Source: Escherichia phage Ec_YwIITB1 | DNA: 64,000 bases | Sequence record: PQ356294.1 | Direction: 5' to 3' (one strand) | Shown: piece after piece, positions 1 to 64,000 of the stretch | Position numbering within the stretch: position 1 is the stretch's first letter | How the letters are laid out: every line of letters starts with the position of its first letter | Translations under genes and position numbers: made by a program | Notes under the pieces: model-generated | Databases searched by the model: none | The model's input: the letters and a program-made list of their open reading frames with translations, nothing else | What the model was told of the DNA's origin: nothing

Positions 1-1
1 C

Positions 2-1082
<1,081 letters not shown>

Positions 1083-1123
1083 TAAATATTATAAACTAAT
1101 TAAAGCCCAGATTAGGAGAAATC

Positions 1124-4261
<3,138 letters not shown>

Positions 4262-4292
4262 ATATATTAAAGCATATTAAAGAGGATTAAAA

Positions 4293-6272
4293 ATGACTTT
4301 ATTATCTCCGGGCATTGAGCTCAAAGAAACTACGGTTCAAAGCACCGTGGTTAATAACTCTACTGGTACAGCAGCTTTGGCCGGTAAATTCCAGTGGGGT
4401 CCTGCTTTTCAAATTAAACAGGTTACGAATGAAGTAGATTTAGTTAATACTTTTGGTCAACCTACAGCTGAAACTGCTGACTATTTTATGTCTGCAATGA
4501 ATTTCTTACAATATGGAAATGATTTGCGAGTCGTGCGTGCTGTCGATAGAGATACCGCTAAAAACTCATCTCCGATTGCCGGTAATATTGAATACACTAT
4601 TTCTACCCCAGGTAGTAACTACGCGGTTGGAGATAAAATCACGGTTAAGTATGTTTCAGAAGATGTTGAAACAGAATGTAAAGTTACCGAAGTAGATGCT
4701 GATGGAAAAATTAAGAAAATTAATATTCCTACTGCAAAAATTATCGCTAAAGCAAAAGAAGTAGGCGAATATCCAGAATTAGGTTCTAATTGGACCGCGG
4801 AAATTTCTTCGTCTTCCTCTGGTTTAGCTGCAGTAATAACTCTTGGAAAAATTATTACTGATTCTGGTATTTTATTAGCTGAAATTGAAAATGCCGAAGC
4901 TGCTATGACAGCGGTTGAATTTCAGGCAAGTCTCGAAAAATATGGAATTCCAGGAGTAGTAGCTCTTTATCCAGGTGAATTAGGCGATAAAATTGAAATT
5001 GAAATCGTATCTAAAGCTGACTACGCAAAAGGAGCTTCTGCATTACTCCCAATTTATCCGGGCGGTGGTACTCGTGCATCTACTGCTAAAGCAGTGTTTG
5101 GATATGGGCCGCAAACTGACTCACAGTACGCTATTATAGTTCGTCGTAATGATGCTATTGTTCAAAGCGTTGTTCTTTCAACTAAGCGTGGCGAAAAAGA
5201 TATTTACGATAGTAACATCTATATTGATGACTTTTTCGCAAAAGGCGGCTCAGAATATATTTTTGCAACTGCACAAAACTGGCCAGAAGGATTCTCTGGA
5301 ATTTTAACTCTGTCTGGTGGATTATCATCAAATGCTGAAGTGACAGCAGGAGATTTGATGGAAGCTTGGGACTTCTTTGCTGACCGTGAATCTGTTGACG
5401 TTCAGCTGTTTATTGCGGGTTCTTGCGCCGGCGAATCTTTAGAAACAGCATCTACTGTCCAAAAACACGTCGTTTCAATTGGTGATGCTCGCCAGGATTG
5501 CTTAGTATTGTGCTCACCACCACGTGAAACTGTAGTTGGAATTCCTGTAACTCGTGCAGTAGATAATTTAGTTAACTGGAGAACTGCAGCAGGTTCATAC
5601 ACTGATAATAACTTTAATATCAGTTCAACCTATGCAGCAATCGATGGCAACTACAAATATCAGTATGACAAATATAATGATGTAAATCGTTGGGTTCCAT
5701 TAGCTGCTGACATTGCTGGTTTATGCGCAAGAACTGATAACGTTTCTCATACTTGGATGTCTCCGGCTGGTTATAATCGTGGTCAAATTCTTAACGTTAT
5801 TAAACTTGCTATTGAAACTCGCCAGGCGCAGCGCGATCGTTTATATCAAGAAGCTATCAACCCGGTAACTGGTACAGGTGGCGATGGTTACGTATTGTAC
5901 GGTGATAAAACAGCTACTTCTGTTCCTTCTCCGTTTGATCGTATTAACGTTCGTCGTCTGTTTAATATGTTGAAAACGAATATCGGACGTAGTTCAAAAT
6001 ATCGTTTATTCGAATTAAACAACGCGTTTACTCGTTCATCGTTCCGCACAGAAACTGCCCAATACTTACAGGGAATTAAAGCTCTCGGTGGAATTTATGA
6101 ATATCGTGTAGTTTGCGATACAACAAATAATACTCCGTCAGTAATTGATAGAAATGAGTTTGTTGCAACATTCTACATTCAACCGGCTAGAAGCATTAAC
6201 TACATTACCTTAAACTTCGTAGCAACTGCTACTGGTGCAGATTTCGATGAGTTAACTGGTCTTGCAGGTTAA
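4293..6272 (+). CDS. 18: tail sheath protein gp18
   Basis: 659-aa ORF; T4 homolog. Confidence 0.95.
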   Translation: MTLLSPGIELKETTVQSTVVNNSTGTAALAGKFQWGPAFQIKQVTNEVDLVNTFGQPTAETADYFMSAMNFLQYGNDLRVVRAVDRDTAKNSSPIAGNIEYTISTPGSNYAVGDKITVKYVSEDVETECKVTEVDADGKIKKINIPTAKIIAKAKEVGEYPELGSNWTAEISSSSSGLAAVITLGKIITDSGILLAEIENAEAAMTAVEFQASLEKYGIPGVVALYPGELGDKIEIEIVSKADYAKGASALLPIYPGGGTRASTAKAVFGYGPQTDSQYAIIVRRNDAIVQSVVLSTKRGEKDIYDSNIYIDDFFAKGGSEYIFATAQNWPEGFSGILTLSGGLSSNAEVTAGDLMEAWDFFADRESVDVQLFIAGSCAGESLETASTVQKHVVSIGDARQDCLVLCSPPRETVVGIPVTRAVDNLVNWRTAAGSYTDNNFNISSTYAAIDGNYKYQYDKYNDVNRWVPLAADIAGLCARTDNVSHTWMSPAGYNRGQILNVIKLAIETRQAQRDRLYQEAINPVTGTGGDGYVLYGDKTATSVPSPFDRINVRRLFNMLKTNIGRSSKYRLFELNNAFTRSSFRTETAQYLQGIKALGGIYEYRVVCDTTNNTPSVIDRNEFVATFYIQPARSINYITLNFVATATGADFDELTGLAG

Positions 6273-6280
6273 TTGATTAT

Positions 6281-6294
6281 GGGGCTTCGGCCCC
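6281..6294 (+). other. GC hairpin with UUCG tetraloop directly after gene 18 stop
   Basis: GGGGCTTCGGCCCC. Confidence 0.4.
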
Positions 6295-6311
6295 TATTCT
6301 CGAGGAAACAA

Positions 6312-6929
6312 GTGATTATTTCTAAGTTTGTTAAAGTGAAAATTGTACCATCAAATTTTAAACATTATCAATCAAAGGGTTATAAATTAACACCTCTTGG
6401 AGCGGTTAAACATGGATTTAGGTATTATGAAATTGATGTTAAAGTTGAAGACATTAAAGGTAATACCGCGTATGTAAAATGCCGTTGCGATAAATGTGGA
6501 ATTGAATATAACCAACGCATTGGAAGAAACACTGATATTTGTCGTGATTGCCGTCATAAAGATAAAATGCGCAATAATTCATATGGTTCCGCGAATAAAG
6601 GAAAAACAGTAGAATGTATGCATGGCGTAAATCATCCAAGATGGAACCCAAATAAATCTGAAATGCGTGAATATATTTCATTGGTATATAAAGAAACTCG
6701 TAAGCATAAGAAAATTTGGTCAAAATGGCCAAATGCTGATAAAATAGGAGTGTGCGGTACAAAAGGTGCTTACCAACTTGATCATAAGGTATCTATCAAA
6801 TACGGTTTTGATAATTTAATTCCTGTTGAAATAATTGGCGGTATTAATAATTTAGAAATAATCACTTGGGAATCTAACCGAGAAAAATCAAAAAGAAATA
6901 GTGTAGATCTTTGGGATTTACTAGAATGA
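6312..6929 (+). CDS. HNH-family homing endonuclease (free-standing)
   Basis: ORF open from 6273 (TTG); likelier start GTG 6312 with GAGG 7 nt upstream; Cys cluster CRCDKCG...CRDCRH and H-N-H-like motif DHKVS...NLEIITWESNREKSKRN. Confidence 0.7.
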   Translation: MIISKFVKVKIVPSNFKHYQSKGYKLTPLGAVKHGFRYYEIDVKVEDIKGNTAYVKCRCDKCGIEYNQRIGRNTDICRDCRHKDKMRNNSYGSANKGKTVECMHGVNHPRWNPNKSEMREYISLVYKETRKHKKIWSKWPNADKIGVCGTKGAYQLDHKVSIKYGFDNLIPVEIIGGINNLEIITWESNREKSKRNSVDLWDLLE

Positions 6930-6936
6930 TTCTAAA

Positions 6937-6954
6937 GGCCTGTTTCGGCAGGCC
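6937..6954 (+). terminator. hairpin after HNH gene
   Basis: GGCCTG-TTTCGG-CAGGCC. Confidence 0.35.
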
Positions 6955-6955
6955 A

Positions 6956-6963
6956 TATAAATA
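6956..6963 (+). promoter_or_regulatory. T4-type late promoter motif
   Basis: TATAAATA. Confidence 0.45.
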
Positions 6964-7014
6964 CACTATATCCTTAATTCTTTAATTCTATATGCCCTAG
7001 GTTAAACATAGGGA

Positions 7015-7022
7015 TATAAATA
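7015..7022 (+). promoter_or_regulatory. late promoter for gene 19
   Basis: TATAAATA 15 nt before ATG 7037. Confidence 0.6.
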
Positions 7023-7036
7023 CTACAGAGGCTAAT

Positions 7037-7528
7037 ATGTTTGTAGATGATGTAACACGAGCGTTTGAATCTGGTGATTTTGCTCGACCTAACTTATTCC
7101 AAGTAGAAATTTCTTATCTTGGACAAAATTTTACGTTTCAATGTAAAGCCACTGCTTTACCAGCTGGTATTGTAGAAAAAATTCCAGTCGGTTTTATGAA
7201 CCGTAAAATTAACGTAGCAGGCGATCGTACATTCGATGACTGGACTGTTACAGTAATGAACGATGAGGCACATGATGCTCGCCAGAAGTTTGTTGATTGG
7301 CAAAGCATTGCTGCTGGGCAAGGGAACGAAATTACTGGTGGAAAACCAGCAGAGTATAAAAAGAGTGCTGTTGTTCGCCAATATGCTCGTGACGCTAAAA
7401 CTGTAACAAAAGAAGTTGAAATTAAAGGCCTGTGGCCTACTAACGTGGGTGAACTTCAATTAGATTGGGATTCAAACAATGAAATCCAAACCTTTGAAGT
7501 AACTCTCGCTCTCGATTATTGGGAATAA
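7037..7528 (+). CDS. 19: tail tube protein gp19
   Basis: 163-aa ORF; T4 homolog; late promoter upstream. Confidence 0.95.
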   Translation: MFVDDVTRAFESGDFARPNLFQVEISYLGQNFTFQCKATALPAGIVEKIPVGFMNRKINVAGDRTFDDWTVTVMNDEAHDARQKFVDWQSIAAGQGNEITGGKPAEYKKSAVVRQYARDAKTVTKEVEIKGLWPTNVGELQLDWDSNNEIQTFEVTLALDYWE

Positions 7529-7535
7529 AATGAAT

Positions 7536-7549
7536 GGGGAGAAATCCCC
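7536..7549 (+). terminator. hairpin after gene 19
   Basis: GGGGAGAAATCCCC. Confidence 0.4.
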
Positions 7550-7560
7550 ATCCTGCTTAA

Positions 7561-9185
<1,625 letters not shown>

Positions 9186-9186
<1 letters not shown>

Positions 9187-9425
9187 TGGAAGGTTTAATT
9201 GAAGCTATTAAATCAAACGACCTCGTAGCCGCTCGTAAATTATTTGCTGAAGCCATGGCTGCAAGAACGACTGATTTAATTAAAGAAGAAAAAATCGCTA
9301 TCGCTCGTAATTTCTTAATCGAAGGTGAAGAACCTGATGACGAGGATGATGACGAAGACGAAGATAGTGATGATAAAGACGACAAAAAAGACAAAGACTC
9401 TGACGAAGACGAGGATGATGAATAA
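9186..9425 (+). CDS. 67: prohead core protein gp67 (acidic C-terminus)
   Basis: 79-aa ORF, D/E-rich tail; T4 synteny. Confidence 0.85.
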
Positions 9426-9850
9426 TGCTTCTGATCCCTGAAACTCATGAATTGGTTCTCGAGAATGTCGAAGCACTTATTCCTGAAGCACAGGGTCGCT
9501 TTGACGAATTGTCTTCTGCTTTAAATAAAGACGATATAAATACAATTGTCGAGAATATGCTTGATGATGAAACTGATTTAGCGGTTGCATTAGCTTCTAT
9601 TAATGAAAATATGCCGTTAAATGAATTTATCGTTAAACATGTTTCTGCCCGTGGTGAAATTACTCGCACCAAAGATCGCAAAACCCGCGAACGTAATGCA
9701 TTTCAAACTACCGGGTTGTCTAAAGCAAAACGTAGACAAATTGCTCGTAAAGCTACCAAAACGAAGATTGCCAATCCAGCAGGTCAATCTCGTGCTCAGC
9801 GTAAGCGTAAAAAAGCTCTTAAACGCCGTAAAGCATTAGGATTAAGCTAA
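9425..9850 (+). CDS. 68: prohead core protein gp68
   Basis: 141-aa ORF; T4 synteny. Confidence 0.85.
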
Positions 9851-10488
9851 TGAATGAACCCCAATTACTAATTGAAACTTGGGGTCAACCTGGCGAAATT
9901 ATTGATGGCGTACCAATGCTTGAATCTCATGATGGAAAAGACTTAGGTTTAAAACCGGGTTTATACATCGAAGGAATATTCATGCAAGCGGAAGTCGTCA
10001 ATAGAAATAAACGTCTTTATCCAAAACGTATATTAGAAAAAGCGGTAAAAGACTATATTAATGAGCAAGTTTTAACTAAACAAGCTCTCGGAGAATTAAA
10101 TCATCCTCCACGCGCTAATGTTGACCCGATGCAAGCCGCTATCATTATAGAAGATATGTGGTGGAAAGGAAATGACGTATACGGACGAGCTCGTGTTATT
10201 GAAGGTGACCACGGTCCTGGAGATAAATTAGCAGCTAATATTCGTGCCGGATGGATTCCAGGAGTTTCTTCTCGTGGATTAGGTTCATTGACTGACACAA
10301 ATAAAGGTTATCGTATCGTAAACGAAGGATTCAAATTAACTGTAGGTGTTGATGCAGTATGGGGTCCAAGTGCTCCAGATGCATGGGTAACTCCTAAGGA
10401 AATTACCGAATCACAGACGGCGGAAGCCGATACAAGTGCCGATGACGCCTATATGGCTCTCGCAGAGGCCATGAAAAAAGCGTTATAA
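9850..10488 (+). CDS. 21: prohead core protease gp21
   Basis: 212-aa ORF; T4 homolog. Confidence 0.9.
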   Translation: MNEPQLLIETWGQPGEIIDGVPMLESHDGKDLGLKPGLYIEGIFMQAEVVNRNKRLYPKRILEKAVKDYINEQVLTKQALGELNHPPRANVDPMQAAIIIEDMWWKGNDVYGRARVIEGDHGPGDKLAANIRAGWIPGVSSRGLGSLTDTNKGYRIVNEGFKLTVGVDAVWGPSAPDAWVTPKEITESQTAEADTSADDAYMALAEAMKKAL

Positions 10489-10518
10489 ATATTATTATCT
10501 AAACAACAGGACTACAAA

Positions 10519-11328
10519 ATGCTTAAAGAACAACTGATTGCTGAAGCGCAAAAAATTGATGCTTCCGTTGCTCTTGATAGTATTTTCGAATCAGTTAATA
10601 TTTCTCCGGAAGCAAAAGAAACTTTCGGCACTGTATTCGAAGCTACCGTCAAGCAGCACGCCGTTAAATTAGCTGAATCTCATATCGCTAAAATTGCTGA
10701 AAAAGCAGAAGAAGAAGTAGAAAAAAATAAAGAAGAAGCCGAAGAAAAAGCTGAGAAGAAAATCGCTGAGCAAGCTTCTAAATTCATCGACCATCTTGCA
10801 AAAGAATGGCTCGCTGAAAATAAATTAGCAGTTGATAAAGGCATCAAAGCCGAACTATTTGAATCCATGCTTGGTGGATTAAAAGAGCTCTTTGTTGAAC
10901 ACAACGTTGTTGTTCCAGAAGAATCAGTTGATGTTGTAGCTGAAATGGAAGAAGAGCTGCAAGAACATAAAGAAGAATCAGCTCGTCTGTTCGAAGAACT
11001 CAATAAGCGTGACGCATATATCAATTATGTGCAGCGTGAAGTGGCATTGAGCGAAAGTACTAAAGATCTGACTGAGTCTCAAAAAGAAAAAGTCTCTGCT
11101 CTGGTCGAAGGTATGGATTATTCAGATGCATTCTCAAGTAAATTGAGTGCCATCGTAGAAATGGTGAAGAAGTCTAATAAAGATGAAAGCACTATTACTG
11201 AGGGTATAAATACTCCTGATACTGAAGCAGCCGGACTGAATTTCGTCACTGAAGCTGTAGAAGATAAAACTGCACCTGGTGCAGAAGATATTGTAAGTGT
11301 ATATGCGAAAGTCGCATCTCGTTTCTAA
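10519..11328 (+). CDS. 22: prohead scaffold protein gp22
   Basis: 269-aa ORF, Glu/Lys-rich coiled-coil; T4 homolog. Confidence 0.9.
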   Translation: MLKEQLIAEAQKIDASVALDSIFESVNISPEAKETFGTVFEATVKQHAVKLAESHIAKIAEKAEEEVEKNKEEAEEKAEKKIAEQASKFIDHLAKEWLAENKLAVDKGIKAELFESMLGGLKELFVEHNVVVPEESVDVVAEMEEELQEHKEESARLFEELNKRDAYINYVQREVALSESTKDLTESQKEKVSALVEGMDYSDAFSSKLSAIVEMVKKSNKDESTITEGINTPDTEAAGLNFVTEAVEDKTAPGAEDIVSVYAKVASRF

Positions 11329-11346
11329 TTTTAAAGGTTAACACAA

Positions 11347-12908
11347 ATGACTATCAAAACTAAAGCTGAACTTTTGAACAAATGGAAGCCATTACTGGAA
11401 GGTGAAGGTTTACCGGAAATTGCTAATAGCAAACAAGCGATTATCGCTAAAATCTTTGAAAACCAGGAAAAAGATTTCCAGACAGCTCCAGAGTACAAAG
11501 ACGAAAAAATCGCCCAGGCGTTCGGTTCTTTCTTAACAGAAGCTGAAATCGGTGGTGACCACGGTTACAACGCTACTAACATTGCTGCTGGTCAGACTTC
11601 TGGCGCAGTAACTCAGATTGGCCCAGCTGTTATGGGTATGGTACGTCGTGCTATTCCTAACCTGATTGCTTTCGATATTTGCGGTGTTCAGCCGATGAAT
11701 AGCCCGACTGGCCAGGTATTTGCACTGCGTGCAGTATATGGTAAAGACCCAATCGCTGCTGATGCTAAAGAAGCATTCCACCCAATGTATGGTCCAGATG
11801 CAATGTTCTCTGGTCAGGGTGCTGCTAAGAAATTCGCGCTAGCACACAAACTACTGTAAGTTGGAACCATTTACACCTATTTCTTCCAGGAAACTGGTAC
11901 TGTATATCTGCAAGCTACCTCTAGTTAAAGCAAATTGATACAAGTGCTTCTGACGCAGCTAAATTAGATGCTGAAATTAAGAAACAAATGGAAGCTGGCG
12001 TATTGGTAGAAATCGCTGAAGGTATGGCTACTTCTATCGCTGAACTTCAGGAAGGTTTCAACGGTTCTACCGATAACCCATGGAATGAAATGGGATTCCG
12101 TATCGATAAACAAGTTATCGAAGCTAAATCTCGTCAGCTGAAAGCTGCTTACTCTATCGAATTAGCACAAGACCTCCGCGCTGTTCACGGTATGGATGCT
12201 GATGCTGAACTGTCTGGTATTCTGGCTACCGAAATCATGCTGGAAATCAACCGTGAAGTTGTTGATTGGATTAACTACTCAGCTCAGGTTGGTAAATCTG
12301 GTATGACCCTGACTCCGGGTTCTAAAGCTGGTGTATTTGACTTCCAGGATCCGATTGATATTCGCGGTGCTCGCTGGGCAGGTGAATCCTTTAAAGCTCT
12401 GTTGTTCCAGATTGACAAAGAAGCAGTTGAAATTGCTCGTCAGACCGGTCGTGGTGAAGGTAACTTCATTATCGCTTCCCGTAACGTAGTTAACGTTCTG
12501 GCTTCAGTTGATACTGGCATTTCTTATGCTGCACAGGGTCTGGCTACCGGCTTTAACACTGATACTACCAAGTCAGTATTTGCTGGTGTTCTGGGTGGTA
12601 AATACCGTGTATACATCGACCAGTATGCTAAACAGGATTATTTCACTGTAGGTTATAAAGGTCCGAACGAAATGGATGCTGGTATTTACTACGCTCCATA
12701 TGTAGCTCTGACTCCGCTGCGTGGTTCCGATCCGAAGAACTTCCAACCGGTAATGGGATTCAAAACTCGTTACGGTATCGGTATCAACCCATTTGCAGAA
12801 TCCGCTGCTCAGGCTCCGGCTTCTCGCATCCAAAGCGGTATGCCTTCTATTCTTAATAGCCTTGGTAAAAACGCTTACTTCCGCCGTGTATATGTTAAAG
12901 GTATCTAA
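11347..12908 (+). CDS. 23: major capsid protein gp23; reading frame interrupted between ~11836 and ~11930
   Basis: 170-aa ORF 11347-11859 matches gp23 N-terminus, 306-aa ORF 11988-12908 matches C-terminus; in-frame stops at 11857 and 11926 with three frame changes between. Confidence 0.85.
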
Positions 12909-12923
12909 TCTTTGACGATTTAA

Positions 12924-12939
12924 GGGACCTTCGGGTCCC
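12924..12939 (+). terminator. hairpin after gene 23, followed by T-rich tract
   Basis: GGGACCTTCGGGTCCC. Confidence 0.5.
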
Positions 12940-12956
12940 TTTAGTTGTTTTTATGG

Positions 12957-12964
12957 TATAAATA
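12957..12964 (+). promoter_or_regulatory. late promoter for gene 24
   Basis: TATAAATA 28 nt before ATG 12992. Confidence 0.6.
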
Positions 12965-12991
12965 AATCATATAAACCAAAAGGAAAGCGCA

Positions 12992-14275
12992 ATGGCTAAA
13001 ATCAACGAACTTCTGCGCGAATCAACCACAACGAATAGCAACTCAATCGGTCGCCCAAATCTCGTTGCTTTGACTCGCGCTACCACTAAATTAATATATT
13101 CTGACATTGTAGCAACGCAAAGAACTAATCAACCTGTTGCTGCTTTTTATGGTATCAAATACCTTAACCCGGATAACGAATTTACATTTAAAACTGGTGC
13201 TACTTACGCCGGCGAAGCTGGGTATGTAGACCGAGAACAAATCACAGAATTAACAGAAGAGTCTAAATTAACTCTCAATAAAGGCGATTTATTCAAATAT
13301 AATAATATCGTTTATAAAGTATTAGAAAATACACCATTTGCTGATATTGAAGAAAGTGATTTAGAATTAGCTCTTCAGATTGCAATTGTTCTTTTAAAGG
13401 TTCGTCTATTTTCTGATGCTGCAGTAACAAGCAAATTTGAAAGCTCTGATAGTGAAATTGCGGATGCTAGATTCCAGATTAATAAATGGCAAACCGCAGT
13501 TAAATCTCGTAAACTTAAAACTGGCATCACAGTCGAATTAGCACAAGATTTAGAAGCAAACGGATTCGATGCTCCTAATTTCTTGGAAGATTTGCTTGCA
13601 ACTGAAATGGCGGATGAAATCAATAAAGATATTTTACAGTCTTTGATTACAGTGTCAAAACGCTATAAAGTTACAGGAATTACTGATACTGGATTCATTG
13701 ATTTGAGTTATGCATCTGCACCTGAAGCTGGTCGTTCATTATACCGAATGGTATGTGAAATGGTTTCGCATATCCAAAAAGAATCAACTTATACTGCAAC
13801 GTTCTGTGTTGCTTCAGCTCGTGCCGCTGCGATTCTTGCTGCATCAGGTTGGTTAAAACATAAACCGGAAGATGATAAATATCTTTCACAAAATGCCTAC
13901 GGGTTCTTAGCTAATGGTTTACCGCTTTATTGCGATACCAACAGTCCATTAGATTATGTAATCGTTGGCGTAGTAGAAAATATCGGTGAAAAAGAAATTG
14001 TTGGATCAATTTTCTATGCTCCGTATACAGAAGGTCTTGACTTAGATGACCCTGAACATGTAGGTGCATTTAAAGTTGTAGTTGATCCAGAAAGTTTGCA
14101 GCCATCTATCGGTTTATTAGTTAGATATGCTTTATCTGCAAATCCTTACACTGTAGCAAAAGATGAAAAAGAAGCAAGAGTAATTGATGGTGGAGATATG
14201 GATAAAATGGCGGGTCGTTCAGATTTGTCTGTTTTATTAGGTGTTAAGCTACCAAAAATTATCATTGATGAATAA
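12992..14275 (+). CDS. 24: capsid vertex protein gp24
   Basis: 427-aa ORF; T4 homolog; late promoter upstream. Confidence 0.95.
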   Translation: MAKINELLRESTTTNSNSIGRPNLVALTRATTKLIYSDIVATQRTNQPVAAFYGIKYLNPDNEFTFKTGATYAGEAGYVDREQITELTEESKLTLNKGDLFKYNNIVYKVLENTPFADIEESDLELALQIAIVLLKVRLFSDAAVTSKFESSDSEIADARFQINKWQTAVKSRKLKTGITVELAQDLEANGFDAPNFLEDLLATEMADEINKDILQSLITVSKRYKVTGITDTGFIDLSYASAPEAGRSLYRMVCEMVSHIQKESTYTATFCVASARAAAILAASGWLKHKPEDDKYLSQNAYGFLANGLPLYCDTNSPLDYVIVGVVENIGEKEIVGSIFYAPYTEGLDLDDPEHVGAFKVVVDPESLQPSIGLLVRYALSANPYTVAKDEKEARVIDGGDMDKMAGRSDLSVLLGVKLPKIIIDE

Positions 14276-14280
14276 AACAA

Positions 14281-14303
14281 AGGGACCGAAAGGTCCCTTT
14301 TTT
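14281..14303. terminator. bidirectional intrinsic terminator between convergent genes 24 and rnlB
   Basis: AGGGACCGAAAGGTCCCT flanked by A-run and T-run. Confidence 0.6.
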
Positions 14304-14305
14304 AT

Positions 14306-15310
14306 TTAACTTACCAATTCAATCCAAGCCGGACGAAGTACATCTTGTACCATTTTAACTAATTCCTTCTTAATCAAAGAAGGATTATCCGCTTGAGTTA
14401 GAGTAATACCTTCACGAGAAGTTTCTTCCAAAATATCTTGAACCGTTAGCCCCATCACCTTTCCAAAATCTTTTGGACCAATTTCACCAATTTTAGAAAT
14501 AACGTTATTTACTCGGTTCAGTGTAACGTAACAAGCTAAAATTCCAAGCAATTTATTATCAGCTTCTGACAGTTCAACTTTAGCTTTAATAGGCTTATCA
14601 GACTTTTTCTTTTCACTAAATTTAGAGTTCTTGCATTTGATAGCTACGCGATTGCCGTTATGCATCCAAGAAGGATAACAAGGTTTCAATACATATCCTT
14701 CAGCGGTAAATACTTCGCCTTTTACTTCAGCATTCCAAACGCATTTATTTGCATCAACTAATCCAGCATGGTCTACCGTAAAATTATAATCCTGGACGAC
14801 AGAATCTAAATCATTTGGCAATTTAATAAGTTCTTCAAATTTACCGCGACCTAAAAGTGGAGCCATTTTAAATTTAAATGTATTACAGAATGATTCCATC
14901 ATATAATCATCGACATAAGTCACATCACCACTTTCTGTAGTAACAATAATGTCAAATACATAAAAATCTTTATCGCCATAATCGACATTCTTCTGAATGC
15001 CAGGTCCAGCGAATTCGCCAAAAACTTGATAAGATACAACCGCTGAAGTTTCCATAATTTCTTGTACTGCTTTAATGGAATCAGAGTAATTCTTCAAAAT
15101 AATTTCATACCCAAAGAAATCTTCAGCAGGAAGAATAGGACCAGTACGTTTAGCGCAAGTTACTTTATCACGCTCAATAATCAATGAGAAATTTGTGCCG
15201 TGAATCTTTTCACGAGCTACCCACTCCCCACCAGTCAATCCCAAGCTATAAAGTTTTTCAATGAATTTAGAATTGTAATGATTTTCAAGACTGCTATACT
15301 TTTTAAACAT
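14306..15310 (-). CDS. rnlB: RNA ligase 2 (RnlB)
   Basis: 334-aa ORF; nucleotidyltransferase motif KIHGTN; T4 homolog. Confidence 0.9.
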
Positions 15311-15319
15311 AATTAATCC

Positions 15320-15598
15320 TCAAAATGTAATTTCTAACCAATCACCATCACGCTGATCACTATTGACTTTAAAGCTAAATCCTTCTTTTCTCAGCCAATC
15401 ACCAATTTCTTCAGTAATCAATTTATCACGAGCAGTACAATAATAACTAAAATATGTTTTACCTTGTTCAGCTGCTTTATTAGCAAGTTCCGAAAAATCT
15501 TTAATAAAACACTCTAACTTAAACTGTTTACTTTTAAGTGCTTTTTCACGTAATTGATTAGCAAAAGATTCATTTTCATAAAGATCATACTGTTCCAT
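15320..15598 (-). CDS. hypothetical protein (24.2-like position)
   Basis: 92-aa ORF in rnlB-hoc interval. Confidence 0.6.
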   Translation of the reverse strand: MEQYDLYENESFANQLREKALKSKQFKLECFIKDFSELANKAAEQGKTYFSYYCTARDKLITEEIGDWLRKEGFSFKVNSDQRDGDWLEITF

Positions 15599-15601
15599 TT
15601 T

Positions 15602-15799
15602 TCACCTTTTATTAATATGTCTTTTTCTATAGACAACTTTTTCTCGAGTTTCAAATTTATTCTTAGCAGTCATAGCTCGAGCCCATAATACAGCCACTTC
15701 TTTCGCCTGTAAGTTCAATTCACGAGCAATTTCAATGAATGACTTTCCAGACTCATGAAGAGTAAACACCACAACCTCAGTTCTCATAATCAATCTCAT
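15602..15799 (-). CDS. hypothetical protein (24.3-like position)
   Basis: 65-aa ORF. Confidence 0.55.
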   Translation of the reverse strand: MRLIMRTEVVVFTLHESGKSFIEIARELNLQAKEVAVLWARAMTAKNKFETREKVVYRKRHINKR

Positions 15800-15866
15800 G
15801 TTATCGAGTTGATGCCATTATATACATCATTTTCTGAGTATGTTTTGTGTGCTTTCAAAATGAAGA

Positions 15867-15884
15867 AAGGGGCCGAAGCCCCTT
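15867..15884 (-). terminator. hairpin downstream of hoc
   Basis: AAGGGGCCGAAGCCCCTT. Confidence 0.4.
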
Positions 15885-15894
15885 ATGATTATGA

Positions 15895-17324
15895 TTATGG
15901 ATAGGTATAGATGATACCAGTTTCTAAAGCAGTTTTATGAATGATGTATCCATTGCGTGATTCTTGAACATCAACTTCTGGATAGTCTTTCATCATCTTC
16001 TGAAGAGTGTAACGATGCAGGTAGTATTTACTGTCTGGATCTTCAGTTTTCCAATCTTTACCTTCTTCGGTCATTTTTTGGATTTCATCCATAACCCACC
16101 AGCCGCACCAGATATAAGCCGAAGTACGATGTGGAAGAGGATGAACATAAGGCAATTCACCTTCTGGTTCCGGAGCAACTTTATCAGTTACCTGAACTTG
16201 GCCTGTTGCTTTAACTGTTTTACTATCATAGTCGGTTGCTGTAACGACAGCAGTAACTTCAATAGTTTGACTTCCAATAGATGAGGTGTCAACGGTGTAT
16301 ACATTAGTTGACCCTTCTACAGGAGAAGAATCTTTCTTCCATGAATAAGTAATTTGAGCTGCTTCAGGTGCTCCGTGACATTAGCCGTAAATGTAGCCGA
16401 AGCATCTTGCTGAACGTTAATAGAAGGAGGAGTCAATGTAACCTGTGGATTCATTGTCTTCTTATTAACTGTCAATGATACTTCATTAGAAGTAACTTCC
16501 TTTGCATCATAATTTTCAGCCGTTACTTGGGCTACACACTTAACTGTTTTAGCTCCAACTGTGGTAGGAGTATAGTTAAATGTAGTAGTAGTTTCTCCAT
16601 CGACCAGAGAACCGTCAACATACCACTGATACGTAGCAGACGCTCCTGGTGGCTGTGAAGCCAAGGTAGCAGTAAATTGAACTGGGGTTCCAATAACTCC
16701 TGCTGGAGGATTAGCAGGAGTTACGGCTAACGTAGTTGTCTGTGTTTTCTTATTAACAGTCAGTGACACTTCATTAGAAGTAACTTCCTTTGCATCATAA
16801 TCTGTCGCGGTTACTTGAGCTACACACTTAATTGTTTTAACTCCGCTTGCGTCAGGAGTGTAATTGAATGTAGTGCCAGTTGCTTCGCCCACAGGAGAAC
16901 CGTCAACGTGCCATTGATACGTAGCGTTTGCACTTGGTGGCTGTGAAGCTAAGGCAGCGGTAAATTCAATTGGAGTTCCAATCACTCCAGCATCAGGGCT
17001 ACCAGGAGTTACAGCTAAAATAGTTGTTTGTGTCTTATTTTGAACCGTGATAGTTGTCGTAGTTTCTGCTGTTTCAGGTTCAGGTTCAGATTCAGATTCT
17101 GGAACTGTATTTGTTGCAACGACTTTAATAGTCTTTTGACCTGCAGGTCCTTTTAATACATAGCCAAAAGTTGCCGCTTCTCCATCTTGCGGAACATTAT
17201 CTACACTCCAAGCATAGGTAATAGTTCCATCTCCAGTTTCACCACTGGGTGTAGCAGTAAACTGCTTGGTTTCATCAATAACTCCTGTTGGGGTTTTAGG
17301 AGTTATATCAACTGTAAAAGTCAT
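15895..17324 (-). CDS. hoc: Hoc outer capsid protein with extra tandem Ig-like domain; frameshifted near 16371-16375
   Basis: 335-aa ORF 16317-17324 (starts MTFTVDITPKT) plus 86-aa ORF 15895-16155 matching the Hoc C-terminus (ends GIIYTYP); alternate frame between them reads the expected Hoc sequence. Confidence 0.85.
16464..17039 (-). repeat. tandem in-frame duplication (~288 bp unit) encoding two Ig-like domains within hoc
   Basis: Two consecutive ~96-aa blocks (ILAVTPGSPDAGVIGTPIEFTA... and TLAVTPANPPAGVIGTPVQFTA...) with matching DNA repeat; boundaries approximate. Confidence 0.7.
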
Positions 17325-17333
17325 AAGTTATCC

Positions 17334-18014
17334 TTATTTTAATGTTACGAAAGAAGAATTACGTGTTTCACGAATTAGAACTGATCCGTCGCGATTAATG
17401 TAATAAATTAAGCTAAATAAAGTTTGATGCGCAGACGCATGCTCAAAACTGGTTGGGCGAGATTTCCAATCTGGAGTTTCAGCAATCCATTGGTAAATCC
17501 ACCAAGGAACAGTGCAGAATCCTGGATTTTTTCCAATCAGCTGAAGATTCGGGCTAAAGTTTTCCGGAAGAGTAAATACAGACGGCTTTTCAGATTCAAT
17601 AATCTCAGCTACAGCCTGCTCGAATTTTTCTTCAACAAAAGGAGTATCTTCAATCAAAACATCGGTATTTTCAGGAATTTTATCCATTTCTACTACTTCA
17701 ATTTTAATGTCAGATTTAACCGGAGAATCAATCAGAAGTGCTGCCTCTGGATTGACTTCTTCATCGTCATATTTTAATCCGTCTGCGGCATCAGCAGCAT
17801 CAATTAAGTCTTTAATAGATAACCCATCAGTCTCTGGCATAGGTTCACTAGCGAGCTTCTGGAGGGCTTCTTCAATATCAACAACGATATTATCAAAAGA
17901 TTTATTCTTTTTGACTTTTATACCAAACTGTTCAGCATATTCAGCTAATTTAGCTTTAGCTTCTTTATTATCATCAAGAGCCTTCAGCTCTGCAATATAA
18001 TCTTTATCTATCAT
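17334..18014 (-). CDS. inh: Inh, inhibitor of prohead protease
   Basis: 226-aa ORF; T4 homolog. Confidence 0.85.
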   Translation of the reverse strand: MIDKDYIAELKALDDNKEAKAKLAEYAEQFGIKVKKNKSFDNIVVDIEEALQKLASEPMPETDGLSIKDLIDAADAADGLKYDDEEVNPEAALLIDSPVKSDIKIEVVEMDKIPENTDVLIEDTPFVEEKFEQAVAEIIESEKPSVFTLPENFSPNLQLIGKNPGFCTVPWWIYQWIAETPDWKSRPTSFEHASAHQTLFSLIYYINRDGSVLIRETRNSSFVTLK

Positions 18015-18027
18015 AATATTTCCTCAG

Positions 18028-18035
18028 TATAAATA
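18028..18035 (+). promoter_or_regulatory. late promoter for uvsW
   Basis: TATAAATA 30 nt before ATG 18065. Confidence 0.6.
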
Positions 18036-18064
18036 TAGATATATTTATTACATGGTATTTAGAC

Positions 18065-19576
18065 ATGACTGACATTAAAGTACATTTTTATGATTTTAGT
18101 CACGTGAGAATTGATTGTGAAGAAAGTACATTTCATGAACTCCGTGATTTCTTTAGCTTTGAAGCCGATGGGTATCGTTTTAATCCAAAGTACAGATATG
18201 GTAACTGGGATGGACGAATCCGTCTTTTAGATTATAATCGTCTTCTTCCATTCGGCTTAGTCGGGCAAATTAAAAAGTTCTGTGATAACTTTGGCTATAA
18301 AGCCTGGATTGACCCACAGATTAACGAAAAAGAAGAATTATCAAGAAAAGATTTTGATGAATGGCTTTCTAAATTAGAAATCTATTCAGGAAATAAAAGA
18401 ATTGAACCGCATTGGTATCAAAAAGATGCAGTGTTCGAAGGATTAGTTAATCGTCGTAGAATTCTTAATCTTCCAACATCCGCAGGTAAATCTTTAATTC
18501 AAGCTTTGCTTGCTCGATATTATTTGGAAAATTATGAAGGCAAAATTCTTATCATTGTTCCAACAACTGCTCTGACAACTCAGATGGCTGATGACTTTGT
18601 TGACTATCGTTTATTCAGTCATGCAATGATAAAGAAAATCGGCGGTGGAGCATCAAAAGATGATAAATATAAAAATGATGCACCAGTCGTTGTTGGTACA
18701 TGGCAAACTGTAGTAAAACAACCGAAAGAATGGTTCTCACAGTTTGGAATGATGATGAATGACGAATGCCATCTTGCTACAGGAAAAAGTATTTCATCTA
18801 TCATATCAGGTTTAAATAACTGTATGTTTAAATTTGGTTTATCTGGTTCATTGCGCGATGGCAAAGCCAATATCATGCAGTATGTTGGAATGTTTGGTGA
18901 AATATTTAAGCCAGTAACGACCTCTAAATTAATGGAAGATGGACAAGTAACTGAGTTAAAAATTAATAGTATTTTTCTTCGCTATCCCGATGAGTTCACT
19001 ACTAAATTAAAGGGAAAAACTTACCAAGAAGAAATAAAAATTATTACTGGACTCAGTAAAAGAAATAAATGGATCGCTAAATTAGCTATTAAGCTTGCAC
19101 AAAAAGATGAAAACGCTTTTGTCATGTTTAAACACGTATCACATGGTAAAGCTATTTTCGATTTAATTAAAAATGAATACGATAAAGTTTATTACGTATC
19201 AGGGGAAGTTGATACCGAAACCCGCAATGTAATGAAAACCTTAGCTGAAAACGGTAAAGGAATAATTATAGTAGCTAGTTATGGTGTATTTTCTACCGGT
19301 ATTTCAGTTAAAAATCTGCATCACGTTGTTTTAGCACACGGTGTTAAATCTAAAATTATTGTATTACAAACAATCGGTCGTGTATTACGTAAGCATGGTT
19401 CCAAAACAATCGCAACAGTCTGGGACCTCATAGATGATTGTGGTGTTAAACCAAAATCTGCTAATACGAAAAAGAAATACGTTCATTTGAACTATCTTTT
19501 AAAACACGGCATTGATCGTATTCAGCGCTACGCAGATGAAAAATTTAATTACGTAATGAAAACAGTTAATTTATAA
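18065..19576 (+). CDS. uvsW: UvsW helicase
   Basis: 503-aa ORF; T4 homolog; late promoter upstream. Confidence 0.95.
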   Translation: MTDIKVHFYDFSHVRIDCEESTFHELRDFFSFEADGYRFNPKYRYGNWDGRIRLLDYNRLLPFGLVGQIKKFCDNFGYKAWIDPQINEKEELSRKDFDEWLSKLEIYSGNKRIEPHWYQKDAVFEGLVNRRRILNLPTSAGKSLIQALLARYYLENYEGKILIIVPTTALTTQMADDFVDYRLFSHAMIKKIGGGASKDDKYKNDAPVVVGTWQTVVKQPKEWFSQFGMMMNDECHLATGKSISSIISGLNNCMFKFGLSGSLRDGKANIMQYVGMFGEIFKPVTTSKLMEDGQVTELKINSIFLRYPDEFTTKLKGKTYQEEIKIITGLSKRNKWIAKLAIKLAQKDENAFVMFKHVSHGKAIFDLIKNEYDKVYYVSGEVDTETRNVMKTLAENGKGIIIVASYGVFSTGISVKNLHHVVLAHGVKSKIIVLQTIGRVLRKHGSKTIATVWDLIDDCGVKPKSANTKKKYVHLNYLLKHGIDRIQRYADEKFNYVMKTVNL

Positions 19577-19588
19577 GGGCTTCGGCCC
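19577..19588 (+). terminator. hairpin between uvsW and uvsW.1
   Basis: GGGCTTCGGCCC. Confidence 0.4.
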
Positions 19589-19601
19589 TTTGGAGAAAAA
19601 G

Positions 19602-19832
19602 ATGTTACTAGAATTTAAACAATTTCTTTATGAAGCTTCTATTGATGAATTTATGGGTAAAATTGCCTCTTGTCAAACAATAGAAGGTTTAGAAGAACTT
19701 GAAGCTTATTACAAGAAAAGAGTTAAAGAAACTGAATTAAAAGATACTGATGACATCTCAGTCAGAGATGCTTTGGCAGGAAAAAGAGCTGAATTAGAAG
19801 ATTCAGACGATGAAGTAGAAGAAAGCTTTTAA
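19602..19832 (+). CDS. uvsW.1: UvsW.1
   Basis: ORF open from TTG 19590; ATG 19602 with GGAG upstream after hairpin. Confidence 0.8.
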   Translation: MLLEFKQFLYEASIDEFMGKIASCQTIEGLEELEAYYKKRVKETELKDTDDISVRDALAGKRAELEDSDDEVEESF

Positions 19833-19834
19833 AT

Positions 19835-19864
19835 TAAAAAAGGCCCAACCAAAAAGGAAGGGCC
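19835..19864 (-). terminator. hairpin followed by T-run on reverse strand, downstream of the uvsY operon
   Basis: GGCCC / GGGCC stem with 13-nt loop, TTTTTT on reverse strand. Confidence 0.4.
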
Positions 19865-19887
19865 AAAACTATAGACTAAAGGTCACA

Positions 19888-20055
19888 CTATAGCAAAAGT
19901 TGTGTTTCATTTAATTGTTCTTCCGAACTTTCTGAAACTGGTAGTTCTTTAATGTAATTATAACAAGGCCCAGGATGTACAGGACCTTTGTCTGTTTCAA
20001 CAACCAATGCAGAATCGATTGGAGTTTTACAGACAACACAAATCTTATCTGACAT
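19888..20055 (-). CDS. small Cys-containing protein (uvsY.-2 position)
   Basis: ORF open from GTG 20118; ATG 20055 with AAGGAGA upstream and late promoter 26 nt upstream. Confidence 0.65.
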   Translation of the reverse strand: MSDKICVVCKTPIDSALVVETDKGPVHPGPCYNYIKELPVSESSEEQLNETQLLL

Positions 20056-20080
20056 GATTGTCTCCTTTTGAATATAGTAA

Positions 20081-20088
20081 TATTTATA
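20081..20088 (-). promoter_or_regulatory. late promoter (reverse strand) upstream of uvsY.-2-like ORF
   Basis: TATAAATA on reverse strand 26 nt before ATG 20055. Confidence 0.5.
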
Positions 20089-20159
20089 AACCCATTTTAA
20101 TCCGCATTTCTTGCACACGGATTAAGCAAGCTTCCATCTCTGCTAAATTATATATCTAT

Positions 20160-20384
20160 TTATATAACTCTCATATGCATATCAATGCCCATATCTTTAG
20201 AATAAAAATATTCATCAAGATATCCGGCAAATTTTCCTTTAACATAAAGTACATCTTCACCACATGGATGGTCGGCCAGGATACGAATATCCTGACGCTT
20301 GAGATTATACTTTTTCATTAAGAATTGAATTTCCGTTTCGAATTCTTCTTCATAATTAAAAGCATCATCAATGCTATATCTCAT
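20160..20384 (-). CDS. hypothetical protein (uvsY.-1 position)
   Basis: 74-aa ORF overlapping uvsY stop. Confidence 0.7.
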   Translation of the reverse strand: MRYSIDDAFNYEEEFETEIQFLMKKYNLKRQDIRILADHPCGEDVLYVKGKFAGYLDEYFYSKDMGIDMHMRVI

Positions 20385-20797
20385 TATTTTCCAGCCTCAA
20401 ATGCTCGCATGTCTTGAATATGCTTAATAGCAAATCCGCGCGATTTAATAGCATCAAGAGCTCCGCTACAGAAATCCAATAAAATTCCCCAATACTGCAA
20501 TGAAGTATCAACTTTTAAAACATCCTTATCAGCTGATAGAACTGTCTTCATTTCTGATTTCTCATAGCGGTCCATACTAAATTCATCACCATCTCCTCGT
20601 CCCGAGTAGTAGTCTAATCTAGCTTTAAGAGCAACTTTTTTCTGTGCGTCAATTCTAAGCATTTCCTTTTTAATACTTGAATGCTTATTGAGCCATTTAC
20701 TATATAACATCACATTATTAGCTGCTTCATACTGTAATTTAGTCGAATCTATAAACACATCTTTCTTCAATTCTTCTTGAAGATCTTCTAATCTCAT
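20384..20797 (-). CDS. uvsY: UvsY recombination mediator
   Basis: 137-aa ORF; T4 homolog; MotA-type middle promoter upstream. Confidence 0.95.
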   Translation of the reverse strand: MRLEDLQEELKKDVFIDSTKLQYEAANNVMLYSKWLNKHSSIKKEMLRIDAQKKVALKARLDYYSGRGDGDEFSMDRYEKSEMKTVLSADKDVLKVDTSLQYWGILLDFCSGALDAIKSRGFAIKHIQDMRAFEAGK

Positions 20798-20837
20798 ATT
20801 GCTCTCTATTCAATTGTTATTGGATGGACTTAGATTC

Positions 20838-20866
20838 ATTATACCACGTTTATACGTGAAGCATTA
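20838..20866 (-). promoter_or_regulatory. MotA-dependent middle promoter of uvsY
   Basis: Reverse strand TAATGCTTCA, 12-nt spacer, GTATAAT. Confidence 0.55.
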
Positions 20867-21262
20867 TACTCTGTTACTGGAAGCCAGTTGTAGTTTTATC
20901 TGCTCAATATCATCAGGGTTATCGATGACTGAAAAGCGTATTTCTACTATCAGAGTATAATCATCATAAACCGGTATTACATTAACTGCTAATTTATCAA
21001 TACGTGGCTCGTAGTTTCTTACTGCGCTTTCAATGTTACGCTCAACAGTATCAGCAGTAAGAGGAGTCATATTCTCAAAAAGTTGATCAGATAAATCGCA
21101 TCCAAATTCTGGGTCAAATGGCCTTGACCCTTTCCTGGTTGTAATAATTCCTAAAAGGCTATTTTTAATTGACCTTAATCCAAGAGATCTTGAAACATCT
21201 TTGTCCCAATCCATTTTCATTTCTGGGTCAATGTCAGAATAAAGCTTATTAATATTTGCCAT
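20864..21262 (-). CDS. 25: baseplate wedge protein gp25
   Basis: 132-aa ORF; T4 homolog. Confidence 0.9.
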   Translation of the reverse strand: MANINKLYSDIDPEMKMDWDKDVSRSLGLRSIKNSLLGIITTRKGSRPFDPEFGCDLSDQLFENMTPLTADTVERNIESAVRNYEPRIDKLAVNVIPVYDDYTLIVEIRFSVIDNPDDIEQIKLQLASSNRV

Positions 21263-21888
21263 TACAATAGCTCAAAGAATTCTTTGAGTCCTCTTATTAC
21301 ATGAGCGTGAGTTTTTCCACACTCTGGACACTTAATTGGAACAGCCAAATAAACAGTAGGCTTTAAAAGCATATCTTTTATAGCTACAATATCTGACTCT
21401 GTGATGATAGAGTATAAATCTTCCAGTTCTTTTTCATTTAAATCTTCAACTGGAATGCTTTCACCGTTAGCATGAATCGTTTCTATGCATGATACTATCA
21501 TGTGGGCTATATTTTTATCATCAAAAATTTTAGGGTAATGGAACTTAATTTTAATGTCACCCAGTGTATACCAGAGGTCTTCTGGTGCATCTATTTGTGT
21601 ATGTAATAGATTTATATGGGTTGGTATTTCAGCTCCGCAGGTGCACTTCCAGGAATTTTCATGATTAACTTCTCCAAGAGAATGTGCCCATAAATGAATC
21701 AGCAGTAGTTCTGATTCTTGACGGTTTAAATCTTTTGCATTTGTGCATTCTTTGATTAGCTTTTTAACGATCTCTTCTACTGAACCGTTCTTTTTAGCAG
21801 TAATAAGTTCTAGATATTCTTTAAGAGTAAATGCGCGGCAGTTGATTATTTTAGAACCAACTCTCACGTCAAATTTGTATTCATACAT
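21262..21888 (-). CDS. 26: baseplate hub protein gp26
   Basis: 208-aa ORF; divergent from gene 51. Confidence 0.9.
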
Positions 21889-21909
21889 ATTTAGCTCCTT
21901 TATTTATCA

Positions 21910-21917
21910 TATTTATA
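21910..21917 (-). promoter_or_regulatory. late promoter for gene 26
   Basis: TATAAATA on reverse strand. Confidence 0.55.
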
Positions 21918-21921
21918 AATA
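21914..21921 (+). promoter_or_regulatory. late promoter for gene 51
   Basis: TATAAATA; overlaps the divergent gene 26 promoter. Confidence 0.55.
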
Positions 21922-21938
21922 GAATAAAAGGAGCATCT

Positions 21939-22688
21939 ATGGCAAACATTATTCGTTGTAAATTACCAGATGGTGTTCATCGTTTTAAACCATTTACGGT
22001 AGAAGATTATCGAGATTTTTTGTTAGTTCGAAACGATATAGAACATCGGTCACCACAAGAACAAAAAGAAATAATTGCTGATTTAATTGCTGATTATTTT
22101 GGAGACTATCCGAAGACTTGGCAACCATTTATATTTTTGCAGGTATTTGTAGGGTCAATAGGTAAAACTAAAGTACCGGTCACATTTGTATGTCCAAAAT
22201 GCAAAAAAGAAAAGACAGTTCCATTTGAAATATATCAAAAAGAATTAAAGGAACCTGTTTTTGATGTAGCTAATGTTAAAATTAAATTAAAGTTTCCTTC
22301 TGAGTTTTATGAAAATAAAGCAAAGATGATTACTGAAAATATTCATTCCGTTCAAGTAGATGAAATGTGGTATGATTGGAAGGAAATTAGCGAATCGAGT
22401 CAAATAGAACTTGTTGATGCCATCGAGATAGAAACATTAGAAAAAATTCTCGATGCAATGAATCCTATTAATTTAACGTTGCATATGTCATGTTGTAATA
22501 AGTATGTAAAAAAATACACTGATATAGTAGATGTGTTTAAGCTATTAGTTAATCCAGATGAGATATTTACTTTTTATCAAATCAATCACACGCTCGTAAA
22601 AAGTAATTATAGTTTAAATTCAATAATGAAAATGATTCCTGCTGAGCGCGGATTCGTATTAAAACTGATTGAGAAGGATAAACAATAA
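21939..22688 (+). CDS. 51: baseplate hub assembly protein gp51
   Basis: 249-aa ORF; T4 homolog. Confidence 0.9.
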
Positions 22689-23863
22689 TGAGTATGTTGC
22701 AACGCCCAGGATATCCAAATCTCAGCGTTAAATTATTTGATAGCTACGACGCTTGGAGTAATAATAGATTTGTTGAATTAGCTGCTACTATTACCACATT
22801 AACTATGCGGGATTCTCTTTATGGCCGAAATGAAGGAATGCTGCAGTTTTATGATTCTAAAAATATCCATACAAAAATGGATGGGAACGAAATAATTCAG
22901 ATTTCTGTGGCTAATGCAAACGATATTAATAATGTTAAAACAAGAATTTATGGATGTAAGCATTTTTCAGTGTCAGTAGATTCAAAGGGTGATAACATCA
23001 TTGCTATTGAATTGGGAACTATTCATTCTATAGAAAATCTTAAATTTGGCAGACCGTTTTTCTCTGATGCAGGTGAATCTATAAAGGAAATGCTTGGCGT
23101 CATTTATCAGGATCGCACGTTATTAACTCCAGCAATAAATGCTATAAATGCTTATGTTCCTGATATTCCATGGACTAGCACATTTGAAAACTATTTGTCG
23201 TATGTCAGGGAAGTTGCTCTAGCTGTAGGAAGTGACAAATTTGTATTTGTGTGGCAAGACATCATGGGAGTTAACATGATGGACTATGATATGATGATAA
23301 ATCAAGAACCGTATCCAATGATTGTCGGTGAGCCATCTTTAATAGGTCAATTCATCCAAGAATTAAAATATCCATTAGCATATGATTTCGTTTGGTTGAC
23401 TAAATCGAATCCTCATAAACGTGACCCAATGAAAAACGCTACTATCTATGCGCATTCATTTTTAGATTCTTCAATACCAATGATTACTACAGGAAAGGGC
23501 GAAAACTCTATTGTAGTGTCAAGGTCAGGTGCTTATTCTGAAATGACTTATAGGAATGGCTATGAAGAAGCTATTCGTCTTCAAACTATGGCGCAATATG
23601 ACGGCTATGCTAAATGTTCTACTGTCGGTAATTTTAACTTGACTCCTGGTGTTAAAATTATTTTTAATGATAGTAAAAACCAATTTAAAACAGAATTTTA
23701 CGTTGATGAAGTTATCCATGAATTATCCAATAATAATTCAGTAACTCATCTATATATGTTCACTAATGCAACGAAACTGGAAACAATAGACCCAGTTAAG
23801 GTTAAAAATGAATTTAAATCTGATACTACCACTGAAGAAAGTAGTTCTTCCAATAAGCAATAA
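22688..23863 (+). CDS. 27: baseplate hub protein gp27
   Basis: 391-aa ORF; T4 homolog. Confidence 0.9.
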
Positions 23864-24341
23864 AGAAGTTTCTATTCCTAAAATGGGTCTTAAACATTAT
23901 AACATTTTAAAAGATGTTAAAGGTCCTGATGAAAATTTAAAACTTCTTATTGATTCTATTTGTCCGAATTTATCACCAGCAGAAGTTGATTTTGTTTCTA
24001 TTCATTTATTGGAATTTAATGGAAAGATTAAATCTCGTAAAGAAATAGATGGTTATACTTATGACATTAATGATGTTTATGTGTGCCAAAGATTAGAATT
24101 TCAATACCAAGGAAATACATTTTATTTTAGACCTCCTGGAAAATTTGAACAATTTTTAACGGTGAGCGATATGTTATCCAAATGCTTGCTTAAGGTCAAT
24201 GATGAAGTTAAAGAAATTAATTTTCTTGAGATGCCAGCATTCGTTTTAAAATGGGCAAATGATATTTTTACAACTTTAGCAATTCCTGGCCCTAATGGTC
24301 CAATAACTGGAATTGGTAATATTATTGGATTATTTGAATGA
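23808..24341 (+). CDS. 28: baseplate hub distal protein gp28
   Basis: 177-aa ORF overlapping end of gene 27. Confidence 0.85.
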
Positions 24342-26110
24342 AAAAGCCACAAGAAATGCAAACGATGCGTAGAAAAGTTATTTCAGATAATAAACCAACA
24401 CAGGAAGCGGCTAAATCCGCTTCTAACACTTTATCTGGGCTTAATGACATTTCTACAAAATTGGATGATGCTCAAGCTGCTTCCGAATTAATAGCTCAAA
24501 CCGTTGAAGAAAAATCGAATGAAATAATTGGAGCAATTGACAATGTAGAAAACGCAGTGAGTGATACTACTGCTGGTTCTGAGTTAATTGCTGAAACTGT
24601 AGAAATTGGCAACAATATTAATAAAGAAATTGGTGAATCACTCGGAAGTAAATTAGATAAATTAACGAGTTTACTAGAACAAAAAATTCAAACAGCCGGA
24701 ATTCAACAAACAGGAACTAGTTTAGCTACGGTTGAAAGCGCTATTCCTGTTAAAGTCGTTGAGGATGATACAGCTGAATCTGTTGGTCCTTTATTACCAG
24801 CTCCTGAAGCGGTTAATAATGATCCTGATGCTGATTTTTTCCCTACCCCTCAACCAGTTGAACCTAAACAAGAATCGCCAGAAGAAAAACAGAAAAAAGA
24901 AGCATTTAACTTAAAATTATCTCAAGCTTTAGATAAATTAACAAAGACTGTTGATTTTGGATTTAAGAAATCTATTTCAATTAGTGATAAAATATCAAGC
25001 ATGTTATTTAAGTATACCGTTAGTGCTGCTATTGAAGCTGCTAAAATGACTGCAATGATATTGGCTGTTGTTGTTGGAATAGATCTGTTAATGGTTCACT
25101 TCAAATATTGGTCAGATAAATTTTCACAGGCATGGGATTTGTTTAGTACAAACTTTACCAAATTCTCAAGCGAAACCGGAACTTGGGGTCCTTTATTACA
25201 GAGCATCTTTGAATCTATTGATGAAATTAAAAAGTTCTGGGAAGCTGGAGACTGGGGCGGATTGACAGTAGCTATTGTCGAAGGACTTGGAAAGGTTCTT
25301 TTTAATTTAGGAGAGCTTATTCAACTTGGAATGGCTAAATTATCTGCGGCAATTCTTCGAGTTATTCCTGGTATGAAGGATACTGCTGATGAAGTAGAAG
25401 GAAGAGCGCTAGAAAATTTCCAAAATACTACAAATGCTTCTCTTAGCAAAGAAGACCAGGAAAAAGTTGCGAATTATCAATATAAAAGAATGAATGGAGA
25501 CCTTGGTCCGATAGCAGAAGGGCTAGACAAGATTGCGAACTGGAAAACTCGCGCATCTAACTGGATTCGTGGTGTTGATAATAAAGAAGCACTAACGACT
25601 GATGAAGAACGAGCAGAGGAAGAAGAAAAATTAAAACAACTTTCACCAGAAGAAAGAAAAAATGCTTTAATGAAAGCTAATGAAGCCCGGGCCGCGATGA
25701 TTCGTTTTGAAAAATATGCTGATTCAGCTGATATGAGTAAAGACTCAACGGTTAAATCAGTTGAAGCTGCCTATGAAGACCTTAAAAAACGGATGGATGA
25801 CCCGGATTTAAATAATTCACCGGCAGTTAAAAAAGAACTTGCTGCTAGATTTTCTAAAATTGATGCTACTTATCAAGAGCTCAAGAAAAATCAGCCTAAT
25901 GCCAAACCTCAAACTTCTGCTAAATCGCCAGAAGCAAAACAAGTCCAGGTAATAGAAAAGAACAAAGCACAGCAAGCTCCTGTTCAACAAGCATCTCCTT
26001 CAATCAATAATACTAATAATGTTATTAAGAAAAATACTGTCGTTCATAATATGACACCCGTAACGAGCACGACTGCTCCTGGTGTATTTGATGCGACTGG
26101 AGTTAATTAA
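24338..26110 (+). CDS. 29: tail tape measure / baseplate hub protein gp29
   Basis: 590-aa ORF; T4 homolog. Confidence 0.9.
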   Translation: MKKPQEMQTMRRKVISDNKPTQEAAKSASNTLSGLNDISTKLDDAQAASELIAQTVEEKSNEIIGAIDNVENAVSDTTAGSELIAETVEIGNNINKEIGESLGSKLDKLTSLLEQKIQTAGIQQTGTSLATVESAIPVKVVEDDTAESVGPLLPAPEAVNNDPDADFFPTPQPVEPKQESPEEKQKKEAFNLKLSQALDKLTKTVDFGFKKSISISDKISSMLFKYTVSAAIEAAKMTAMILAVVVGIDLLMVHFKYWSDKFSQAWDLFSTNFTKFSSETGTWGPLLQSIFESIDEIKKFWEAGDWGGLTVAIVEGLGKVLFNLGELIQLGMAKLSAAILRVIPGMKDTADEVEGRALENFQNTTNASLSKEDQEKVANYQYKRMNGDLGPIAEGLDKIANWKTRASNWIRGVDNKEALTTDEERAEEEEKLKQLSPEERKNALMKANEARAAMIRFEKYADSADMSKDSTVKSVEAAYEDLKKRMDDPDLNNSPAVKKELAARFSKIDATYQELKKNQPNAKPQTSAKSPEAKQVQVIEKNKAQQAPVQQASPSINNTNNVIKKNTVVHNMTPVTSTTAPGVFDATGVN

Positions 26111-26118
26111 GGAATAAT

Positions 26119-27213
26119 ATGGCAATTGTTAAAGAAATAACTGCTGATTTAATTAAAAAGTCCGGTGAGAAAATTTCAGCCGGACAGAGTACTAAATCAG
26201 AAGTAGCAACTAAAACATACACTGCCCAGTTTCCAACTGGGCGTGCTAGTGGTAATGACACTACAGGGGACTTCCAGGTAACAGATCTATATAAGAATGG
26301 ATTATTATTTACTGCATACAATATGTCATCTAGGGATTCTGGAAGTCTTAGATCGATGAGATCTAACTACTCTTCTTCATCTTCGAGTATTTTAAGTACA
26401 GCTAGAAACACTATTAGTAGTACAGTATCAAAACTATCAAATGGATTAATATCAAATAACAATTCAGGAACAATAAGTAAAGCTCCTGTCGCAAACATTC
26501 TTTTACCAAGATCTAAATCTGACGTTGATACGTCATCACATAGATTTAATGATGTTCAAGAAAGTCTTATCAGCAGAGGCGGAGGTACTGCTACTGGCGT
26601 GTTAAGTAATATTGCTTCAACTGCAGTATTTGGGGCACTGGAAAGTATAACACAAGGTATAATGGCTGATAATAATGAACAGATTTATACGACAGCCAGA
26701 AGTATGTATGGCGGTGCTGAGAATAGAACTAAAGTGTTTACTTGGGATTTGACGCCACGTTCAACAGAAGATTTGATGGCTATTATCAATATCTATCAAT
26801 ATTTTAACTATTTTTCTTACGGTGAAACTGGCAAATCTCAATATGCTGCTGAAATAAAGGGGTATTTAGATGATTGGTATCGTTCTACATTAATTGAACC
26901 TTTATCTCCGGAAGACGCAGCTAAAAATAAAACACTATTTGAGAAAATGACATCGAGCTTAACTAACGTTCTAGTAGTTTCAAACCCGACAATTTGGATG
27001 GTGAAAAACTTTGGTGCAACATCTAAGTTTGATGGAAAAACGGAAATATTTGGTCCATGCCAAATTCAAAGTATTAGATTTGATAAAACACCTAATGGTA
27101 ATTTTAACGGATTAGCTATTGCTCCAAACCTCCCTAGTACATTTACTCTTGAGATTACTATGAGAGAAATTATCACGTTAAACCGTGCTTCTTTATATGC
27201 GGGGACTTTTTAA
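26119..27213 (+). CDS. 48: baseplate tail tube cap gp48
   Basis: 364-aa ORF; T4 homolog. Confidence 0.9.
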   Translation: MAIVKEITADLIKKSGEKISAGQSTKSEVATKTYTAQFPTGRASGNDTTGDFQVTDLYKNGLLFTAYNMSSRDSGSLRSMRSNYSSSSSSILSTARNTISSTVSKLSNGLISNNNSGTISKAPVANILLPRSKSDVDTSSHRFNDVQESLISRGGGTATGVLSNIASTAVFGALESITQGIMADNNEQIYTTARSMYGGAENRTKVFTWDLTPRSTEDLMAIINIYQYFNYFSYGETGKSQYAAEIKGYLDDWYRSTLIEPLSPEDAAKNKTLFEKMTSSLTNVLVVSNPTIWMVKNFGATSKFDGKTEIFGPCQIQSIRFDKTPNGNFNGLAIAPNLPSTFTLEITMREIITLNRASLYAGTF

Positions 27214-28178
27214 TGTATTCTTTAGAGGAATTTAACAATCAAGCAATAAACGCAGATTTTCAACGTAATAATATGTTTAGCTGCGTTTTTGCGACAACTC
27301 CATCAACTAAAAGCTCTTCGTTGATAAGTTCAATTAGCAACTTTTCTTATAATAATTTGGGTCTAAATTCAGATTGGTTAGGATTGTCTCAAGGCGATAT
27401 TAATCAGGGAATTACCACGCTAATTACTGCTGGCACACAAAAACTGATAAGAAAATCAGGGGTTAGTAAATATCTTATTGGTGCCATGAGTCAACGTACA
27501 GTTCAAAGTTTATTGGGCTCATTTACAGTTGGTACATATTTAATTGACTTCTTTAATATGGCATATAATTCGTCTGGGTTGATGATATACTCTGTAAAAA
27601 TGCCAGAGAATAGATTATCCTATGAAACTGACTGGAACTATAATTCTCCTAATATTCGTATAACTGGGAGAGAATTAGACCCTTTGGTTATTTCATTTAG
27701 AATGGATTCAGAGTCGTGTAATTATCGTGCGATGCAAGACTGGGTTAATGCCGTTCAAGACCCAGTAACTGGACTGCGTGCTTTGCCGCAAGATGTCGAG
27801 GCAGATATTCAGGTTAATCTTCATGCTCGTAATGGATTACCTCATACTGCGGTGATGTTCACCGGATGTATTCCAGTGTCAGTGAGCGCTCCTGAGTTAT
27901 CATATGATGGAGATAACCAAATAACTACATTTGATGTTACTTTTGCATACAGAGTCATGCAGGCTGGGTCTGTTGATAGACAAGCTGCGCTTGAGTGGCT
28001 TGAATCTGCTGCTATAAATGGCATTCAAAGCGTTCTCGGAAATAGTGGAGGCGTCACTGGATTATCTAATTCGCTTTCACGACTTAGTAGATTAGGGGGA
28101 ACTGCTGGAAGCATTTCAAACATTAATACTATGACGGGAATTGTCAACTCGCAAAGTAAAATATTAGGAGCAATATAA
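27213..28178 (+). CDS. 54: baseplate tail tube initiator gp54
   Basis: 321-aa ORF; T4 homolog. Confidence 0.9.
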   Translation: MYSLEEFNNQAINADFQRNNMFSCVFATTPSTKSSSLISSISNFSYNNLGLNSDWLGLSQGDINQGITTLITAGTQKLIRKSGVSKYLIGAMSQRTVQSLLGSFTVGTYLIDFFNMAYNSSGLMIYSVKMPENRLSYETDWNYNSPNIRITGRELDPLVISFRMDSESCNYRAMQDWVNAVQDPVTGLRALPQDVEADIQVNLHARNGLPHTAVMFTGCIPVSVSAPELSYDGDNQITTFDVTFAYRVMQAGSVDRQAALEWLESAAINGIQSVLGNSGGVTGLSNSLSRLSRLGGTAGSISNINTMTGIVNSQSKILGAI

Positions 28179-28182
28179 CAAT

Positions 28183-28204
28183 GGGGACCGGTCCCCATAT
28201 TTTT
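28183..28204 (+). terminator. intrinsic terminator after gene 54
   Basis: GGGGACCGGTCCCC followed by T-run. Confidence 0.55.
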
Positions 28205-28493
28205 ATTTACGGAATGATATAAAAGCAGCAACTGAAGCGACTAAACTGTCTTCAATATAAACTTCAATTTTTACCGGAGCTTCTGACTCAAATTTACCTG
28301 TTACTACACCTTGAAAAATGCTTTCAGTCTGTTCTGGCTTTGAAAAATTTTCAGAAGGAAAAATTCCGAACTTTTTATCTGTTCCAAAAATTTTGATAAA
28401 TTCATCATAAACTGCTTCATTGAAAGCGTTATCAGCAGGAATAACGCCTTCAACTACAAGTTCTTGACCTAAAAAGCGTAAAGAAGATTTCAT
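28203..28493 (-). CDS. hypothetical early protein downstream of alt
   Basis: 96-aa ORF with GAGG RBS and sigma70-like promoter upstream. Confidence 0.65.
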   Translation of the reverse strand: MKSSLRFLGQELVVEGVIPADNAFNEAVYDEFIKIFGTDKKFGIFPSENFSKPEQTESIFQGVVTGKFESEAPVKIEVYIEDSLVASVAAFISFRK

Positions 28494-28501
28494 TTTGTGT
28501 T

Positions 28502-28554
28502 CCTCATGTTATGTCAGTAAGACTATTATAACACAGCACGAGGGACTTGTAAAC
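28502..28554 (-). promoter_or_regulatory. sigma70-like early promoter plus leader and RBS (cassette copy A)
   Basis: Reverse strand TTTACA, 17-nt spacer, TATAAT, then GAGG and ATG 28493; 50 of 53 nt identical to 44191-44243. Confidence 0.55.
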
Positions 28555-30611
28555 TACATCTTGAACTTTTTAGACATTCCGTTGATGTTAACCAAAGAAG
28601 CCAAGATTTGAGAAACTTCGTTTTCCTCTTCTTTTGATTCTTCTACAAGGAATTGATTAAACCCAGCCATTGGACGAACTTCACCAGTTTCCATTAGATG
28701 ATCGCCATCATATACCGATTCTTCTAATTGTTCAGAAGGAGGAACGATTGTGCCTTCAATTAGATACTTGTTATAAGCAGTTTCTTTCATCATGTACGTG
28801 CTCACTTTATTAATCTTCAGCAAAATTCCACGTGGTAGAATAACTTCAGCTTCTGATGGAAATCCTGATAAATGACCTGGAACGATAACTTTGATTCGCT
28901 CAGCCCCTTTAATTACCATACCTACGCTAGCTTCAGCATCTTCATTAGCATATGCAGAATGACTACCCATATGCATTAAATCTTCAGCATCAACAGAACC
29001 TTCTCCTTCACCAGAAAATACTGCGCCGGAATCATCTAGAGCCATATAGTTTTTACCATGCTCACCGAAGATATTTGGTTTAAGCGATGTTGATACGAAG
29101 TTCTTGAAATAGAACATTTTATTTTCAATATTATGGCGTAAAGTTTTAAAAGTAACTTCTTGTCCACGATAAAGCGTAATTCCCGGAGGAAGAACTGAAC
29201 CTTTGGCAAAGGCAGAATCCAGCGTCTCGATGTGTTTAATAGCTCGTTCCATATATTCTTCACGGGTAGAATCTGGTTTACCCAAGAGGAACGAGTTCAT
29301 TTCAACATATGAATCTGCACAATAATCTTCAATTACAACAGACTCAGCCTGAGTTAATCCTTTTGGAGTTACTTCAGTGCTTGCGTATTCATATGCCTGA
29401 GCAGCAGATTCATTAATCAATTTATAAATGCCATTCATGACAAATTGAATAATAGCTACCTTTTCGTCTGGCGTAGCTTTAGAACCTTTAACTAAATCAT
29501 TGATAATTTTCTTAATAACATCAAAGCTATTAGAAATATTAATGTCAGCGAGATCGCTCAAAATTTTATCGGTTTTATAATCAAAAAATTCTTTATTCTT
29601 TAAATATTCTTGAGAACCTTGATATGTTATATCGCTCTGCAGTCTGATAGACGGATCGCGTAAACGTGCATGGGCCAATGCAATATGATTTCGGAGGCTT
29701 TCTAGTTCATAATCGTTAGATTTAAAACGAGAAGCACTTCTCATACCACCGATAGCTCCTTTGCTGAAGTTGGAACCAATCTGAATAACGCCAGAGTTCA
29801 TTGGTCCTTCTGCTTTATATACCGGAACTTTAGATTCAAACTCTTGATATTTCTTGGCGGCGAAGCTATCGCCCTGAAGTGAAGCATCGACAGTAGAATA
29901 TTGAGCTTGCGCTGCCAATCGACGACTAATTTTAGTTTTCTGAATAACAGCTTGATCCGTGCGCTTATCATTTTCTAAAGCAATAGAAGCAGCAACAGCA
30001 ACAGCTTTAGGAACAGCATTACCTGTTTTAACATCTACATAAACATCACCAACCTTTGATTCAACTTTTGTGAATAACTCAGTTGAAATAGGAGGTACAC
30101 CTGGAATGTCTTCTAAATTGGCATTTTTACGGTAAACCATAATATATGCATACTTTTTATCATAATCCCAGATTTCCTTTAAAAGAACATATCGACCTGC
30201 TCCTTTAGTACGTACTAAACGGTCAGCAATAACTTGCATCTGACGAGCTGCGCCATTTGTTTTACTTTTTAGTACGCGGAATAGGCATGCATCAATTTTA
30301 TACTGTTTCATTGTTTGAAGAGCAGTATCAAAAACCGCATTAATGACACCAATTGGATTTCCACCCAAGTTTTTAAGTTTAACTAATGATAGTTTCTCAT
30401 TAACACCTATCATTACGATATGCATCATTTTATCGCCTGGCTTAACGTTTTTATTTGTATCACCGCCAGAGGTGTATGTACAAAATCTAAATCCAGGAAG
30501 CACACTTTCTTCGCCGGCTTGAATAGCAAAAATTTGAGGTATTTTATGCTTAGGATTTAAGTTAACAACCGGCGCCGAAGCGCCGTCAAATAATTCTGTA
30601 ATAAGTTCCAT
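28554..30611 (-). CDS. Alt-like ADP-ribosyltransferase, second paralog
   Basis: 685-aa ORF; N-terminal ~230 aa closely similar to the adjacent Alt; ART-like motifs YRGQ, FVSTSL, EAEVILPRG. Confidence 0.8.
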   Translation of the reverse strand: MELITELFDGASAPVVNLNPKHKIPQIFAIQAGEESVLPGFRFCTYTSGGDTNKNVKPGDKMMHIVMIGVNEKLSLVKLKNLGGNPIGVINAVFDTALQTMKQYKIDACLFRVLKSKTNGAARQMQVIADRLVRTKGAGRYVLLKEIWDYDKKYAYIMVYRKNANLEDIPGVPPISTELFTKVESKVGDVYVDVKTGNAVPKAVAVAASIALENDKRTDQAVIQKTKISRRLAAQAQYSTVDASLQGDSFAAKKYQEFESKVPVYKAEGPMNSGVIQIGSNFSKGAIGGMRSASRFKSNDYELESLRNHIALAHARLRDPSIRLQSDITYQGSQEYLKNKEFFDYKTDKILSDLADINISNSFDVIKKIINDLVKGSKATPDEKVAIIQFVMNGIYKLINESAAQAYEYASTEVTPKGLTQAESVVIEDYCADSYVEMNSFLLGKPDSTREEYMERAIKHIETLDSAFAKGSVLPPGITLYRGQEVTFKTLRHNIENKMFYFKNFVSTSLKPNIFGEHGKNYMALDDSGAVFSGEGEGSVDAEDLMHMGSHSAYANEDAEASVGMVIKGAERIKVIVPGHLSGFPSEAEVILPRGILLKINKVSTYMMKETAYNKYLIEGTIVPPSEQLEESVYDGDHLMETGEVRPMAGFNQFLVEESKEEENEVSQILASLVNINGMSKKFKM

Positions 30612-30614
30612 GAT

Positions 30615-32669
30615 TTATCCTTGAACGAACTTGTAAGGCATGTTTGTAATATCTATGCAAGACGCAATAATTCCAAGAGATGATTCTACTTTTTGTTTAA
30701 CATTTGATGAAACAAATGATGCAAAGTCAACTCTGTCTTCTATTTCAATATCATCTGTCATTGCAACTACTTCACCAGTTTCCATTAGACGATCACCGTC
30801 ATAAATTACTGATTCGGTGAGTTCTTCGGTAGTCATAACTTCAGCTTGAATAAGCTTGTTGTTAGTTTTAGCTGTTCCATCATTGTAAGATGCGTCGGTT
30901 ATTTTATTGACTTTGACCATCAATCCACGCGGCAAAATGACTTCCATTTCATTTGAAGGCGCTAAACTTCCACCTGGTAAAACAACGTTGACTTTATCAG
31001 CCCCAGTAATAACCCATCCAATTCCAACTAAATTATCGCTAGAATTAACAAGTCCTTCATCGTTTTTATCGATAGAAATGTTTAGACGCTTTTCGTCTGG
31101 TAAAACACCCACAGCTGAATCAGTCATCCAAGTACCAAAAATGTTTGGATATAATGATGTTGATACAAAATTTCTAAAATAAAAAACTCGATTTTTTACC
31201 AATGCTTCATATATTGAAGGAGCAGTCATGCTTTGAGCACGATAAACTGTAATGCCTTCTGGTATACGGTCACCATTTTCAAAGGCTGAATCTAAATTAT
31301 TTATCGCAGATTCAATTTCTTTTTCACTCATTACCTCATATCGTTCTGGATTATATAATCCCAAAAGAGCATTATTCATGTCTACATATCCTGAACCTAC
31401 GTATTCACGAATTCCGCGTTTTTGTGCCGGTGTGTATTTAGATGAATCTTTATTTTCGACTATAGAATGCAATGACCATCCAACGGTAAGAGCATATCCA
31501 CGTAATTCTCTTCGAATAATCTTTGTTTTTATTGCATTCCAAGAATTTTGCACTAACTCATTCGCAGCATCTTGATTTAAATGCGAATGCTTGTTAATAT
31601 TTCTTTCTAACCAAGCACCTTTATATTTTTCTAAAGTATCATCAACTATAGAAGCAATAGTTTCTAAAGTTTTTATTGAAGTAATAGATTCTTTTCGTAA
31701 TCTTTCTAAAGCTTTATTTTTTATTTCTGCATTAACATCAGATTCTTTATCTTCAGGAATTATAGAAGCTTCTCTGAATGCCATTCCAGCTGTAACACTA
31801 TTAAGAGCATTCTCTAATGCAAATCCTGAAGTAGAAATAACAGTTAATTCGTTAGCATCAGAAATTAAAGGCGCGTCAGCGGGTTTATTTAATTCTGCTG
31901 CTGAAGCCTCAAATTTTTGAAACATTGGTGTTTCAAATCTAGAAGATTCTAATGATTGACTTTGTGCAATTGCTCTACGGGAAATTTTAACTTTAACGAT
32001 TACAGCTTGGTCAGAACGTTTATCGTTTTCTTGCGCAATAGATGCAGCAATGGCCTCATTTTTAGTTACTTGAGCTCCGGTATCTTTATTGATATAAACA
32101 TCGCCGACTTTCGATTCAACTTTAGTAAAGAGCTCTGTACTAATTTCAGGAACTCCTGGAATGTCTTCTAATGATACATTTTTGCGATGTATAAGAATAT
32201 ATGCATACTTTTTATCGTAATCCCAGAGTTCCTTAAGAAGGACGTATCTGCCACCTGAACGACTACGGATAAGTCTATCAGCAATAAGTTGAATTTGACG
32301 AGCTTGACCAGCAGTTTTAGACTTAAGAATACGGAGCATGCAGGCATCAATTTTATACTGACGCATCGTTTGCATTGCAACAGTAAAAACTGAATTGATA
32401 TAATTAATTGGGCTTGGACCGAGACCTTTTAATTTAGCGATTGAACCTTTAGCAGTTAATGTAAAAGGAACAATATGCATCATTTTATCGCCCATCTTTA
32501 AATCGCGATTAGTATCACCTCCAGATGTGTAGGTACATAAACGAAAACCTGGTTGTTCAATTGCGTCATCAACATGAACTGAAAAAATTTGCGGTATTTT
32601 CTTCTTTGGATTTAAGTTTGTAATCGGAAGAGTAGTATCTTCGTCAAATAATTCTGTAATGAGTTCCAT
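30615..32669 (-). CDS. alt: Alt ADP-ribosyltransferase (virion-packaged)
   Basis: ORF open from 32672 (MMELITE); second ATG 32669 better spaced from GAGGA; motifs YRAQ, FVSTSL, EMEVILPRG; late promoter upstream. Confidence 0.85.
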   Translation of the reverse strand: MELITELFDEDTTLPITNLNPKKKIPQIFSVHVDDAIEQPGFRLCTYTSGGDTNRDLKMGDKMMHIVPFTLTAKGSIAKLKGLGPSPINYINSVFTVAMQTMRQYKIDACMLRILKSKTAGQARQIQLIADRLIRSRSGGRYVLLKELWDYDKKYAYILIHRKNVSLEDIPGVPEISTELFTKVESKVGDVYINKDTGAQVTKNEAIAASIAQENDKRSDQAVIVKVKISRRAIAQSQSLESSRFETPMFQKFEASAAELNKPADAPLISDANELTVISTSGFALENALNSVTAGMAFREASIIPEDKESDVNAEIKNKALERLRKESITSIKTLETIASIVDDTLEKYKGAWLERNINKHSHLNQDAANELVQNSWNAIKTKIIRRELRGYALTVGWSLHSIVENKDSSKYTPAQKRGIREYVGSGYVDMNNALLGLYNPERYEVMSEKEIESAINNLDSAFENGDRIPEGITVYRAQSMTAPSIYEALVKNRVFYFRNFVSTSLYPNIFGTWMTDSAVGVLPDEKRLNISIDKNDEGLVNSSDNLVGIGWVITGADKVNVVLPGGSLAPSNEMEVILPRGLMVKVNKITDASYNDGTAKTNNKLIQAEVMTTEELTESVIYDGDRLMETGEVVAMTDDIEIEDRVDFASFVSSNVKQKVESSLGIIASCIDITNMPYKFVQG

Positions 32670-32692
32670 CATATCCTCTCTAGTGTTTATTC

Positions 32693-32700
32693 TATTTATA
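32693..32700 (-). promoter_or_regulatory. late promoter for alt
   Basis: TATAAATA on reverse strand about 21 nt before the alt start. Confidence 0.55.
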
Positions 32701-32705
32701 AAATT

Positions 32706-32723
32706 AAAGGCCCGAAGGCCTTT
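32706..32723 (-). terminator. hairpin upstream of alt
   Basis: AAAGGCCCGAAGGCCTTT. Confidence 0.35.
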
Positions 32724-32910
32724 AATAATCTATTGGTAAGAGAGTACGATATATTTCAAACTTTGGACCTTTTTCATAGGTATCAAATGTTTCTGTGAAT
32801 TTATTATAAGCATATGCATCTATAAATTCAATCATAATTTGTGATACAGAAGTAGAAACATCTCCACCTTCTTTTTGAGCCACGACAATTGTTTCTAAAT
32901 AAGCTTTCAT
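32722..32910 (-). CDS. hypothetical protein
   Basis: 62-aa ORF overlapping ligase stop. Confidence 0.55.
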   Translation of the reverse strand: MKAYLETIVVAQKEGGDVSTSVSQIMIEFIDAYAYNKFTETFDTYEKGPKFEIYRTLLPIDY

Positions 32911-34370
32911 AGACCAGTTACCTCATGAAAATCACCAAATACATCCTCGAATGTATTAGCTTTAGTTTTATCTTCACGCAAACGAATCGCAATCGGAAGA
33001 AATAATTTAACGTAATCAGTGCGGCCATCAGATTTTAACCAACCATTGCATTCACACTCTAGAATTTTTCCAATATAATAATTTTGGTTTTCCATAATGC
33101 GAGTACGGTCAAGTTCATGTGATTTTACACCGGCTTTATCTTTTAAGCCTGAACCAGCATTTACTTTAATTTTTCCACACTCTGATTCAAGAATAAATCC
33201 ACCTGCTTTAGTAGGGTCTTTACGGTGAGGATAAATTCCTACAATTTTTAAATCAACATCAATTACTTCTTTAAATTTATAAAGATTTTTTGAACGAGCA
33301 TTTTCCCACAATCCATCGGTATTTTTGAGAATAATACCTTCAAGACCTTGGTCAATATATTTTTTATAAATTACCTTAGCTTCATCTAGATTATTTACTA
33401 CTTGGTTTTCAATTAAAATTACTTTATCATATCCTGATGTCATTTGTTCTAGTTTAGAAAAACGTACATCATATTTTAAACGAAATGCTGGAAGACCGTA
33501 TATTTCTACCAACGGGACATAATCCCAGACCTGAAACTTCATGCATTGAGCTTCTTTTTCTGAAATAGTTCCTTTTAAGGATTTATTGGCGATTCCATTA
33601 GAAGTAGTACGCGATTCCGCTACTTCGGAGAATTCTTTAGCTTTACTAATTTCAGGATAAGCATCAAAAAGAAAATCTAGGCCTTCTGGTTCCTTTTTAA
33701 CCTGCTCATGGTATACCAATTCACCGTCAATTAACACACCTTCTGGATGAATCTGGCGAGCTTCAGCAGTCATTTTGATTAACTCTTCCTTAAGAAGATC
33801 TAATCCTAGATATTCATTACCAGCTCGTGATAAAAGACGAACATCATCTAATTCATCACCTCTGACTTCAGCAAAACATCGAGCTCCATCTGCTTTTAAC
33901 TGCGCAAAAGCTGGAAACTTAATATTCTTACTAATGCCTTTTTCATCATAAGAACTTGCCAGCATTTGAGGTTGTTCGGGAATTAAACCTGGCCAAACTT
34001 TATTTGCAATAGATACCGAAGCACCACATTCAAGGTCTCGCATCATAACTCGACGCAAAACTTCAACATCATCCTTTTTACCGTCAGTAATATAACCTAC
34101 TAATTCCTCAATTGCTGCATTTCCAGTCAATTTCCGAGTAGCTAACGTGAATTCAATGAAGTCAAGCATATCGGTAATAGTCAGCATCCCAAAACTCTGG
34201 GTAGAAATACCAGGTTTAGGCCATTTCTTGATATAATACTGTAACCCACGAGAATAAGTCAGACGATATACTCTTTTAAGCAATTCATTATCTTTATTCT
34301 TTTCAAGAATTGCTTGCTTCTGCTTAGTTGATCCAATAGATGCTATTTCATTCAGAATTTTAAGAATCAT
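32907..34370 (-). CDS. 30: ATP-dependent DNA ligase gp30
   Basis: 487-aa ORF; adenylation motif LKADG. Confidence 0.95.
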   Translation of the reverse strand: MILKILNEIASIGSTKQKQAILEKNKDNELLKRVYRLTYSRGLQYYIKKWPKPGISTQSFGMLTITDMLDFIEFTLATRKLTGNAAIEELVGYITDGKKDDVEVLRRVMMRDLECGASVSIANKVWPGLIPEQPQMLASSYDEKGISKNIKFPAFAQLKADGARCFAEVRGDELDDVRLLSRAGNEYLGLDLLKEELIKMTAEARQIHPEGVLIDGELVYHEQVKKEPEGLDFLFDAYPEISKAKEFSEVAESRTTSNGIANKSLKGTISEKEAQCMKFQVWDYVPLVEIYGLPAFRLKYDVRFSKLEQMTSGYDKVILIENQVVNNLDEAKVIYKKYIDQGLEGIILKNTDGLWENARSKNLYKFKEVIDVDLKIVGIYPHRKDPTKAGGFILESECGKIKVNAGSGLKDKAGVKSHELDRTRIMENQNYYIGKILECECNGWLKSDGRTDYVKLFLPIAIRLREDKTKANTFEDVFGDFHEVTGL

Positions 34371-34636
34371 TGCTCATCCTTCAAGGTTTGGTTTACAGCT
34401 CTATTATAAATCAATTCATCATTAAGCTCAGTTAAAGACCTATGATATGTAGTTCTAACTTTATTTCCTTGCATCCAGTGCTTAATATAAATGAAACCTT
34501 GCTCTACACATTTTTTAAAAATTCGTTCGTCTTTTTGAGCTCTGAATTCTGGATTACATCTAAAGAATTGATTTACGTGACCGTAATCACGTGTAGTATT
34601 ACCTTCATTTTCATAAATAGTGTGAACGACAAACAT
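34367..34636 (-). CDS. hypothetical protein (30.1 position)
   Basis: 89-aa ORF, overlapping stop/start. Confidence 0.65.
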   Translation of the reverse strand: MFVVHTIYENEGNTTRDYGHVNQFFRCNPEFRAQKDERIFKKCVEQGFIYIKHWMQGNKVRTTYHRSLTELNDELIYNRAVNQTLKDEQ

Positions 34637-35475
34637 TAGAATGCTCCTTGGAAAATATTATCACCGCTAGTAGGTCTATTATACAAATACTCTATGCCAC
34701 CAGGTTTAATATAGTTCCATGTCTGAAACGGATGTGTCTGATATGGATGATATAGATGATTATAAGGATTAAATCCAGGCGTTCTCCAGGTAGTGTTCCA
34801 ACGAAAAGAATCGTTTTTAACCATCTTCTCAATTAAATCTTTTATAGCTTTTTCACTATCAAAACTTTCTTTATTTTCCTTCGGCGAAAAAAGCTTATTT
34901 TCTACATCATTCCATGTATAAACTCGCTGCGCAGTTTTTGGAATATTGTCACGCTCTCCTCGCGCCATCCAATAAACAGGAACATTTAATATTTCACTCG
35001 CATGATCGCAGTGGTGAGCGAGATCGTCAATATAACAAATTACGTTATATTTCTCTTTTGCCTTTTTAAACAACTCTTCTTTTGAAGAATCATGACCACA
35101 CATCATTACTTCTGAGAAGGCACCAGGAAAAAGAGCATTCAAATTAAATTGACGATTCAACAGAGCGTCAATAGAATCACCCAATGCTGTGACAGCTACA
35201 AAATTATAATCTTCTTTTAATTTGTTAATTACACACAGTGCATCTTTATATGGAGACAAGTAACGAATAAAATCTGATCGATTATATTTTTCAATTAACT
35301 TGACACCAAGTTCTTCATCGCATTTAAATAGTTTACCTGGAGAAATAAATTTCTCATCTTGGATCATTTTTAAAATATGTTCTAACGGAAGATTATATTT
35401 CTGAGCAAAATAAGGAAGACCTGATTGCCAGCTTAAACATACTCCATCAATATCAGTTAAAATAGTAGGCTTCAT
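34636..35475 (-). CDS. HAD-like phosphatase family protein (30.2 position)
   Basis: 279-aa ORF; N-terminal DIDGV motif. Confidence 0.65.
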   Translation of the reverse strand: MKPTILTDIDGVCLSWQSGLPYFAQKYNLPLEHILKMIQDEKFISPGKLFKCDEELGVKLIEKYNRSDFIRYLSPYKDALCVINKLKEDYNFVAVTALGDSIDALLNRQFNLNALFPGAFSEVMMCGHDSSKEELFKKAKEKYNVICYIDDLAHHCDHASEILNVPVYWMARGERDNIPKTAQRVYTWNDVENKLFSPKENKESFDSEKAIKDLIEKMVKNDSFRWNTTWRTPGFNPYNHLYHPYQTHPFQTWNYIKPGGIEYLYNRPTSGDNIFQGAF

Positions 35476-35930
35476 AGAGAGTCTCTTAATAGGTTTAACA
35501 CATCAATAAATTCAGCTTCGGTTAGTATTGTATCATCTTTTGTTAGACCACTAGCCATGCTGTGCTTCAAAACTTTTCCTTTCGAGGCTTGTAATGCATC
35601 ACGAAAGCCCCTGTTTTGGAACGCTGCTTCAAAATATGCATTTGTGTATAATTCTTTCCACGCTGGAGAGTATCTTGAAAACGGAACTCCAAGCCAGAAG
35701 AGGGTCCCACGGTCCTGAGCTCTAGCATAAGACCTTCCAGCTTGTTGGGCTGCAAGCCCGGATAACCCAAATATACGTCTTTGCTGTTCAACATTTTTCA
35801 CCTTACATCCTTGGAGGAATCCTTCGAGACCTCCAAATTGAATGTCATCCATAACGAAAGGCCATTGGGCGAAATTACTTAATGCACATGATGGCCATTT
35901 AAAATTGCTTCTAATCTCTAACTCAGACAT
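35472..35930 (-). CDS. NADAR / YbiA-like (DUF1768) protein (30.3 position)
   Basis: 152-aa ORF; SNFAQWP motif resembling the E. coli YbiA signature. Confidence 0.65.
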   Translation of the reverse strand: MSELEIRSNFKWPSCALSNFAQWPFVMDDIQFGGLEGFLQGCKVKNVEQQRRIFGLSGLAAQQAGRSYARAQDRGTLFWLGVPFSRYSPAWKELYTNAYFEAAFQNRGFRDALQASKGKVLKHSMASGLTKDDTILTEAEFIDVLNLLRDSL

Positions 35931-36138
35931 CTTTAATACTTATAATTTCAATATCAGCCCAATGACCGTAACTTGGTAAACGGTCTTCAATAGATAATCC
36001 GCCATCATATTTAAGCATTTTAATTGTCATAATATATGGCTCTAAATGGTCTTCAGTGAGCGGAGAGACATCAGTCACACGATAAGTAACTTCGACCATT
36101 TCCGTGCCCAGTAATTTCTTGATTAATTTCTTAAACAT
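35923..36138 (-). CDS. hypothetical protein
   Basis: 71-aa ORF. Confidence 0.55.
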   Translation of the reverse strand: MFKKLIKKLLGTEMVEVTYRVTDVSPLTEDHLEPYIMTIKMLKYDGGLSIEDRLPSYGHWADIEIISIKDV

Positions 36139-36142
36139 TTTA

Positions 36143-36430
36143 TTAGAACCTCATCTGAAAACCGTGCGATTTAACATTACCGCCGCCAATATCAGAAATG
36201 TTAATTTCACACGCAATTGAAGGGTCAATGTCAATTTCACGATTGAGTTTAGTGATAGCTAAAGTATCGCGGCCATTTACAGTACGGAACTCTAAAGGAC
36301 ATACTACATTAACGTAGTTTTTAATCGATTCGCTGGTAGGTTGCAAATGAGCAGGAAGGTCTTTAGGTGCCTTAGAGAAAACCACTTCACAGAAATTTTT
36401 GCGGGTGTCAAAATAAGTAGTCATAAACAT
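36143..36430 (-). CDS. hypothetical protein
   Basis: 95-aa ORF. Confidence 0.6.
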   Translation of the reverse strand: MFMTTYFDTRKNFCEVVFSKAPKDLPAHLQPTSESIKNYVNVVCPLEFRTVNGRDTLAITKLNREIDIDPSIACEINISDIGGGNVKSHGFQMRF

Positions 36431-36445
36431 AGTATTTTCCTCAGT

Positions 36446-36463
36446 GAGGGGCCGAAGCCCCTC
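36446..36463 (-). other. GC hairpin in intergenic leader
   Basis: GAGGGGCCGAAGCCCCTC. Confidence 0.35.
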
Positions 36464-36471
36464 ATTTTATT

Positions 36472-36837
36472 TTAAATATCAAATTCGTTAAGAACTACAT
36501 CAAAGATTGCTTCAAGATGCTCAGGTTTAGCTCTGTTACTCAGAATATGACGAATCCAAGTTTTAACCAGAAGCTTGCGATTAACGCCATTCCAGCAAGG
36601 ATGAGTCCCTAAATCGCGCTGACAAAAATCATCATCCAAAGCGATTTTGAAGTTGGAACCTTCCATTGTGATTGAAACCGTGATGCCATTTTCAAATCGC
36701 ATATAAACGTAGTTAGGAGTCATATACTGTTCAATTTCGCATACTGATCCATTTTGATGTTTCCAAAGGCAAATAGTATCAATAGAACCTGCAATACCAT
36801 TAGAAACATATTTACGTTCAAAGTTGATGTAGTTCAT
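36472..36837 (-). CDS. hypothetical protein
   Basis: 121-aa ORF with GGAG RBS. Confidence 0.6.
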   Translation of the reverse strand: MNYINFERKYVSNGIAGSIDTICLWKHQNGSVCEIEQYMTPNYVYMRFENGITVSITMEGSNFKIALDDDFCQRDLGTHPCWNGVNRKLLVKTWIRHILSNRAKPEHLEAIFDVVLNEFDI

Positions 36838-36863
36838 TTTTATTCTCCGAGATGTTTAATTGC

Positions 36864-36903
36864 GGTACAGGTATATAATATCATATCCTGTACCAAAGTA
36901 AAC
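36864..36903 (-). promoter_or_regulatory. early promoter embedded in an 8-bp-stem palindrome
   Basis: Stem GGTACAGG / CCTGTACC around a 15-nt AT loop; reverse strand GTTTAC, 17-nt spacer, TATTAT. Confidence 0.45.
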
Positions 36904-36905
36904 AA

Positions 36906-37238
36906 TTATTTTACTACTTTCCAATGCTTCATGTCAAGTTTACCAACTTTTTTCATCTTCTCAATTAAGCGTTCTGCGCGTTGGCGAGCTGTAACATAAT
37001 GCCATTCACCTAATTCATTTTGTTCAATTTTTCCAACGATTACTGTATTCAATTCATAAATCCAACCAGTAAAGAAATTATGAACTTGAATTGTAAAGGT
37101 GAAATCTGTCCCCATACCTTCTGTTGTTTCTACTTCAATGATATCACCTTCAACTGCCATTAAGAACCACATAGTTTCATCATATTTACCATTGAAGCAT
37201 TTAGTTTTAACTGCAGCGTTCAGATTAATCGTTTTCAT
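36906..37238 (-). CDS. hypothetical protein
   Basis: 110-aa ORF. Confidence 0.6.
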   Translation of the reverse strand: MKTINLNAAVKTKCFNGKYDETMWFLMAVEGDIIEVETTEGMGTDFTFTIQVHNFFTGWIYELNTVIVGKIEQNELGEWHYVTARQRAERLIEKMKKVGKLDMKHWKVVK

Positions 37239-37314
37239 TTTATTCTCCTTTGTTTGTGTAAGATAATACTATCACAAAGGAACCATACTGTAAACAACTT
37301 TGTGCAGTCTTTGG

Positions 37315-37344
37315 AAAATAAAAAAGGACTCCCGAAGGAGTCCT
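37315..37344 (-). terminator. intrinsic terminator (reverse strand) after ORF 37349-37567
   Basis: AGGACTCCCGAAGGAGTCCT followed by T-run on reverse strand. Confidence 0.5.
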
Positions 37345-37348
37345 CAAC

Positions 37349-37567
37349 TTATGCTTTCTGCTTACCAAAACGAGAAGCATCATCTCGAAGAACCGCACGT
37401 GCTCGGCGCATGATCTTCTCAACAGTTTGATTGATACGAGAGTTCGACCCACGCTTGTAACCAGCGCGTTTAGAATCACCAACTTTCTTTTCAACTGCTT
37501 TCTTTGCTTTAGCTTGTTTTGCCATTATAAATTCTCTTTTAAATGAAAATGCAGGACTTATTGACAT
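37349..37567 (-). CDS. small basic protein, hypothetical
   Basis: 72-aa Lys/Arg-rich ORF; possible internal start at MAKQAK. Confidence 0.55.
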   Translation of the reverse strand: MSISPAFSFKREFIMAKQAKAKKAVEKKVGDSKRAGYKRGSNSRINQTVEKIMRRARAVLRDDASRFGKQKA

Positions 37568-37878
37568 TGCCTGCTAAAGCCCTCAAGGGGGACATAGGTT
37601 TTTGAATATTTAACGACCAGGATAACCATAAACCCGTCAACATACCTTATAGCTCTTATCTGTTGCACACCGTTAGCTTAAAGGTTCCGGGTTCGATTTC
37701 TCGAGGATAAGATATATACTGATGGATATATAGGCCTTGAGGCGTACTCCCGATTAGCCATCACCTCGGGGTAGCATGCACTTGCCGCTATAAAATAACA
37801 TTCAAGAGGTACACCGTAAAACAAAGTTCGACGGCTCCTCGATTTTAGCTCACACTAAGGCAGTGAATCTCCAATAAA
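37568..37878. other. ORF-free, relatively GC-rich structured region; candidate non-coding RNA or regulatory element
   Basis: Stops in all six frames; 8-bp long-range complement CCTCAAGG (37581-37588) / CCTTGAGG (37735-37742); several local palindromes. Confidence 0.3.
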
Positions 37879-38127
37879 TTACTTCAGTGTTACCACAAAG
37901 TGACGAACTGCTTTTCGTGCAGCAGAAGCCAGTGGCTTAGCATATTTAAGTTCATCTTTTTCCTGAAGCTCAGCAGCTAATGCAGTTTGAGCAGGATTCA
38001 GATGTTTGAAATAACGCAGGATTTCAAGAGCTTCGGCTTCAACATCAATAGATGCGCCATAGTTTTCGTGACCATTATTCCATGCGTTTCGTTGCAGTTC
38101 AAGAGCGTGTTGTAATTGTTTAATCAT
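37879..38127 (-). CDS. rIII: rIII lysis inhibition accessory protein
   Basis: 82-aa ORF; T4 homolog. Confidence 0.9.
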   Translation of the reverse strand: MIKQLQHALELQRNAWNNGHENYGASIDVEAEALEILRYFKHLNPAQTALAAELQEKDELKYAKPLASAARKAVRHFVVTLK

Positions 38128-38253
38128 TTAAAAATTCTCGTTAGAGATTAAAACTCGGTAGTCACGTTCTTCTGAATTTCATCTTCTTTCGACAGATCTC
38201 TCAGTTGTAGACTACCACATAGAATTGAAACCCAATTCATATTATTATTTATA

Positions 38254-38589
38254 TCACTTATAAAGACATGGAATAGCTTTATAGTGACAGGTAACGAATT
38301 TTTGTTTAATTTCTTTTGGCTGCTTAAGACCCAGAGCTACAAAAGGATGCGGAACGTTTCGAATTTGACCAACTGGAAGAGAAGTCAAATCACCAACTTC
38401 ACAGAAACCTTCAGGAACATCAGGACCAACGGAGTGAACTACACACAGTTCAGGAACTTCACCTTGAACACGTTTACCGATAATAAGTCCTGATTCTGTA
38501 ACTTCTTCATCACCAGCCTGTGCAGGTTCAGAAACTAAAATAACATATTCACCGACAGCACGAATTGGTAGCTGTTGTACTTCAGACAT
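38254..38589 (-). CDS. 31: gp31 co-chaperonin (GroES-like)
   Basis: 111-aa ORF; T4 homolog; MotA-type promoter upstream. Confidence 0.9.
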
Positions 38590-38619
38590 CGTTTTTCCTT
38601 TTTGTTAACAGATGAATTA

Positions 38620-38647
38620 ATAATAACAAATAATTCTTAAAGCATTT
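38620..38647 (-). promoter_or_regulatory. MotA-dependent middle promoter of gene 31
   Basis: Reverse strand AAATGCTTTA, 12-nt spacer, TATTAT. Confidence 0.45.
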
Positions 38648-38954
38648 ATTTACCAATAAATTGAAGCAAATGCTCAACTTTCATACCATTAACGGAAATC
38701 AATTTGTCAATAGAAAAACCTCGCCATGCACCAAGCTCAACATCAAATACTGGAACCATATCAGTAGATTCTTTCCGAGTAGATTCAGTCAATTTACCGG
38801 TTTGCATGGTTGGCATAAAATCGGCATCACGAGTACCTTTCATAGTACGAATAGTACCATCAGACTTTTCAAAAACTATGTTTGAAACACCCATGGACAA
38901 TTTAGTTTTCAAAATTTCACGAATTGCTACTTTCTGTTCAGTTGTCAGTTTCAT
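38646..38954 (-). CDS. hypothetical protein (31.1 position)
   Basis: 102-aa ORF. Confidence 0.65.
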   Translation of the reverse strand: MKLTTEQKVAIREILKTKLSMGVSNIVFEKSDGTIRTMKGTRDADFMPTMQTGKLTESTRKESTDMVPVFDVELGAWRGFSIDKLISVNGMKVEHLLQFIGK

Positions 38955-39191
38955 TTATTTACCTATTACAGTTTTAATATGGGTTGTTCCACGTTCTTTA
39001 AGAGTGGAAAGCAATTTTTGGCATTTTTCTAAATCAGATTTCCAACTATACGGTCTATCAATACAAACCCATTCTGACTTATAATACTGCTTCCATTTAG
39101 AGAAAAAATACTTCTTATACTCTACAGCAAATGAAATATTCTCGTTAGAATAAGAACTAATTGCTGTGAGCTGTACCAAACGAAATTTCAT
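38955..39191 (-). CDS. hypothetical protein (31.2 position)
   Basis: 78-aa ORF. Confidence 0.6.
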   Translation of the reverse strand: MKFRLVQLTAISSYSNENISFAVEYKKYFFSKWKQYYKSEWVCIDRPYSWKSDLEKCQKLLSTLKERGTTHIKTVIGK

Positions 39192-39772
39192 TATTCACCA
39201 CAGAATTCGTTGATGTTTTCCCAGTTTAACTTATTCAAGTTTTTCTTAGGAACATTAAACACTTCAATACCCGCATTTCGCAGAATATCATCCCAGCCAG
39301 GTTTATTTTTATCGTATGTTTCACAATAAACCAGCTTTTTAATACCAGATTGAGCTATCGCTTTTGCACAATCTGGGCATGGAGAAAGTGTTACATACAT
39401 AGTAGCACCTTCAATTGAAGAACCATTTCGTGCAGCAAACAAAATTGCATTTAGTTCAGCATGAATTTCATTTTTAGACGACCATTCAGAGTGCGCGCTA
39501 CGGTGTTCTTTCGCCAAGACAAAACGATCAGTTGAACCAAATGATACGCATTCAGGCTTATGACCTTGAATGATAGTATGTTTAGGCTTATTCAACAACC
39601 AACCTTGCTCAGCAGCATAATCACAGCAATTCACACCACCTGCAGGTGAACCATTATATCCGGTAGAAATAATACGTCCATTCTTTTCAATTACTGCTCC
39701 TACCTTCCAGGAGCAACATTTTGATTCTTGCGATACTAAATATGCAATTTGAAGTACTGTACTCGCTTTCAT
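39191..39772 (-). CDS. cd: dCMP deaminase
   Basis: 193-aa ORF; zinc-binding HAE...PCPDC motifs. Confidence 0.9.
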   Translation of the reverse strand: MKASTVLQIAYLVSQESKCCSWKVGAVIEKNGRIISTGYNGSPAGGVNCCDYAAEQGWLLNKPKHTIIQGHKPECVSFGSTDRFVLAKEHRSAHSEWSSKNEIHAELNAILFAARNGSSIEGATMYVTLSPCPDCAKAIAQSGIKKLVYCETYDKNKPGWDDILRNAGIEVFNVPKKNLNKLNWENINEFCGE

Positions 39773-40107
39773 TTCATAATCACCAAATAAGCAGATTTAG
39801 CAGTTTCAACACGATAAATTTCGTGACGAAGTTTAGTTATACTTTTAATAACAGAACTAATTATATTCTGCCCATCTTTAAAGCGGTTTTTCTTATCAAT
39901 AAAAATTGCGCCAACCATCTTTTTGTGAAGCTCAACTGGATACTTCGTCACAATAATAGCATCATACACAGAAGGATGAATACTATTCACTAGAGTGTCA
40001 TTCATTAAAGTTATTCTAATAAACTGTGCCGTTTCAGAGTCAAGCGCTCTATGATCGCCAGTATCATTTTCAAGACAATTATCAATTATATCAGTTAAAT
40101 TCATCAT
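39769..40107 (-). CDS. hypothetical protein
   Basis: 112-aa ORF. Confidence 0.6.
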   Translation of the reverse strand: MMNLTDIIDNCLENDTGDHRALDSETAQFIRITLMNDTLVNSIHPSVYDAIIVTKYPVELHKKMVGAIFIDKKNRFKDGQNIISSVIKSITKLRHEIYRVETAKSAYLVIMK

Positions 40108-40340
40108 AGTACGCCATACACCCTTTGTGCTTCAACTAATCCATCAAAATCCAATTTGAGATGTGTTATTTGGTCACCATCACCTGGATTCACAATTACT
40201 AATACTGAACGAGGAGTTTCGGTAATAACGCGAACCGATGTTTCAGGAAATCGTTCAGAAACCTTATTTACCAATTCCTGGGCAAATAGTTTAACTTTTT
40301 CTTGGAATTCTTTAACAGTAATTGGTTTTTCGCTTAGCAT
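40104..40340 (-). CDS. hypothetical protein
   Basis: 78-aa ORF. Confidence 0.6.
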   Translation of the reverse strand: MLSEKPITVKEFQEKVKLFAQELVNKVSERFPETSVRVITETPRSVLVIVNPGDGDQITHLKLDFDGLVEAQRVYGVL

Positions 40341-40861
40341 GTTGATCCTAGCTCCTTACTTTCAACGTTTTTAACTAATTTGACAGAAACTAATTCAGCA
40401 TCTCGAGTAATCATTACCGGGCCTTCTTCATACTCTTCAAGATATTCTAGAGCTTTCTTTTTAGCTTCTTCCTTCGTATCAGTTTGAGCATAGATATAAA
40501 ACATGCAACCAGTAATACCTACTACTTTCCACTTAATTTCTTTATCAGTTTTAATTTCAAATTTACTGACAGAATCATCTTTTTGAACTTCTTCGAAAAA
40601 AGAATATTCTAACATATAAGCAATTGAAAATAACGGGCTAACTTTATAAGATTCGCCCATTACATCAACAGCTTTATACCAGCAGTCATCAATTTCGCGT
40701 TTAATGCTAATAACATTTTTCGCAGGATCTATTTTTACTTTAAATGAATTTTCCCCAATAAACTGGGCAATTCGTTTATTAGCCCCGCAAGTTTCATTAA
40801 AAATATCTTTATATCCAGCTTTAAAGCGATAAACCTTATCTTCTTCAAACCATTCGCTCAT
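40334..40861 (-). CDS. hypothetical protein
   Basis: 175-aa ORF. Confidence 0.65.
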   Translation of the reverse strand: MSEWFEEDKVYRFKAGYKDIFNETCGANKRIAQFIGENSFKVKIDPAKNVISIKREIDDCWYKAVDVMGESYKVSPLFSIAYMLEYSFFEEVQKDDSVSKFEIKTDKEIKWKVVGITGCMFYIYAQTDTKEEAKKKALEYLEEYEEGPVMITRDAELVSVKLVKNVESKELGSTC

Positions 40862-40923
40862 TTCAATTTCCTCATTTGTTTTGGTAGAGCTATAATATCA
40901 CAACTCTACCGTAAAGTAAACTA

Positions 40924-41199
40924 TTAAATTGCTTTGAATTCTGATGTCTGCGATTCAAAGCGAATATCACCTTTGATGACTAGCTCAGCATCAAGACCGA
41001 ATACGACAATGATATGCGCAGAACCTGGATACAGCGTAATGGAAATAGAATCCACTTGGTCTGGAAGCAAAGTATTCAATACATGAGTCACTTGAGCATG
41101 AATTCGAAGCTCAGCTGCGTTATCAAGCTTTTCAAACATATTATTAGCAATAATTTGGCTAAACACTACTTCTACGATTTTAGAATAAGTCGGAAACAT
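40924..41199 (-). CDS. hypothetical protein
   Basis: 91-aa ORF. Confidence 0.6.
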   Translation of the reverse strand: MFPTYSKIVEVVFSQIIANNMFEKLDNAAELRIHAQVTHVLNTLLPDQVDSISITLYPGSAHIIVVFGLDAELVIKGDIRFESQTSEFKAI

Positions 41200-41201
41200 A
41201 T

Positions 41202-41394
41202 TTACCTCACATAATTTTCTTCAAGCCAATCAATAACATCCAACGCATTATCAAAAGTTGAACCATCTACTTTGTCTTCTGTTTCATAATCAAGAACATC
41301 TAAGCCTACTCTTCCATCAACAATAGGCCATAAACAAAATAGATATTTCTTTTCTTTTTCAATTTTATCACAAAGTCGATAAATCTTTTCTATG

Positions 41395-41402
<8 letters not shown>
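41202..41402 (-). CDS. hypothetical protein
   Basis: 66-aa ORF. Confidence 0.55.
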
Positions 41403-42814
<1,412 letters not shown>

Positions 42815-42817
42815 TTA

Positions 42818-43048
42818 TTATTTCTCAACCAATGATTGAATATAATCATGTAAGTCTTTAGATGCTTTACCCCACTTGTTTTGATATTCATTTTTAAGAT
42901 TAGCACGTGATTGAGCTAATAAAACATCATTAGTTGGAGGTAAAGATTCTAATCGTTGAATCTGGCGTCCATAAATCATTGCAGCCATCTCGGATTCATA
43001 AATCAATCCTTTGAGATGTTCAAATTGATGCCATGAAATCATTTGCAT
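42818..43048 (-). CDS. hypothetical protein
   Basis: 76-aa ORF. Confidence 0.55.
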   Translation of the reverse strand: MQMISWHQFEHLKGLIYESEMAAMIYGRQIQRLESLPPTNDVLLAQSRANLKNEYQNKWGKASKDLHDYIQSLVEK

Positions 43049-43338
43049 TTATCCTCTTTTAACTCTTGGCGATAATAACATATCATAGTTTTCTGATCAT
43101 GTACATATCGTTTTACATCATTAAGCCAAATACGAAATTCCTGGGAATCTTCGAATGGCATACCGACCCAAGCTTTACCATCAATAACTTTAACTTGCCA
43201 AGATAGTTTAGCTTCATCGTATGACTTTATTTGTACAGGCCAATTAGGATGAACTGTTTCTTTCTTTACTTCTAGAGGCTTTGTCGAACAACCAACTAGA
43301 ATACCAATAGATAATATTACTGCTGATAGTTTAATCAT
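43039..43338 (-). CDS. o-spanin (outer membrane lipoprotein)
   Basis: 99-aa ORF; signal peptide with lipobox LVGC; adjacent to i-spanin. Confidence 0.75.
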   Translation of the reverse strand: MIKLSAVILSIGILVGCSTKPLEVKKETVHPNWPVQIKSYDEAKLSWQVKVIDGKAWVGMPFEDSQEFRIWLNDVKRYVHDQKTMICYYRQELKEDKCK

Positions 43339-43688
43339 TTAGAAAGGTCCTGGATGTCTTCTGCAAACTTGTTGAAGGAGTTGTTGATTTGTTTTTCAAC
43401 CAATCCTGGCTTATGAGCCACCACATCCGCCTTCTTTGCGTCTTTGCGCAGTTTTTCATTTTCACGCTCAATAGCAGCAATTGCCTCACGATTTTTATTA
43501 TTCATCGCATCAATATAATTATACTGAATTCGCAAATTATTTAATGCTAAAGCGTTTTCATTGGCCGTTTTTGTAATTTCTACAACAGACGTTTCTAATC
43601 TTTCAATTTTATTTTTTAAAATTAAAGAAGTTCCGCCCAATGCAATTACAATTAATAACAAACCTGTTGTCGTATTACTTAATTGCAT
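43335..43688 (-). CDS. i-spanin (inner membrane, coiled-coil)
   Basis: 117-aa ORF; N-terminal hydrophobic helix LLLIVIALGG followed by coiled-coil-like region. Confidence 0.75.
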   Translation of the reverse strand: MQLSNTTTGLLLIVIALGGTSLILKNKIERLETSVVEITKTANENALALNNLRIQYNYIDAMNNKNREAIAAIERENEKLRKDAKKADVVAHKPGLVEKQINNSFNKFAEDIQDLSK

Positions 43689-44182
43689 AAAGTTTTAATA
43701 ACCTCTATAATATCGTCTTGAGAAAGACCGTTAATTAAAATATGATGTTCAGCAGGAGATTTAGAAATTTTAAAGCATGCCTCAACATCTTCTGCCATAT
43801 CTGATGCGCTACGATTTGGATTACTAATTCCAAGACGATGTTTTCCCGTCAAAGGATTAACGATGATATAGCATTTACAGTTATTAATATGAACATTAGG
43901 TTGAGTCTGATTAATGAACACATCACAATCATATTTCGCAAGCTGATTTTCTAAAAAGACTTTCATCTCCTCAACCGCATCAGGAAGCATATCACGGGCT
44001 TGCTCAAGACGACGATTTCGATATTCTTTAATGGTCGTTTTCCGCTTGACTTGCTTAGCTAAATCTTTCTTAAGATCGGTGATATATCCAACTCGACGAT
44101 TTCCTTTAAATACAGAAATCCCATCTGTAGTATCACCGTATGCTTCAACGACCATCTCAGTAGTAATAAGCTGCAAATCCAT
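43679..44182 (-). CDS. alc: Alc transcription terminator (host transcription shutoff)
   Basis: 167-aa ORF; T4 homolog; early promoter upstream. Confidence 0.9.
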   Translation of the reverse strand: MDLQLITTEMVVEAYGDTTDGISVFKGNRRVGYITDLKKDLAKQVKRKTTIKEYRNRRLEQARDMLPDAVEEMKVFLENQLAKYDCDVFINQTQPNVHINNCKCYIIVNPLTGKHRLGISNPNRSASDMAEDVEACFKISKSPAEHHILINGLSQDDIIEVIKTLCN

Positions 44183-44190
44183 TATAAAGT

Positions 44191-44243
44191 CCTCATGTTA
44201 TGTCAGTAAGACTACTGTAACACAGCACGAGGGACTTGTAAAC
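44191..44243 (-). promoter_or_regulatory. sigma70-like early promoter plus leader and RBS for alc (cassette copy B)
   Basis: Reverse strand TTTACA, 17-nt spacer, TACAGT, GAGG, ATG 44182; near-identical to 28502-28554. Confidence 0.5.
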
Positions 44244-44246
44244 AGC

Positions 44247-45834
<1,588 letters not shown>

Positions 45835-45842
45835 AATAAAAT

Positions 45843-45856
45843 GGGCCTTGTGGCCC
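45843..45856 (-). other. GC hairpin between Shine-Dalgarno and start codon of denA
   Basis: GGGCCACAAGGCCC on reverse strand, between AAGGAG (45858-45863) and ATG 45834. Confidence 0.4.
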
Positions 45857-45861
45857 ACTCC

Positions 45862-47036
45862 TTAAAAATATTTTTTAAAACTCATCATAACTTTATCATC
45901 AACATCATTATCAATCTGTGCTACAAGATAAGATGACAGTTCTACTTCTTGCGGCGCGGATTGAACATTATCAGAATTAAGATATTCACGAATCCAAGGA
46001 TACGGGTGTTTAACCGGAGCATCGGTAATTGGGCATGGAAGACCACACTGTTTCATACGAGATACAGTTAAGTAATCAATAAAGTTCCACATGCTATTTG
46101 TATTTAATCCAGGAACATCGCCATCTTTAAATAAATGAACTGCCCAGTCTTTTTCTTGGCGGTTAACTTCCATGAAAATATCAACTGCTTCTTGTTCACA
46201 CTCTTGGGCGATTTTAACCCATTCATCACCATCAGTGCCAAGTTGAAGTTGACGAATAATATATTGGGTGCCTTTAAGGTGAAGCTGTTCATCACGTGCA
46301 ATGAACTTCATAATCTTGGCATTACCTTCCATGATTTCCATGTTTTTATGGAAGTTAAAGGTACATGCGAAAGATACGTAAAAACGAATAGCTTCCAGTG
46401 CGTTGATTACATGCAGACAAAGGTAAAGAGAACGCATTAGTTCACGTTTCCAATACATTTCATGCTCTATGGCATCTTTAATATCATCTTCGTCTGCGTT
46501 AATTTCTTTTTGGTACTCAATATCAGCTTTAGCATTCTGCCACGAGTTTTCTCAATAACATCATCATAGTAACGACCAATAGATTCAGCACGTTTCATGA
46601 TAGCTTTATCTAATACAATCTCATCAAATACTTTTGACGGATCAGTATAAAGATTCCGCATGATATGAGTGTATGAACGACTGTGAATAGTTTCGCTAAA
46701 AGTCCATGTAGCAACCCATGTATCAAGGCTTGGGTCTGAAATTAACGACATAAGTACAGCAGACGGTGCACGACCCTGAATGCTATCCAAAAGTGATTGA
46801 TACTTCAGGTTATTAGTAAAAATATCTTGCTGATACTGAGGAAGCTTGTTAAATTGTGCAGCATCCATCATCAAGTTTACTTCTTCAGGACGCCAGAAAA
46901 ATGACAACTGCTTTTCGGTTAAATCTTCAAAAACTTTATGGCGTTGAATATCATAACGCGCAATACCAAGACCTGAACCGAAGAACATAGGTTCTTTTAA
47001 AACATCAACTGGATTTGTATTAAAAACTGTGCTCAT
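45862..47036 (-). CDS. nrdB: ribonucleotide reductase small subunit NrdB, intron-less; frameshifted near 46539-46546
   Basis: 189-aa ORF 46467-47036 (N-terminus) and 198-aa ORF 45862-46458 (C-terminus) in different frames, 8 nt apart; alternate frame reads through the junction. Confidence 0.85.
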
Positions 47037-47087
47037 AAATTTTCCGCTTAGTTAATAGATAGTGACTCATCCGTGAGTCAAATTATA

Positions 47088-49352
47088 TCATAATTTACAG
47101 GATGAACAATCTTCAGCTTTTGGAGTTTCTATTTCATAATCATCAGTACCAGAACCGTCACGGGTATTATGATAATAGAAATTTTTTCCGCCAAAATACC
47201 AAAAATACAAAAGGTCATCAATCATTATTGACATTGGAACCTTTCCTTTTGGAAAAATCTGCGGGTCATAATATGTATTCGCTGAAGCTGATTGACACAC
47301 CCATTTCAGCATAATAGCTACTTGCGTAAGATAAGGTTTATTGCCTTTCTTAGCTAATTTCCATGTATAATCATAGAGGTCTATGTTGTGCTCAATATTG
47401 GGCACGACTTGATTAAAGGAGCCCTCTTTTGATTCTTTAACAGAGACTGGTCCACGTGGAGGCTCGATACCGTTTGTACTGTTAGAAACTTGGGAAGATG
47501 ACTCACATGGCATAAGTGCTGATAATGTGCTATTACGGATGCCAAAGAGCTTAAGGTCTTCCCGCAGCGACGACCAGTCACAAACGTATTTTGGAGCTGC
47601 GATTTGGTCAATCTTTTTATTGTACCAGTCGATAGGTAATTCGCCTCGAGACCAACGAGTGTCTGAATAATATTCGCAAGGTCCTTTTTCTTTGGCGAGC
47701 TTAATGGATGCTTTAATGAGTCCATACTGTAGTCTCTCAAATAGTTCATGTGTTAAATCGTTAGCATCTTCATAAGAAGCAAAATTACTTGCCAGCCAAG
47801 CTGCATAGTTAGTAACACCTACGCCAAGGTTTCGACGTTTTTTAGCTTTTTCTGCTTCAGGAACTGGATATCCTTGGTAATCCAAAAGATTATCAAGAGC
47901 ACGAACTTGGACTTCTGCCAATTCATTAATTTTATCTTGGTCTTGCCAATCGAAGTTATCTAACACAAATGCAGATAACGTACACAATCCAATTTCAGCA
48001 TCAGGACTATTCACATCATTTGTTGGAATAGCAATTTCACAACACAAGTTGCTCTGACGAATAGGTGCCTTTTCACGAATAAACGGAGTATAGTTATTCG
48101 TATTATCTATGAACTGTACATAAATCCTTGCTGTTCCTGAGCGTTCAGTCATGAGCAATTCAAACAGTTCACGGGCTTTAATACGCTTTTTACGAATATT
48201 AGGGTCTTTTTCTGCAGCTTCATATAATTCACGGAAACGGTCTTGGTCTTTAAAATAAGAATAGTAAAGTTCGCCACCCATTTCATGCGGACTGAACAAA
48301 GTAATGTAATCATTCTTTCCAAATCGTTCCATCATCAAATCATTCAGCTGGACGCCATAATCCATATGACGGATACGGTTTTCTTCTACACCTTTGTTAT
48401 TTTTCAAAACGAGAAGATTTTCAACTTCCAAATGCCAAATAGGATAATAAGCAGTAGCAGCGCCGCCACGAATTCCACCCTGTGAGCATGATTTAACAGC
48501 AGTTTGAAAATGTTTCCAAAAAGGAATAACACCAGTATGACGTACTTCACCTGTGCCAATCTTAGAACCTTCGGCACGAATCATACCAACGTTAATACCA
48601 ATTCCAGCGCGTTTGGAGATATACTCAACAATTGAAGCGGAAGCCTTATTGATAGACTTTAATGAATCACCTGCCTCAATAACAACGCATGAACTAAACT
48701 GCCGAGTTGGAGTACGGCAACCAGCCATAATAGGGGTTGGCAGTGAAATCTGTCGAGTAGATACTGCTTCATAAAAACGAATAACGTGTTTTAATCTATC
48801 AACAGGTTCATCTTGATGCAATGCCATTCCAATAGTCATAAATGCAAACTGTGGAGTTTCATAAATTTGACCAGTGGTTTTATCTTTAACTAGATATTTT
48901 TCTTTTAATTGCATCGCCCCGGAATAAGTAAATTCCATATCCCGTTCGTGCTTAATTTTTGATTCTAAAAATGTAATTTCTTCTGCTGAATATTTTGACA
49001 ACAATTCAGGGTCGTATTTACCTTCATTTACACAGTAAGAAATATGGTCAATAAATGAACGTGGTTCATACTGCCCGTAAACATGCTTACGAAGAGCGAA
49101 CATTAAGCAGCGTGCAGCTACATATTGATAATCAGGCTCTTCAACTGAAATAGAATTCGCAGCAGCCTTAATTACAATGGTTTGAATGTCATCAGTTGTC
49201 ATTCCATCACGGAGATATGATTTAATATTTTCATATAATTCATAAGGATCTACAGATGTTCCTTCAGCTGCCCAAGATAAAACTTTAATAATTTTTTGTG
49301 GGTCAAAGCTCTGAGAAACACCACTACTTTTGATAACATTAATTAATTGCAT
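47088..49352 (-). CDS. nrdA: ribonucleotide reductase large subunit NrdA
   Basis: 754-aa ORF; T4 homolog. Confidence 0.95.
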   Translation of the reverse strand: MQLINVIKSSGVSQSFDPQKIIKVLSWAAEGTSVDPYELYENIKSYLRDGMTTDDIQTIVIKAAANSISVEEPDYQYVAARCLMFALRKHVYGQYEPRSFIDHISYCVNEGKYDPELLSKYSAEEITFLESKIKHERDMEFTYSGAMQLKEKYLVKDKTTGQIYETPQFAFMTIGMALHQDEPVDRLKHVIRFYEAVSTRQISLPTPIMAGCRTPTRQFSSCVVIEAGDSLKSINKASASIVEYISKRAGIGINVGMIRAEGSKIGTGEVRHTGVIPFWKHFQTAVKSCSQGGIRGGAATAYYPIWHLEVENLLVLKNNKGVEENRIRHMDYGVQLNDLMMERFGKNDYITLFSPHEMGGELYYSYFKDQDRFRELYEAAEKDPNIRKKRIKARELFELLMTERSGTARIYVQFIDNTNNYTPFIREKAPIRQSNLCCEIAIPTNDVNSPDAEIGLCTLSAFVLDNFDWQDQDKINELAEVQVRALDNLLDYQGYPVPEAEKAKKRRNLGVGVTNYAAWLASNFASYEDANDLTHELFERLQYGLIKASIKLAKEKGPCEYYSDTRWSRGELPIDWYNKKIDQIAAPKYVCDWSSLREDLKLFGIRNSTLSALMPCESSSQVSNSTNGIEPPRGPVSVKESKEGSFNQVVPNIEHNIDLYDYTWKLAKKGNKPYLTQVAIMLKWVCQSASANTYYDPQIFPKGKVPMSIMIDDLLYFWYFGGKNFYYHNTRDGSGTDDYEIETPKAEDCSSCKL

Positions 49353-49669
49353 AAGTCCTCAACTTGAAAATCGTCTTTAAACAATCGGTTAACTATATGA
49401 GCTATTATATCACCATGACACGGCTTTGGTTTACATGTGCATCCTAGCCTCATTCCACGTAAAGGCTCTAAATGTGCTTTAGTTATTTCTCCGGATTTAA
49501 TTCGACGTATAAAATCTTTTTTGAATAATTCAATGGCAGCCTCCCGGCTGCCAGCATCTTTACCGACGTAATTTCCCCAAAATGTACCACGGTGAATATT
49601 AACATCAAAGTCGGATTTATATTTATTCACTACCTGACATAGACGGCCCGCGCGGTGATAATTCGTCAT
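49343..49669 (-). CDS. hypothetical protein with CxC...CH motif (nrdA.1 position)
   Basis: 108-aa ORF. Confidence 0.65.
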
Positions 49670-49898
49670 ATTGTTTTTCCGTTAAAACAGTAATATCATA
49701 ATAACAATCAGAAGAAGTTTTAACTGTAGAAATTTTATTATCAAAATACTCACGAGTCATTTTATGAGTATAATATTTTTTGCCATAAATGATAATAGGC
49801 TGATTTGGTCCTGGAACTTCTAACTCGCTTGGATTAGGAAGTGTAAAAAGAACTACACCAGAAGTATCCTTAAATCGTAAAATCATATATCCTCTCAA
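49623..49898 (-). CDS. hypothetical protein (nrdA.2 position)
   Basis: 91-aa ORF. Confidence 0.6.
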
Positions 49899-49909
49899 TT
49901 AAATTAAAA

Positions 49910-50769
49910 TTACACCGCCATCTTTCCTTTAATTGGCGGGTGAGATACATAGTTGTTAAGAACAAAATTATGCGGCTTTGCGAATTGACTCAACCAAAAT
50001 ACCTGCGATTCTGTGTCCCATTCATCAAATTCATCTGGAAATTTTAATTGTAATTCGCATAAATCCATAGGTTCACGACGCAAAATTTCTTTACATTGTT
50101 CTACGTGATTCATATAGATATGAGTATTACCACCAGAAAATATCAAATCTCCTGGAATAAGTTTACACATCTTAGCTACAATATGAACTAACGTAGCATA
50201 TGATGCAATATTAAATGGAAGACCGAGGAAAACATCTACCGAACGTTGATACCACTGCAAATCCAAATAGCCATTACGCACATTAAATTGATAGAACATA
50301 TGACAAGGTGGTAATGCCATTTGCTTGAGTTCAGCTGGATTCCATGCTGAAACAATTTGACGTCTATCATTTGGCAGTTTTTTAATACGATCAACAACTT
50401 CTATAATTTGGTCTACACCACCAAAATCGCGCCACTGTTTTCCATAAATTGGACCAAGTTCACCACTATGGTATCCTAAATCTTTTGCTTGATTTTCGTA
50501 ATTTTCATCCCAGACTGTTTTGCCTTGAATTAATGAATCATGTTGAATTAATCGCAAATCATTGACATTTGTGCTTCCCGATAAAAACCATATTAGCTCA
50601 GCAATGCAAGCTTTCCAGGCAAGCTTCTTAGTCGTTACTGCAGGAAAACCTTTAGTTAAATCCCAGCGTAATTTAGTACCGAACAAAGCAATTGTTCCTG
50701 TGCCTGTTCGGTCATCGGTTTCGTAACCATTTTCCAGGATATCTTTAATTAAAAATTGGTATTGTTTCA

Positions 50770-50770
<1 letters not shown>
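49910..50770 (-). CDS. td: thymidylate synthase Td, intron-less
   Basis: Continuous ORF; start MKQYQF at 50770 overlaps upstream stop (TAATG); ORF also open to ATG 50782. Confidence 0.9.
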
Positions 50771-51795
<1,025 letters not shown>

Positions 51796-51805
51796 GTTAT
51801 TTTCC

Positions 51806-52048
51806 TTAAACAGACTTTTTCACAATTTTCCAATCAGCTTTAAACTGATCAACATCAGAATGATAAATCCAGAATCCTGCGCTTTCTCCATCCTCATAAA
51901 GAGAGCATCCATCGCATTCATCTTCCCATCCCATATCACGCAAAAGATGTTCAGCTTTTTCAACAAGTTCAGAATCTTTACCGATGATATTAAAATACCA
52001 TTTACCTCTAACTTCTGAATCTTTAATACTCTGGCGTTGTAATCTCAT
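51806..52048 (-). CDS. hypothetical protein (frd.2 position)
   Basis: 80-aa ORF with AAGGAG RBS. Confidence 0.6.
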   Translation of the reverse strand: MRLQRQSIKDSEVRGKWYFNIIGKDSELVEKAEHLLRDMGWEDECDGCSLYEDGESAGFWIYHSDVDQFKADWKIVKKSV

Positions 52049-52102
52049 TTTATTCTCCTTAGTTGATAGGGTAATAGTATCACACTACTACCCTTCTGTA
52101 AA

Positions 52103-52488
52103 CTACTTTTTGAAAGTTTTTCGCAAAAGTTCAATGATTTCATCTACATTGTTTTCATCAACAATGCAGTGAATTTTTGTTACGCCAGAAACCTTGTCTT
52201 CGACTTCATCTTCTTCGGAAGTCGGTTCTTTATACTCACGAAAACAATGAAATTCGTCTTCGCAAATTTCTAAAAGTCTATCTTTGAGGTAAAAATGCTT
52301 TCCGTTAGCGCACAAATGATTTCGGTTACATAATCAAAGCCATCTAAATTTGATATTGATTTAACTTCAAACCAACCACCATTTTCTTGAATGATGCCGA
52401 CCATATTAGTATTTGATGAACTAATATCAATGAAAGATTTAATACGATGTATCAATAAGTCTTGGAACAAGTTCATACTTTTTGCCAA
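52103..52488 (-). CDS. hypothetical protein (frd.3 position), frameshifted near 52302-52314
   Basis: 72-aa and 70-aa ORFs overlapping in different frames; together one ~128-aa product. Confidence 0.55.
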
Positions 52489-52539
52489 TATACATTACGT
52501 TTTCCTCATTTTAACGGGGCTGTAATAGCCCTTTGATAA

Positions 52540-52788
52540 TTATTGTTCAATCAGTCCCATGTAAAATTCTGCGTCTTCAGAATCCATGCCATCACAATAT
52601 TCATTAGCCATAAAGCGGGTGAGATCTTCAAGAGGACCTTCAATAATGATTTGAATACTCCAAAACTTAGAATCTTGCACGCTTGTGATACTAAGTTCAG
52701 GATAACGATTACGAATAATTTCTTCGAAATATTCGTAATCAATAACATCAATATCAACTTTAGCCATATTGTTTTCCTCTTTAATCAT
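52540..52788 (-). CDS. hypothetical acidic protein
   Basis: 82-aa ORF. Confidence 0.6.
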
Positions 52789-52859
52789 CAGCAGTATTGC
52801 CGATAGTTGTATAGTACCATAGTTCTTGCGGCATGTAAACCACTTTGTGAAAAAAATTT

Positions 52860-52889
52860 TGAAATAAAAAGGGGACCTCTAGGGTCCCC
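52860..52889 (-). terminator. intrinsic terminator after gene 32
   Basis: GGGGACCCTAGAGGTCCCC followed by T-rich tract on reverse strand. Confidence 0.55.
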
Positions 52890-52911
52890 AATTAATTAGT
52901 AATATAATCTA

Positions 52912-53820
52912 TTAAAGGTCATTCAAAAGGTCATCCAGGTCCGTGTCATCAGCACTAGATGAACTGCCAGAGCTTGAGCTCATAAAATCATCTTCAGTTT
53001 TTGTATTGAAGTCGTCAACATTGAATGCATCCAAATCATCAGCAACTTTATCAGCTTTCTTAGCGGCAGTCGCTGCGGCACCACCCATAGCAGCAGTTCC
53101 CATAACTTGACTGAATTTAGTGCTCAGTTCTTCAAACGATTTGAATTTATCTTTAGAAGTCATTTCAGAAAGGTCAACCATTTGTTCAAACAGTTCTTTC
53201 TGGAAAGATTCATCATCAATGTTTGGAATCGCAGATTGATTCAGGAATTTAGATTCGTCGTAGTTACTAAAACCAGAAACTTGTTTAACTTTCAGTACAA
53301 AGTTAGCACCTTCCCACGGACAAGTTACATCAACCGGAGTTTCACCCATTTCAACATCAACTGCAATCATTGCATTGATTTTATCCCAGATTTTCTTGCC
53401 AAAACGGTATTTAAATACTTTACCTTCATTTTCTGGAGCAGCTGGGTCTTTTACTACAAGAATGTTAGCCCAGTAAGAAGTTTTACGTTTAACAAGACCG
53501 TACTCTTTATTGTCAGTATTGTACAAATCATTTTTACTGATATACTGACATACTGGACAAGAATCGTAATCACCGTGGGTAGATGAACAGTTTTCAATAT
53601 ACCATTTACCATTTTTCTTGAAACCGTGATTTACAAGAATTGCGAATGGTGCTTGTTCATCATTTTTAGACGGAAGAAAACGAATTACTGCTTGACCGTT
53701 ACCCGCGTTATCGAGTTTCAGTTTCCACTCGCCTTTATCTTCAGAAGAAAAACCACCTTTATTTCCAGCCAGTTTAGCCATTTGTGCAGCGAGTTCAGCA
53801 GTAGATTTACGTTTAAACAT
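52912..53820 (-). CDS. 32: single-stranded DNA-binding protein gp32
   Basis: 302-aa ORF; T4 homolog; pseudoknot operator in leader. Confidence 0.95.
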
Positions 53821-53887
53821 TTTTATTTCCTTTTTAATTTAATTAACAGTTGGTGCTATGACGATGTATGACCTCATAGCTGGTCAG
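53821..53887 (-). promoter_or_regulatory. gene 32 autoregulatory translational operator (pseudoknot plus A/U-rich leader)
   Basis: Reverse strand CTGACCAGCTATGAGGTCATACATCGTCATAGCAC (53853-53887), then TTAATTAAATTAAAAAGGAAATAAAAATG, matching the remembered T4 operator. Confidence 0.7.
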
Positions 53888-53903
53888 TGAGATAATTATA
53901 ATA

Positions 53904-53911
53904 TATTTATA
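53904..53911 (-). promoter_or_regulatory. late promoter upstream of gene 32
   Basis: TATAAATA on reverse strand. Confidence 0.45.
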
Positions 53912-53919
53912 ATAAGCAA

Positions 53920-54573
53920 TTAATACTTGCAAGATTTCACAGTTTCAATAAAAACACTTTTAGCTTTCTGTGAATCAATATTTAAAATTTTTCTATAAGC
54001 CTTTAACTTTATAGAATAATTATTCCAGACTAAATTATCAGTCTGTTCATCATGTTTATCGATTATATTTAAAAACGAATCAAGTAAGATAAACGTTTCA
54101 AACGAAATTATATTCGATTGAAGTAGTTTAAAAATATAACTTGATTGAACTTTTGGATTATACTCAAAGATTTCTTTAAAAGCAGAAACTTCAACTTTTT
54201 TACTAAAATAATAAATGTTGCGAATATCTTCTTCAAACTTAAATTTAATTTGCTTTAAGCGTCCGATATATTCACGATAAAACACAAGTGCATCAGCGTC
54301 AGAGATGTCACCAATCCAAGCATCTTGGTTAGCAACAAGATTGCTTATAAAGATTAAAGCAAGTTCCTTTAATTTATATTTTTCTGATAACTTCTGGAAA
54401 AAATACTTATCCCTTCGCTTTTGATAAGCGGCATCAGACACCCGCATGCACCAATTATACTTAATTACATCATACTTTCCATTCATATGTTGTTTTATCA
54501 TTAAGTATAATTTATAAACTGATTTACCATCAATGTATCTTTCACCACCAGCAGGCATGCGGAGTTTAATCAT
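53920..54573 (-). CDS. 59: helicase loader gp59
   Basis: 217-aa ORF; T4 homolog. Confidence 0.9.
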   Translation of the reverse strand: MIKLRMPAGGERYIDGKSVYKLYLMIKQHMNGKYDVIKYNWCMRVSDAAYQKRRDKYFFQKLSEKYKLKELALIFISNLVANQDAWIGDISDADALVFYREYIGRLKQIKFKFEEDIRNIYYFSKKVEVSAFKEIFEYNPKVQSSYIFKLLQSNIISFETFILLDSFLNIIDKHDEQTDNLVWNNYSIKLKAYRKILNIDSQKAKSVFIETVKSCKY

Positions 54574-54917
54574 AGTAGAAAATCTAATGTATTAGTTTTT
54601 TCACAACGAACAACAGAAGGACGTAAAAGATTTTCGTCAATAGCTTCTGACTGAATTTTTTCAATTATACCCGAAGGAATAAATTTAGCAAATTGAGTTT
54701 CAGGAATAGAATTTTCTTCTAAGAATGCTGTTGTAGCTTCAAGATAACTCATTCCAAACTCTTCTACCATTTTTTCAATAATAAATCCATTTTCTTGACG
54801 ATCAAGAAGCTTTGCAATTTCATCTTTTTCTTTCTTAATTGAAAGTTCTTTTTCTGAAAGACCGGTCTCATCGACCGGACGAATATCATTTAGAGAAAAC
54901 TGCATCATAAAGTTCAA
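54570..54917 (-). CDS. 33: late transcription co-activator gp33
   Basis: 115-aa ORF; start may be an internal ATG a few codons in. Confidence 0.8.
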   Translation of the reverse strand: MNFMMQFSLNDIRPVDETGLSEKELSIKKEKDEIAKLLDRQENGFIIEKMVEEFGMSYLEATTAFLEENSIPETQFAKFIPSGIIEKIQSEAIDENLLRPSVVRCEKTNTLDFLL

Positions 54918-55155
54918 CTACCTCTTCAGTTTCAGCTTCAAACACATCACGGTTATCTTTATGATACAAAGCTAACAGACGATTAAACATCTTGCCATCA
55001 ACACCAAGTTCATCTTTGGCACGAATTCGAATATCTTTAATCAATTCATTATAACCAGAAATTTTCAGTTTATGATCAGATGCTTCTTTAATAAATTTAG
55101 CCAAGTCTTCGCCATGGATAGCTTCATCAAATTCAACCATTTCTTTTTTAGCCAT
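54886..55155 (-). CDS. dsbA: DsbA double-stranded DNA-binding protein
   Basis: 89-aa ORF; T4 homolog. Confidence 0.8.
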   Translation of the reverse strand: MAKKEMVEFDEAIHGEDLAKFIKEASDHKLKISGYNELIKDIRIRAKDELGVDGKMFNRLLALYHKDNRDVFEAETEEVVELYDAVFSK

Positions 55156-55163
55156 TATTCACC

Positions 55164-56081
55164 TCAAAATTCATTAATGCTATTAGTTAATTTAGAAAGA
55201 CCCGCTTTTACAAAATATGAATAAATTTTGCCACGCGGTGGTAATTTATATGAATTATAGTAATTCACAATGTTTGAAGCAATATTATCAGGAATATAAT
55301 CAAAATCAATTAGAACTAAATTTTCTTTATATCGATTATATTCAGATTCGGTAAGAAGCACCTTAGCTTGCTCGCGGTCATTAGCAATAGCTTCAACAAT
55401 AGAGGTTTTCATTGAAGGAGTTCGTTCACCTTCAACTCTGGTAAACCAAAAGTCAGATCGTACTTTAACTGAAGCAACGTTATCCTTTTTGTCGCCTTTA
55501 AGGATTTTAGTCATACAGTCAATTTCAGCAGAACCGCTTTTAATTTTAACCCATTTCTTGTGCATCGGTGACCATTGCTTAACATTTGGGTATTTGTGAA
55601 GTTGAGTAAAGTCACCATCCGACGAAATGATTAAAATCTTGTGTCCTTCTAAAGAGAACTTTTTAACAAGAACAGCGATATGATCATCTGCTTCATACTT
55701 ATCAATATCCATAACGATGTATGGCATATAAGCTTTCAATTCATCTATAACTTTATGACTGGATTCAAAATAACCTTCCCAGTCCCAAGTAGATTCTTCT
55801 CGTGCTTTTCCGCGGTTTTTCTTATAATAATAAGCGAAATCACGACGCCAGTATCCAGATTTCGCGTTATCAATACACAATACAATTTTAGTGTATCCAA
55901 GAGTTTTTGCTTTTTTAACATTGAACTTAATTGAGTTCAATATCAAATGACGAACCATTGATAAATTAATTTTTTCTTTATCTGGGAAGTTTACCAGAGC
56001 AGTTGAAAGCGCAATCTGACTAAAGTCAATTAAGCAAATTCCTTCTTTGTAATCTTCATCCAGCATCATTTCTAAATCCAT
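55164..56081 (-). CDS. rnh: RNase H (5'-3' exonuclease)
   Basis: ORF open from TTG 56096; ATG 56081 gives 305 aa starting MDLEMML as in T4. Confidence 0.9.
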   Translation of the reverse strand: MDLEMMLDEDYKEGICLIDFSQIALSTALVNFPDKEKINLSMVRHLILNSIKFNVKKAKTLGYTKIVLCIDNAKSGYWRRDFAYYYKKNRGKAREESTWDWEGYFESSHKVIDELKAYMPYIVMDIDKYEADDHIAVLVKKFSLEGHKILIISSDGDFTQLHKYPNVKQWSPMHKKWVKIKSGSAEIDCMTKILKGDKKDNVASVKVRSDFWFTRVEGERTPSMKTSIVEAIANDREQAKVLLTESEYNRYKENLVLIDFDYIPDNIASNIVNYYNSYKLPPRGKIYSYFVKAGLSKLTNSINEF

Positions 56082-56143
56082 ATGAACCTCGTTCAATTAG
56101 TGAGATTTCTATTATATACTATCTAAATCTTAAAGTAAACAAG

Positions 56144-56151
56144 TATAAATA
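56144..56151 (+). promoter_or_regulatory. late promoter for gene 34
   Basis: TATAAATA 35 nt before ATG 56186. Confidence 0.6.
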
Positions 56152-56185
56152 CTTATTATTGAAAACACAATAGGAGCCCGGGAGA

Positions 56186-59100
56186 ATGGCCGAGATTAAA
56201 AGAAAGTTCAGAGCAGAAGATGGTCTGGACGCAGGTGGCGATAAAATAATCAACGTAGCTTTAGCTGATCGTACCGTAGGAACTGACGGTGTTAACGTTG
56301 ATTACTTAATTCAAGAAAACACAGTTCAACAATACGATCCAACTCGTGGATATTTAAAAGATTTTGTAATCATTTATAATAATCGTTTTTGGGCAGCAAC
56401 GGATAATATTCCAAAACCAGCGGGAAGTTTTAATAGAATTCGTTGGAAAGCATTACGTACTGATGCAAACTGGACAACTGTTTCGTCAGGACCTTATCAA
56501 TTAAAGTCAGGTGAATCAATTTCAGTTAATACTGCAGCAGGAAATGATATCACATTTACTTTGCCAACTTCTCCAATTGATGGAGATACTATCGTTCTTC
56601 AAGATATTGGTGGAAAACCTGGAGTTAACCAAGTTTTAATTGTAGCTCCAGTGCAAAGTATTGTAAACTTTAGAGGCGAACAAGTACGTTCAGTACTAAT
56701 GACTCATCCAAAGTCACAGATAGTTTTCATTTTTAATAATCGTTTGTGGCAAATGTATGTTGCTGATTATAGCAGAGAAGCTGTAGTTGTGACTCCAGCA
56801 AGTTTCTATCAAGCGCAATCAAACGATTTTATCGTGCGTAGATTTACTTCCGCAGCGCCGATTAATATTAAACTTCCGAGATTTGCTAATCATGGCGATA
56901 TTATTAATTTCGTTGATTTAGATAAATTAAATCCACTTTATCATACAATTGTCACGACATATGATGAAACAACTTCAGTACAAGAAGTTGGAACTCATTC
57001 CATTGAAGGCCGTACATCGATTGACGGTTTCTTGATGTTTGATGATAGTGAAAAATTATGGAGATTGTTTGACGGGGATAGTAAAGCACGTTTACGCATT
57101 ATAACGACTAATTCAAACATTCGTCCAAATGAAGAAGTTATGGTATTTGGTGCGAATAACGGAACAACTCAAACGATTGAGCTTCAGCTTCCAACTAATA
57201 TTTCTGTTGGTGATACTGTTAAAATTTCCATGAATTACATGAGAAAAGGACAAACAGTTAAAATCAAAGCTGCCGGTGAAGATAAAATTGCTTCTTCAGT
57301 TCAATTGCTGCAATTCCCAAAACGCTCAGAATATCCACCTGAAGCTGAATGGGTGACTGTTCAAGAATTAGTTTTTAACGGTGAAACTAATTATGTTCCA
57401 GTTTTACAGCTTGCTTATATTGAAGATTCTGACGGAAAATACTGGGTTGTACAGCAAAACGTTCCAACTGTTGAAAGAGTCGATTCTTTAAATAATTCTA
57501 CTAGAGCAAGATTAGGCGTAATTGCTTTAGCTACACAAGCCCAAGCTAACGTTGATTTAGAAAATTCTCCACAAAAAGAATTAGCAATTACTCCAGAAAC
57601 ATTAGCTAACCGTACTGCTACAGAAACTCGTAGAGGTATCGCAAGAATAGCAACTACTGCTCAAGTAAATCAGAACACTACATTCTCTTTTGCTGATGAC
57701 CTTATCATCACTCCTAAAAAGCTGAATGAAAGAACTGCTACAGAAACTCGCAGAGGTGTCGCTGAAATTGCTACGCAGCAGGAAACTAATACAGGTACTG
57801 ATGATACTACAATCATCACTCCTAAAAAGCTTCAAGCTCGTCAAGGTTCTGAAACATTATCGGGTATTGTAACTTTTGTATCTACCGCAGGAGCTACTCC
57901 AGCCTCTAGTCGTGAATTAAATGGTACAAATGTTTATAATAAAAATACTAATAATTTAGTTGTTTCGCCTAAAGCACTGGATCAGTATAAAGCTACTCCA
58001 ACGCAACAAGGTGCAGTAATTTTAGCAGTTGAAAGTGAAGTAATTGCTGGACAAAGCCAAGAAGGATGGGCAAATGCGGTTGTAACACCAGAAACGTTAC
58101 ATAAAAAGACATCAACTGATGGAAGAATTGGTTTAATTGAAATTGCTACGCAAAGCGAAGTTAATACAGGAACTGATTATACTCGCGCAGTCACTCCTAA
58201 AACTTTAAATGACCGTAGAGCAACTGAAAGTTTAAGTGGTATATCTGAAATTGCTACACAAGTTGAATTCGACGCAGGCGTCGACGATACTCGTATCTCT
58301 ACACCATTAAAAATTAAAACTAGATTTAATAGTACTGATCGTACTTCTGTTGTTGCTCTATCTGGATTAGTTGAATCAGGAACTCTCTGGGACCATTATA
58401 CCCTTAATATTCTTGAAGCAAATGAGACACAACGTGGTACACTTCGTGTAGCTACACAAGTTGAAGCTGCTGCAGGAAAATTAGATAATGTTTTAATAAC
58501 TCCTAAAAAGCTTTTAGGTACTAAATCTACCGAATCGCAAGAAGGTGTTATTAAAGTTGCAACTCAGTCTGAAACCGTGACTGGAACGTCAGCAAATACT
58601 GCTGTATCTCCAAAAAATTTAAAATGGATTGTGCAGAGTGAACCTACTTGGGCAGCCACTCCAGCCATAAGAGGATTTGTTAAAACTTCATCCGGTTCAA
58701 TTACATTCGTTGGTAATGATACAGCTGGTTCTACGCAGGACTTAGAGCTATACGAGAAAAATAGTTATGCAGTATCACCATATGAATTAAACCGTGTATT
58801 AGCAAATTATTTGCCGTTAAAAGCAAAAGCTGCTGACGCAAATTTATTAGATGGTCTAGATTCATCTCAGTTCATTCGTAGGGATATTGCCCAGACAGTT
58901 AATGGTTCACTAACCTTAACCAAACAAACGAACCTGAGTGCCCCTCTTGTATCATCTAGTACTGCTACGTTTGGTGGATCAGTTTCAGCAAATAGTACAC
59001 TAACTATTTCTAATACTGGAACGGCAACTCAATTAATTTTTGAGAAAGGACCTCAAACTGGAACAAACCCGACTCAAACAATGACTGTAAAAGTGTGGGG

Positions 59101-60055
59101 AAATCAATTTAGCGGAGAGTCAGACACAACACGTTCTACTGTATTTGAAGTTAGTGATGAAACTTCTAGTCATTTTTATTCTCAGCGTAATAAAGCTGGT
59201 AATATAACATTTAATATCAACGGTACAGTAACACCGATAAATGTGAATGCTTCAGGAACATTGAATGCGAATGGCGTTGCAACATTTGGTAATTCAGTCA
59301 CTGCAACTGGTGAAATTATTTCTCGAAGCGCAAATGCTTTCCGTGCTATTAATGGAAATTACGGTTTCATTATTCGTAATGACGGGTCAGTAACGAATTT
59401 TATGCTTACTGCATCAGGCAATCAAACTGGTGGATTTAATGGATTGCGTCCATTGTCCATTAATAATCAATCTGGGCAGGTCACAATTGGTGAAAGCTTG
59501 ATCATTGCTAAAGGTGCTACTATAAATTCAGGGGGTTTAACTGTTAACTCGAGAATTCGTTCTCAAGGTGTTAAAACATCTGATTTATATACCCGTGCGC
59601 CGACATCTGATACTGTAGGATTCTGGTCAATCGATATTAATGATTCAGCCACTTATAACCAGTTCCCGGGTTATTTTAAAATGGTTGAAAAAACTAATGA
59701 AGTTACTGGACTTCCATACTTAGAACGTGGCGAAGAAGTTAAATCTCCTGGTACATTGACTCAGTTTGGTAACACACTTGATTCACTTTACCAAGATTGG
59801 ATTACTTATCCAACGACTCCAGAAGCACGTACCACTCGCTGGACACGTACATGGCAAAAAACTAAAAACTCTTGGTCAAGTTTTGTTCAGGTATTTGATG
59901 GAGGTAACCCTCCTCAACCTTCGGATATAGGAGCAATTCCATCTGATAATGGAATAATAGGTAATCTTACTATTCGTGATTTCTTACGAATTGGTAATGT
60001 TCGCATTATTCCTGACCCAGTGAATAAAACTGTTAAATTTGAATGGGTTGAATAA
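56186..60055 (+). CDS. 34: long tail fibre proximal subunit gp34
   Basis: 1289-aa ORF; T4 homolog; late promoter upstream. Confidence 0.95.
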   Translation: MAEIKRKFRAEDGLDAGGDKIINVALADRTVGTDGVNVDYLIQENTVQQYDPTRGYLKDFVIIYNNRFWAATDNIPKPAGSFNRIRWKALRTDANWTTVSSGPYQLKSGESISVNTAAGNDITFTLPTSPIDGDTIVLQDIGGKPGVNQVLIVAPVQSIVNFRGEQVRSVLMTHPKSQIVFIFNNRLWQMYVADYSREAVVVTPASFYQAQSNDFIVRRFTSAAPINIKLPRFANHGDIINFVDLDKLNPLYHTIVTTYDETTSVQEVGTHSIEGRTSIDGFLMFDDSEKLWRLFDGDSKARLRIITTNSNIRPNEEVMVFGANNGTTQTIELQLPTNISVGDTVKISMNYMRKGQTVKIKAAGEDKIASSVQLLQFPKRSEYPPEAEWVTVQELVFNGETNYVPVLQLAYIEDSDGKYWVVQQNVPTVERVDSLNNSTRARLGVIALATQAQANVDLENSPQKELAITPETLANRTATETRRGIARIATTAQVNQNTTFSFADDLIITPKKLNERTATETRRGVAEIATQQETNTGTDDTTIITPKKLQARQGSETLSGIVTFVSTAGATPASSRELNGTNVYNKNTNNLVVSPKALDQYKATPTQQGAVILAVESEVIAGQSQEGWANAVVTPETLHKKTSTDGRIGLIEIATQSEVNTGTDYTRAVTPKTLNDRRATESLSGISEIATQVEFDAGVDDTRISTPLKIKTRFNSTDRTSVVALSGLVESGTLWDHYTLNILEANETQRGTLRVATQVEAAAGKLDNVLITPKKLLGTKSTESQEGVIKVATQSETVTGTSANTAVSPKNLKWIVQSEPTWAATPAIRGFVKTSSGSITFVGNDTAGSTQDLELYEKNSYAVSPYELNRVLANYLPLKAKAADANLLDGLDSSQFIRRDIAQTVNGSLTLTKQTNLSAPLVSSSTATFGGSVSANSTLTISNTGTATQLIFEKGPQTGTNPTQTMTVKVWGNQFSGESDTTRSTVFEVSDETSSHFYSQRNKAGNITFNINGTVTPINVNASGTLNANGVATFGNSVTATGEIISRSANAFRAINGNYGFIIRNDGSVTNFMLTASGNQTGGFNGLRPLSINNQSGQVTIGESLIIAKGATINSGGLTVNSRIRSQGVKTSDLYTRAPTSDTVGFWSIDINDSATYNQFPGYFKMVEKTNEVTGLPYLERGEEVKSPGTLTQFGNTLDSLYQDWITYPTTPEARTTRWTRTWQKTKNSWSSFVQVFDGGNPPQPSDIGAIPSDNGIIGNLTIRDFLRIGNVRIIPDPVNKTVKFEWVE

Positions 60056-60063
60056 GAGGTATT

Positions 60064-61179
60064 ATGGAAAAATTTATGGCAGAGTTTGGACAAGGATATG
60101 TCCAAACGCCATTTTTATCGGAAAGCAATTCAGTAAGATATAAAATAAGCATAGCGGGCTCTTGCCCGCTTTCTACTGCAGGGCCATATGTTAAATTTCA
60201 GGATAATCCCGTTGGAAATCAAACATTTAGTGCAGGTCTTCATTTAAGAGTTTTTAACCCTTCTACCGGAGCATTAGTTGATAGTAAGTCATATGCTTTT
60301 TCTGCTTCAAACAATACAACATCTGCCGCTTTTGTCAGTTTTATGAATTCTTTGACGAATAACAGACTTGTTGCTATATTAACTAACGGAAAGGTTAATT
60401 TTCCTCCTGAAGTGGTATCTTGGTTAAGGGGCGCAGGAACTTCAGTTTTTCCATCAGATTCAGTATTGTCAAGATTCGACGTATCATATGCTGCTTTTTA
60501 CACTTCTTCTAAAAGAGCTATTGCATTAGAGCATGTTAAACTGAGCAACAGAAAAAGCACAGATGACTATCAAACTATTTTAGATGTGGTGTTTGATAGT
60601 TTAGAAGACGTCGGAGCTACGGGATTTCCTAAAAGAACATACGAAAGTGTCGAGCAATTTATGTCAGCGGTTGGTGGAACTAACAACGAAATTGCGCGAC
60701 TGCCAACTTCAGCTGCTATAAGTAAATTATCTGACTATAATTTAATCCCTGGTGATGTTCTTTATCTTAAAGCACAGTTATATGCTGATGCTGATTTACT
60801 TGATCTTGGAACTACAAATATATCTATCCGTTTTTATAATGCATCAAATGGATATATTTCTTCGACACAGGCTGAGTTTACCGGGCAAGCTGGGTCTTGG
60901 GAATTAAAGGAAGATTATGTAGTTGTTCCTGAAAACGCTGTCGGATTTACTATATATGCGCAGAGAACTGCTCAAGCTGGTCAAGGCGGAATGAGGAATT
61001 TAAGCTTTTCTGAAGTGTCAAGAAATGGAGGTATTTCGAAACCCGCCGAATTTGGCGTCAACGGCATTCGCGTTAATTATATCTGTGAATCGGCTTCACC
61101 TCCAGATATAATGGTACTTCCTACGCAAGCCTCTTCTAAAACTGGCAAAGTGTTTGGGCAAGAATTTAGAGAAGTATAA
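60064..61179 (+). CDS. 35: long tail fibre hinge protein gp35
   Basis: 371-aa ORF; T4 homolog. Confidence 0.9.
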   Translation: MEKFMAEFGQGYVQTPFLSESNSVRYKISIAGSCPLSTAGPYVKFQDNPVGNQTFSAGLHLRVFNPSTGALVDSKSYAFSASNNTTSAAFVSFMNSLTNNRLVAILTNGKVNFPPEVVSWLRGAGTSVFPSDSVLSRFDVSYAAFYTSSKRAIALEHVKLSNRKSTDDYQTILDVVFDSLEDVGATGFPKRTYESVEQFMSAVGGTNNEIARLPTSAAISKLSDYNLIPGDVLYLKAQLYADADLLDLGTTNISIRFYNASNGYISSTQAEFTGQAGSWELKEDYVVVPENAVGFTIYAQRTAQAGQGGMRNLSFSEVSRNGGISKPAEFGVNGIRVNYICESASPPDIMVLPTQASSKTGKVFGQEFREV

Positions 61180-61184
61180 ACTGA

Positions 61185-61207
61185 GGGAGCCTTCGGGTTC
61201 CCTTTTT
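61185..61207 (+). terminator. intrinsic terminator after gene 35
   Basis: GGGAGCCTTCGGGTTCCC followed by TTTTT. Confidence 0.55.
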
Positions 61208-61210
61208 CTT

Positions 61211-61218
61211 TATAAATA
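61211..61218 (+). promoter_or_regulatory. late promoter for gene 36
   Basis: TATAAATA 24 nt before ATG 61242. Confidence 0.6.
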
Positions 61219-61241
61219 ATATTAAAATAAAGGGGCATATA

Positions 61242-61913
61242 ATGGCTGATTTAAAAGTAGGTTCAACTGTGGGTGGATCTGTCATTTGGCATCAAGGAAA
61301 TTTTCCATTGAATTCAGCCGGTGACGATGTACTCTACAAATCATTTAAAATATATTCAGAATATAATAAACCGCAGGCAGTTGATAACGATTTCGTTTCT
61401 AAAGCTAATGGCGGTACGTATTTAAATAAAGTAATTTTTAATAAAGGAATGACTGTTCCCGGTGCAGGGTCAGCTGTAAACAATACAAACCAGTGCGGTA
61501 TTTATCCAGGTAATGGCGATGCAGCTACTTTTGCTACAGCAAATATTGATATTGTTTCATGGTATGGTATTGGTTTTAAATCATCACAGGGTTCAGCAGG
61601 TAGAACTGTAGTAATTAACACGCGAAATGGAGATATTAGCTCAAAGGGTGTAATTGAAGCATCACAAATACGCGCAACTTCATTATCTCCAGTAAATAAT
61701 TATGACCTTACACGGAAAGATTATGTCGATGGAGCAATAAATATTGTTACAGCAAACGCAAACTCTAGAGTTTTGCGTAAAGGTGACACCATGACAGGTA
61801 ACTTAACAGCACCAAACTTTTTCTCGCAGAATCCTGCGTCTCAACCCTCACACGTTCCGCGATTTGACCAAATCGTGATTAAGGATTCTGTTCAAGATTT
61901 CGGCTATTATTAA
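61242..61913 (+). CDS. 36: long tail fibre distal connector gp36
   Basis: 223-aa ORF; late promoter and terminator upstream. Confidence 0.9.
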   Translation: MADLKVGSTVGGSVIWHQGNFPLNSAGDDVLYKSFKIYSEYNKPQAVDNDFVSKANGGTYLNKVIFNKGMTVPGAGSAVNNTNQCGIYPGNGDAATFATANIDIVSWYGIGFKSSQGSAGRTVVINTRNGDISSKGVIEASQIRATSLSPVNNYDLTRKDYVDGAINIVTANANSRVLRKGDTMTGNLTAPNFFSQNPASQPSHVPRFDQIVIKDSVQDFGYY

Positions 61914-61921
61914 GAGGACTT

Positions 61922-64000
61922 ATGGCTACTTTAAAACAAATACAATTTAAAAGAAGCAAAATTGCAGGTCAGCACGTCCTGCTGCTTCAGTATTAGCCGA
62001 AGGTGAATTGGGTATTAATTTAAAAGACCGTGTACTTTTTACTAAAGATGACCAAGGAAATATTATTGATCTGGGTTTTGCTAAAGGCGGTAGCATTGAC
62101 GGGAATGTTATTCATATAGGAAACTATAATCAAACTGGTGATTATACTTTAAATGGCACCTTCACTCAGACAGGTAATTTTAATTTAATCGGTATTGCTC
62201 GAGTAACTCGCGATATTATTGCCGCCGGGCAGATTATGACCGAAGGCGGAGAACTTATTACAAAAAGTTCAGGTACATCACATGTTCGTTTTTTCGATAG
62301 CAATAGCCGCGAACGCGGAATCATTTATTCACCGGCTAATGATGGATTAACTACACAAGTACTTAATATCAGGGTTCAAGACTACGCCGCTGGTAGCGAA
62401 AGCACCTATGCATTTTCAGGCAATGGCTTATTTACTTCACCTGAAGTATCAGCATGGAAATCTATGTCAACTCCTCAGATTTTGACCAACAAAGTCATTA
62501 CTAATAATAAATCTACAGGTGATTATGACATTTATTCGATGGCAGATAATGTTCCACTGTCTGAAAGCACTACTGCTATTAATCATCTCCGTGTCATGCG
62601 TAATGCAGTCGGTTCTGGCATTTTCCATGAAGTTAAAGATAATGATGGAATAACTTGGTACAGCGGAGATGGGCTAGACGCTTATCTTTGGTCATTTACA
62701 TGGAGCGGCGGAATTAAATCGAGTCACTCAATTTCTATCGGTTTAACACCTGGCAATAAAGATTATTCAATACTAGGACCATCTAGTATTGCTTTAGGGG
62801 ATAATGATACTGGATTTAAATGGCACCAGGATGGATATTATTTCAGCGTCAATAATGGAACGAAAACATTTTTATTTAGTCCTAGCGAAACAACTAGCCT
62901 AAGAAAATTTGTAGCTGGATATTCTACTAACGGAACCGATTTAACTACTCCTCCTACTGAAAACTATGCTCTCGCTACTGTTGTTACATATCATGATAAT
63001 AACGCGTTTGGAGATGGTCAGACTCTTTTGGGATATTATCAAGGCGGTAATTATCATCATTATTTCCGCGGTAAGGGTACTACAAACATTAATACTCACG
63101 GCGGTTTGTTAGTTACTCCAGGTAATATTGATGTTATTGGCGGTTCTGTTAATATAGATGGTAGAAATAATTCTTCTACACTAATGTTTAGAGGTAACAC
63201 AACTGGTAGTAGTTCAGTTGATAATATGACAATTTCCGTATGGGGTAACACGTTTACTAATCCTAGTGTAGGTAATCGTAAAAATGTCATGGAAATTTCT
63301 GACGCAACTAGTTGGATGAGCTATATTCAAAGACTTACTACCGGTGAAGTAGAAATGAACGTTAACGGTTCATTTGAATCATCTGGTGTTACTGCTGGAA
63401 ATAGAGGAGTTCACACAACAGGTGAAATTTCATCTGGGGCCGTGAATGCGCTTCGCATTTGGAACGCAGATTATGGTGCCATTTTCCGTCGTTCAGAAAA
63501 CAGTCTTCATATTATTCCAACTGCCTATGGTGAAGGCAAAAATGGCGATATCGGTCCACTTCGTCCGTTTAGTATGTCTTTAGATACAGGTAAGGTTGTT
63601 ATTCCTGACCTAGATTTGAGTCATACAACTTTTGCTGAAAATGGTTTTATTAAATTCGGTGGGCATGGTGCTGGTGCCGGTGGTTATGATATTCAATACG
63701 TCCAAGCAGCTCCTGTTTTCCAAGAAATTGATGATGACGCGGTAAGTAAATATTATCCTATTGTTAAGCAGAAATTCTTACAAGGAAAAGCTGTTTGGTC
63801 TTTAGGCACTGAAATTAATTCCGGGACTTTTGTTTTACATCATTTAAAAGAAGATGGTTCACAAGGCCATACATCAAGATTTAATGCTGACGGTACAGTT
63901 AATTTCCCTGATAATGTTCAGGTTGGCGGTGGTGAAGCTACTATTGCTCGAAATGGTAATATCTGGTCTGATATTTGGAAATCGTTTACTTCAGCAGGAG
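61922..64000 (+). CDS. 37: long tail fibre distal subunit gp37, N-terminal ~690 codons (3' end outside window); frameshifted near 61967-61980
   Basis: ATG 61922 reads MATLKQIQFKRSKIAG then stops at 61994; frame -1 continues ARPAASVLAEGELGINLKD... open to window end. Confidence 0.85.

Follow-up and report, generated by a model that had tools for sequence, protein, structure and literature searches.

Limits and neighborhood of the rIII-30.9 gap

What lies between rIII and gene 30.9 of Escherichia phage Ec_YwIITB1, and whether it has a function of its own, is the question raised by this locus. The original prediction, made for the 64,000-nucleotide stretch of DNA analyzed here (PQ356294.1; referred to as the window), described a 310-bp, GC-rich interval free of open reading frames (ORFs) at positions 37568 to 37878 and named a small structured RNA, a tRNA or intron remnant, and an origin-like or protein-binding DNA element as candidates. 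No ORF spans this interval, which is overlapped only by ORFs of 34 to 48 aa, and its GC content is indeed higher than that of the whole window (43.7% compared to 36.1%), with 46.2% in the core described below. Its length, however, was underestimated. Gene 30.9 starts with MAKQAK at position 37525, as annotated in T4 and fPS-65, and not at the upstream ATG at 37567, while the rIII stop codon occupies positions 37879 to 37881. The true gap therefore extends from 37526 to 37878 and comprises 353 nt.

The gene order around the gap on the minus strand is the same as in T4 (cd, 31, rIII, 30.9, 30.8, 30.7), and the 1.7 kb surrounding the gap are 97 to 98% identical to many Tequatrovirus genomes. The minus strand is the reading strand of this Tequatrovirus intergenic region, with rIII as the upstream and gene 30.9 as the downstream neighbor (Table 1). 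The name 30.9 is annotated in PEi20, VR7, and phiR1-RT, and the gene product had no match in Pfam. The hairpin and T-run terminator previously placed after the region on the minus strand is present, but it terminates gene 30.9 and not the region itself. A sub-threshold Rfam match (Atu_C8) coincides with this terminator hairpin. Separately, an 8-nt inverted repeat (37506 to 37513 with 37573 to 37580) brackets the 30.9 start. A search for promoter-like sites inside the gap found none, and no 3' end was identified there. In alignments, the gap is a mosaic with indel polymorphism among relatives: the T4 gap lacks approximately 150 nt that are present in the window, in fPS-65, and in Klebsiella phage Mineola, while a 45-nt hairpin segment of the T4 and fPS-65 gaps is absent from the window. 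In other genera, hairpins of the form GUACCC-N4-GGGGCUUG, similar to the small hairpin listed in Table 1, precede or follow the core.

Table 1 Coordinates of genes and predicted RNA elements in and around the rIII-30.9 gap (positions of the window)
Feature	Position	Strand	Basis or conservation
rIII gene, 82 aa	37879..38127	-	ORF list; tblastn, annotated rIII of many Tequatrovirus records at 100% identity
ToxI-like (type III antitoxin-like) unit, single copy, degenerate, UUGGAGAUUCACUGCCUUAGUGUGAGCUAAAAUCGAGGAG	37835..37878	-	Local alignment to plasmid repeats
Core structured RNA, ~145 nt	37646..37794	-	Covariance model R1, full-model match
P1 closing helix, 5' strand AUAGC, with GCUAU at 37649-37653	37787..37791	-	Two-sided changes in 5/5 pairs; paired cells, 96.5-96.8%
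J1/3 unpaired joiner, GGCAAGUGCAUGCUAC	37771..37786	-	GGCAAGKGCAUG invariant in all homologues
P3 hairpin, outer CCCGA/UCGGG, AA bulge, inner GGU/GCU, loop GAUG	37749..37770	-	5/8 pairs compensatory
J3/6 unpaired joiner, AGUACGCCUCAAGGCC, contains CCTTGAGG	37733..37748	-	CCUYAWGGCCUA conserved
P6 AT-rich hairpin, UAUAUAUC-CAUC-AGUAUAUA	37713..37732	-	4 compensatory pairs, e.g., U-A to C-G
Px, UCUUAUC, with GAUAAGA at 37654-37660, encloses P7 and Py	37706..37712	-	5/7 pairs compensatory
P7 hairpin, UCGA-GAAA-UCGA	37693..37704	-	4/4 pairs compensatory
Py, ACCCG/CGG(U)GU, conserved 15-nt loop GAACCUUUAAGCUAA	37667..37692	-	100% of cells paired
TenpI-like pseudoknot module, diverged copy	37593..37643	-	Alignment with modules of relatives
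Small hairpin CCCCCUUGAGGG, 3' arm CCTCAAGG	37580..37591	-	Read from sequence
Gene 30.9, 58 aa, very basic product	37349..37525	-	phrog_1427, E = 2e-31
Intrinsic terminator after gene 30.9, 9-bp stem and T-run	37324..37345	-	Sequence

A conserved RNA fold in the center of the gap

The core of the gap is very probably a genuine structured RNA, as judged from covariation among its relatives. Model R1 has a single match in the 64-kb window (174 bits, E = 3e-47), in which the element closed by P1 covers positions 37649 to 37791. The predicted fold consists of six helices with 37 base pairs, 25 of which show changes on both sides. Pairing reached 96.5% in a plain MAFFT alignment of 23 distinct sequences, compared to 28 to 43% when the partners were slid, and 97.6% in 31 distinct sequences aligned to the model, compared to 26 to 42% in the slid controls. 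None of 500 shuffles attained any of the covariation measures of the core. Thus, the candidate of a small structured RNA gained strong support from covariation in 31 distinct homologues. The comparative folding proposed along with it yielded a conserved fold in relatives, while single-sequence folding was uninformative (z = -0.9).

In the predicted architecture, that of an independently folding RNA, P1 encloses a junction that carries the hairpins P3 and P6 and a sub-domain in which Px encloses P7 and Py. Px is replaced by UCCGUG/CACGGA in Slopekvirus, and compensatory changes arose twice independently in Py, with C-G becoming U-A in Slopekvirus and A-U becoming U-A in Cronus. P7, with a loop that is mostly GAAA, GUAA, or GGAA, contains GAAAU. 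Hardly any variation occurs in the long unpaired joiners, and invariant nucleotides are mostly unpaired (GGCAAGKGCAUG, CCUYAWGGCCUA, GGAMCC…GCUAAC, and GUGUGCAAC). RNAalifold recovered the closing helix and three hairpins but missed Px. It also proposed two long-range helices, GUACGCC/GGUGUGC and GGC/GCU, which either show no variation or are broken in EnC07, Cronus, and K41P2. These were replaced by Px and Py, which were picked by inspecting variants and which covary. Likewise, a pairing of GCAUGC with GUGUGC was discarded, as it is contradicted by Cronus, where compensation occurs within Py.

The local palindromes noted earlier, an AT-rich hairpin (37713 to 37732) and one around CTCGAG (37693 to 37704), correspond to real helices with compensatory changes. 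A different outcome was obtained for the 8-bp complement of CCTCAAGG (37581 to 37588) and CCTTGAGG (37735 to 37742), which had been proposed to enclose them. Both words are present; however, such a complement is at the level of chance, with approximately 1.2 perfect 8-mers expected per 401 nt and two found. The complement is not kept in Mineola, PEi20, SP1, and K41P2, and changes in CCUYAWGG occur without compensation in the downstream hairpin to which J3/6 would pair. The enclosing helix is instead formed by positions 37787 to 37791 with 37649 to 37653.

The helices contain 60 G·U cells, with 96.5% pairing on the minus strand compared to 90.4% on its complement, so the fold is strand specific and the minus strand fits better. 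The GNRA-type loop and the orientation of all neighboring genes agree with this assignment. Strand-specific helices argue against the origin-like or protein-binding DNA element among the original candidates, and more generally against the reading of the region as a DNA-level site (origin, protein-binding site, or recombination hotspot) or a small protein-coding gene, for which we see very little room. The locus is an indel hotspot, a 48-aa ORF with a TTG start is present at 37678 to 37824, and the records of Mineola and several other phages show a hypothetical protein (48- to 49-aa ORF) over the core. Yet no frame is open in all relatives. Every frame of the core is interrupted by one or more stops in each of the 23 relatives, and SP1 has at most 27 aa open in any frame. 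Indels of 1 to 7 nt occur, frame-breaking ones being common, and the substitutions in helices are compensatory and not synonymous.

A decayed tRNA gene or group I intron remnant is, in our view, even harder to credit. Both tRNA genes and introns are known in T4-like phages, and the T-loop-like word GGTTCGATT is present at 37690 to 37698, but on the plus strand and thus antisense to the folding strand. ARAGORN detected no tRNA or tmRNA genes in the window or in five related loci. The suggested scan against Rfam 15 (4227 models) yielded no match within 37526 to 37878 at E values up to 10, and therefore no known tRNA or intron family. At the gathering level, nothing was found in the 64-kb window, and the matches at E values up to 10 were terminator look-alikes outside the gap. 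The same scan of Mineola and K41P2 likewise returned no match. Furthermore, the strong purifying selection on the core, addressed below, is unlike that of a remnant.

Distribution of the core RNA

A core query of 135 to 150 nt retrieved 406 phage records, while the flanks are common to 983 records. Carriers include Shigella phage sb2 and vB_Eco_F25 (core 100% identical or closest match overall), fPS-65, JS10, and the Klebsiella phages Mineola and KPV15. The core is present in at least eight Straboviridae genera and resides in sense orientation between rIII and 30.9 in Tequatro-, Jiaoda-, Karam-, Kanagawa-, Kagamiyama-, Roskilde-, and Muldoonvirus. Identity was higher for the core than for rIII in Jiaodavirus (91% and 76%), Kanagawavirus (90% and 71%), and Karamvirus (81% and 70%), and Mineola is 91% identical to the window in the core, compared to 76% in rIII and 75% in 30.9. 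On this comparison of identities, the core is better conserved than the adjacent genes and under strong purifying selection.

In Slopekvirus, the core is found at another locus, after small uvsY-side ORFs and in convergent orientation to a small ORF that neighbors a DNA-helicase gene. We take these flanking ORFs to be T4 uvsY.-2 and uvsW.1, assuming the T4 gene order. Downstream of the Slopekvirus core follow approximately 200 nt that are not conserved between two contigs and then a conserved terminator; no conserved ORF was observed there.

Model R1 found no core at the rIII locus of T4 or at T4 positions 50 to 100 kb, a segment containing the tRNA cluster with its adjacent non-coding stretch, nor in the 8 to 10 kb around rIII in T2 and T6. 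It also found no core at the rIII locus of VR7, phiR1-RT, LF82-2, X20, Proteus phage phiP4-3, and Acinetobacter phage Abraxas. Searches by blastn of 5,426 E. coli genomes and of 72,556 plasmids detected no homologue of the core, and exact-pattern scans of IMG/VR and metagenomes returned T4-like contigs only. Pattern scans of GTDB gave no match and then a single one in a Saprospiraceae metagenome-assembled genome, which was dismissed as chance (GC-rich coding repeats, 13.7 bits, partial). A search of the literature by sequence string and by topic found the core, or ToxI or TenpI look-alikes in T4-like phages, nowhere described. The core thus defines a new predicted RNA family that, in the data searched, is restricted to T4-like phages of Enterobacterales.

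This distribution bears on whether the core acts as a cis-regulatory leader of 30.9 (a riboswitch, protein-binding operator, or RNA thermometer) controlling translation or read-through. Its sense orientation between rIII and 30.9 in seven Tevenvirinae genera is what such a leader would show; invariant junctions combined with variable helices are typical of ligand-binding RNAs, and the inverted repeat around the 30.9 start could be added to the same side. However, the Slopekvirus core is at a different locus and precedes no conserved ORF before the terminator, and T4, T2, T6, VR7, and phiR1-RT retain 30.9 without the core. The distance from the core to 30.9 and the content of this interval also vary, with the TenpI-like module described below being upstream or downstream by genus, and no conserved expression platform was seen. 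We therefore regard a cis-regulatory leader as improbable.

Antitoxin-like units on both sides of the core

Two look-alikes of type III antitoxins are present in the interval, neither of which featured in the original prediction. They resemble RNA repeats that adjoin toxN or tenpN genes in type III toxin-antitoxin systems, which act by abortive infection and are carried on enterobacterial plasmids. The first directly adjoins the rIII stop codon. In Mineola, the stretch immediately preceding the core resembled the 36-nt ToxI repeat. The ToxI sequence used as a query had a 100% match in pECA1039 as well as in small plasmids of E. coli and Salmonella. Three more ToxI families were taken from arrays upstream of diverged toxN genes in E. 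hormaechei, E. coli (pU90-1), and Pantoea. The unit of the window aligned to plasmid repeats upstream of toxN with 35/47 identities for the Pantoea type and 44/63 for the pU90-1 type (z = 7.2 to 7.6), with none of 200 shuffles being as good. By sequence similarity, the unit at 37835 to 37878 is thus a putative ToxI-family mimic (pseudo-ToxI).

Clearer ToxI copies occupy the same position of the gap in VR7 (35/41, pU90-1 type) and phiR1-RT (37/43, E. hormaechei type). The PEi20 gap matches the E. hormaechei type, and the units adjoining the rIII stop codon in the window, T4, T2, and T6 match the Pantoea and pU90-1 types. Overall, 198 phage records carry a ToxI-like copy, 162 of them from Klebsiella T4-like phages, in which the copy is 91% identical and lies a few nucleotides upstream of the core. 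By inspection, CAC/GUG in the unit of the window replaces UGC/GCA (Pa/Ec) and CGC/GCG (E. hormaechei), and the first stem contains a single A·G mismatch, a feature shared with the Pantoea type. The ToxI pairing scheme that we presume here draws its backing solely from this CAC/GUG-UGC/GCA-CGC/GCG covariation. With respect to the AAAU cleavage sites that flank ToxI repeats, the unit has AAAAU on its 3' side and the rIII stop codon on its 5' side. Tandem repetition (1.5 or more units) was not observed, as there is no second unit in the window. An 18-mer resembling ToxI at 26391 to 26408 was considered chance, being located inside a 364-aa ORF. The unit of the window had no match in E. coli genomes.

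The second look-alike, the module at 37593 to 37643, is a predicted H-type pseudoknot with two covarying stems, stem 2 being established by inspection. It combines a stem GAC(GGG)/(CCU)GUC, a loop GGUU that pairs with a downstream AACC, and an A-rich linker CGUUAAAUAUUCAAAA. In the aligned module family, two of the three pairs of stem 1 are compensatory, and stem 2 occurs as GGUU/AACC, UGGUU/AACCA, GUAGU/ACUAC, and GUGAG/CUCAC, with AGGAA/UUCCU on the plasmid. The reference is a 48-nt repeat (2.0 copies) of the K. pneumoniae plasmid pC51_003. Downstream of this repeat come a terminator and then a 161-aa protein that matches the TenpIN toxin model of NCBIfam (NF047358, 104 bits compared to a cutoff of 90). 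The modules of SP1 (39/50, z = 10.7), EnC07 (z = 7.5), PEi20 (z = 6.6), and Mineola (z = 6.3) matched this repeat, and the Cronus module is also strongly similar. Matches were weak for T4 (z = 3.3) and for the window copy alone (z = 2.1, 54/1000), and the latter was tentatively assigned as TenpI-like because it aligned with the strongly matching relatives. In the window, this module follows the core, and in some other genera it precedes the core. In E. coli genomes, TenpI-like units yielded two weak 26-nt matches (E = 7) in a colicin K immunity gene, which were taken as chance. The ToxI-like and TenpI-like units of the window are the most degenerate of the series.

Is the core itself derived from ToxI?

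Unpaired parts of the core in Tequatro-, Jiaoda-, and Kanagawavirus-type sequences share 11 6-mers with ToxI, compared to 1.4 expected, a value reached in 0 of 1000 controls. These include the words AAGUGCA and GCUACC in J1/3 and ACCUUUAAG in the Py loop. The enrichment is absent from the cores of EnC07, EcS1, Cronus, and Slopekvirus, in which the fold is still kept. Local alignments of the core with the four ToxI families were not significant (z = 0.4 to 0.9), nor was a semi-global alignment with a tandem ToxI array (z of about 1.5), by which an interpretation of the core as four degenerate ToxI repeats was rejected. Model R1 had no match on pECA1039. A CUA triplet is critical in ToxI (PMC3475682), and this triplet is not conserved across the core family. 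Because the word enrichment is limited to certain lineages and the alignments are not significant, the core was not assigned to the ToxI family. No Rfam 15 model matched the ToxI array of pECA1039 or two further arrays at E values up to 0.01, and Rfam is therefore uninformative on type III antitoxins.

These results make it quite unlikely that the core is a ToxI-derived inhibitor, that is, an expanded pseudo-ToxI array that diverged to a single scaffold and still blocks ToxN-family toxins. The shared words span nearly the whole 36-nt unit and reside in exposed parts of the core, a true ToxI copy adjoins the core in Jiaodavirus and Kanagawavirus, and the core has the length of approximately four 36-nt units. 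Against this origin stand the nonsignificant collinear and local alignments, the loss of the words in divergent members that keep the fold, the blank result on pECA1039, and the fact that the core has no internal repeat.

The flanking units also invite the idea of a self-processing or stabilizing RNA, either a self-cleaving ribozyme of a new type or a fold resistant to nucleases, which would set mRNA ends and release or protect the antitoxin-like units. We give this idea a still lower chance. A compact fold with conserved unpaired junctions, located within a polycistronic message and flanked by two small RNA modules that would require release or stabilization, would suit such a role. However, the core also occurs without a ToxI-like unit (SP1) and without any antitoxin-like neighbors (Slopekvirus), no Rfam 15 ribozyme family matched at E values up to 10, and no conserved cleavage-site signature was recognized.

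Proposed function

We consider the chances evenly balanced that the gap is an RNA counter-defense island with a new RNA family of putative function at its center, and slightly below even that the core itself has a counter-defense role. A fuller scenario, to which we attach only tentative weight, is that T4-like phages of Enterobacterales carry a modular island between rIII and 30.9. It would combine single-copy ToxI and TenpI mimics, each tuned by lineage to a different plasmid variant, with a 145-nt RNA that acts as a trans inhibitor or decoy of RNA-dependent abortive infection. That the target of the core is a type III toxin appears unlikely.

Mechanistically, the gap is probably produced within the rIII-30.9 message, since there is no promoter-like site inside it and a terminator follows only after 30.9. 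For the core itself, action in trans is most likely. Its conserved unpaired strands would offer a surface to which a host factor binds and by which it is captured or occupied. The most plausible such factor is a defense ribonuclease of the ToxN/TenpN kind or another RNA-dependent defense, and the core would thereby add to a decoy function of the flanking antitoxin mimics. The patchy presence of the core among close relatives fits an accessory counter-defense gene, and its location elsewhere in Slopekvirus, with no downstream ORF, was counted as autonomy of the core. In Tevenvirinae, the core is always upstream of 30.9, an arrangement that would equally suit a cis regulator.

Published infection experiments can be set beside these distributions. 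A toxIN system strongly restricts T2, T4, and T6 (PMC9391042), and Serratia phage X20 is aborted by both ToxIN and TenpIN (PMC5449768). The X20 gap is 114 nt long and lacks all three modules at the rIII locus. That T2, T4, T6, and X20 are sensitive to type III systems is a correlation drawn from those experiments, and it fits a counter-defense function. In Pectobacterium phage PhiTE, a single pseudo-ToxI repeat failed to neutralize ToxN (PMC3475682), so the single-copy units described here may be weak or inactive alone.

If a counter-defense role is true, the core would represent a new class of viral anti-defense RNA. To our knowledge, phage counter-defenses are almost all proteins, and the literature searched yielded one example of RNA counter-defense, the PhiTE pseudo-ToxI, which works only after expansion. 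In that case, the class would have escaped notice because the core is missing from the rIII locus of T2, T4, and T6. A covariation-supported RNA family in approximately 400 sequenced T4-like phages, flanked by look-alikes of two RNA antitoxin families, makes it possible to test now whether phages routinely use RNA decoys against type III toxin-antitoxin systems, whether single-copy mimics are functional, and what the core binds. It also corrects annotation, as the "hypothetical protein" of many records covers a structured RNA.

Comparison with known systems

T4 encodes the stable RNAs C and D (species 1 and 2), which are small non-coding RNAs in the tRNA cluster. Homology of the core to these RNAs was rejected, as R1 is blank in the 50- to 100-kb portion of T4 that includes this cluster. 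In T-even phages, ToxN is inhibited by the protein TifA, encoded next to dmd (PMC9391042, PMC10853763), whereas the elements described here are RNAs at another locus. Orphan RNA motifs of the Breaker/Weinberg type (e.g., PMC2864571, PMC8040213) are also defined by covariation and have complex multi-helix folds with conserved junctions. The core, in contrast, matches 0 of the 4227 models of Rfam 15 and is confined to T4-like phages of Enterobacterales.

The ToxI and TenpI antitoxins of plasmids (pECA1039, pU90-1, and those of E. hormaechei, Pantoea, and pC51_003) are pseudoknotted units of 36 to 48 nt that end in A-rich tails. Sequence similarity links the phage modules to these units, and the pairings covary alike (UGC/GCA, CGC/GCG, and CAC/GUG for ToxI; AGGAA/UUCCU and AGGUU/AACCU for TenpI). 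Real antitoxins, however, are organized as tandem arrays that directly precede the toxin gene, with a promoter on one side and a terminator on the other, while the phage copies are single and have no adjoining toxin gene.

The closest precedent is the pseudo-ToxI of PhiTE, a non-coding ToxI look-alike between genes of a phage (Blower et al. 2012, PMC3475682). The unit at 37835 to 37878, with its clearer counterparts in VR7, phiR1-RT, Mineola, and PEi20, is of the same kind. PhiTE carries 1.5 repeats, which become active only after expansion to 4.5 to 5.5 repeats or recombination (PMC3475682). In contrast, the core RNA is not a repeat and has no significant alignment with ToxI, and there is one ToxI-like unit here, with different phage lineages matching different ToxI families.

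Genomic context of the core RNA

In Slopekvirus, the core RNA occupies a different locus, flanked on one side by small uvsY-side ORFs and on the other by a small ORF adjacent to a DNA helicase gene. After the core come approximately 200 nt that are wholly different in two contigs, with a conserved bidirectional terminator beyond them. Many deposited genomes, such as that of Mineola, have a "hypothetical protein" of approximately 49 amino acids drawn over the core RNA. This candidate was rejected, as its reading frame is not conserved among relatives.

A small hairpin, GUACCC-N4-GGGGCUUG, recurs next to the core in Mineola (L002), PEi20 (L009), K41P2 (L010), and three further compared loci (L005, L006, and L007), on either the upstream or the downstream side of the core, depending on the genus. 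Likewise, T4, which is without the core, carries this hairpin.

Coordinates of the features discussed
Feature	Genome or record	Position
Gene 30.9	window	37349-37525
Inverted repeat, arms	window	37506-37513 and 37573-37580
Small hairpin beside the core	window	37580-37591
ToxI-like unit	window	37835-37878
ToxI-like unit	VR7 (L048)	1749-1780
ToxI-like unit	phiR1-RT (L046)	about 1749-1790
ToxI-like unit	Mineola (L002)	1641-1670
ToxI-like unit	PEi20 (L009)	about 533-627
Slopekvirus core locus	K41P2 (L010)	496-880
Slopekvirus core locus	L024	9222-9640
Copy of the rIII 3' end, gap, and 30.9 start	phiWec187 (L003)	1500-1940
"Hypothetical protein" over the core	Mineola (NC_055748.1)	129412-129561

Gene 30.9 and the rIII-30.9 gap

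Directly 3' of the RNA island, gene 30.9 encodes a very basic product of 58 amino acids, gp30.9 (phrog_1427), for which no Pfam match was obtained. It is conceivable that gp30.9 is a small RNA-binding partner of the island. The two arms of a perfect 8-nt inverted repeat (GCTTTAGC/GCTAAAGC) enclose the start codon of the gene together with its ribosome-binding site. This repeat could sequester the 30.9 start, the chance expectation for such an 8-mer being one.

In the Escherichia phage phiWec187, a Justusliebigvirus from a phage family unrelated to the T4-like phages, a segment was observed that is 95% identical to the T4-type sequence from the 3' end of rIII through the gap to the 30.9 start. 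This copy sits within the tRNA gene cluster of that phage, and its gap is without the core. In an alignment inspected by eye, an annotated 42-amino-acid ORF appears to consist of the 30.9 start joined to the last 26 rIII codons. The copy suggests that the gap moved between phage families by horizontal transfer.

ToxI-like units and plasmid antitoxins

The plasmid ToxI arrays of pECA1039 (L055), L056, and L059 were matched by none of the Rfam 15 models (E up to 0.01), RNAI being the sole match on these plasmids. Routine Rfam annotation therefore appears to miss type III antitoxins as well as their mimics. ToxI-like copies, 89 to 99% identical to the Pa/Ec repeat, were also observed in phages that are unrelated and infect E. 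coli, Salmonella, Klebsiella, and Vibrio; phages with such copies include Bas88 StefiGeyer, XT32, SeKF_80, pzk-kv7, Vibrio JSF12, and Yersinia TG1 (H202-H206 and H240).

Several T4-like genera carry one ToxI-like unit per rIII-30.9 gap. A 45-nt hairpin segment, GUCUGAUUAAUGAUUUGCGAAUCAUUAUAGUUUUAAGAC, is present in T4, fPS-65, and VR7 and absent from the window between 37795 and 37834. Part of this segment, UGAUUUGC, is also ToxI-like and might be what is left of a second ToxI repeat. No description of lineage-specific ToxI-like units in T4-like phages was found in the literature searched. The plasmid family that the gap unit resembles differs by phage lineage, being of the pU90-1, E. hormaechei, Pa/Ec, or Pantoea type, and this lineage-by-lineage match to different plasmid families looks like the pattern of an arms race.

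Follow-up and report, generated by a model that had tools for sequence, protein, structure and literature searches.

Two near-identical early-promoter cassettes with a predicted Shine-Dalgarno-masking hairpin precede alc and alt.-3 in Tequatrovirus

We have identified an early promoter-leader cassette that occurs twice in a T4-like phage genome, ahead of alc and ahead of alt.-3, and in which the promoter spacer (AAGTCCCTCGTG...) can pair with the part of the leader that surrounds the Shine-Dalgarno (SD) sequence (...CATGAGGACTT). We propose, with a probability of roughly 0.6 for the reading as a whole, that this complementarity masks the SD and gates translation, that the cassette was transferred from alc to alt.-3, and that gene conversion has since acted between the copies. 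The window, by which we mean the whole 64-kb stretch of DNA that was analysed, is a segment of a Tequatrovirus (T4-like) genome with 98.5% identity to its best relatives and with its early genes on the minus strand. The cassette pair is genus-wide, T4 included, and is no peculiarity of this genome.

A search for the 54-nt pattern allowing up to 3 mismatches returned exactly two sites in the window, 28501-28554 (copy A) and 44190-44243 (copy B, GTTTACAAGTCCCTCGTGCTGTGTTACAGTAGTCTTACTGACATAACATGAGGA), both on the minus strand and hence direct repeats, with 52 of 54 positions identical. The same pattern had no match in 100 dinucleotide shuffles, and a repeat search recovered the same pair (96% identity, spacing 15,689 bp). 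An earlier sequence-only reading of this DNA had described a two-copy module, and its coordinates and orientation are borne out by both searches; its figure of 50 identical positions in 53 needs correction to 51 over the same 53-nt coordinates. On the minus strand the repeat reads GTTTACAAGTCCCTCGTGCTGTGTTA[C/T]A[G/A]TAGTCTTACTGACATAACATGAGGA, followed by 7 unrelated bases and the ATG. The sole two mismatches sit in the -10 hexamer, which is TACAGT in copy B and TATAAT in copy A, and spacer and leader are 100% identical. Each copy is thus laid out as a -35 element (GTTTACA), a 17-nt spacer, TGn, a -10 element (TAYART), a leader of ~27 nt, GAGGA, 7 nt and ATG, and the distance of 8 nt from GAGG to ATG given by the earlier reading holds in copy B (GAGG-ACTTTATA-ATG) and in copy A (GAGG-AACACAAA-ATG).

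Both cassettes occupy the gap from an upstream stop codon to a downstream ATG, with promoter, SD and ATG in order, and the genes that had been assigned to them are the right ones. Copy B makes up nearly all of the 64-nt rnlA-alc intergenic region (44183-44246, minus strand), which is bounded by the stop codon of rnlA (gene 63) at 44247-44249 and the alc ATG at 44180-44182, and for which homologous annotation exists in ime09 and T4. It serves alc (43679-44182, minus strand), whose product, of 167 aa, is the inhibitor of host transcription. Copy A lies between a 685-aa Alt-like ORF (28554-30611), whose TAG stop (28554-28556) is overlapped by the first G of the repeat, and alt.-3 (28203-28493, minus strand; ATG at 28491-28493), which encodes an uncharacterised early protein of 96 aa and whose assignment draws in part on the T4 annotation. 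Most Tequatrovirus relatives read GAGGACTTTATGATGGAT at the alc start, with two in-frame ATGs of which records annotate either; the alc start region of the window (44180-44189) reads ...TTTATAATGGAT, and because only the second ATG is left the start is settled at 44180-44182.

The ORF upstream of copy A is one of two full-length Alt-like ADP-ribosyltransferase genes in tandem, 685 aa each (28554-30611 and 30615-32672, minus strand), which share stretches of 73-94% nucleotide identity ~2,055-2,090 bp apart. The downstream member is reduced to the alt.-1/alt.-2 fragments in T4 and to a 128-aa ORF in phage N2, and the gene directly upstream of copy A is thus a variable spot. The alt.-2 region, full-length in the window, is truncated in both of these phages. 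All Tequatrovirus records keep the rnlA-alc junction.

Scanning with the sigma-70/T4-early pattern TTTACA-17-TAnnnT gave matches at 11 of 12 positions in copy A and 9 of 12 in copy B, and in both copies a TG one base ahead of the -10 hexamer makes this an extended -10. The copy A promoter spans 28525-28553 (minus strand; 11 of 12 plus TG), with TTTACA at 28548-28553, a 17-nt spacer holding the anti-SD arm, TG, and TATAAT at 28525-28530. The consensus scan places the -35 hexamer of copy B, TTTACA, at 44237-44242 (the T4 early form GTTTAC at 44238-44243) and its extended -10, TGT plus TACAGT, at 44214-44222 (minus strand), with a predicted start ~7 nt downstream, near 44207. The -10 hexamer of copy B in the window (TACAGT) is weak. 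Additionally, the flank upstream of copy A (ctaaaaagttcaagatgtag) is A-rich. That of copy B (cccagaaggatactaagct) is not: it is the last part of the rnlA reading frame, which leaves copy B without a UP-like stretch rich in A and T. A promoter is annotated at the alc copy in one GenBank record, NC_054924. These observations uphold the early promoter-leader interpretation of the sequence-only reading, and we infer from the sequence that both copies are active T4-type sigma-70 early promoters.

T4 time-course omics place both alc and alt.-3 in the early-RNA/early-protein class, rnlA in the early-RNA/late-protein class, and alt.-1 and alt.-2 among genes with middle RNA. This pattern is the expected outcome of a dedicated early promoter ahead of alc and of alt.-3. 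Neither a mapped 5' end for either promoter nor a translation assay was found in the accessible literature, which did not extend to the early-promoter list of the T4 genome review, and searches for T4 transcription-start datasets came back empty. A middle (MotA) promoter was also considered and rejected, there being no listed T4 middle promoter at either site.

The earlier reading had passed over a hairpin between the promoter spacer and the SD sequence. Folding and arm comparison place the 5' (anti-SD) arm of copy B, AAGTCCCTCGTGCTGTGT, at 44220-44237 (minus strand), wholly within the promoter spacer; the folded 3' arm, at 44187-44208 (minus strand), includes the SD, GAGGA at 44190-44194. The 3' arm of copy A lies at 28499-28520 (minus strand; folding) and likewise includes its SD, GAGGA at 28501-28505. 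The predicted fold pairs the SD bases with spacer positions 11-15. Read-through RNAs fold overall at about -17 to -24 kcal/mol with the SD paired, the values being -23.9 kcal/mol for copy B (z = -2.8) and -19.4 for copy A (z = -3.0) relative to shuffles; RNA from the predicted start folds at only -4.6 (copy B) and -2.5 kcal/mol (copy A). The inner stem overlaps the -10 element and the whole 5' arm lies between -35 and -10, and transcripts from the cassette's own promoter would therefore be unable to form the mask. A derived C (GTGCTG; T in most relatives) at 44225 (minus strand), and at the homologous 28536 in copy A, weakens the hairpin in both copies.

This structure is like a Rho-independent terminator in being a stable stem-loop that ends the upstream gene, and unlike one in having no T-run after the stem; with the terminator scan also negative in both cassettes, an intrinsic terminator was rejected. 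The Rfam covariance models gave no match for copy B, and the sole match for copy A was a chance sub-threshold miRNA hairpin (18 bits, with a cut-off of 90 bits).

Eight early-promoter cassettes in the window, the two copies among them, share GTTTAC, TGn, TAnnnT and a short leader. A hairpin spanning the -10 element is present in 6 of the 8, and 3 of these leave the SD free. Four further cassettes of the form GTTTAC-N17-19-TAnnnT plus SD plus ATG (minus strand) have their -35 elements at 52103, 40921 and 36903, where the SD is free, and at 37295, where it is masked; their hairpins have z-scores of -2.3 to -3.9, with the 5' arm in the promoter spacer and the 3' arm just past the -10. The cassette at 37295 lies upstream of a 30.8-like gene, and its SD (AAGGAG) pairs with the spacer as in the alc cassette.

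Comparison across lineages provides the strong evidence that the hairpin is under selection, and this evidence comes from the sequences of other genera. Within Tequatrovirus support for the stem is poor: there is no variation in the 3' arm and little in the 5' arm, and only about two-thirds of the 5'-arm changes preserve a pair (roughly 6 of 9 on our reading). The same rnlA-alc layout is found in Gelderlandvirus, Karamvirus, Jiaodavirus, Dhakavirus, Marfavirus and several IMG/VR lineages: GTTTACA, an arm directly after the -35, TGn, the -10, a loop, a complementary SD-containing arm and ATG. The arm pairs themselves differ by lineage, for example TCTCCATTTGGTT/AACCAAATGGAGA, TCCTCATCAG/CTGATGAGGA and ACCTCTCATTTT/AAAATGAGAGGT. 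In a set of 11 alc-cassette lineages, pairing of the spacer arm is much stronger with the SD region of the same lineage than with SD regions taken from the others: the summed duplex energy is -205.6 kcal/mol against -117 +/- 12.5 for permuted partners (0 of 100,000 permutations as good). Folding energies in these 11 lineages are -15.6 to -24.2 kcal/mol for the full cassette and 0 to -2 kcal/mol for RNA that begins at the start site.

Nine cassettes whose helices are in register allowed a direct count of pairs, in which both sides had changed in 4 of 13. Their covariation score was 0.218 against 0.139 for shuffles, with none of 500 shuffles as high, and exceeded that of all slid controls. A MAFFT alignment of 20 cassettes gave no structure with RNAalifold. 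The distance of the helix from the -35 shifts by 1-3 nt between lineages, and this approach was replaced by the partner-permutation duplex energies and the 9-sequence pair count. A covariance model built from the 9 sequences and searched over all loci was left unused, its alignment having mixed reverse-strand matches, other cassettes and out-of-register helices. The sense RNA is more stable than the antisense in 9 of 10 Tequatrovirus variants and the stems hold 1-3 G-U pairs, which together favour a role at the RNA level. The alc gene of Mosigvirus carries an unmasked cassette type and is without the mask.

We suggest the following mechanism. Immediately after infection, host sigma-70 RNA polymerase would start ~7 nt past the -10, producing RNA with a short unstructured leader that would be freely translated. 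RNA entering from rnlA (copy B) or from the alt paralogue (copy A) would instead fold into a hairpin of 20-25 bp and so hide the SD. Translation of alc and alt.-3 would thus be tied to transcripts from their own early promoters, and synthesis of the proteins limited to the immediate-early period. Folding and cross-genus covariation support the hairpin itself, and masking is the function that we consider these data to suggest. Masking may not be the primary role of the hairpin, given the three SD-free hairpin cassettes in the window and the unmasked alc of Mosigvirus.

Much of this architecture parallels the promoter-early stem-loop (PeSL) cassettes of T4-like phages (Arbiol et al. 2010, PMC2839356; Comeau et al. 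2014, PMC4122927), whose PST/T4 promoter consensus is TTTACW-N17-TAYWAT (PMC2839356; PMC4122927). This consensus agrees with the promoter pattern of both copies. Like PeSLs, the cassettes described here are intergenic, reaching from an upstream stop to a downstream ATG, with a sigma-70-like early promoter followed by SD and ATG, and have a stem-loop between -35 and -10 or overlapping the -10. PeSLs also occur as several similar copies per genome (here, two near-identical copies and six looser relatives) and have been proposed as recombination substrates that shuffle regulatory and gene modules. However, in our cassettes the 3' arm reaches the SD and has no U-tract, and the predicted effect is translational masking rather than termination. 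Additionally, this pair lies 13-16 kb apart around essential genes, and the trace that it has left is one of gene conversion or cassette replacement, not of ORF insertion or deletion or of mini-circles. PeSLs lie in hyperplastic regions beside variable ORFs, a point on which the two sites differ, the alt.-2 region being variable and the rnlA-alc junction conserved.

A second parallel is the masking of ribosome-binding sites (RBSs) in T4 e, soc, 49 and I-TevI. In these genes, long transcripts initiated upstream hold the SD or AUG in a helix, the promoter lies in the DNA encoding the 5' strand of the helix, and transcripts without that strand are translated (PMC3014915). The alc and alt.-3 cassettes share with these genes a predicted SD helix on read-through RNA and a promoter within the 5' arm. 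In the known cases the promoters are late (TATAAATA) and early translation is blocked, whereas here the internal promoter is of the early sigma-70 type; the timing logic would thus be reversed, with the predicted block falling on later read-through RNA. The T4 RNA structure review that covers these cases does not mention alc (PMC3014915). The cassettes also resemble the T4 early 'uber' promoters with UP, -35, TGn and -10 elements (Hinton 2010, PMC2988021) in their GTTTAC-type -35, 17-nt spacer, TGn, -10 and immediate-early downstream gene, but differ from them in a G+C-rich spacer conserved for pairing and, in copy B, in the missing UP-like stretch and the -10 of TACAGT. By its sequence-level features, the element joins RBS masking of the T4 style to a PeSL-like regulatory cassette, and it fits the masking class in all of these features except promoter class.

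Searches by blastn found the cassette in 499 phage (Tequatrovirus) records at 997 places, two per genome, T4 included, with the exception of one partial record. In Dhakavirus, Karamvirus, Marfavirus, Mosigvirus and Gaprivervirus, a different cassette stands upstream of alt.-3. It has GTTTACA and a -10, a spacer that contains the whole of a small hairpin (for example CACCACAAGGATGTGGT), and CATGAGGA left free. The alt.-3 flanks in these genera match the Tequatrovirus site up to ...ttcaaaatgtagTTTACAA and again from GAGGA onward. The presence of an unrelated alt.-3 cassette in the other genera suggests that an alc-type core of ~40-54 nt overwrote the alt.-3 cassette in the Tequatrovirus ancestor, between shared -35 and SD anchors. 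We thus envisage a masking cassette that was ancestral at alc, and whose core, between the anchors GTTTACAA and CATGAGGA, was transferred to alt.-3 in that ancestor. The preference of the sequence-only reading for duplication or transfer over convergence is supported by these comparisons, in which other genera have a different alt.-3 cassette within the same flanks and alc cassettes that share the Tequatrovirus architecture.

The rnlA-alc region of Gaprivervirus P896 lacks the usual GTTTACA cassette and has a GGGGTGTACAAGCCCC hairpin instead, and three further loci share its upstream sequence. P896 additionally has a small extra ORF between rnlA and alc (positions 154-387 of the P896 locus), annotated 'inhibitor of host transcription', that looks like a partial alc duplicate. 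A transfer from alt.-3 to alc in Mosigvirus was entertained and then softened: the unmasked cassette type stands at up to three places per Mosigvirus genome and at another Tequatrovirus locus, and as it is multi-copy its donor cannot be named.

Sequence comparison of the two copies points to ongoing gene conversion between them. We compared 20 copy-A and 22 copy-B sequences from individual GenBank records, representing ~20 genomes of the 499 and taken without a phylogeny; an exact-pattern scan of IMG/VR had given only 10 stretches, and the Tequatrovirus pairs hence come from GenBank. Among 13 copy-A variants, 8 were also found in copy B where 1.5 were expected (hypergeometric P ~5e-6), and sharing persisted with transitions only (P 1.5e-4). 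The derived C at 44225 and 28536 is present in both copies of the window and of its closest relative, UGKSEcP2, and in copy A only of LF73P3; another private change is common to both copies of phage N2. Parallel selection for pairing is no explanation for the shared C, which makes the stem less stable in either copy. Additionally, Dhakavirus-like IMG/VR contig 2706795356 has a hybrid alc cassette, with a 5' half of the alc type and a 3' half (ACCTTACACAAACATGAGGAGAACATTATG) that is identical, down to the ATG, to its own alt.-3 cassette; the hybrid keeps the SD mask (TCTCCTCATG/CATGAGGAGA). Some of the shared variants could derive from mutational hotspots or from a narrow set of tolerated changes. 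We suspect that constraint and occasional non-reciprocal exchange between the direct repeats have, since the transfer, kept the copies nearly identical.

The suggestion that the two regions are potential recombination partners stands in part. Non-reciprocal conversion receives indirect support from the shared polymorphisms and the Dhakavirus hybrid, but rearrangement between the copies, which had also been raised, was seen in none of the 499 records. Inversions would not be expected between direct repeats, and a reciprocal crossover would delete or duplicate 13-16 kb including DNA ligase and gene 31.

The main rival to masking is that the hairpin is primarily a transcriptional or RNA-end device of the PeSL kind, which attenuates or terminates upstream transcription or forms a protective 3' stem-loop, and that its overlap with the SD is incidental. 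The published PeSLs have stem-loops between or overlapping the same promoter elements, one RB49 stem-loop is reported to have terminator activity, and the hairpins of six of the eight window cassettes, three with a free SD, are readily accommodated by such a role. However, the stem is followed by the A-rich SD-ATG spacer and not by a U-tract, in both copies and in most other genera, and the terminator scan found nothing in either cassette. The 3' arm at alc also tracks the SD with lineage-specific complementary extensions, which would be needless for a mere terminator or 3' stabiliser. We therefore regard this rival as unlikely, although it deserves to be taken seriously. Far less probable is that the inverted repeat works as DNA, in a cruciform, a protein-binding site or a recombination site that aids cassette exchange, with RNA structure irrelevant. 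Exchange between the two loci does seem to occur, and the PeSL authors speculated on a recombination helper that binds stem-loops, but the G-U pairs and the greater stability of the sense RNA in 9 of 10 variants argue against this role. Arm sequences differ freely between lineages and hence offer no conserved protein site, and T4 recombination is reported, in the PeSL paper's own statement, to need only ~50 bp of homology and no special site.

It could also be held that the copies are alike through convergence on a strong T4 early promoter and ribosome-binding consensus, as T4 early promoters have an unusually long common consensus and the eight window cassettes have GTTTAC, TGn, TAnnnT and a short leader in common. 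However, the other six share these consensus elements only and neither spacer nor leader, no third site within 3 mismatches exists in the window, and the two copies are 100% identical in spacer and leader, differing at the -10 alone. With a different cassette between the same flanks at alt.-3 in other genera, convergence is effectively refuted by the cross-genus sequence comparison, and we give it almost no weight. We thus retain the reading in which a masked early cassette was copied from alc to alt.-3.

Alc stops host transcription. If the mask works, it would help to explain why Alc is strictly immediate-early although alc lies downstream of genes that are transcribed for longer, and would carry over to early promoters a T4 trick known from late ones, in which the promoter sits within the RBS-masking hairpin. 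Alt.-3 is a dispensable early protein, and mutants with a C-terminal extension of it let T4 escape the CmdTAC defence system, which gives the alt.-3 expression signal practical relevance. What is new here is modest: an anti-SD arm embedded in an early promoter and conserved at alc across genera, the replacement of the alt.-3 cassette, and signs of concerted evolution. The pair is nevertheless a clean, genus-wide case of a ~50-bp regulatory module copied between loci 13-16 kb apart and kept alike, and its copying and upkeep may be useful for thinking about the evolution of phage regulatory DNA. For phage engineering, the repeats are potential conversion partners, and an edit of one copy could be reverted from the other.

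More speculatively, and with rather less confidence than even odds would imply, T4-like early promoters may commonly carry an anti-SD spacer arm that acts as a general, unrecognised gate restricting translation to own-promoter transcripts, the opposite of the late gate known from lysozyme, soc and 49, with gated cassettes moving by ectopic gene conversion. The overwritten alt.-3 cassette of Tequatrovirus, the unmasked alc cassette of Mosigvirus and the Dhakavirus hybrid fit such mobility. If true, a gate of this kind would confine host-takeover proteins (Alc, and Alt.-3 in Tequatrovirus) to the first minutes of infection, and its mobility would make the translational timing of a gene swappable in one step.

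Other repeats were noted in the window. Between alt.-3 and gene 54, which converge, lies a perfect G+C-rich palindrome of 7 bp (ATGGGGACCGGTCCCCAT; 28181-28198) that has T-runs on both strands. From its sequence it resembles an intrinsic terminator working in both directions, and it carries that annotation in phage DalCa. A 288-nt unit occurs twice in tandem at 16455-17030 with 80% identity and a weaker third echo near 17276, and is probably a repeated protein domain within a structural gene. Finally, a 68-nt coding repeat is present three times at 57587-58257, with 65-71% identity and distances of 120 and 483 nt.

Follow-up and report, generated by a model that had tools for sequence, protein, structure and literature searches.

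Gene arrangement of the nrdA-nrdB-denA block

The stretch of 64,000 nt from Escherichia phage Ec_YwIITB1 (PQ356294.1) that we analysed, referred to here as the window, is a segment of a Tequatrovirus (T-even) genome that reaches from the genes for head and tail to those for the long tail fibres. Its top matches are T2/pSs-1-like phages, at 96–98% DNA identity. The genes near nrdB lie on the minus strand and comprise alc, rnlA, denA, nrdB, nrdA, nrdA.1, nrdA.2, td and frd. This is a standard T2-type nrdA-nrdB-denA block. Phage T2 (e.g. MH751506) shows the same gene order, the same 51-nt spacer between nrdA and nrdB, and likewise no intron and no mobE, while its nrdB shares 96.3% DNA identity with the nrdB of the window. 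The difference is that T2 nrdB is a single intact ORF of 392 aa, whereas in the window the gene is 4 nt short at nt 494 and reads as two ORFs.

The nrdA gene (47088–49352, minus strand) is intact and encodes 754 aa, according to both the ORF list and protein mapping. Exactly this NrdA protein is indexed in 162 collection blocks, and 24 contigs were examined. The stop codon of nrdA lies at 47088 and the ATG of nrdB at 47036, which leaves a spacer of 51 nt (47037–47087, minus strand), as the earlier note on this DNA had counted, without coding capacity for mobE. Within the spacer, a perfect hairpin of 7 bp whose loop is CGGA (TGACTCA-CGGA-TGAGTCA; 47063–47080, minus strand) was flagged as terminator-like, but its fold was no better than that of shuffled sequence (z = −1.2). 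Published work describes mobE-less phages as having no terminator in the nrdA-nrdB spacer.

The nrdB gene as a whole runs from 47036 to 45862 on the minus strand, and was rightly described before as two ORFs 8 nt apart (47036–46467 and 46458–45862). The N-terminal ORF (46467–47036, minus strand) encodes 189 aa. Its residues 1–165 are authentic NrdB, including the FSETIHSRSY motif, with 97.6% amino acid identity to residues 1–165 of pSs-1 NrdB, while its final 24 residues (GRMLKLILSTKKKLTQTKMILKMP) are out of frame. The C-terminal reading frame (45862–46551, minus strand, given as the limits of the open frame) is open from 46551 and has its first ATG at 46458, from which an ORF of 198 aa extends to 45862. 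This frame encodes ...WQNAKADIEYQ... to ...SFKKYF, holds the iron-ligand motifs ALEAIRFY and ARDEQLHL, and is 99.6% identical to residues 167–392 of pSs-1 NrdB at the protein level.

Homology to R2, the beta subunit of class Ia ribonucleotide reductase (RNR; PF00268), is full-length only across both ORFs together; the orthologous T2 NrdB matches E. coli R2 over residues 3–388 (E = 3e-127). The di-iron ligands and the radical tyrosine are not all found on a single polypeptide in the window, since FSETIHSRSY lies in the 189-aa ORF and ALEAIRFY and ARDEQLHL lie in the 198-aa ORF. The break thus parts the motif equivalent to E115/H118/Y122 from the motifs equivalent to E204/E238/H241. Neither product could form a di-iron site, and nrdB as written is a pseudogene.

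The intron-less and mobE-less state of nrdB

The locus of phage T4 (NC_000866) consists of nrdA, mobE, nrdB.1 and an nrdB gene with an exon 1 of 664 nt and a group I intron of 598 nt that contains a defective I-TevIII. The window shares with T4 the orthologous nrdA, nrdB and denA genes as well as the conserved exon sequence flanking the intron insertion site. Unlike T4, it has no intron, I-TevIII, mobE or nrdB.1, and it carries a different allele of a variable cassette within nrdB. In direct alignment, the window is colinear with the intron-less nrdB of T2 and continuous across the T4 intron insertion site. The empty site lies between 46365 and 46364 (...TTCGCAT|GTACC...), and together with the I-TevIII cut positions 14–16 bp upstream it occupies 46364–46381 on the minus strand.

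Sequence searches of the whole 64-kb window point in the same direction. The T4 nrdB intron (blastn) and I-TevIII (tblastn) yielded only chance matches, with E ≥ 0.03. Searches with the nrdB.1-mobE segment and the td intron (blastn) and with I-TevI (tblastn) also returned chance matches only, and T4 MobE (tblastn) had no match at E ≤ 1. The statement that nrdB is intron-less is therefore upheld, with the T4 exons contiguous and no intron or I-TevIII sequence anywhere in the window, and the absence of a flanking mobE is borne out by the 51-nt spacer and the empty MobE search. A scan for group I introns at the Rfam gathering threshold was empty on the window, but equally so on a T4 control (NC_000866, 134000–146000). 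Because it also missed the td and nrdB introns of T4, we did not count its negative result on the window, and relied on the alignment and BLAST searches. More generally, because scans at this threshold overlook the two T4 group I introns, in td and nrdB, that contain ORFs, their negatives are unusable for excluding introns of this kind. The thymidylate synthase gene td (49910–50770, minus strand) is intron-less too; its T4 exons are contiguous at 50222/50221 and I-TevI is absent.

Among phage records, the junction at the insertion site was uninterrupted in 326 of the 328 that matched, and most of the T4 nrdB intron is present in 118 phage records. The nrdA-nrdB junction was uninterrupted in 373 of 494 matching phage records and split in the remainder, and the split records that were listed have an annotated homing endonuclease at the junction. 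Hence, an intron-less and mobE-less nrdB is the majority state in sequenced Tequatroviruses. It is the ordinary and already described T2 state, with nothing peculiar to Ec_YwIITB1.

The earlier note also called the locus a potential homing target, which agrees with published work. In T2 nrdB, the nicks made by MobE map to nt 122–126, where codon 42 is AAG (PMC2790892). By alignment with T2, the counterpart of the polymorphic MobE target (nrdB nt 114–131) lies at 46906–46923 on the minus strand, with the nick positions at 46915–46911. The window is identical to T2 over nt 101–164. It thus carries the MobE-sensitive allele as defined in T2, that is, nt 114–131 with AAG as codon 42, beside the block coding for the conserved FFWRPEE; over codons 38–44 it has the MobE-sensitive sequence of T2, in contrast to the MobE-resistant sequence of T4. 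Given a target identical to that of T2 (PMC2790892), nrdB of the window would be expected to be open to MobE, although a MobE-sensitive, intron-less nrdB has been known for T2 since the work of Wilson and Edgell (2009). I-TevIII cuts at positions −14 and −16 from the nrdB intron insertion site (PMC1865063). Compared with the homing site of T4, the window differs at positions −2, −5 and −14. At −14, one of the two mapped cut positions, the window has C, where both T4 and T2 have T, and this base may influence the action of I-TevIII.

Size and position of the frame break

The frame of nrdB changes between 46543 and 46542 (minus strand), within the region around 46539–46546 where the earlier note had placed it. 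The same note took the defect to be a break of 1 nt, repairable by one missing T. Our alignments do not support this size, because at this point the window lacks 4 nt relative to every relative examined. Across the break the window reads ACTCGTGGCAG (46538–46548), or ACTCG|TGGCAG, where relatives have ACTAGATATTGGCAG, ACTCGCTATTGGCAG, ACTCGTTATTGGGAA and ACTCGTGAATGGGAA. The gene measures 1175 nt in the window versus 1179 nt in KFS-EC3, T2, BECP11 and pSs-1, and in a search with 301 nt around the break all full-length matches listed span 305 nt. An extra codon between Arg and Trp was present in 13 of 13 aligned relatives and in two IMG/VR loci (L007 and L008). The alleles at this position are ACT AGA TAT TGG CAG in the T2 type, ACT CGC TAT TGG CAG in the two IMG/VR loci, ACT CGT TAT TGG GAA in locus L020, and ACT/ACC CGT GAA TGG GAA in UGKSEcP2 and T4. 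Thus 4 nt are missing in the window, which shifts the frame by a net −1. Insertion of a single T does restore the frame, but yields the peptide ...KTRWQN..., which lacks the Tyr or Glu found in all relatives and the residue that E. coli R2 likewise has at this position (S-Y-W), and the protein repaired in this way would be one residue shorter than that of any relative.

The break is located at the left edge of a hypervariable cassette of ~105 nt (46437–46546, minus strand; limits approximate), which aligns with residues ~160–196 of E. coli R2. The window carries the T2-type allele of this cassette. Alignment columns 501–600 are identical to KFS-EC3 and to loci L016 and L015, and show one mismatch with T2. 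Among ten contigs with a 100% identical 754-aa NrdA we found at least four unrelated, mutually unalignable cassette alleles, and T4 nrdB represents a fifth. In all ten contigs (among loci L012–L021) nrdB is intact, at 389 or 392 aa; these ten are included in the general result that every relative examined encodes an intact NrdB of 389–392 aa. Possibly, the break marks the junction of a swapped cassette, in which a T2-type cassette entered a UGKSEcP2-like backbone. Such a swap is not required, because phage sb1 already joins the T2-type cassette to the right flank of the window, and we retain it only as a possibility. The dihydrofolate reductase gene frd has a similar internal cassette, at ~51180–51290 of the window.

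Origin of the frame break

The nrdB break is probably an artefact of the deposited sequence or of its assembly, a technical cause that we infer from the other defects in the window. Mapping of 82 pSs-1 proteins onto the window revealed five frame disruptions unique to the window, in nrdB, gp23, hoc, frd and a small ORF; the 77 other proteins each align in a single frame, nearly all with 95–100% identity. The major capsid gene gp23 (11347–12908, plus strand) is not intact. Its ORF stops at 11857–11859, and within ~90 nt (11837–11925) there are at least three frame switches plus in-frame stops, in a patch that is a fine-scale mix of UGKSEcP1-type and pSs-1-type alleles. The hoc gene (15898–17324, minus strand) has a 1-nt deletion at 16371, which separates the N-terminal part from the ~160 residues at the C-terminus. 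In frd (50973–51553, minus strand) a clean deletion of 4 nt (TCTG) at ~51224 equals the nrdB defect in size. An ORF of 61 aa of the DUF2774 type (15602–15799, minus strand) has lost 1 nt from a run of T at ~15606, and hence has an altered C-terminus compared to pSs-1. In frd we also observed, 27 nt upstream of the deletion, a G>T change unique to the window; it converts GGCGAC to GTCGAC, which is a SalI site, and replaces Gly with Val.

A sequence or assembly error leads among the explanations because there are five of these window-unique breaks and one of them affects an essential gene, that of the major capsid protein. With gp23 as written the phage would not be viable, and for this reason the window sequence certainly holds errors. 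The breaks in gp23, nrdB and frd all fall within locally hypervariable patches, which is where consensus calling is most error-prone, and this counts in favour of an artefact. The consensus may have been mis-called or mis-assembled in a patch of sharply diverging T-even alleles, which would have split nrdB.

This reading is in line with the lack of any independent copy of the break. The nrdB junction 28-mer did not occur in IMG/VR or in the contigs of JGI metagenomes and GTDB genomes, no identical record was found in phage, plasmid or E. coli collections, and no truncated NrdB product is on record. Similarly, the frd and hoc deficits were seen in none of the relatives among the matches listed in local searches, the gp23 and frd junction k-mers were absent from IMG/VR, and there is no record of truncated gp23 or Hoc products. 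Furthermore, the codons of nrdB differ from those of KFS-EC3, the nearest intact gene, by 18 synonymous to 2 non-synonymous substitutions, spread across both halves. This ratio implies that the break either arose very recently or does not exist in the phage; purifying selection acted on nrdB until essentially the present. No decay is seen beyond the break, as the downstream half retains 99.6% protein identity to pSs-1.

Several observations speak against an artefact. Base-level accuracy is otherwise high, with differences from relatives that are overwhelmingly synonymous, and only one of the five lesions lies in a homopolymer context. To our knowledge, sequencing platforms do not typically produce clean 4-nt deletions. 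In laboratory T4 nrdB, frd and hoc are dispensable, and real knockouts of these three are thus biologically possible. A review calls nrdB essential (PMC2988022).

The main alternative is that the 4-nt deletion is a genuine and very recent inactivating mutation, by which the phage lost the small subunit of its RNR. According to this explanation, which we consider possible but rather doubtful, dihydrofolate reductase would be lost as well, owing to the 4-nt deletion in frd, which is just as clean, and the phage would rely on the enzymes of its host. Two clean deletions of equal size in two genes of one dNTP-synthesis block would fit with such a loss, the flanks of both deletions are otherwise error-free, and in T4 both genes are non-essential on normal hosts. 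The deletion may then stem from imprecise recombination or repair at the cassette boundary: the nrdB break falls exactly within the 6-nt stretch in which the allele class switches, and a microhomology of 1–2 nt would be available if the ancestor read CG-TGAA-TGG or CG-TTAT-TGG. Yet, the deletion occurs in no relative and in no contig of four collections, selection downstream of the break is not relaxed, and the non-viable gp23 in the same sequence means that errors are certainly present. Moreover, it would be extraordinary for a natural isolate to have acquired five independent lesions recently within 64 kb.

A more specific version, in which the nrdB and frd deletions are both real and arose by imprecise, register-shifted repair or recombination inside the hypervariable cassettes of a natural T2-like phage, is less probable still. 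Type II topoisomerase-mediated deletions with a 4-bp stagger, as in the T4 acridine frameshift literature, are one conceivable mechanism.

It is highly unlikely that the break is the repair scar of an attack by a homing endonuclease (MobE, I-TevIII or Hef) on an endonuclease-free allele. The nrdB gene is a known target of all three enzymes (PMC2988022), and the window does carry the MobE-sensitive sequence of T2. However, the break (nrdB nt 494) lies 370 nt downstream of the MobE nick (nt 122–126) and ~165 nt upstream of the I-TevIII cuts (−14/−16 from the insertion site at nt 672), and these distances to the MobE and I-TevIII sites are the reason why we do not regard it as a homing scar. In addition, the window shows no co-conversion tract of donor type and has gained neither the intron nor mobE.

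Least probable of all, with hardly any chance of being correct, is that the split is functional, either through a programmed −1 ribosomal frameshift or through two polypeptides that assemble into an active R2. The two frames overlap by 85 nt and a near-slippery C_AAA_AAG is present at nrdB nt 525, but the overlap contains no X_XXY_YYZ heptamer, the downstream structure is weak (−5.3 kcal/mol, starting 20 nt past C_AAA_AAG), and a frameshift there would swap the conserved WQNAKADIEYQ for out-of-frame residues. A precedent for a fragmented yet functional RNR subunit does exist in the T4-related Aeromonas phage Aeh1, where the nrdA gene is reported to form two consecutive ORFs because it was split by an inserted mobE, and its halves to have evolved to assemble (PMC3045599). 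The nrdB halves of the window, unlike those of Aeh1 nrdA, are 8 nt apart with no mobile element or other insert between them, and the N-terminal fragment ends in a nonsense tail of 24 residues. The ligand motifs are parted between the halves, the sole Shine-Dalgarno candidate for the C-terminal ATG is a GAG at −10, and the arrangement is conserved in none of the relatives examined, each of which encodes one continuous ORF. We therefore rejected a programmed frameshift or functional split for lack of a slippery heptamer, a strong hairpin, a good Shine-Dalgarno sequence and conservation.

The locus has little biological weight, as an intron-less, mobE-less nrdB open to attack by MobE was described for T2 in 2009. 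The practical value of the break is that of a quality flag on the window sequence: because there are at least five unique frame breaks, with the major capsid gene among them, no pseudogene call made from this sequence is trustworthy without reads. If register-shifted exchange did produce the deletions, this would suggest that the cassettes are active and error-prone exchange sites in the otherwise conserved nucleotide-metabolism genes of T-even phages. If the nrdB and frd deletions are real, they would be a minor case from nature in which T-even phages lose genes for dNTP synthesis.

Follow-up and report, generated by a model that had tools for sequence, protein, structure and literature searches.

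Cassette exchange at the distal-fibre locus of T-even phages is well documented (PMC3157838), and tail-fibre and adhesin modules of these phages are exchanged by recombination between conserved motifs, according to Tetart et al. (1998) in the part of PMC3157838 that cites that work. In the design of T2 and T6, unlike that of T4, gp37 is cleaved and gp38 caps gp37 as the adhesin (PMC3157838). The window analyzed here, the whole stretch of 64,000 nucleotides from Escherichia phage Ec_YwIITB1 (PQ356294.1), is a segment of a Tequatrovirus (T4-like) genome. Its nearest records are the Shigella phages pSs-1 (NC_025829, YP_009111063) and sb3 (PQ666541), at ~96% identity over 25 kb, and both carry g34, g35, g36 and g37 in the same order as the window. 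Upstream of gene 37, the window holds the following genes:

56186-60055, plus strand: gp34, an open reading frame that matches pSs-1 gp34.
60064-61179, plus strand: gp35, an open reading frame that matches pSs-1 gp35.
61242-61913, plus strand: gene 36, the hinge or distal connector, intact at 223 aa, with a match to PF03903 (Phage_T4_gp36) at E = 4e-33.

Over g35 and g36, the lineage of the window differs from that of pSs-1 and sb3, with at most about 94% identity. The best full-length match to the g35/g36 block in our phage collection is 93.7% identical, and a search of that collection for a parent of the block found none above this value. Gene 36 shows ~60 differences from sb3 and pSs-1, together with a 15-nt in-frame insertion relative to both. 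This insertion lies at 61481-61495 and is followed by a divergent middle segment at 61496-61560, the protein having 223 aa against 218 aa in pSs-1. No full-length match to the divergent segment in the phage collection exceeds 82% identity. A 32-mer specific to this gene 36 allele was absent from IMG/VR, and exact-protein look-ups of gp34, gp35 and gp36 found none on record.

Gene 37 starts at ATG 61922, with the Shine-Dalgarno-like AAGAGGA ahead of it, both read directly from the sequence. Its coding sequence is divided between two frames:

61922-61996, plus strand: truncated start of gene 37, made up of 16 authentic codons (MATLKQIQFKRSKIAG), 8 out-of-frame codons and TAG.
61951-64000, plus strand: gene 37 body, read in the -1 frame, corresponding approximately to residues 10-692 of the 1102 residues of pSs-1 gp37 and open to the window end.
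61967-61977, plus strand: lesion site GGTCAGCACGT, with 2 bases more than every relative checked.

Codons 1-16 end with GGT at 61967-61969; the frame then reads QHVLLLQY and reaches TAG at 61994-61996, so that the ORF has 24 codons. The -1 frame (the phase of 61921) has a TAA at 61948-61950 and is open for 683 codons from 61951 to 64000, the end of the window. Its opening stretch is ..SARPAASVLAEGELGINLKDRVLF.. and it reads ..SARPAASVLAEGELGINLKDRVLFTKDDQGNIIDLGFAKGG.. within gene 37. By tblastn, residues 10-692 of pSs-1 gp37 match 61951-63999 at 98.98% protein identity and, because of this identity, the frame cannot be open by chance. The gene 37 body also carries the Pfam domain PF21446 (Gp34_trimer-like). 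The initial annotation had stated that the frame of gene 37 is lost 16 codons in, at TAG 61994, and that a gp37-like -1 frame carries on to the window end; direct reading of both frames bears out the former, and the tblastn match to pSs-1 the latter.

The broken gene is gene 37, which encodes the distal subunit of the long tail fibre. It lies on the same strand as g34, g35 and g36 and directly 3' of them. The conserved gp37 N-terminus, MATLKQIQFKRSK.AG.(R/L)PAASVLAEGEL, is present but split, with residues 1-16 in frame 0 and the remainder in frame -1, and the N-terminus of the truncated start agrees with that of 22 related loci. The shaft is recognizable both from its amino acid identity to pSs-1 residues 10-692 (98.98%) and from 99.7% nucleotide identity to sb3. 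The single uninterrupted frame expected of gp37 is missing: TAG follows after 24 codons, and 2 additional nucleotides lie within 61967-61977.

Alignment of the window with three relatives, sb3, pSs-1 and ECp13, shows that the window has two additional bases. Their placement is ambiguous, as the surplus can be set at TC 61969-70, CA 61970-71 or GC 61972-73. Removal of CA or of GC from the lesion yields an exact catalogued allele, while removal of TC yields the pSs-1 form except for a synonymous GCT/GCC. Because a natural allele, or one close to it, is recovered whichever of the three pairs is taken out, we read the lesion as a surplus of two bases. The allele set against which this was judged consists of 22 loci drawn from GenBank, IMG/VR and metagenomes, and in these codons 16-18 read GGT CAA CGT (Gln17), GGT CAA CTT or GGT/GGA GCA CGT (Ala17). 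The window reads GGT-CA-GC-ACGT, which is the gapped union of the alleles GGT CAA CGT and GGT GCA CGT. Tandem duplication or slippage was considered as an origin of the 2 nt and rejected, as neither TC, nor CA, nor GC repeats the bases next to it.

The mechanism offered by the initial annotation was different, namely one missing T (GGTTCAGCA to GGTCAGCA) near 61967-61972. Under this proposal, an ancestral GGT TCA GCA CGT, which has an extra Ser after Gly16, would have lost one T by mutation or sequencing error. Arithmetically, this is the smallest repair, a single base, and it restores an open frame. However, it yields G-S-A-R, and the extra Ser codon is found in none of the 22 loci and in none of the best matches listed. 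In a blastn search with 61900-62040, the best 30 of 781 matching records spanned 139 nt per 141 query nt, each being 2 nt shorter than the window. Likewise, when the N-terminus repaired by the added T (79 residues) was used in tblastn, 78 codons, not 79, were used in all 40 of the best matches listed. We also ran a variable-gap pattern, which allows 4 to 12 nt (N{4,12}) between GCAGG and CCTGC, on contigs from IMG/VR, metagenomes and GTDB. All 18 contigs recovered from IMG/VR (5) and metagenomes (13) have a spacer of 7 nt; a spacer of 9 nt was never seen, nor was one of 10 nt, the length that loss of a single T requires. The same scan of GTDB genome contigs gave canonical spacers only, or no match, and a search of E. 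coli genomes for an assembly sharing the lesion returned no match. With two bases fewer in every relative examined, and an extra codon in none of them, loss of a single T is very unlikely to explain the break.

The lesion falls within a short zone in which the window changes its relationship to pSs-1 and sb3:

61962-62019, plus strand: transition (mosaic) zone of 58 nt, defined by the list of differences and the allele comparison.
62020-64000, plus strand: block of perfect identity, 1981 nt, 100% identical to pSs-1; identity to sb3 is 100% from 62013, over 1988 nt.

Across the 2079 nt of gene 37 that the window covers, every difference from sb3 (4 mismatches and a 2-nt gap) and from pSs-1 (6 mismatches and the gap) is confined to 61962-62019. 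Three features of this zone are unlike both phages: the +2 surplus, ATT where they have ACC, and the G of position 62012, the last of which occurs in 0 of the 22 related loci. The G at 61976 differs from sb3 only, and positions 61983, 62016 and 62019 differ from pSs-1 only. Downstream, the 1981-nt block is the longest perfect run against pSs-1 in the window, against 608 nt for the second longest and 25 nt on average. As far as these comparisons place it, the frame break sits exactly at a switch of lineage, from the divergent g35/g36 to a g37 identical to that of pSs-1 and sb3. The segment 62020-64000 has the appearance of a fibre cassette exchanged not long ago or, alternatively, of a chimeric join. 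The two phages that share the identical g37 block come from Korea (pSs-1) and India (sb3), and because the block occurs in both it is naturally mobile. The mosaic itself may well be natural.

To score frame changes elsewhere, we used translations of the 82 complete pSs-1 CDSs of the region as queries against the window. Apart from gene 37, frame changes that are not seen in the relatives checked affect four genes:

11347-12908, plus strand: gp23 (major capsid protein); lesion at 11838-11931, with three frame changes and two in-frame stops in ~90 nt of a variable loop.
~15898-17324, minus strand: hoc; lesion at 16372, one base fewer than in pSs-1, which splits the gene into two frames.
45865-47036, minus strand: nrdB; lesion at 46543, where 4 bases (ATAT in pSs-1) are missing, with a frameshift at ~codon 166.
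50976-51550, minus strand: frd (dihydrofolate reductase); lesion at 51183-51260, within ~80 nt of strong divergence, net -7 nt relative to pSs-1.

Relatives are longer at these sites. At the gp23 lesion, which amounts to net -4 nt, the best matches span 240 nt per 236, and the ten best listed matches span 222 nt per 221 at hoc and 225 nt per 221 at nrdB. The breaks in nrdB, frd and gp23 lie clearly at or inside abrupt shifts in similarity to pSs-1, that in nrdB exactly where identity to pSs-1 turns from perfect to divergent, whereas the contrast is weaker at hoc. The gp23 segment 11838-11931 is pieced together from alleles like those of pSs-1 and of PYps32T, and this lesion has the same chimeric look as that of gene 37. 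In T4 morphogenesis, gp23 is indispensable for T4-type capsids. Because a T4-like phage with such a gp23 could not form capsids, and a genome carrying it could not propagate as a phage, the gp23 lesion at least must be technical. Laboratory growth does not require hoc, nrdB or frd, and breaks in these three genes are by themselves no proof of error. The initial annotation treated the gene 37 break as an isolated frameshift with a meaning for host range. The break itself stands, but its isolation does not: four more genes, gp23 among them, are broken, which points to the quality of the record and not to biology.

Other departures in the window are of a different kind. Two tandem Alt-like ADP-ribosyltransferase paralogues, at 28557-30611 and 30618-32669 on the minus strand, share ~41% mutual identity and are arranged as in pSs-1; in this region, 31221-31345 holds a cluster of small compensating indels that sum to net 0. 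Between the homologues of pSs-1 gp219 and gp222, the window lacks 44 nt at 37823 and 21 nt at 38228 that are present in pSs-1, both deletions apparently intergenic.

How, then, did gene 37 come to be broken in this record? The +2 lesion, its absence in every relative examined, its form as a union of alleles, its position at the junction and the presence of other broken genes are established. We consider it likely that the break is an artefact of sequencing, assembly or consensus calling at the mosaic junction and not biology, a technical cause that we infer from the absence of the lesion from independent relatives and from the loss of frame in other conserved or essential genes of this record (gp23, hoc, nrdB and frd). 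The Gln and Ala alleles would have been aligned with offsetting gaps and both inserted pieces retained, giving GGT-CA-GC-ACGT. A mixed population could have produced such a union, as could a poor contig join or a reference-guided consensus in which an insertion was applied without its paired deletion, and the true gene would be an ordinary intact gene 37 of the T2/T6 type with Gln or Ala as its 17th codon. Against an artefact, homopolymer errors are the commonest technical indels and the surplus is not one of them; besides, real lesions could be present in a sequence recovered from a genome that is defective or makes up a minority of a mixed sample. Indeed, the two bases could be a real insertion that leaves gene 37 null in a defective, minority, or uncultured or mixed-sample genome, and they might have arisen through imprecise recombination or mismatch repair where the pSs-1-type g37 cassette was acquired. 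The location of the lesion at the mosaic junction, the documented exchange of T-even distal-fibre cassettes (PMC3157838), the natural mobility of a g37 block found in both pSs-1 (Korea) and sb3 (India), and a surplus atypical of homopolymer sequencing error are all in keeping with a real insertion. However, homologous recombination makes precise junctions, and the lesion is in none of the best 30 listed of 781 matching records. A real insertion would moreover need genuine triple-shift lesions in the essential gp23, which is hard for any replicating lineage to sustain, and we regard it as rather unlikely. Were it real, the virions would carry no distal half-fibres and could infect only if a co-infecting helper complemented them. 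With a real frameshift, the phage would be unable to adsorb and its genome unusable for host-range inference. The record needs a read-level check before the tail-fibre, capsid, nrdB, frd and hoc genes are called pseudogenes or used comparatively or for host range.

Both of these accounts take gene 37 as written to be non-functional. It would instead be functional if translation were rescued, either by a programmed -1 frameshift within 61951-61993 (giving MATLKQIQFKRSKIAG-S-ARPAAS...) or by re-initiation at a downstream codon:

62008-62010, plus strand: TTG, the first start-type codon in the -1 frame, whose product would miss 28 to 29 conserved N-terminal residues.

A -1 frameshift is formally possible, as the two frames overlap by 43 nt, but there is no X_XXY_YYZ among the frame-0 heptamers of 61951-61993. 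Only one canonical heptamer occurs, U_UUA_AAA at 61930-61936, and it cannot rescue gene 37 because the -1 frame closes downstream of it, at the stop of 61948-50. This heptamer occupies codons 3-5 of gene 37 in frame 0 and is conserved in all relatives within MATLKQ. Nor is a stimulatory structure apparent, the predicted fold of 61940-62060 having -22.8 kcal/mol, at z = -0.44 versus shuffles, and the two-frame arrangement occurs in 0 of 22 loci and in 0 of the 30 best listed matches. Transcriptional slippage was also considered and ruled out, as the gene 37 site contains no homopolymer run that would permit it. For re-initiation, there is an AAGGTG ahead of TTG 62008, but at just 2 nt from the TTG its spacing is poor for a Shine-Dalgarno sequence, and the residues lost (1-29) are those of gp37 that are best conserved among the loci compared. 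The 28 to 29 N-terminal residues would be the end of gp37 that joins gp36, and a gp37 started at TTG 62008 would presumably be non-functional. Rescue of gene 37 by either route is highly improbable. A further variant takes the +2 to be genuine and the phage viable, with synthesis of gp37 depending on unconventional recoding (-1 or +2) or on a restart at TTG 62008, where a pSs-1-type cassette was recently joined. This variant is scarcely credible; the distal fibre of such a phage would be translationally throttled or altered at its N-terminus.

What kind of fibre would gene 37 specify? The gp37 of pSs-1 (1102 aa) has a C-terminal Peptidase_S74 intramolecular chaperone domain by Pfam. Next after gp37, pSs-1 encodes a 259-aa protein that Pfam assigns to PF05268/PF21721, 'tail fibre adhesin Gp38'. 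Because the 1981 nt of g37 that the two phages share are identical, the phage of the window very probably shares the T2/T6 design, a judgement carried over from the relatives to the region beyond the window end. The main adhesin would thus probably be gp38, encoded outside the window, and not the C-terminus of gp37, with host range set mainly via gp38. The initial annotation placed the adhesin in a variable gp37 C-terminus, which is partly wrong: relatives that are 99% identical end in Peptidase_S74 and have a separate gp38.

Among described systems, pSs-1 and sb3 come closest to this locus. Their gp37 has the same N-terminal motif and the same Shine-Dalgarno sequence as the window. Their genes are intact (1102 aa), whereas the window carries two additional bases after codon 16, and Ile14 and Gly30 of the window stand in place of their Thr14 and Ala30. 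In T4, gp37 has the same role as here, forming the shaft of the distal half-fibre, and its N-terminal attachment region, MATLKQIQFKRSKIAG.RPAASVLAEGEL, is conserved with that of the window. The two differ at the tip: T4 uses the C-terminal domain of gp37 itself as the adhesin and has gp38 only as a chaperone, whereas the nearest relatives of the window have Peptidase_S74 and a separate 259-aa gp38 of the PF05268 family. Programmed -1 sites, such as those of dnaX and of the phage tail chaperone G/GT, resemble this locus in that two overlapping frames encode one protein; unlike them, gene 37 has no slippery heptamer, stimulatory structure or conservation of the arrangement. The exchange of tail-fibre and adhesin cassettes among T-even phages is also like what we see here, in that divergent sequence gives way sharply to 100% identity at a point inside the conserved 5' end of g37. 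Unlike natural exchanges, which keep the reading frame, the junction here has the +2 surplus and two other changes within 50 nt. The biological point that survives is modest: a 2-kb block of g37 that is 100% shared with two Shigella phages is joined to a divergent g35/g36, a combination that fits the cassette exchange known from the distal tail-fibre locus.
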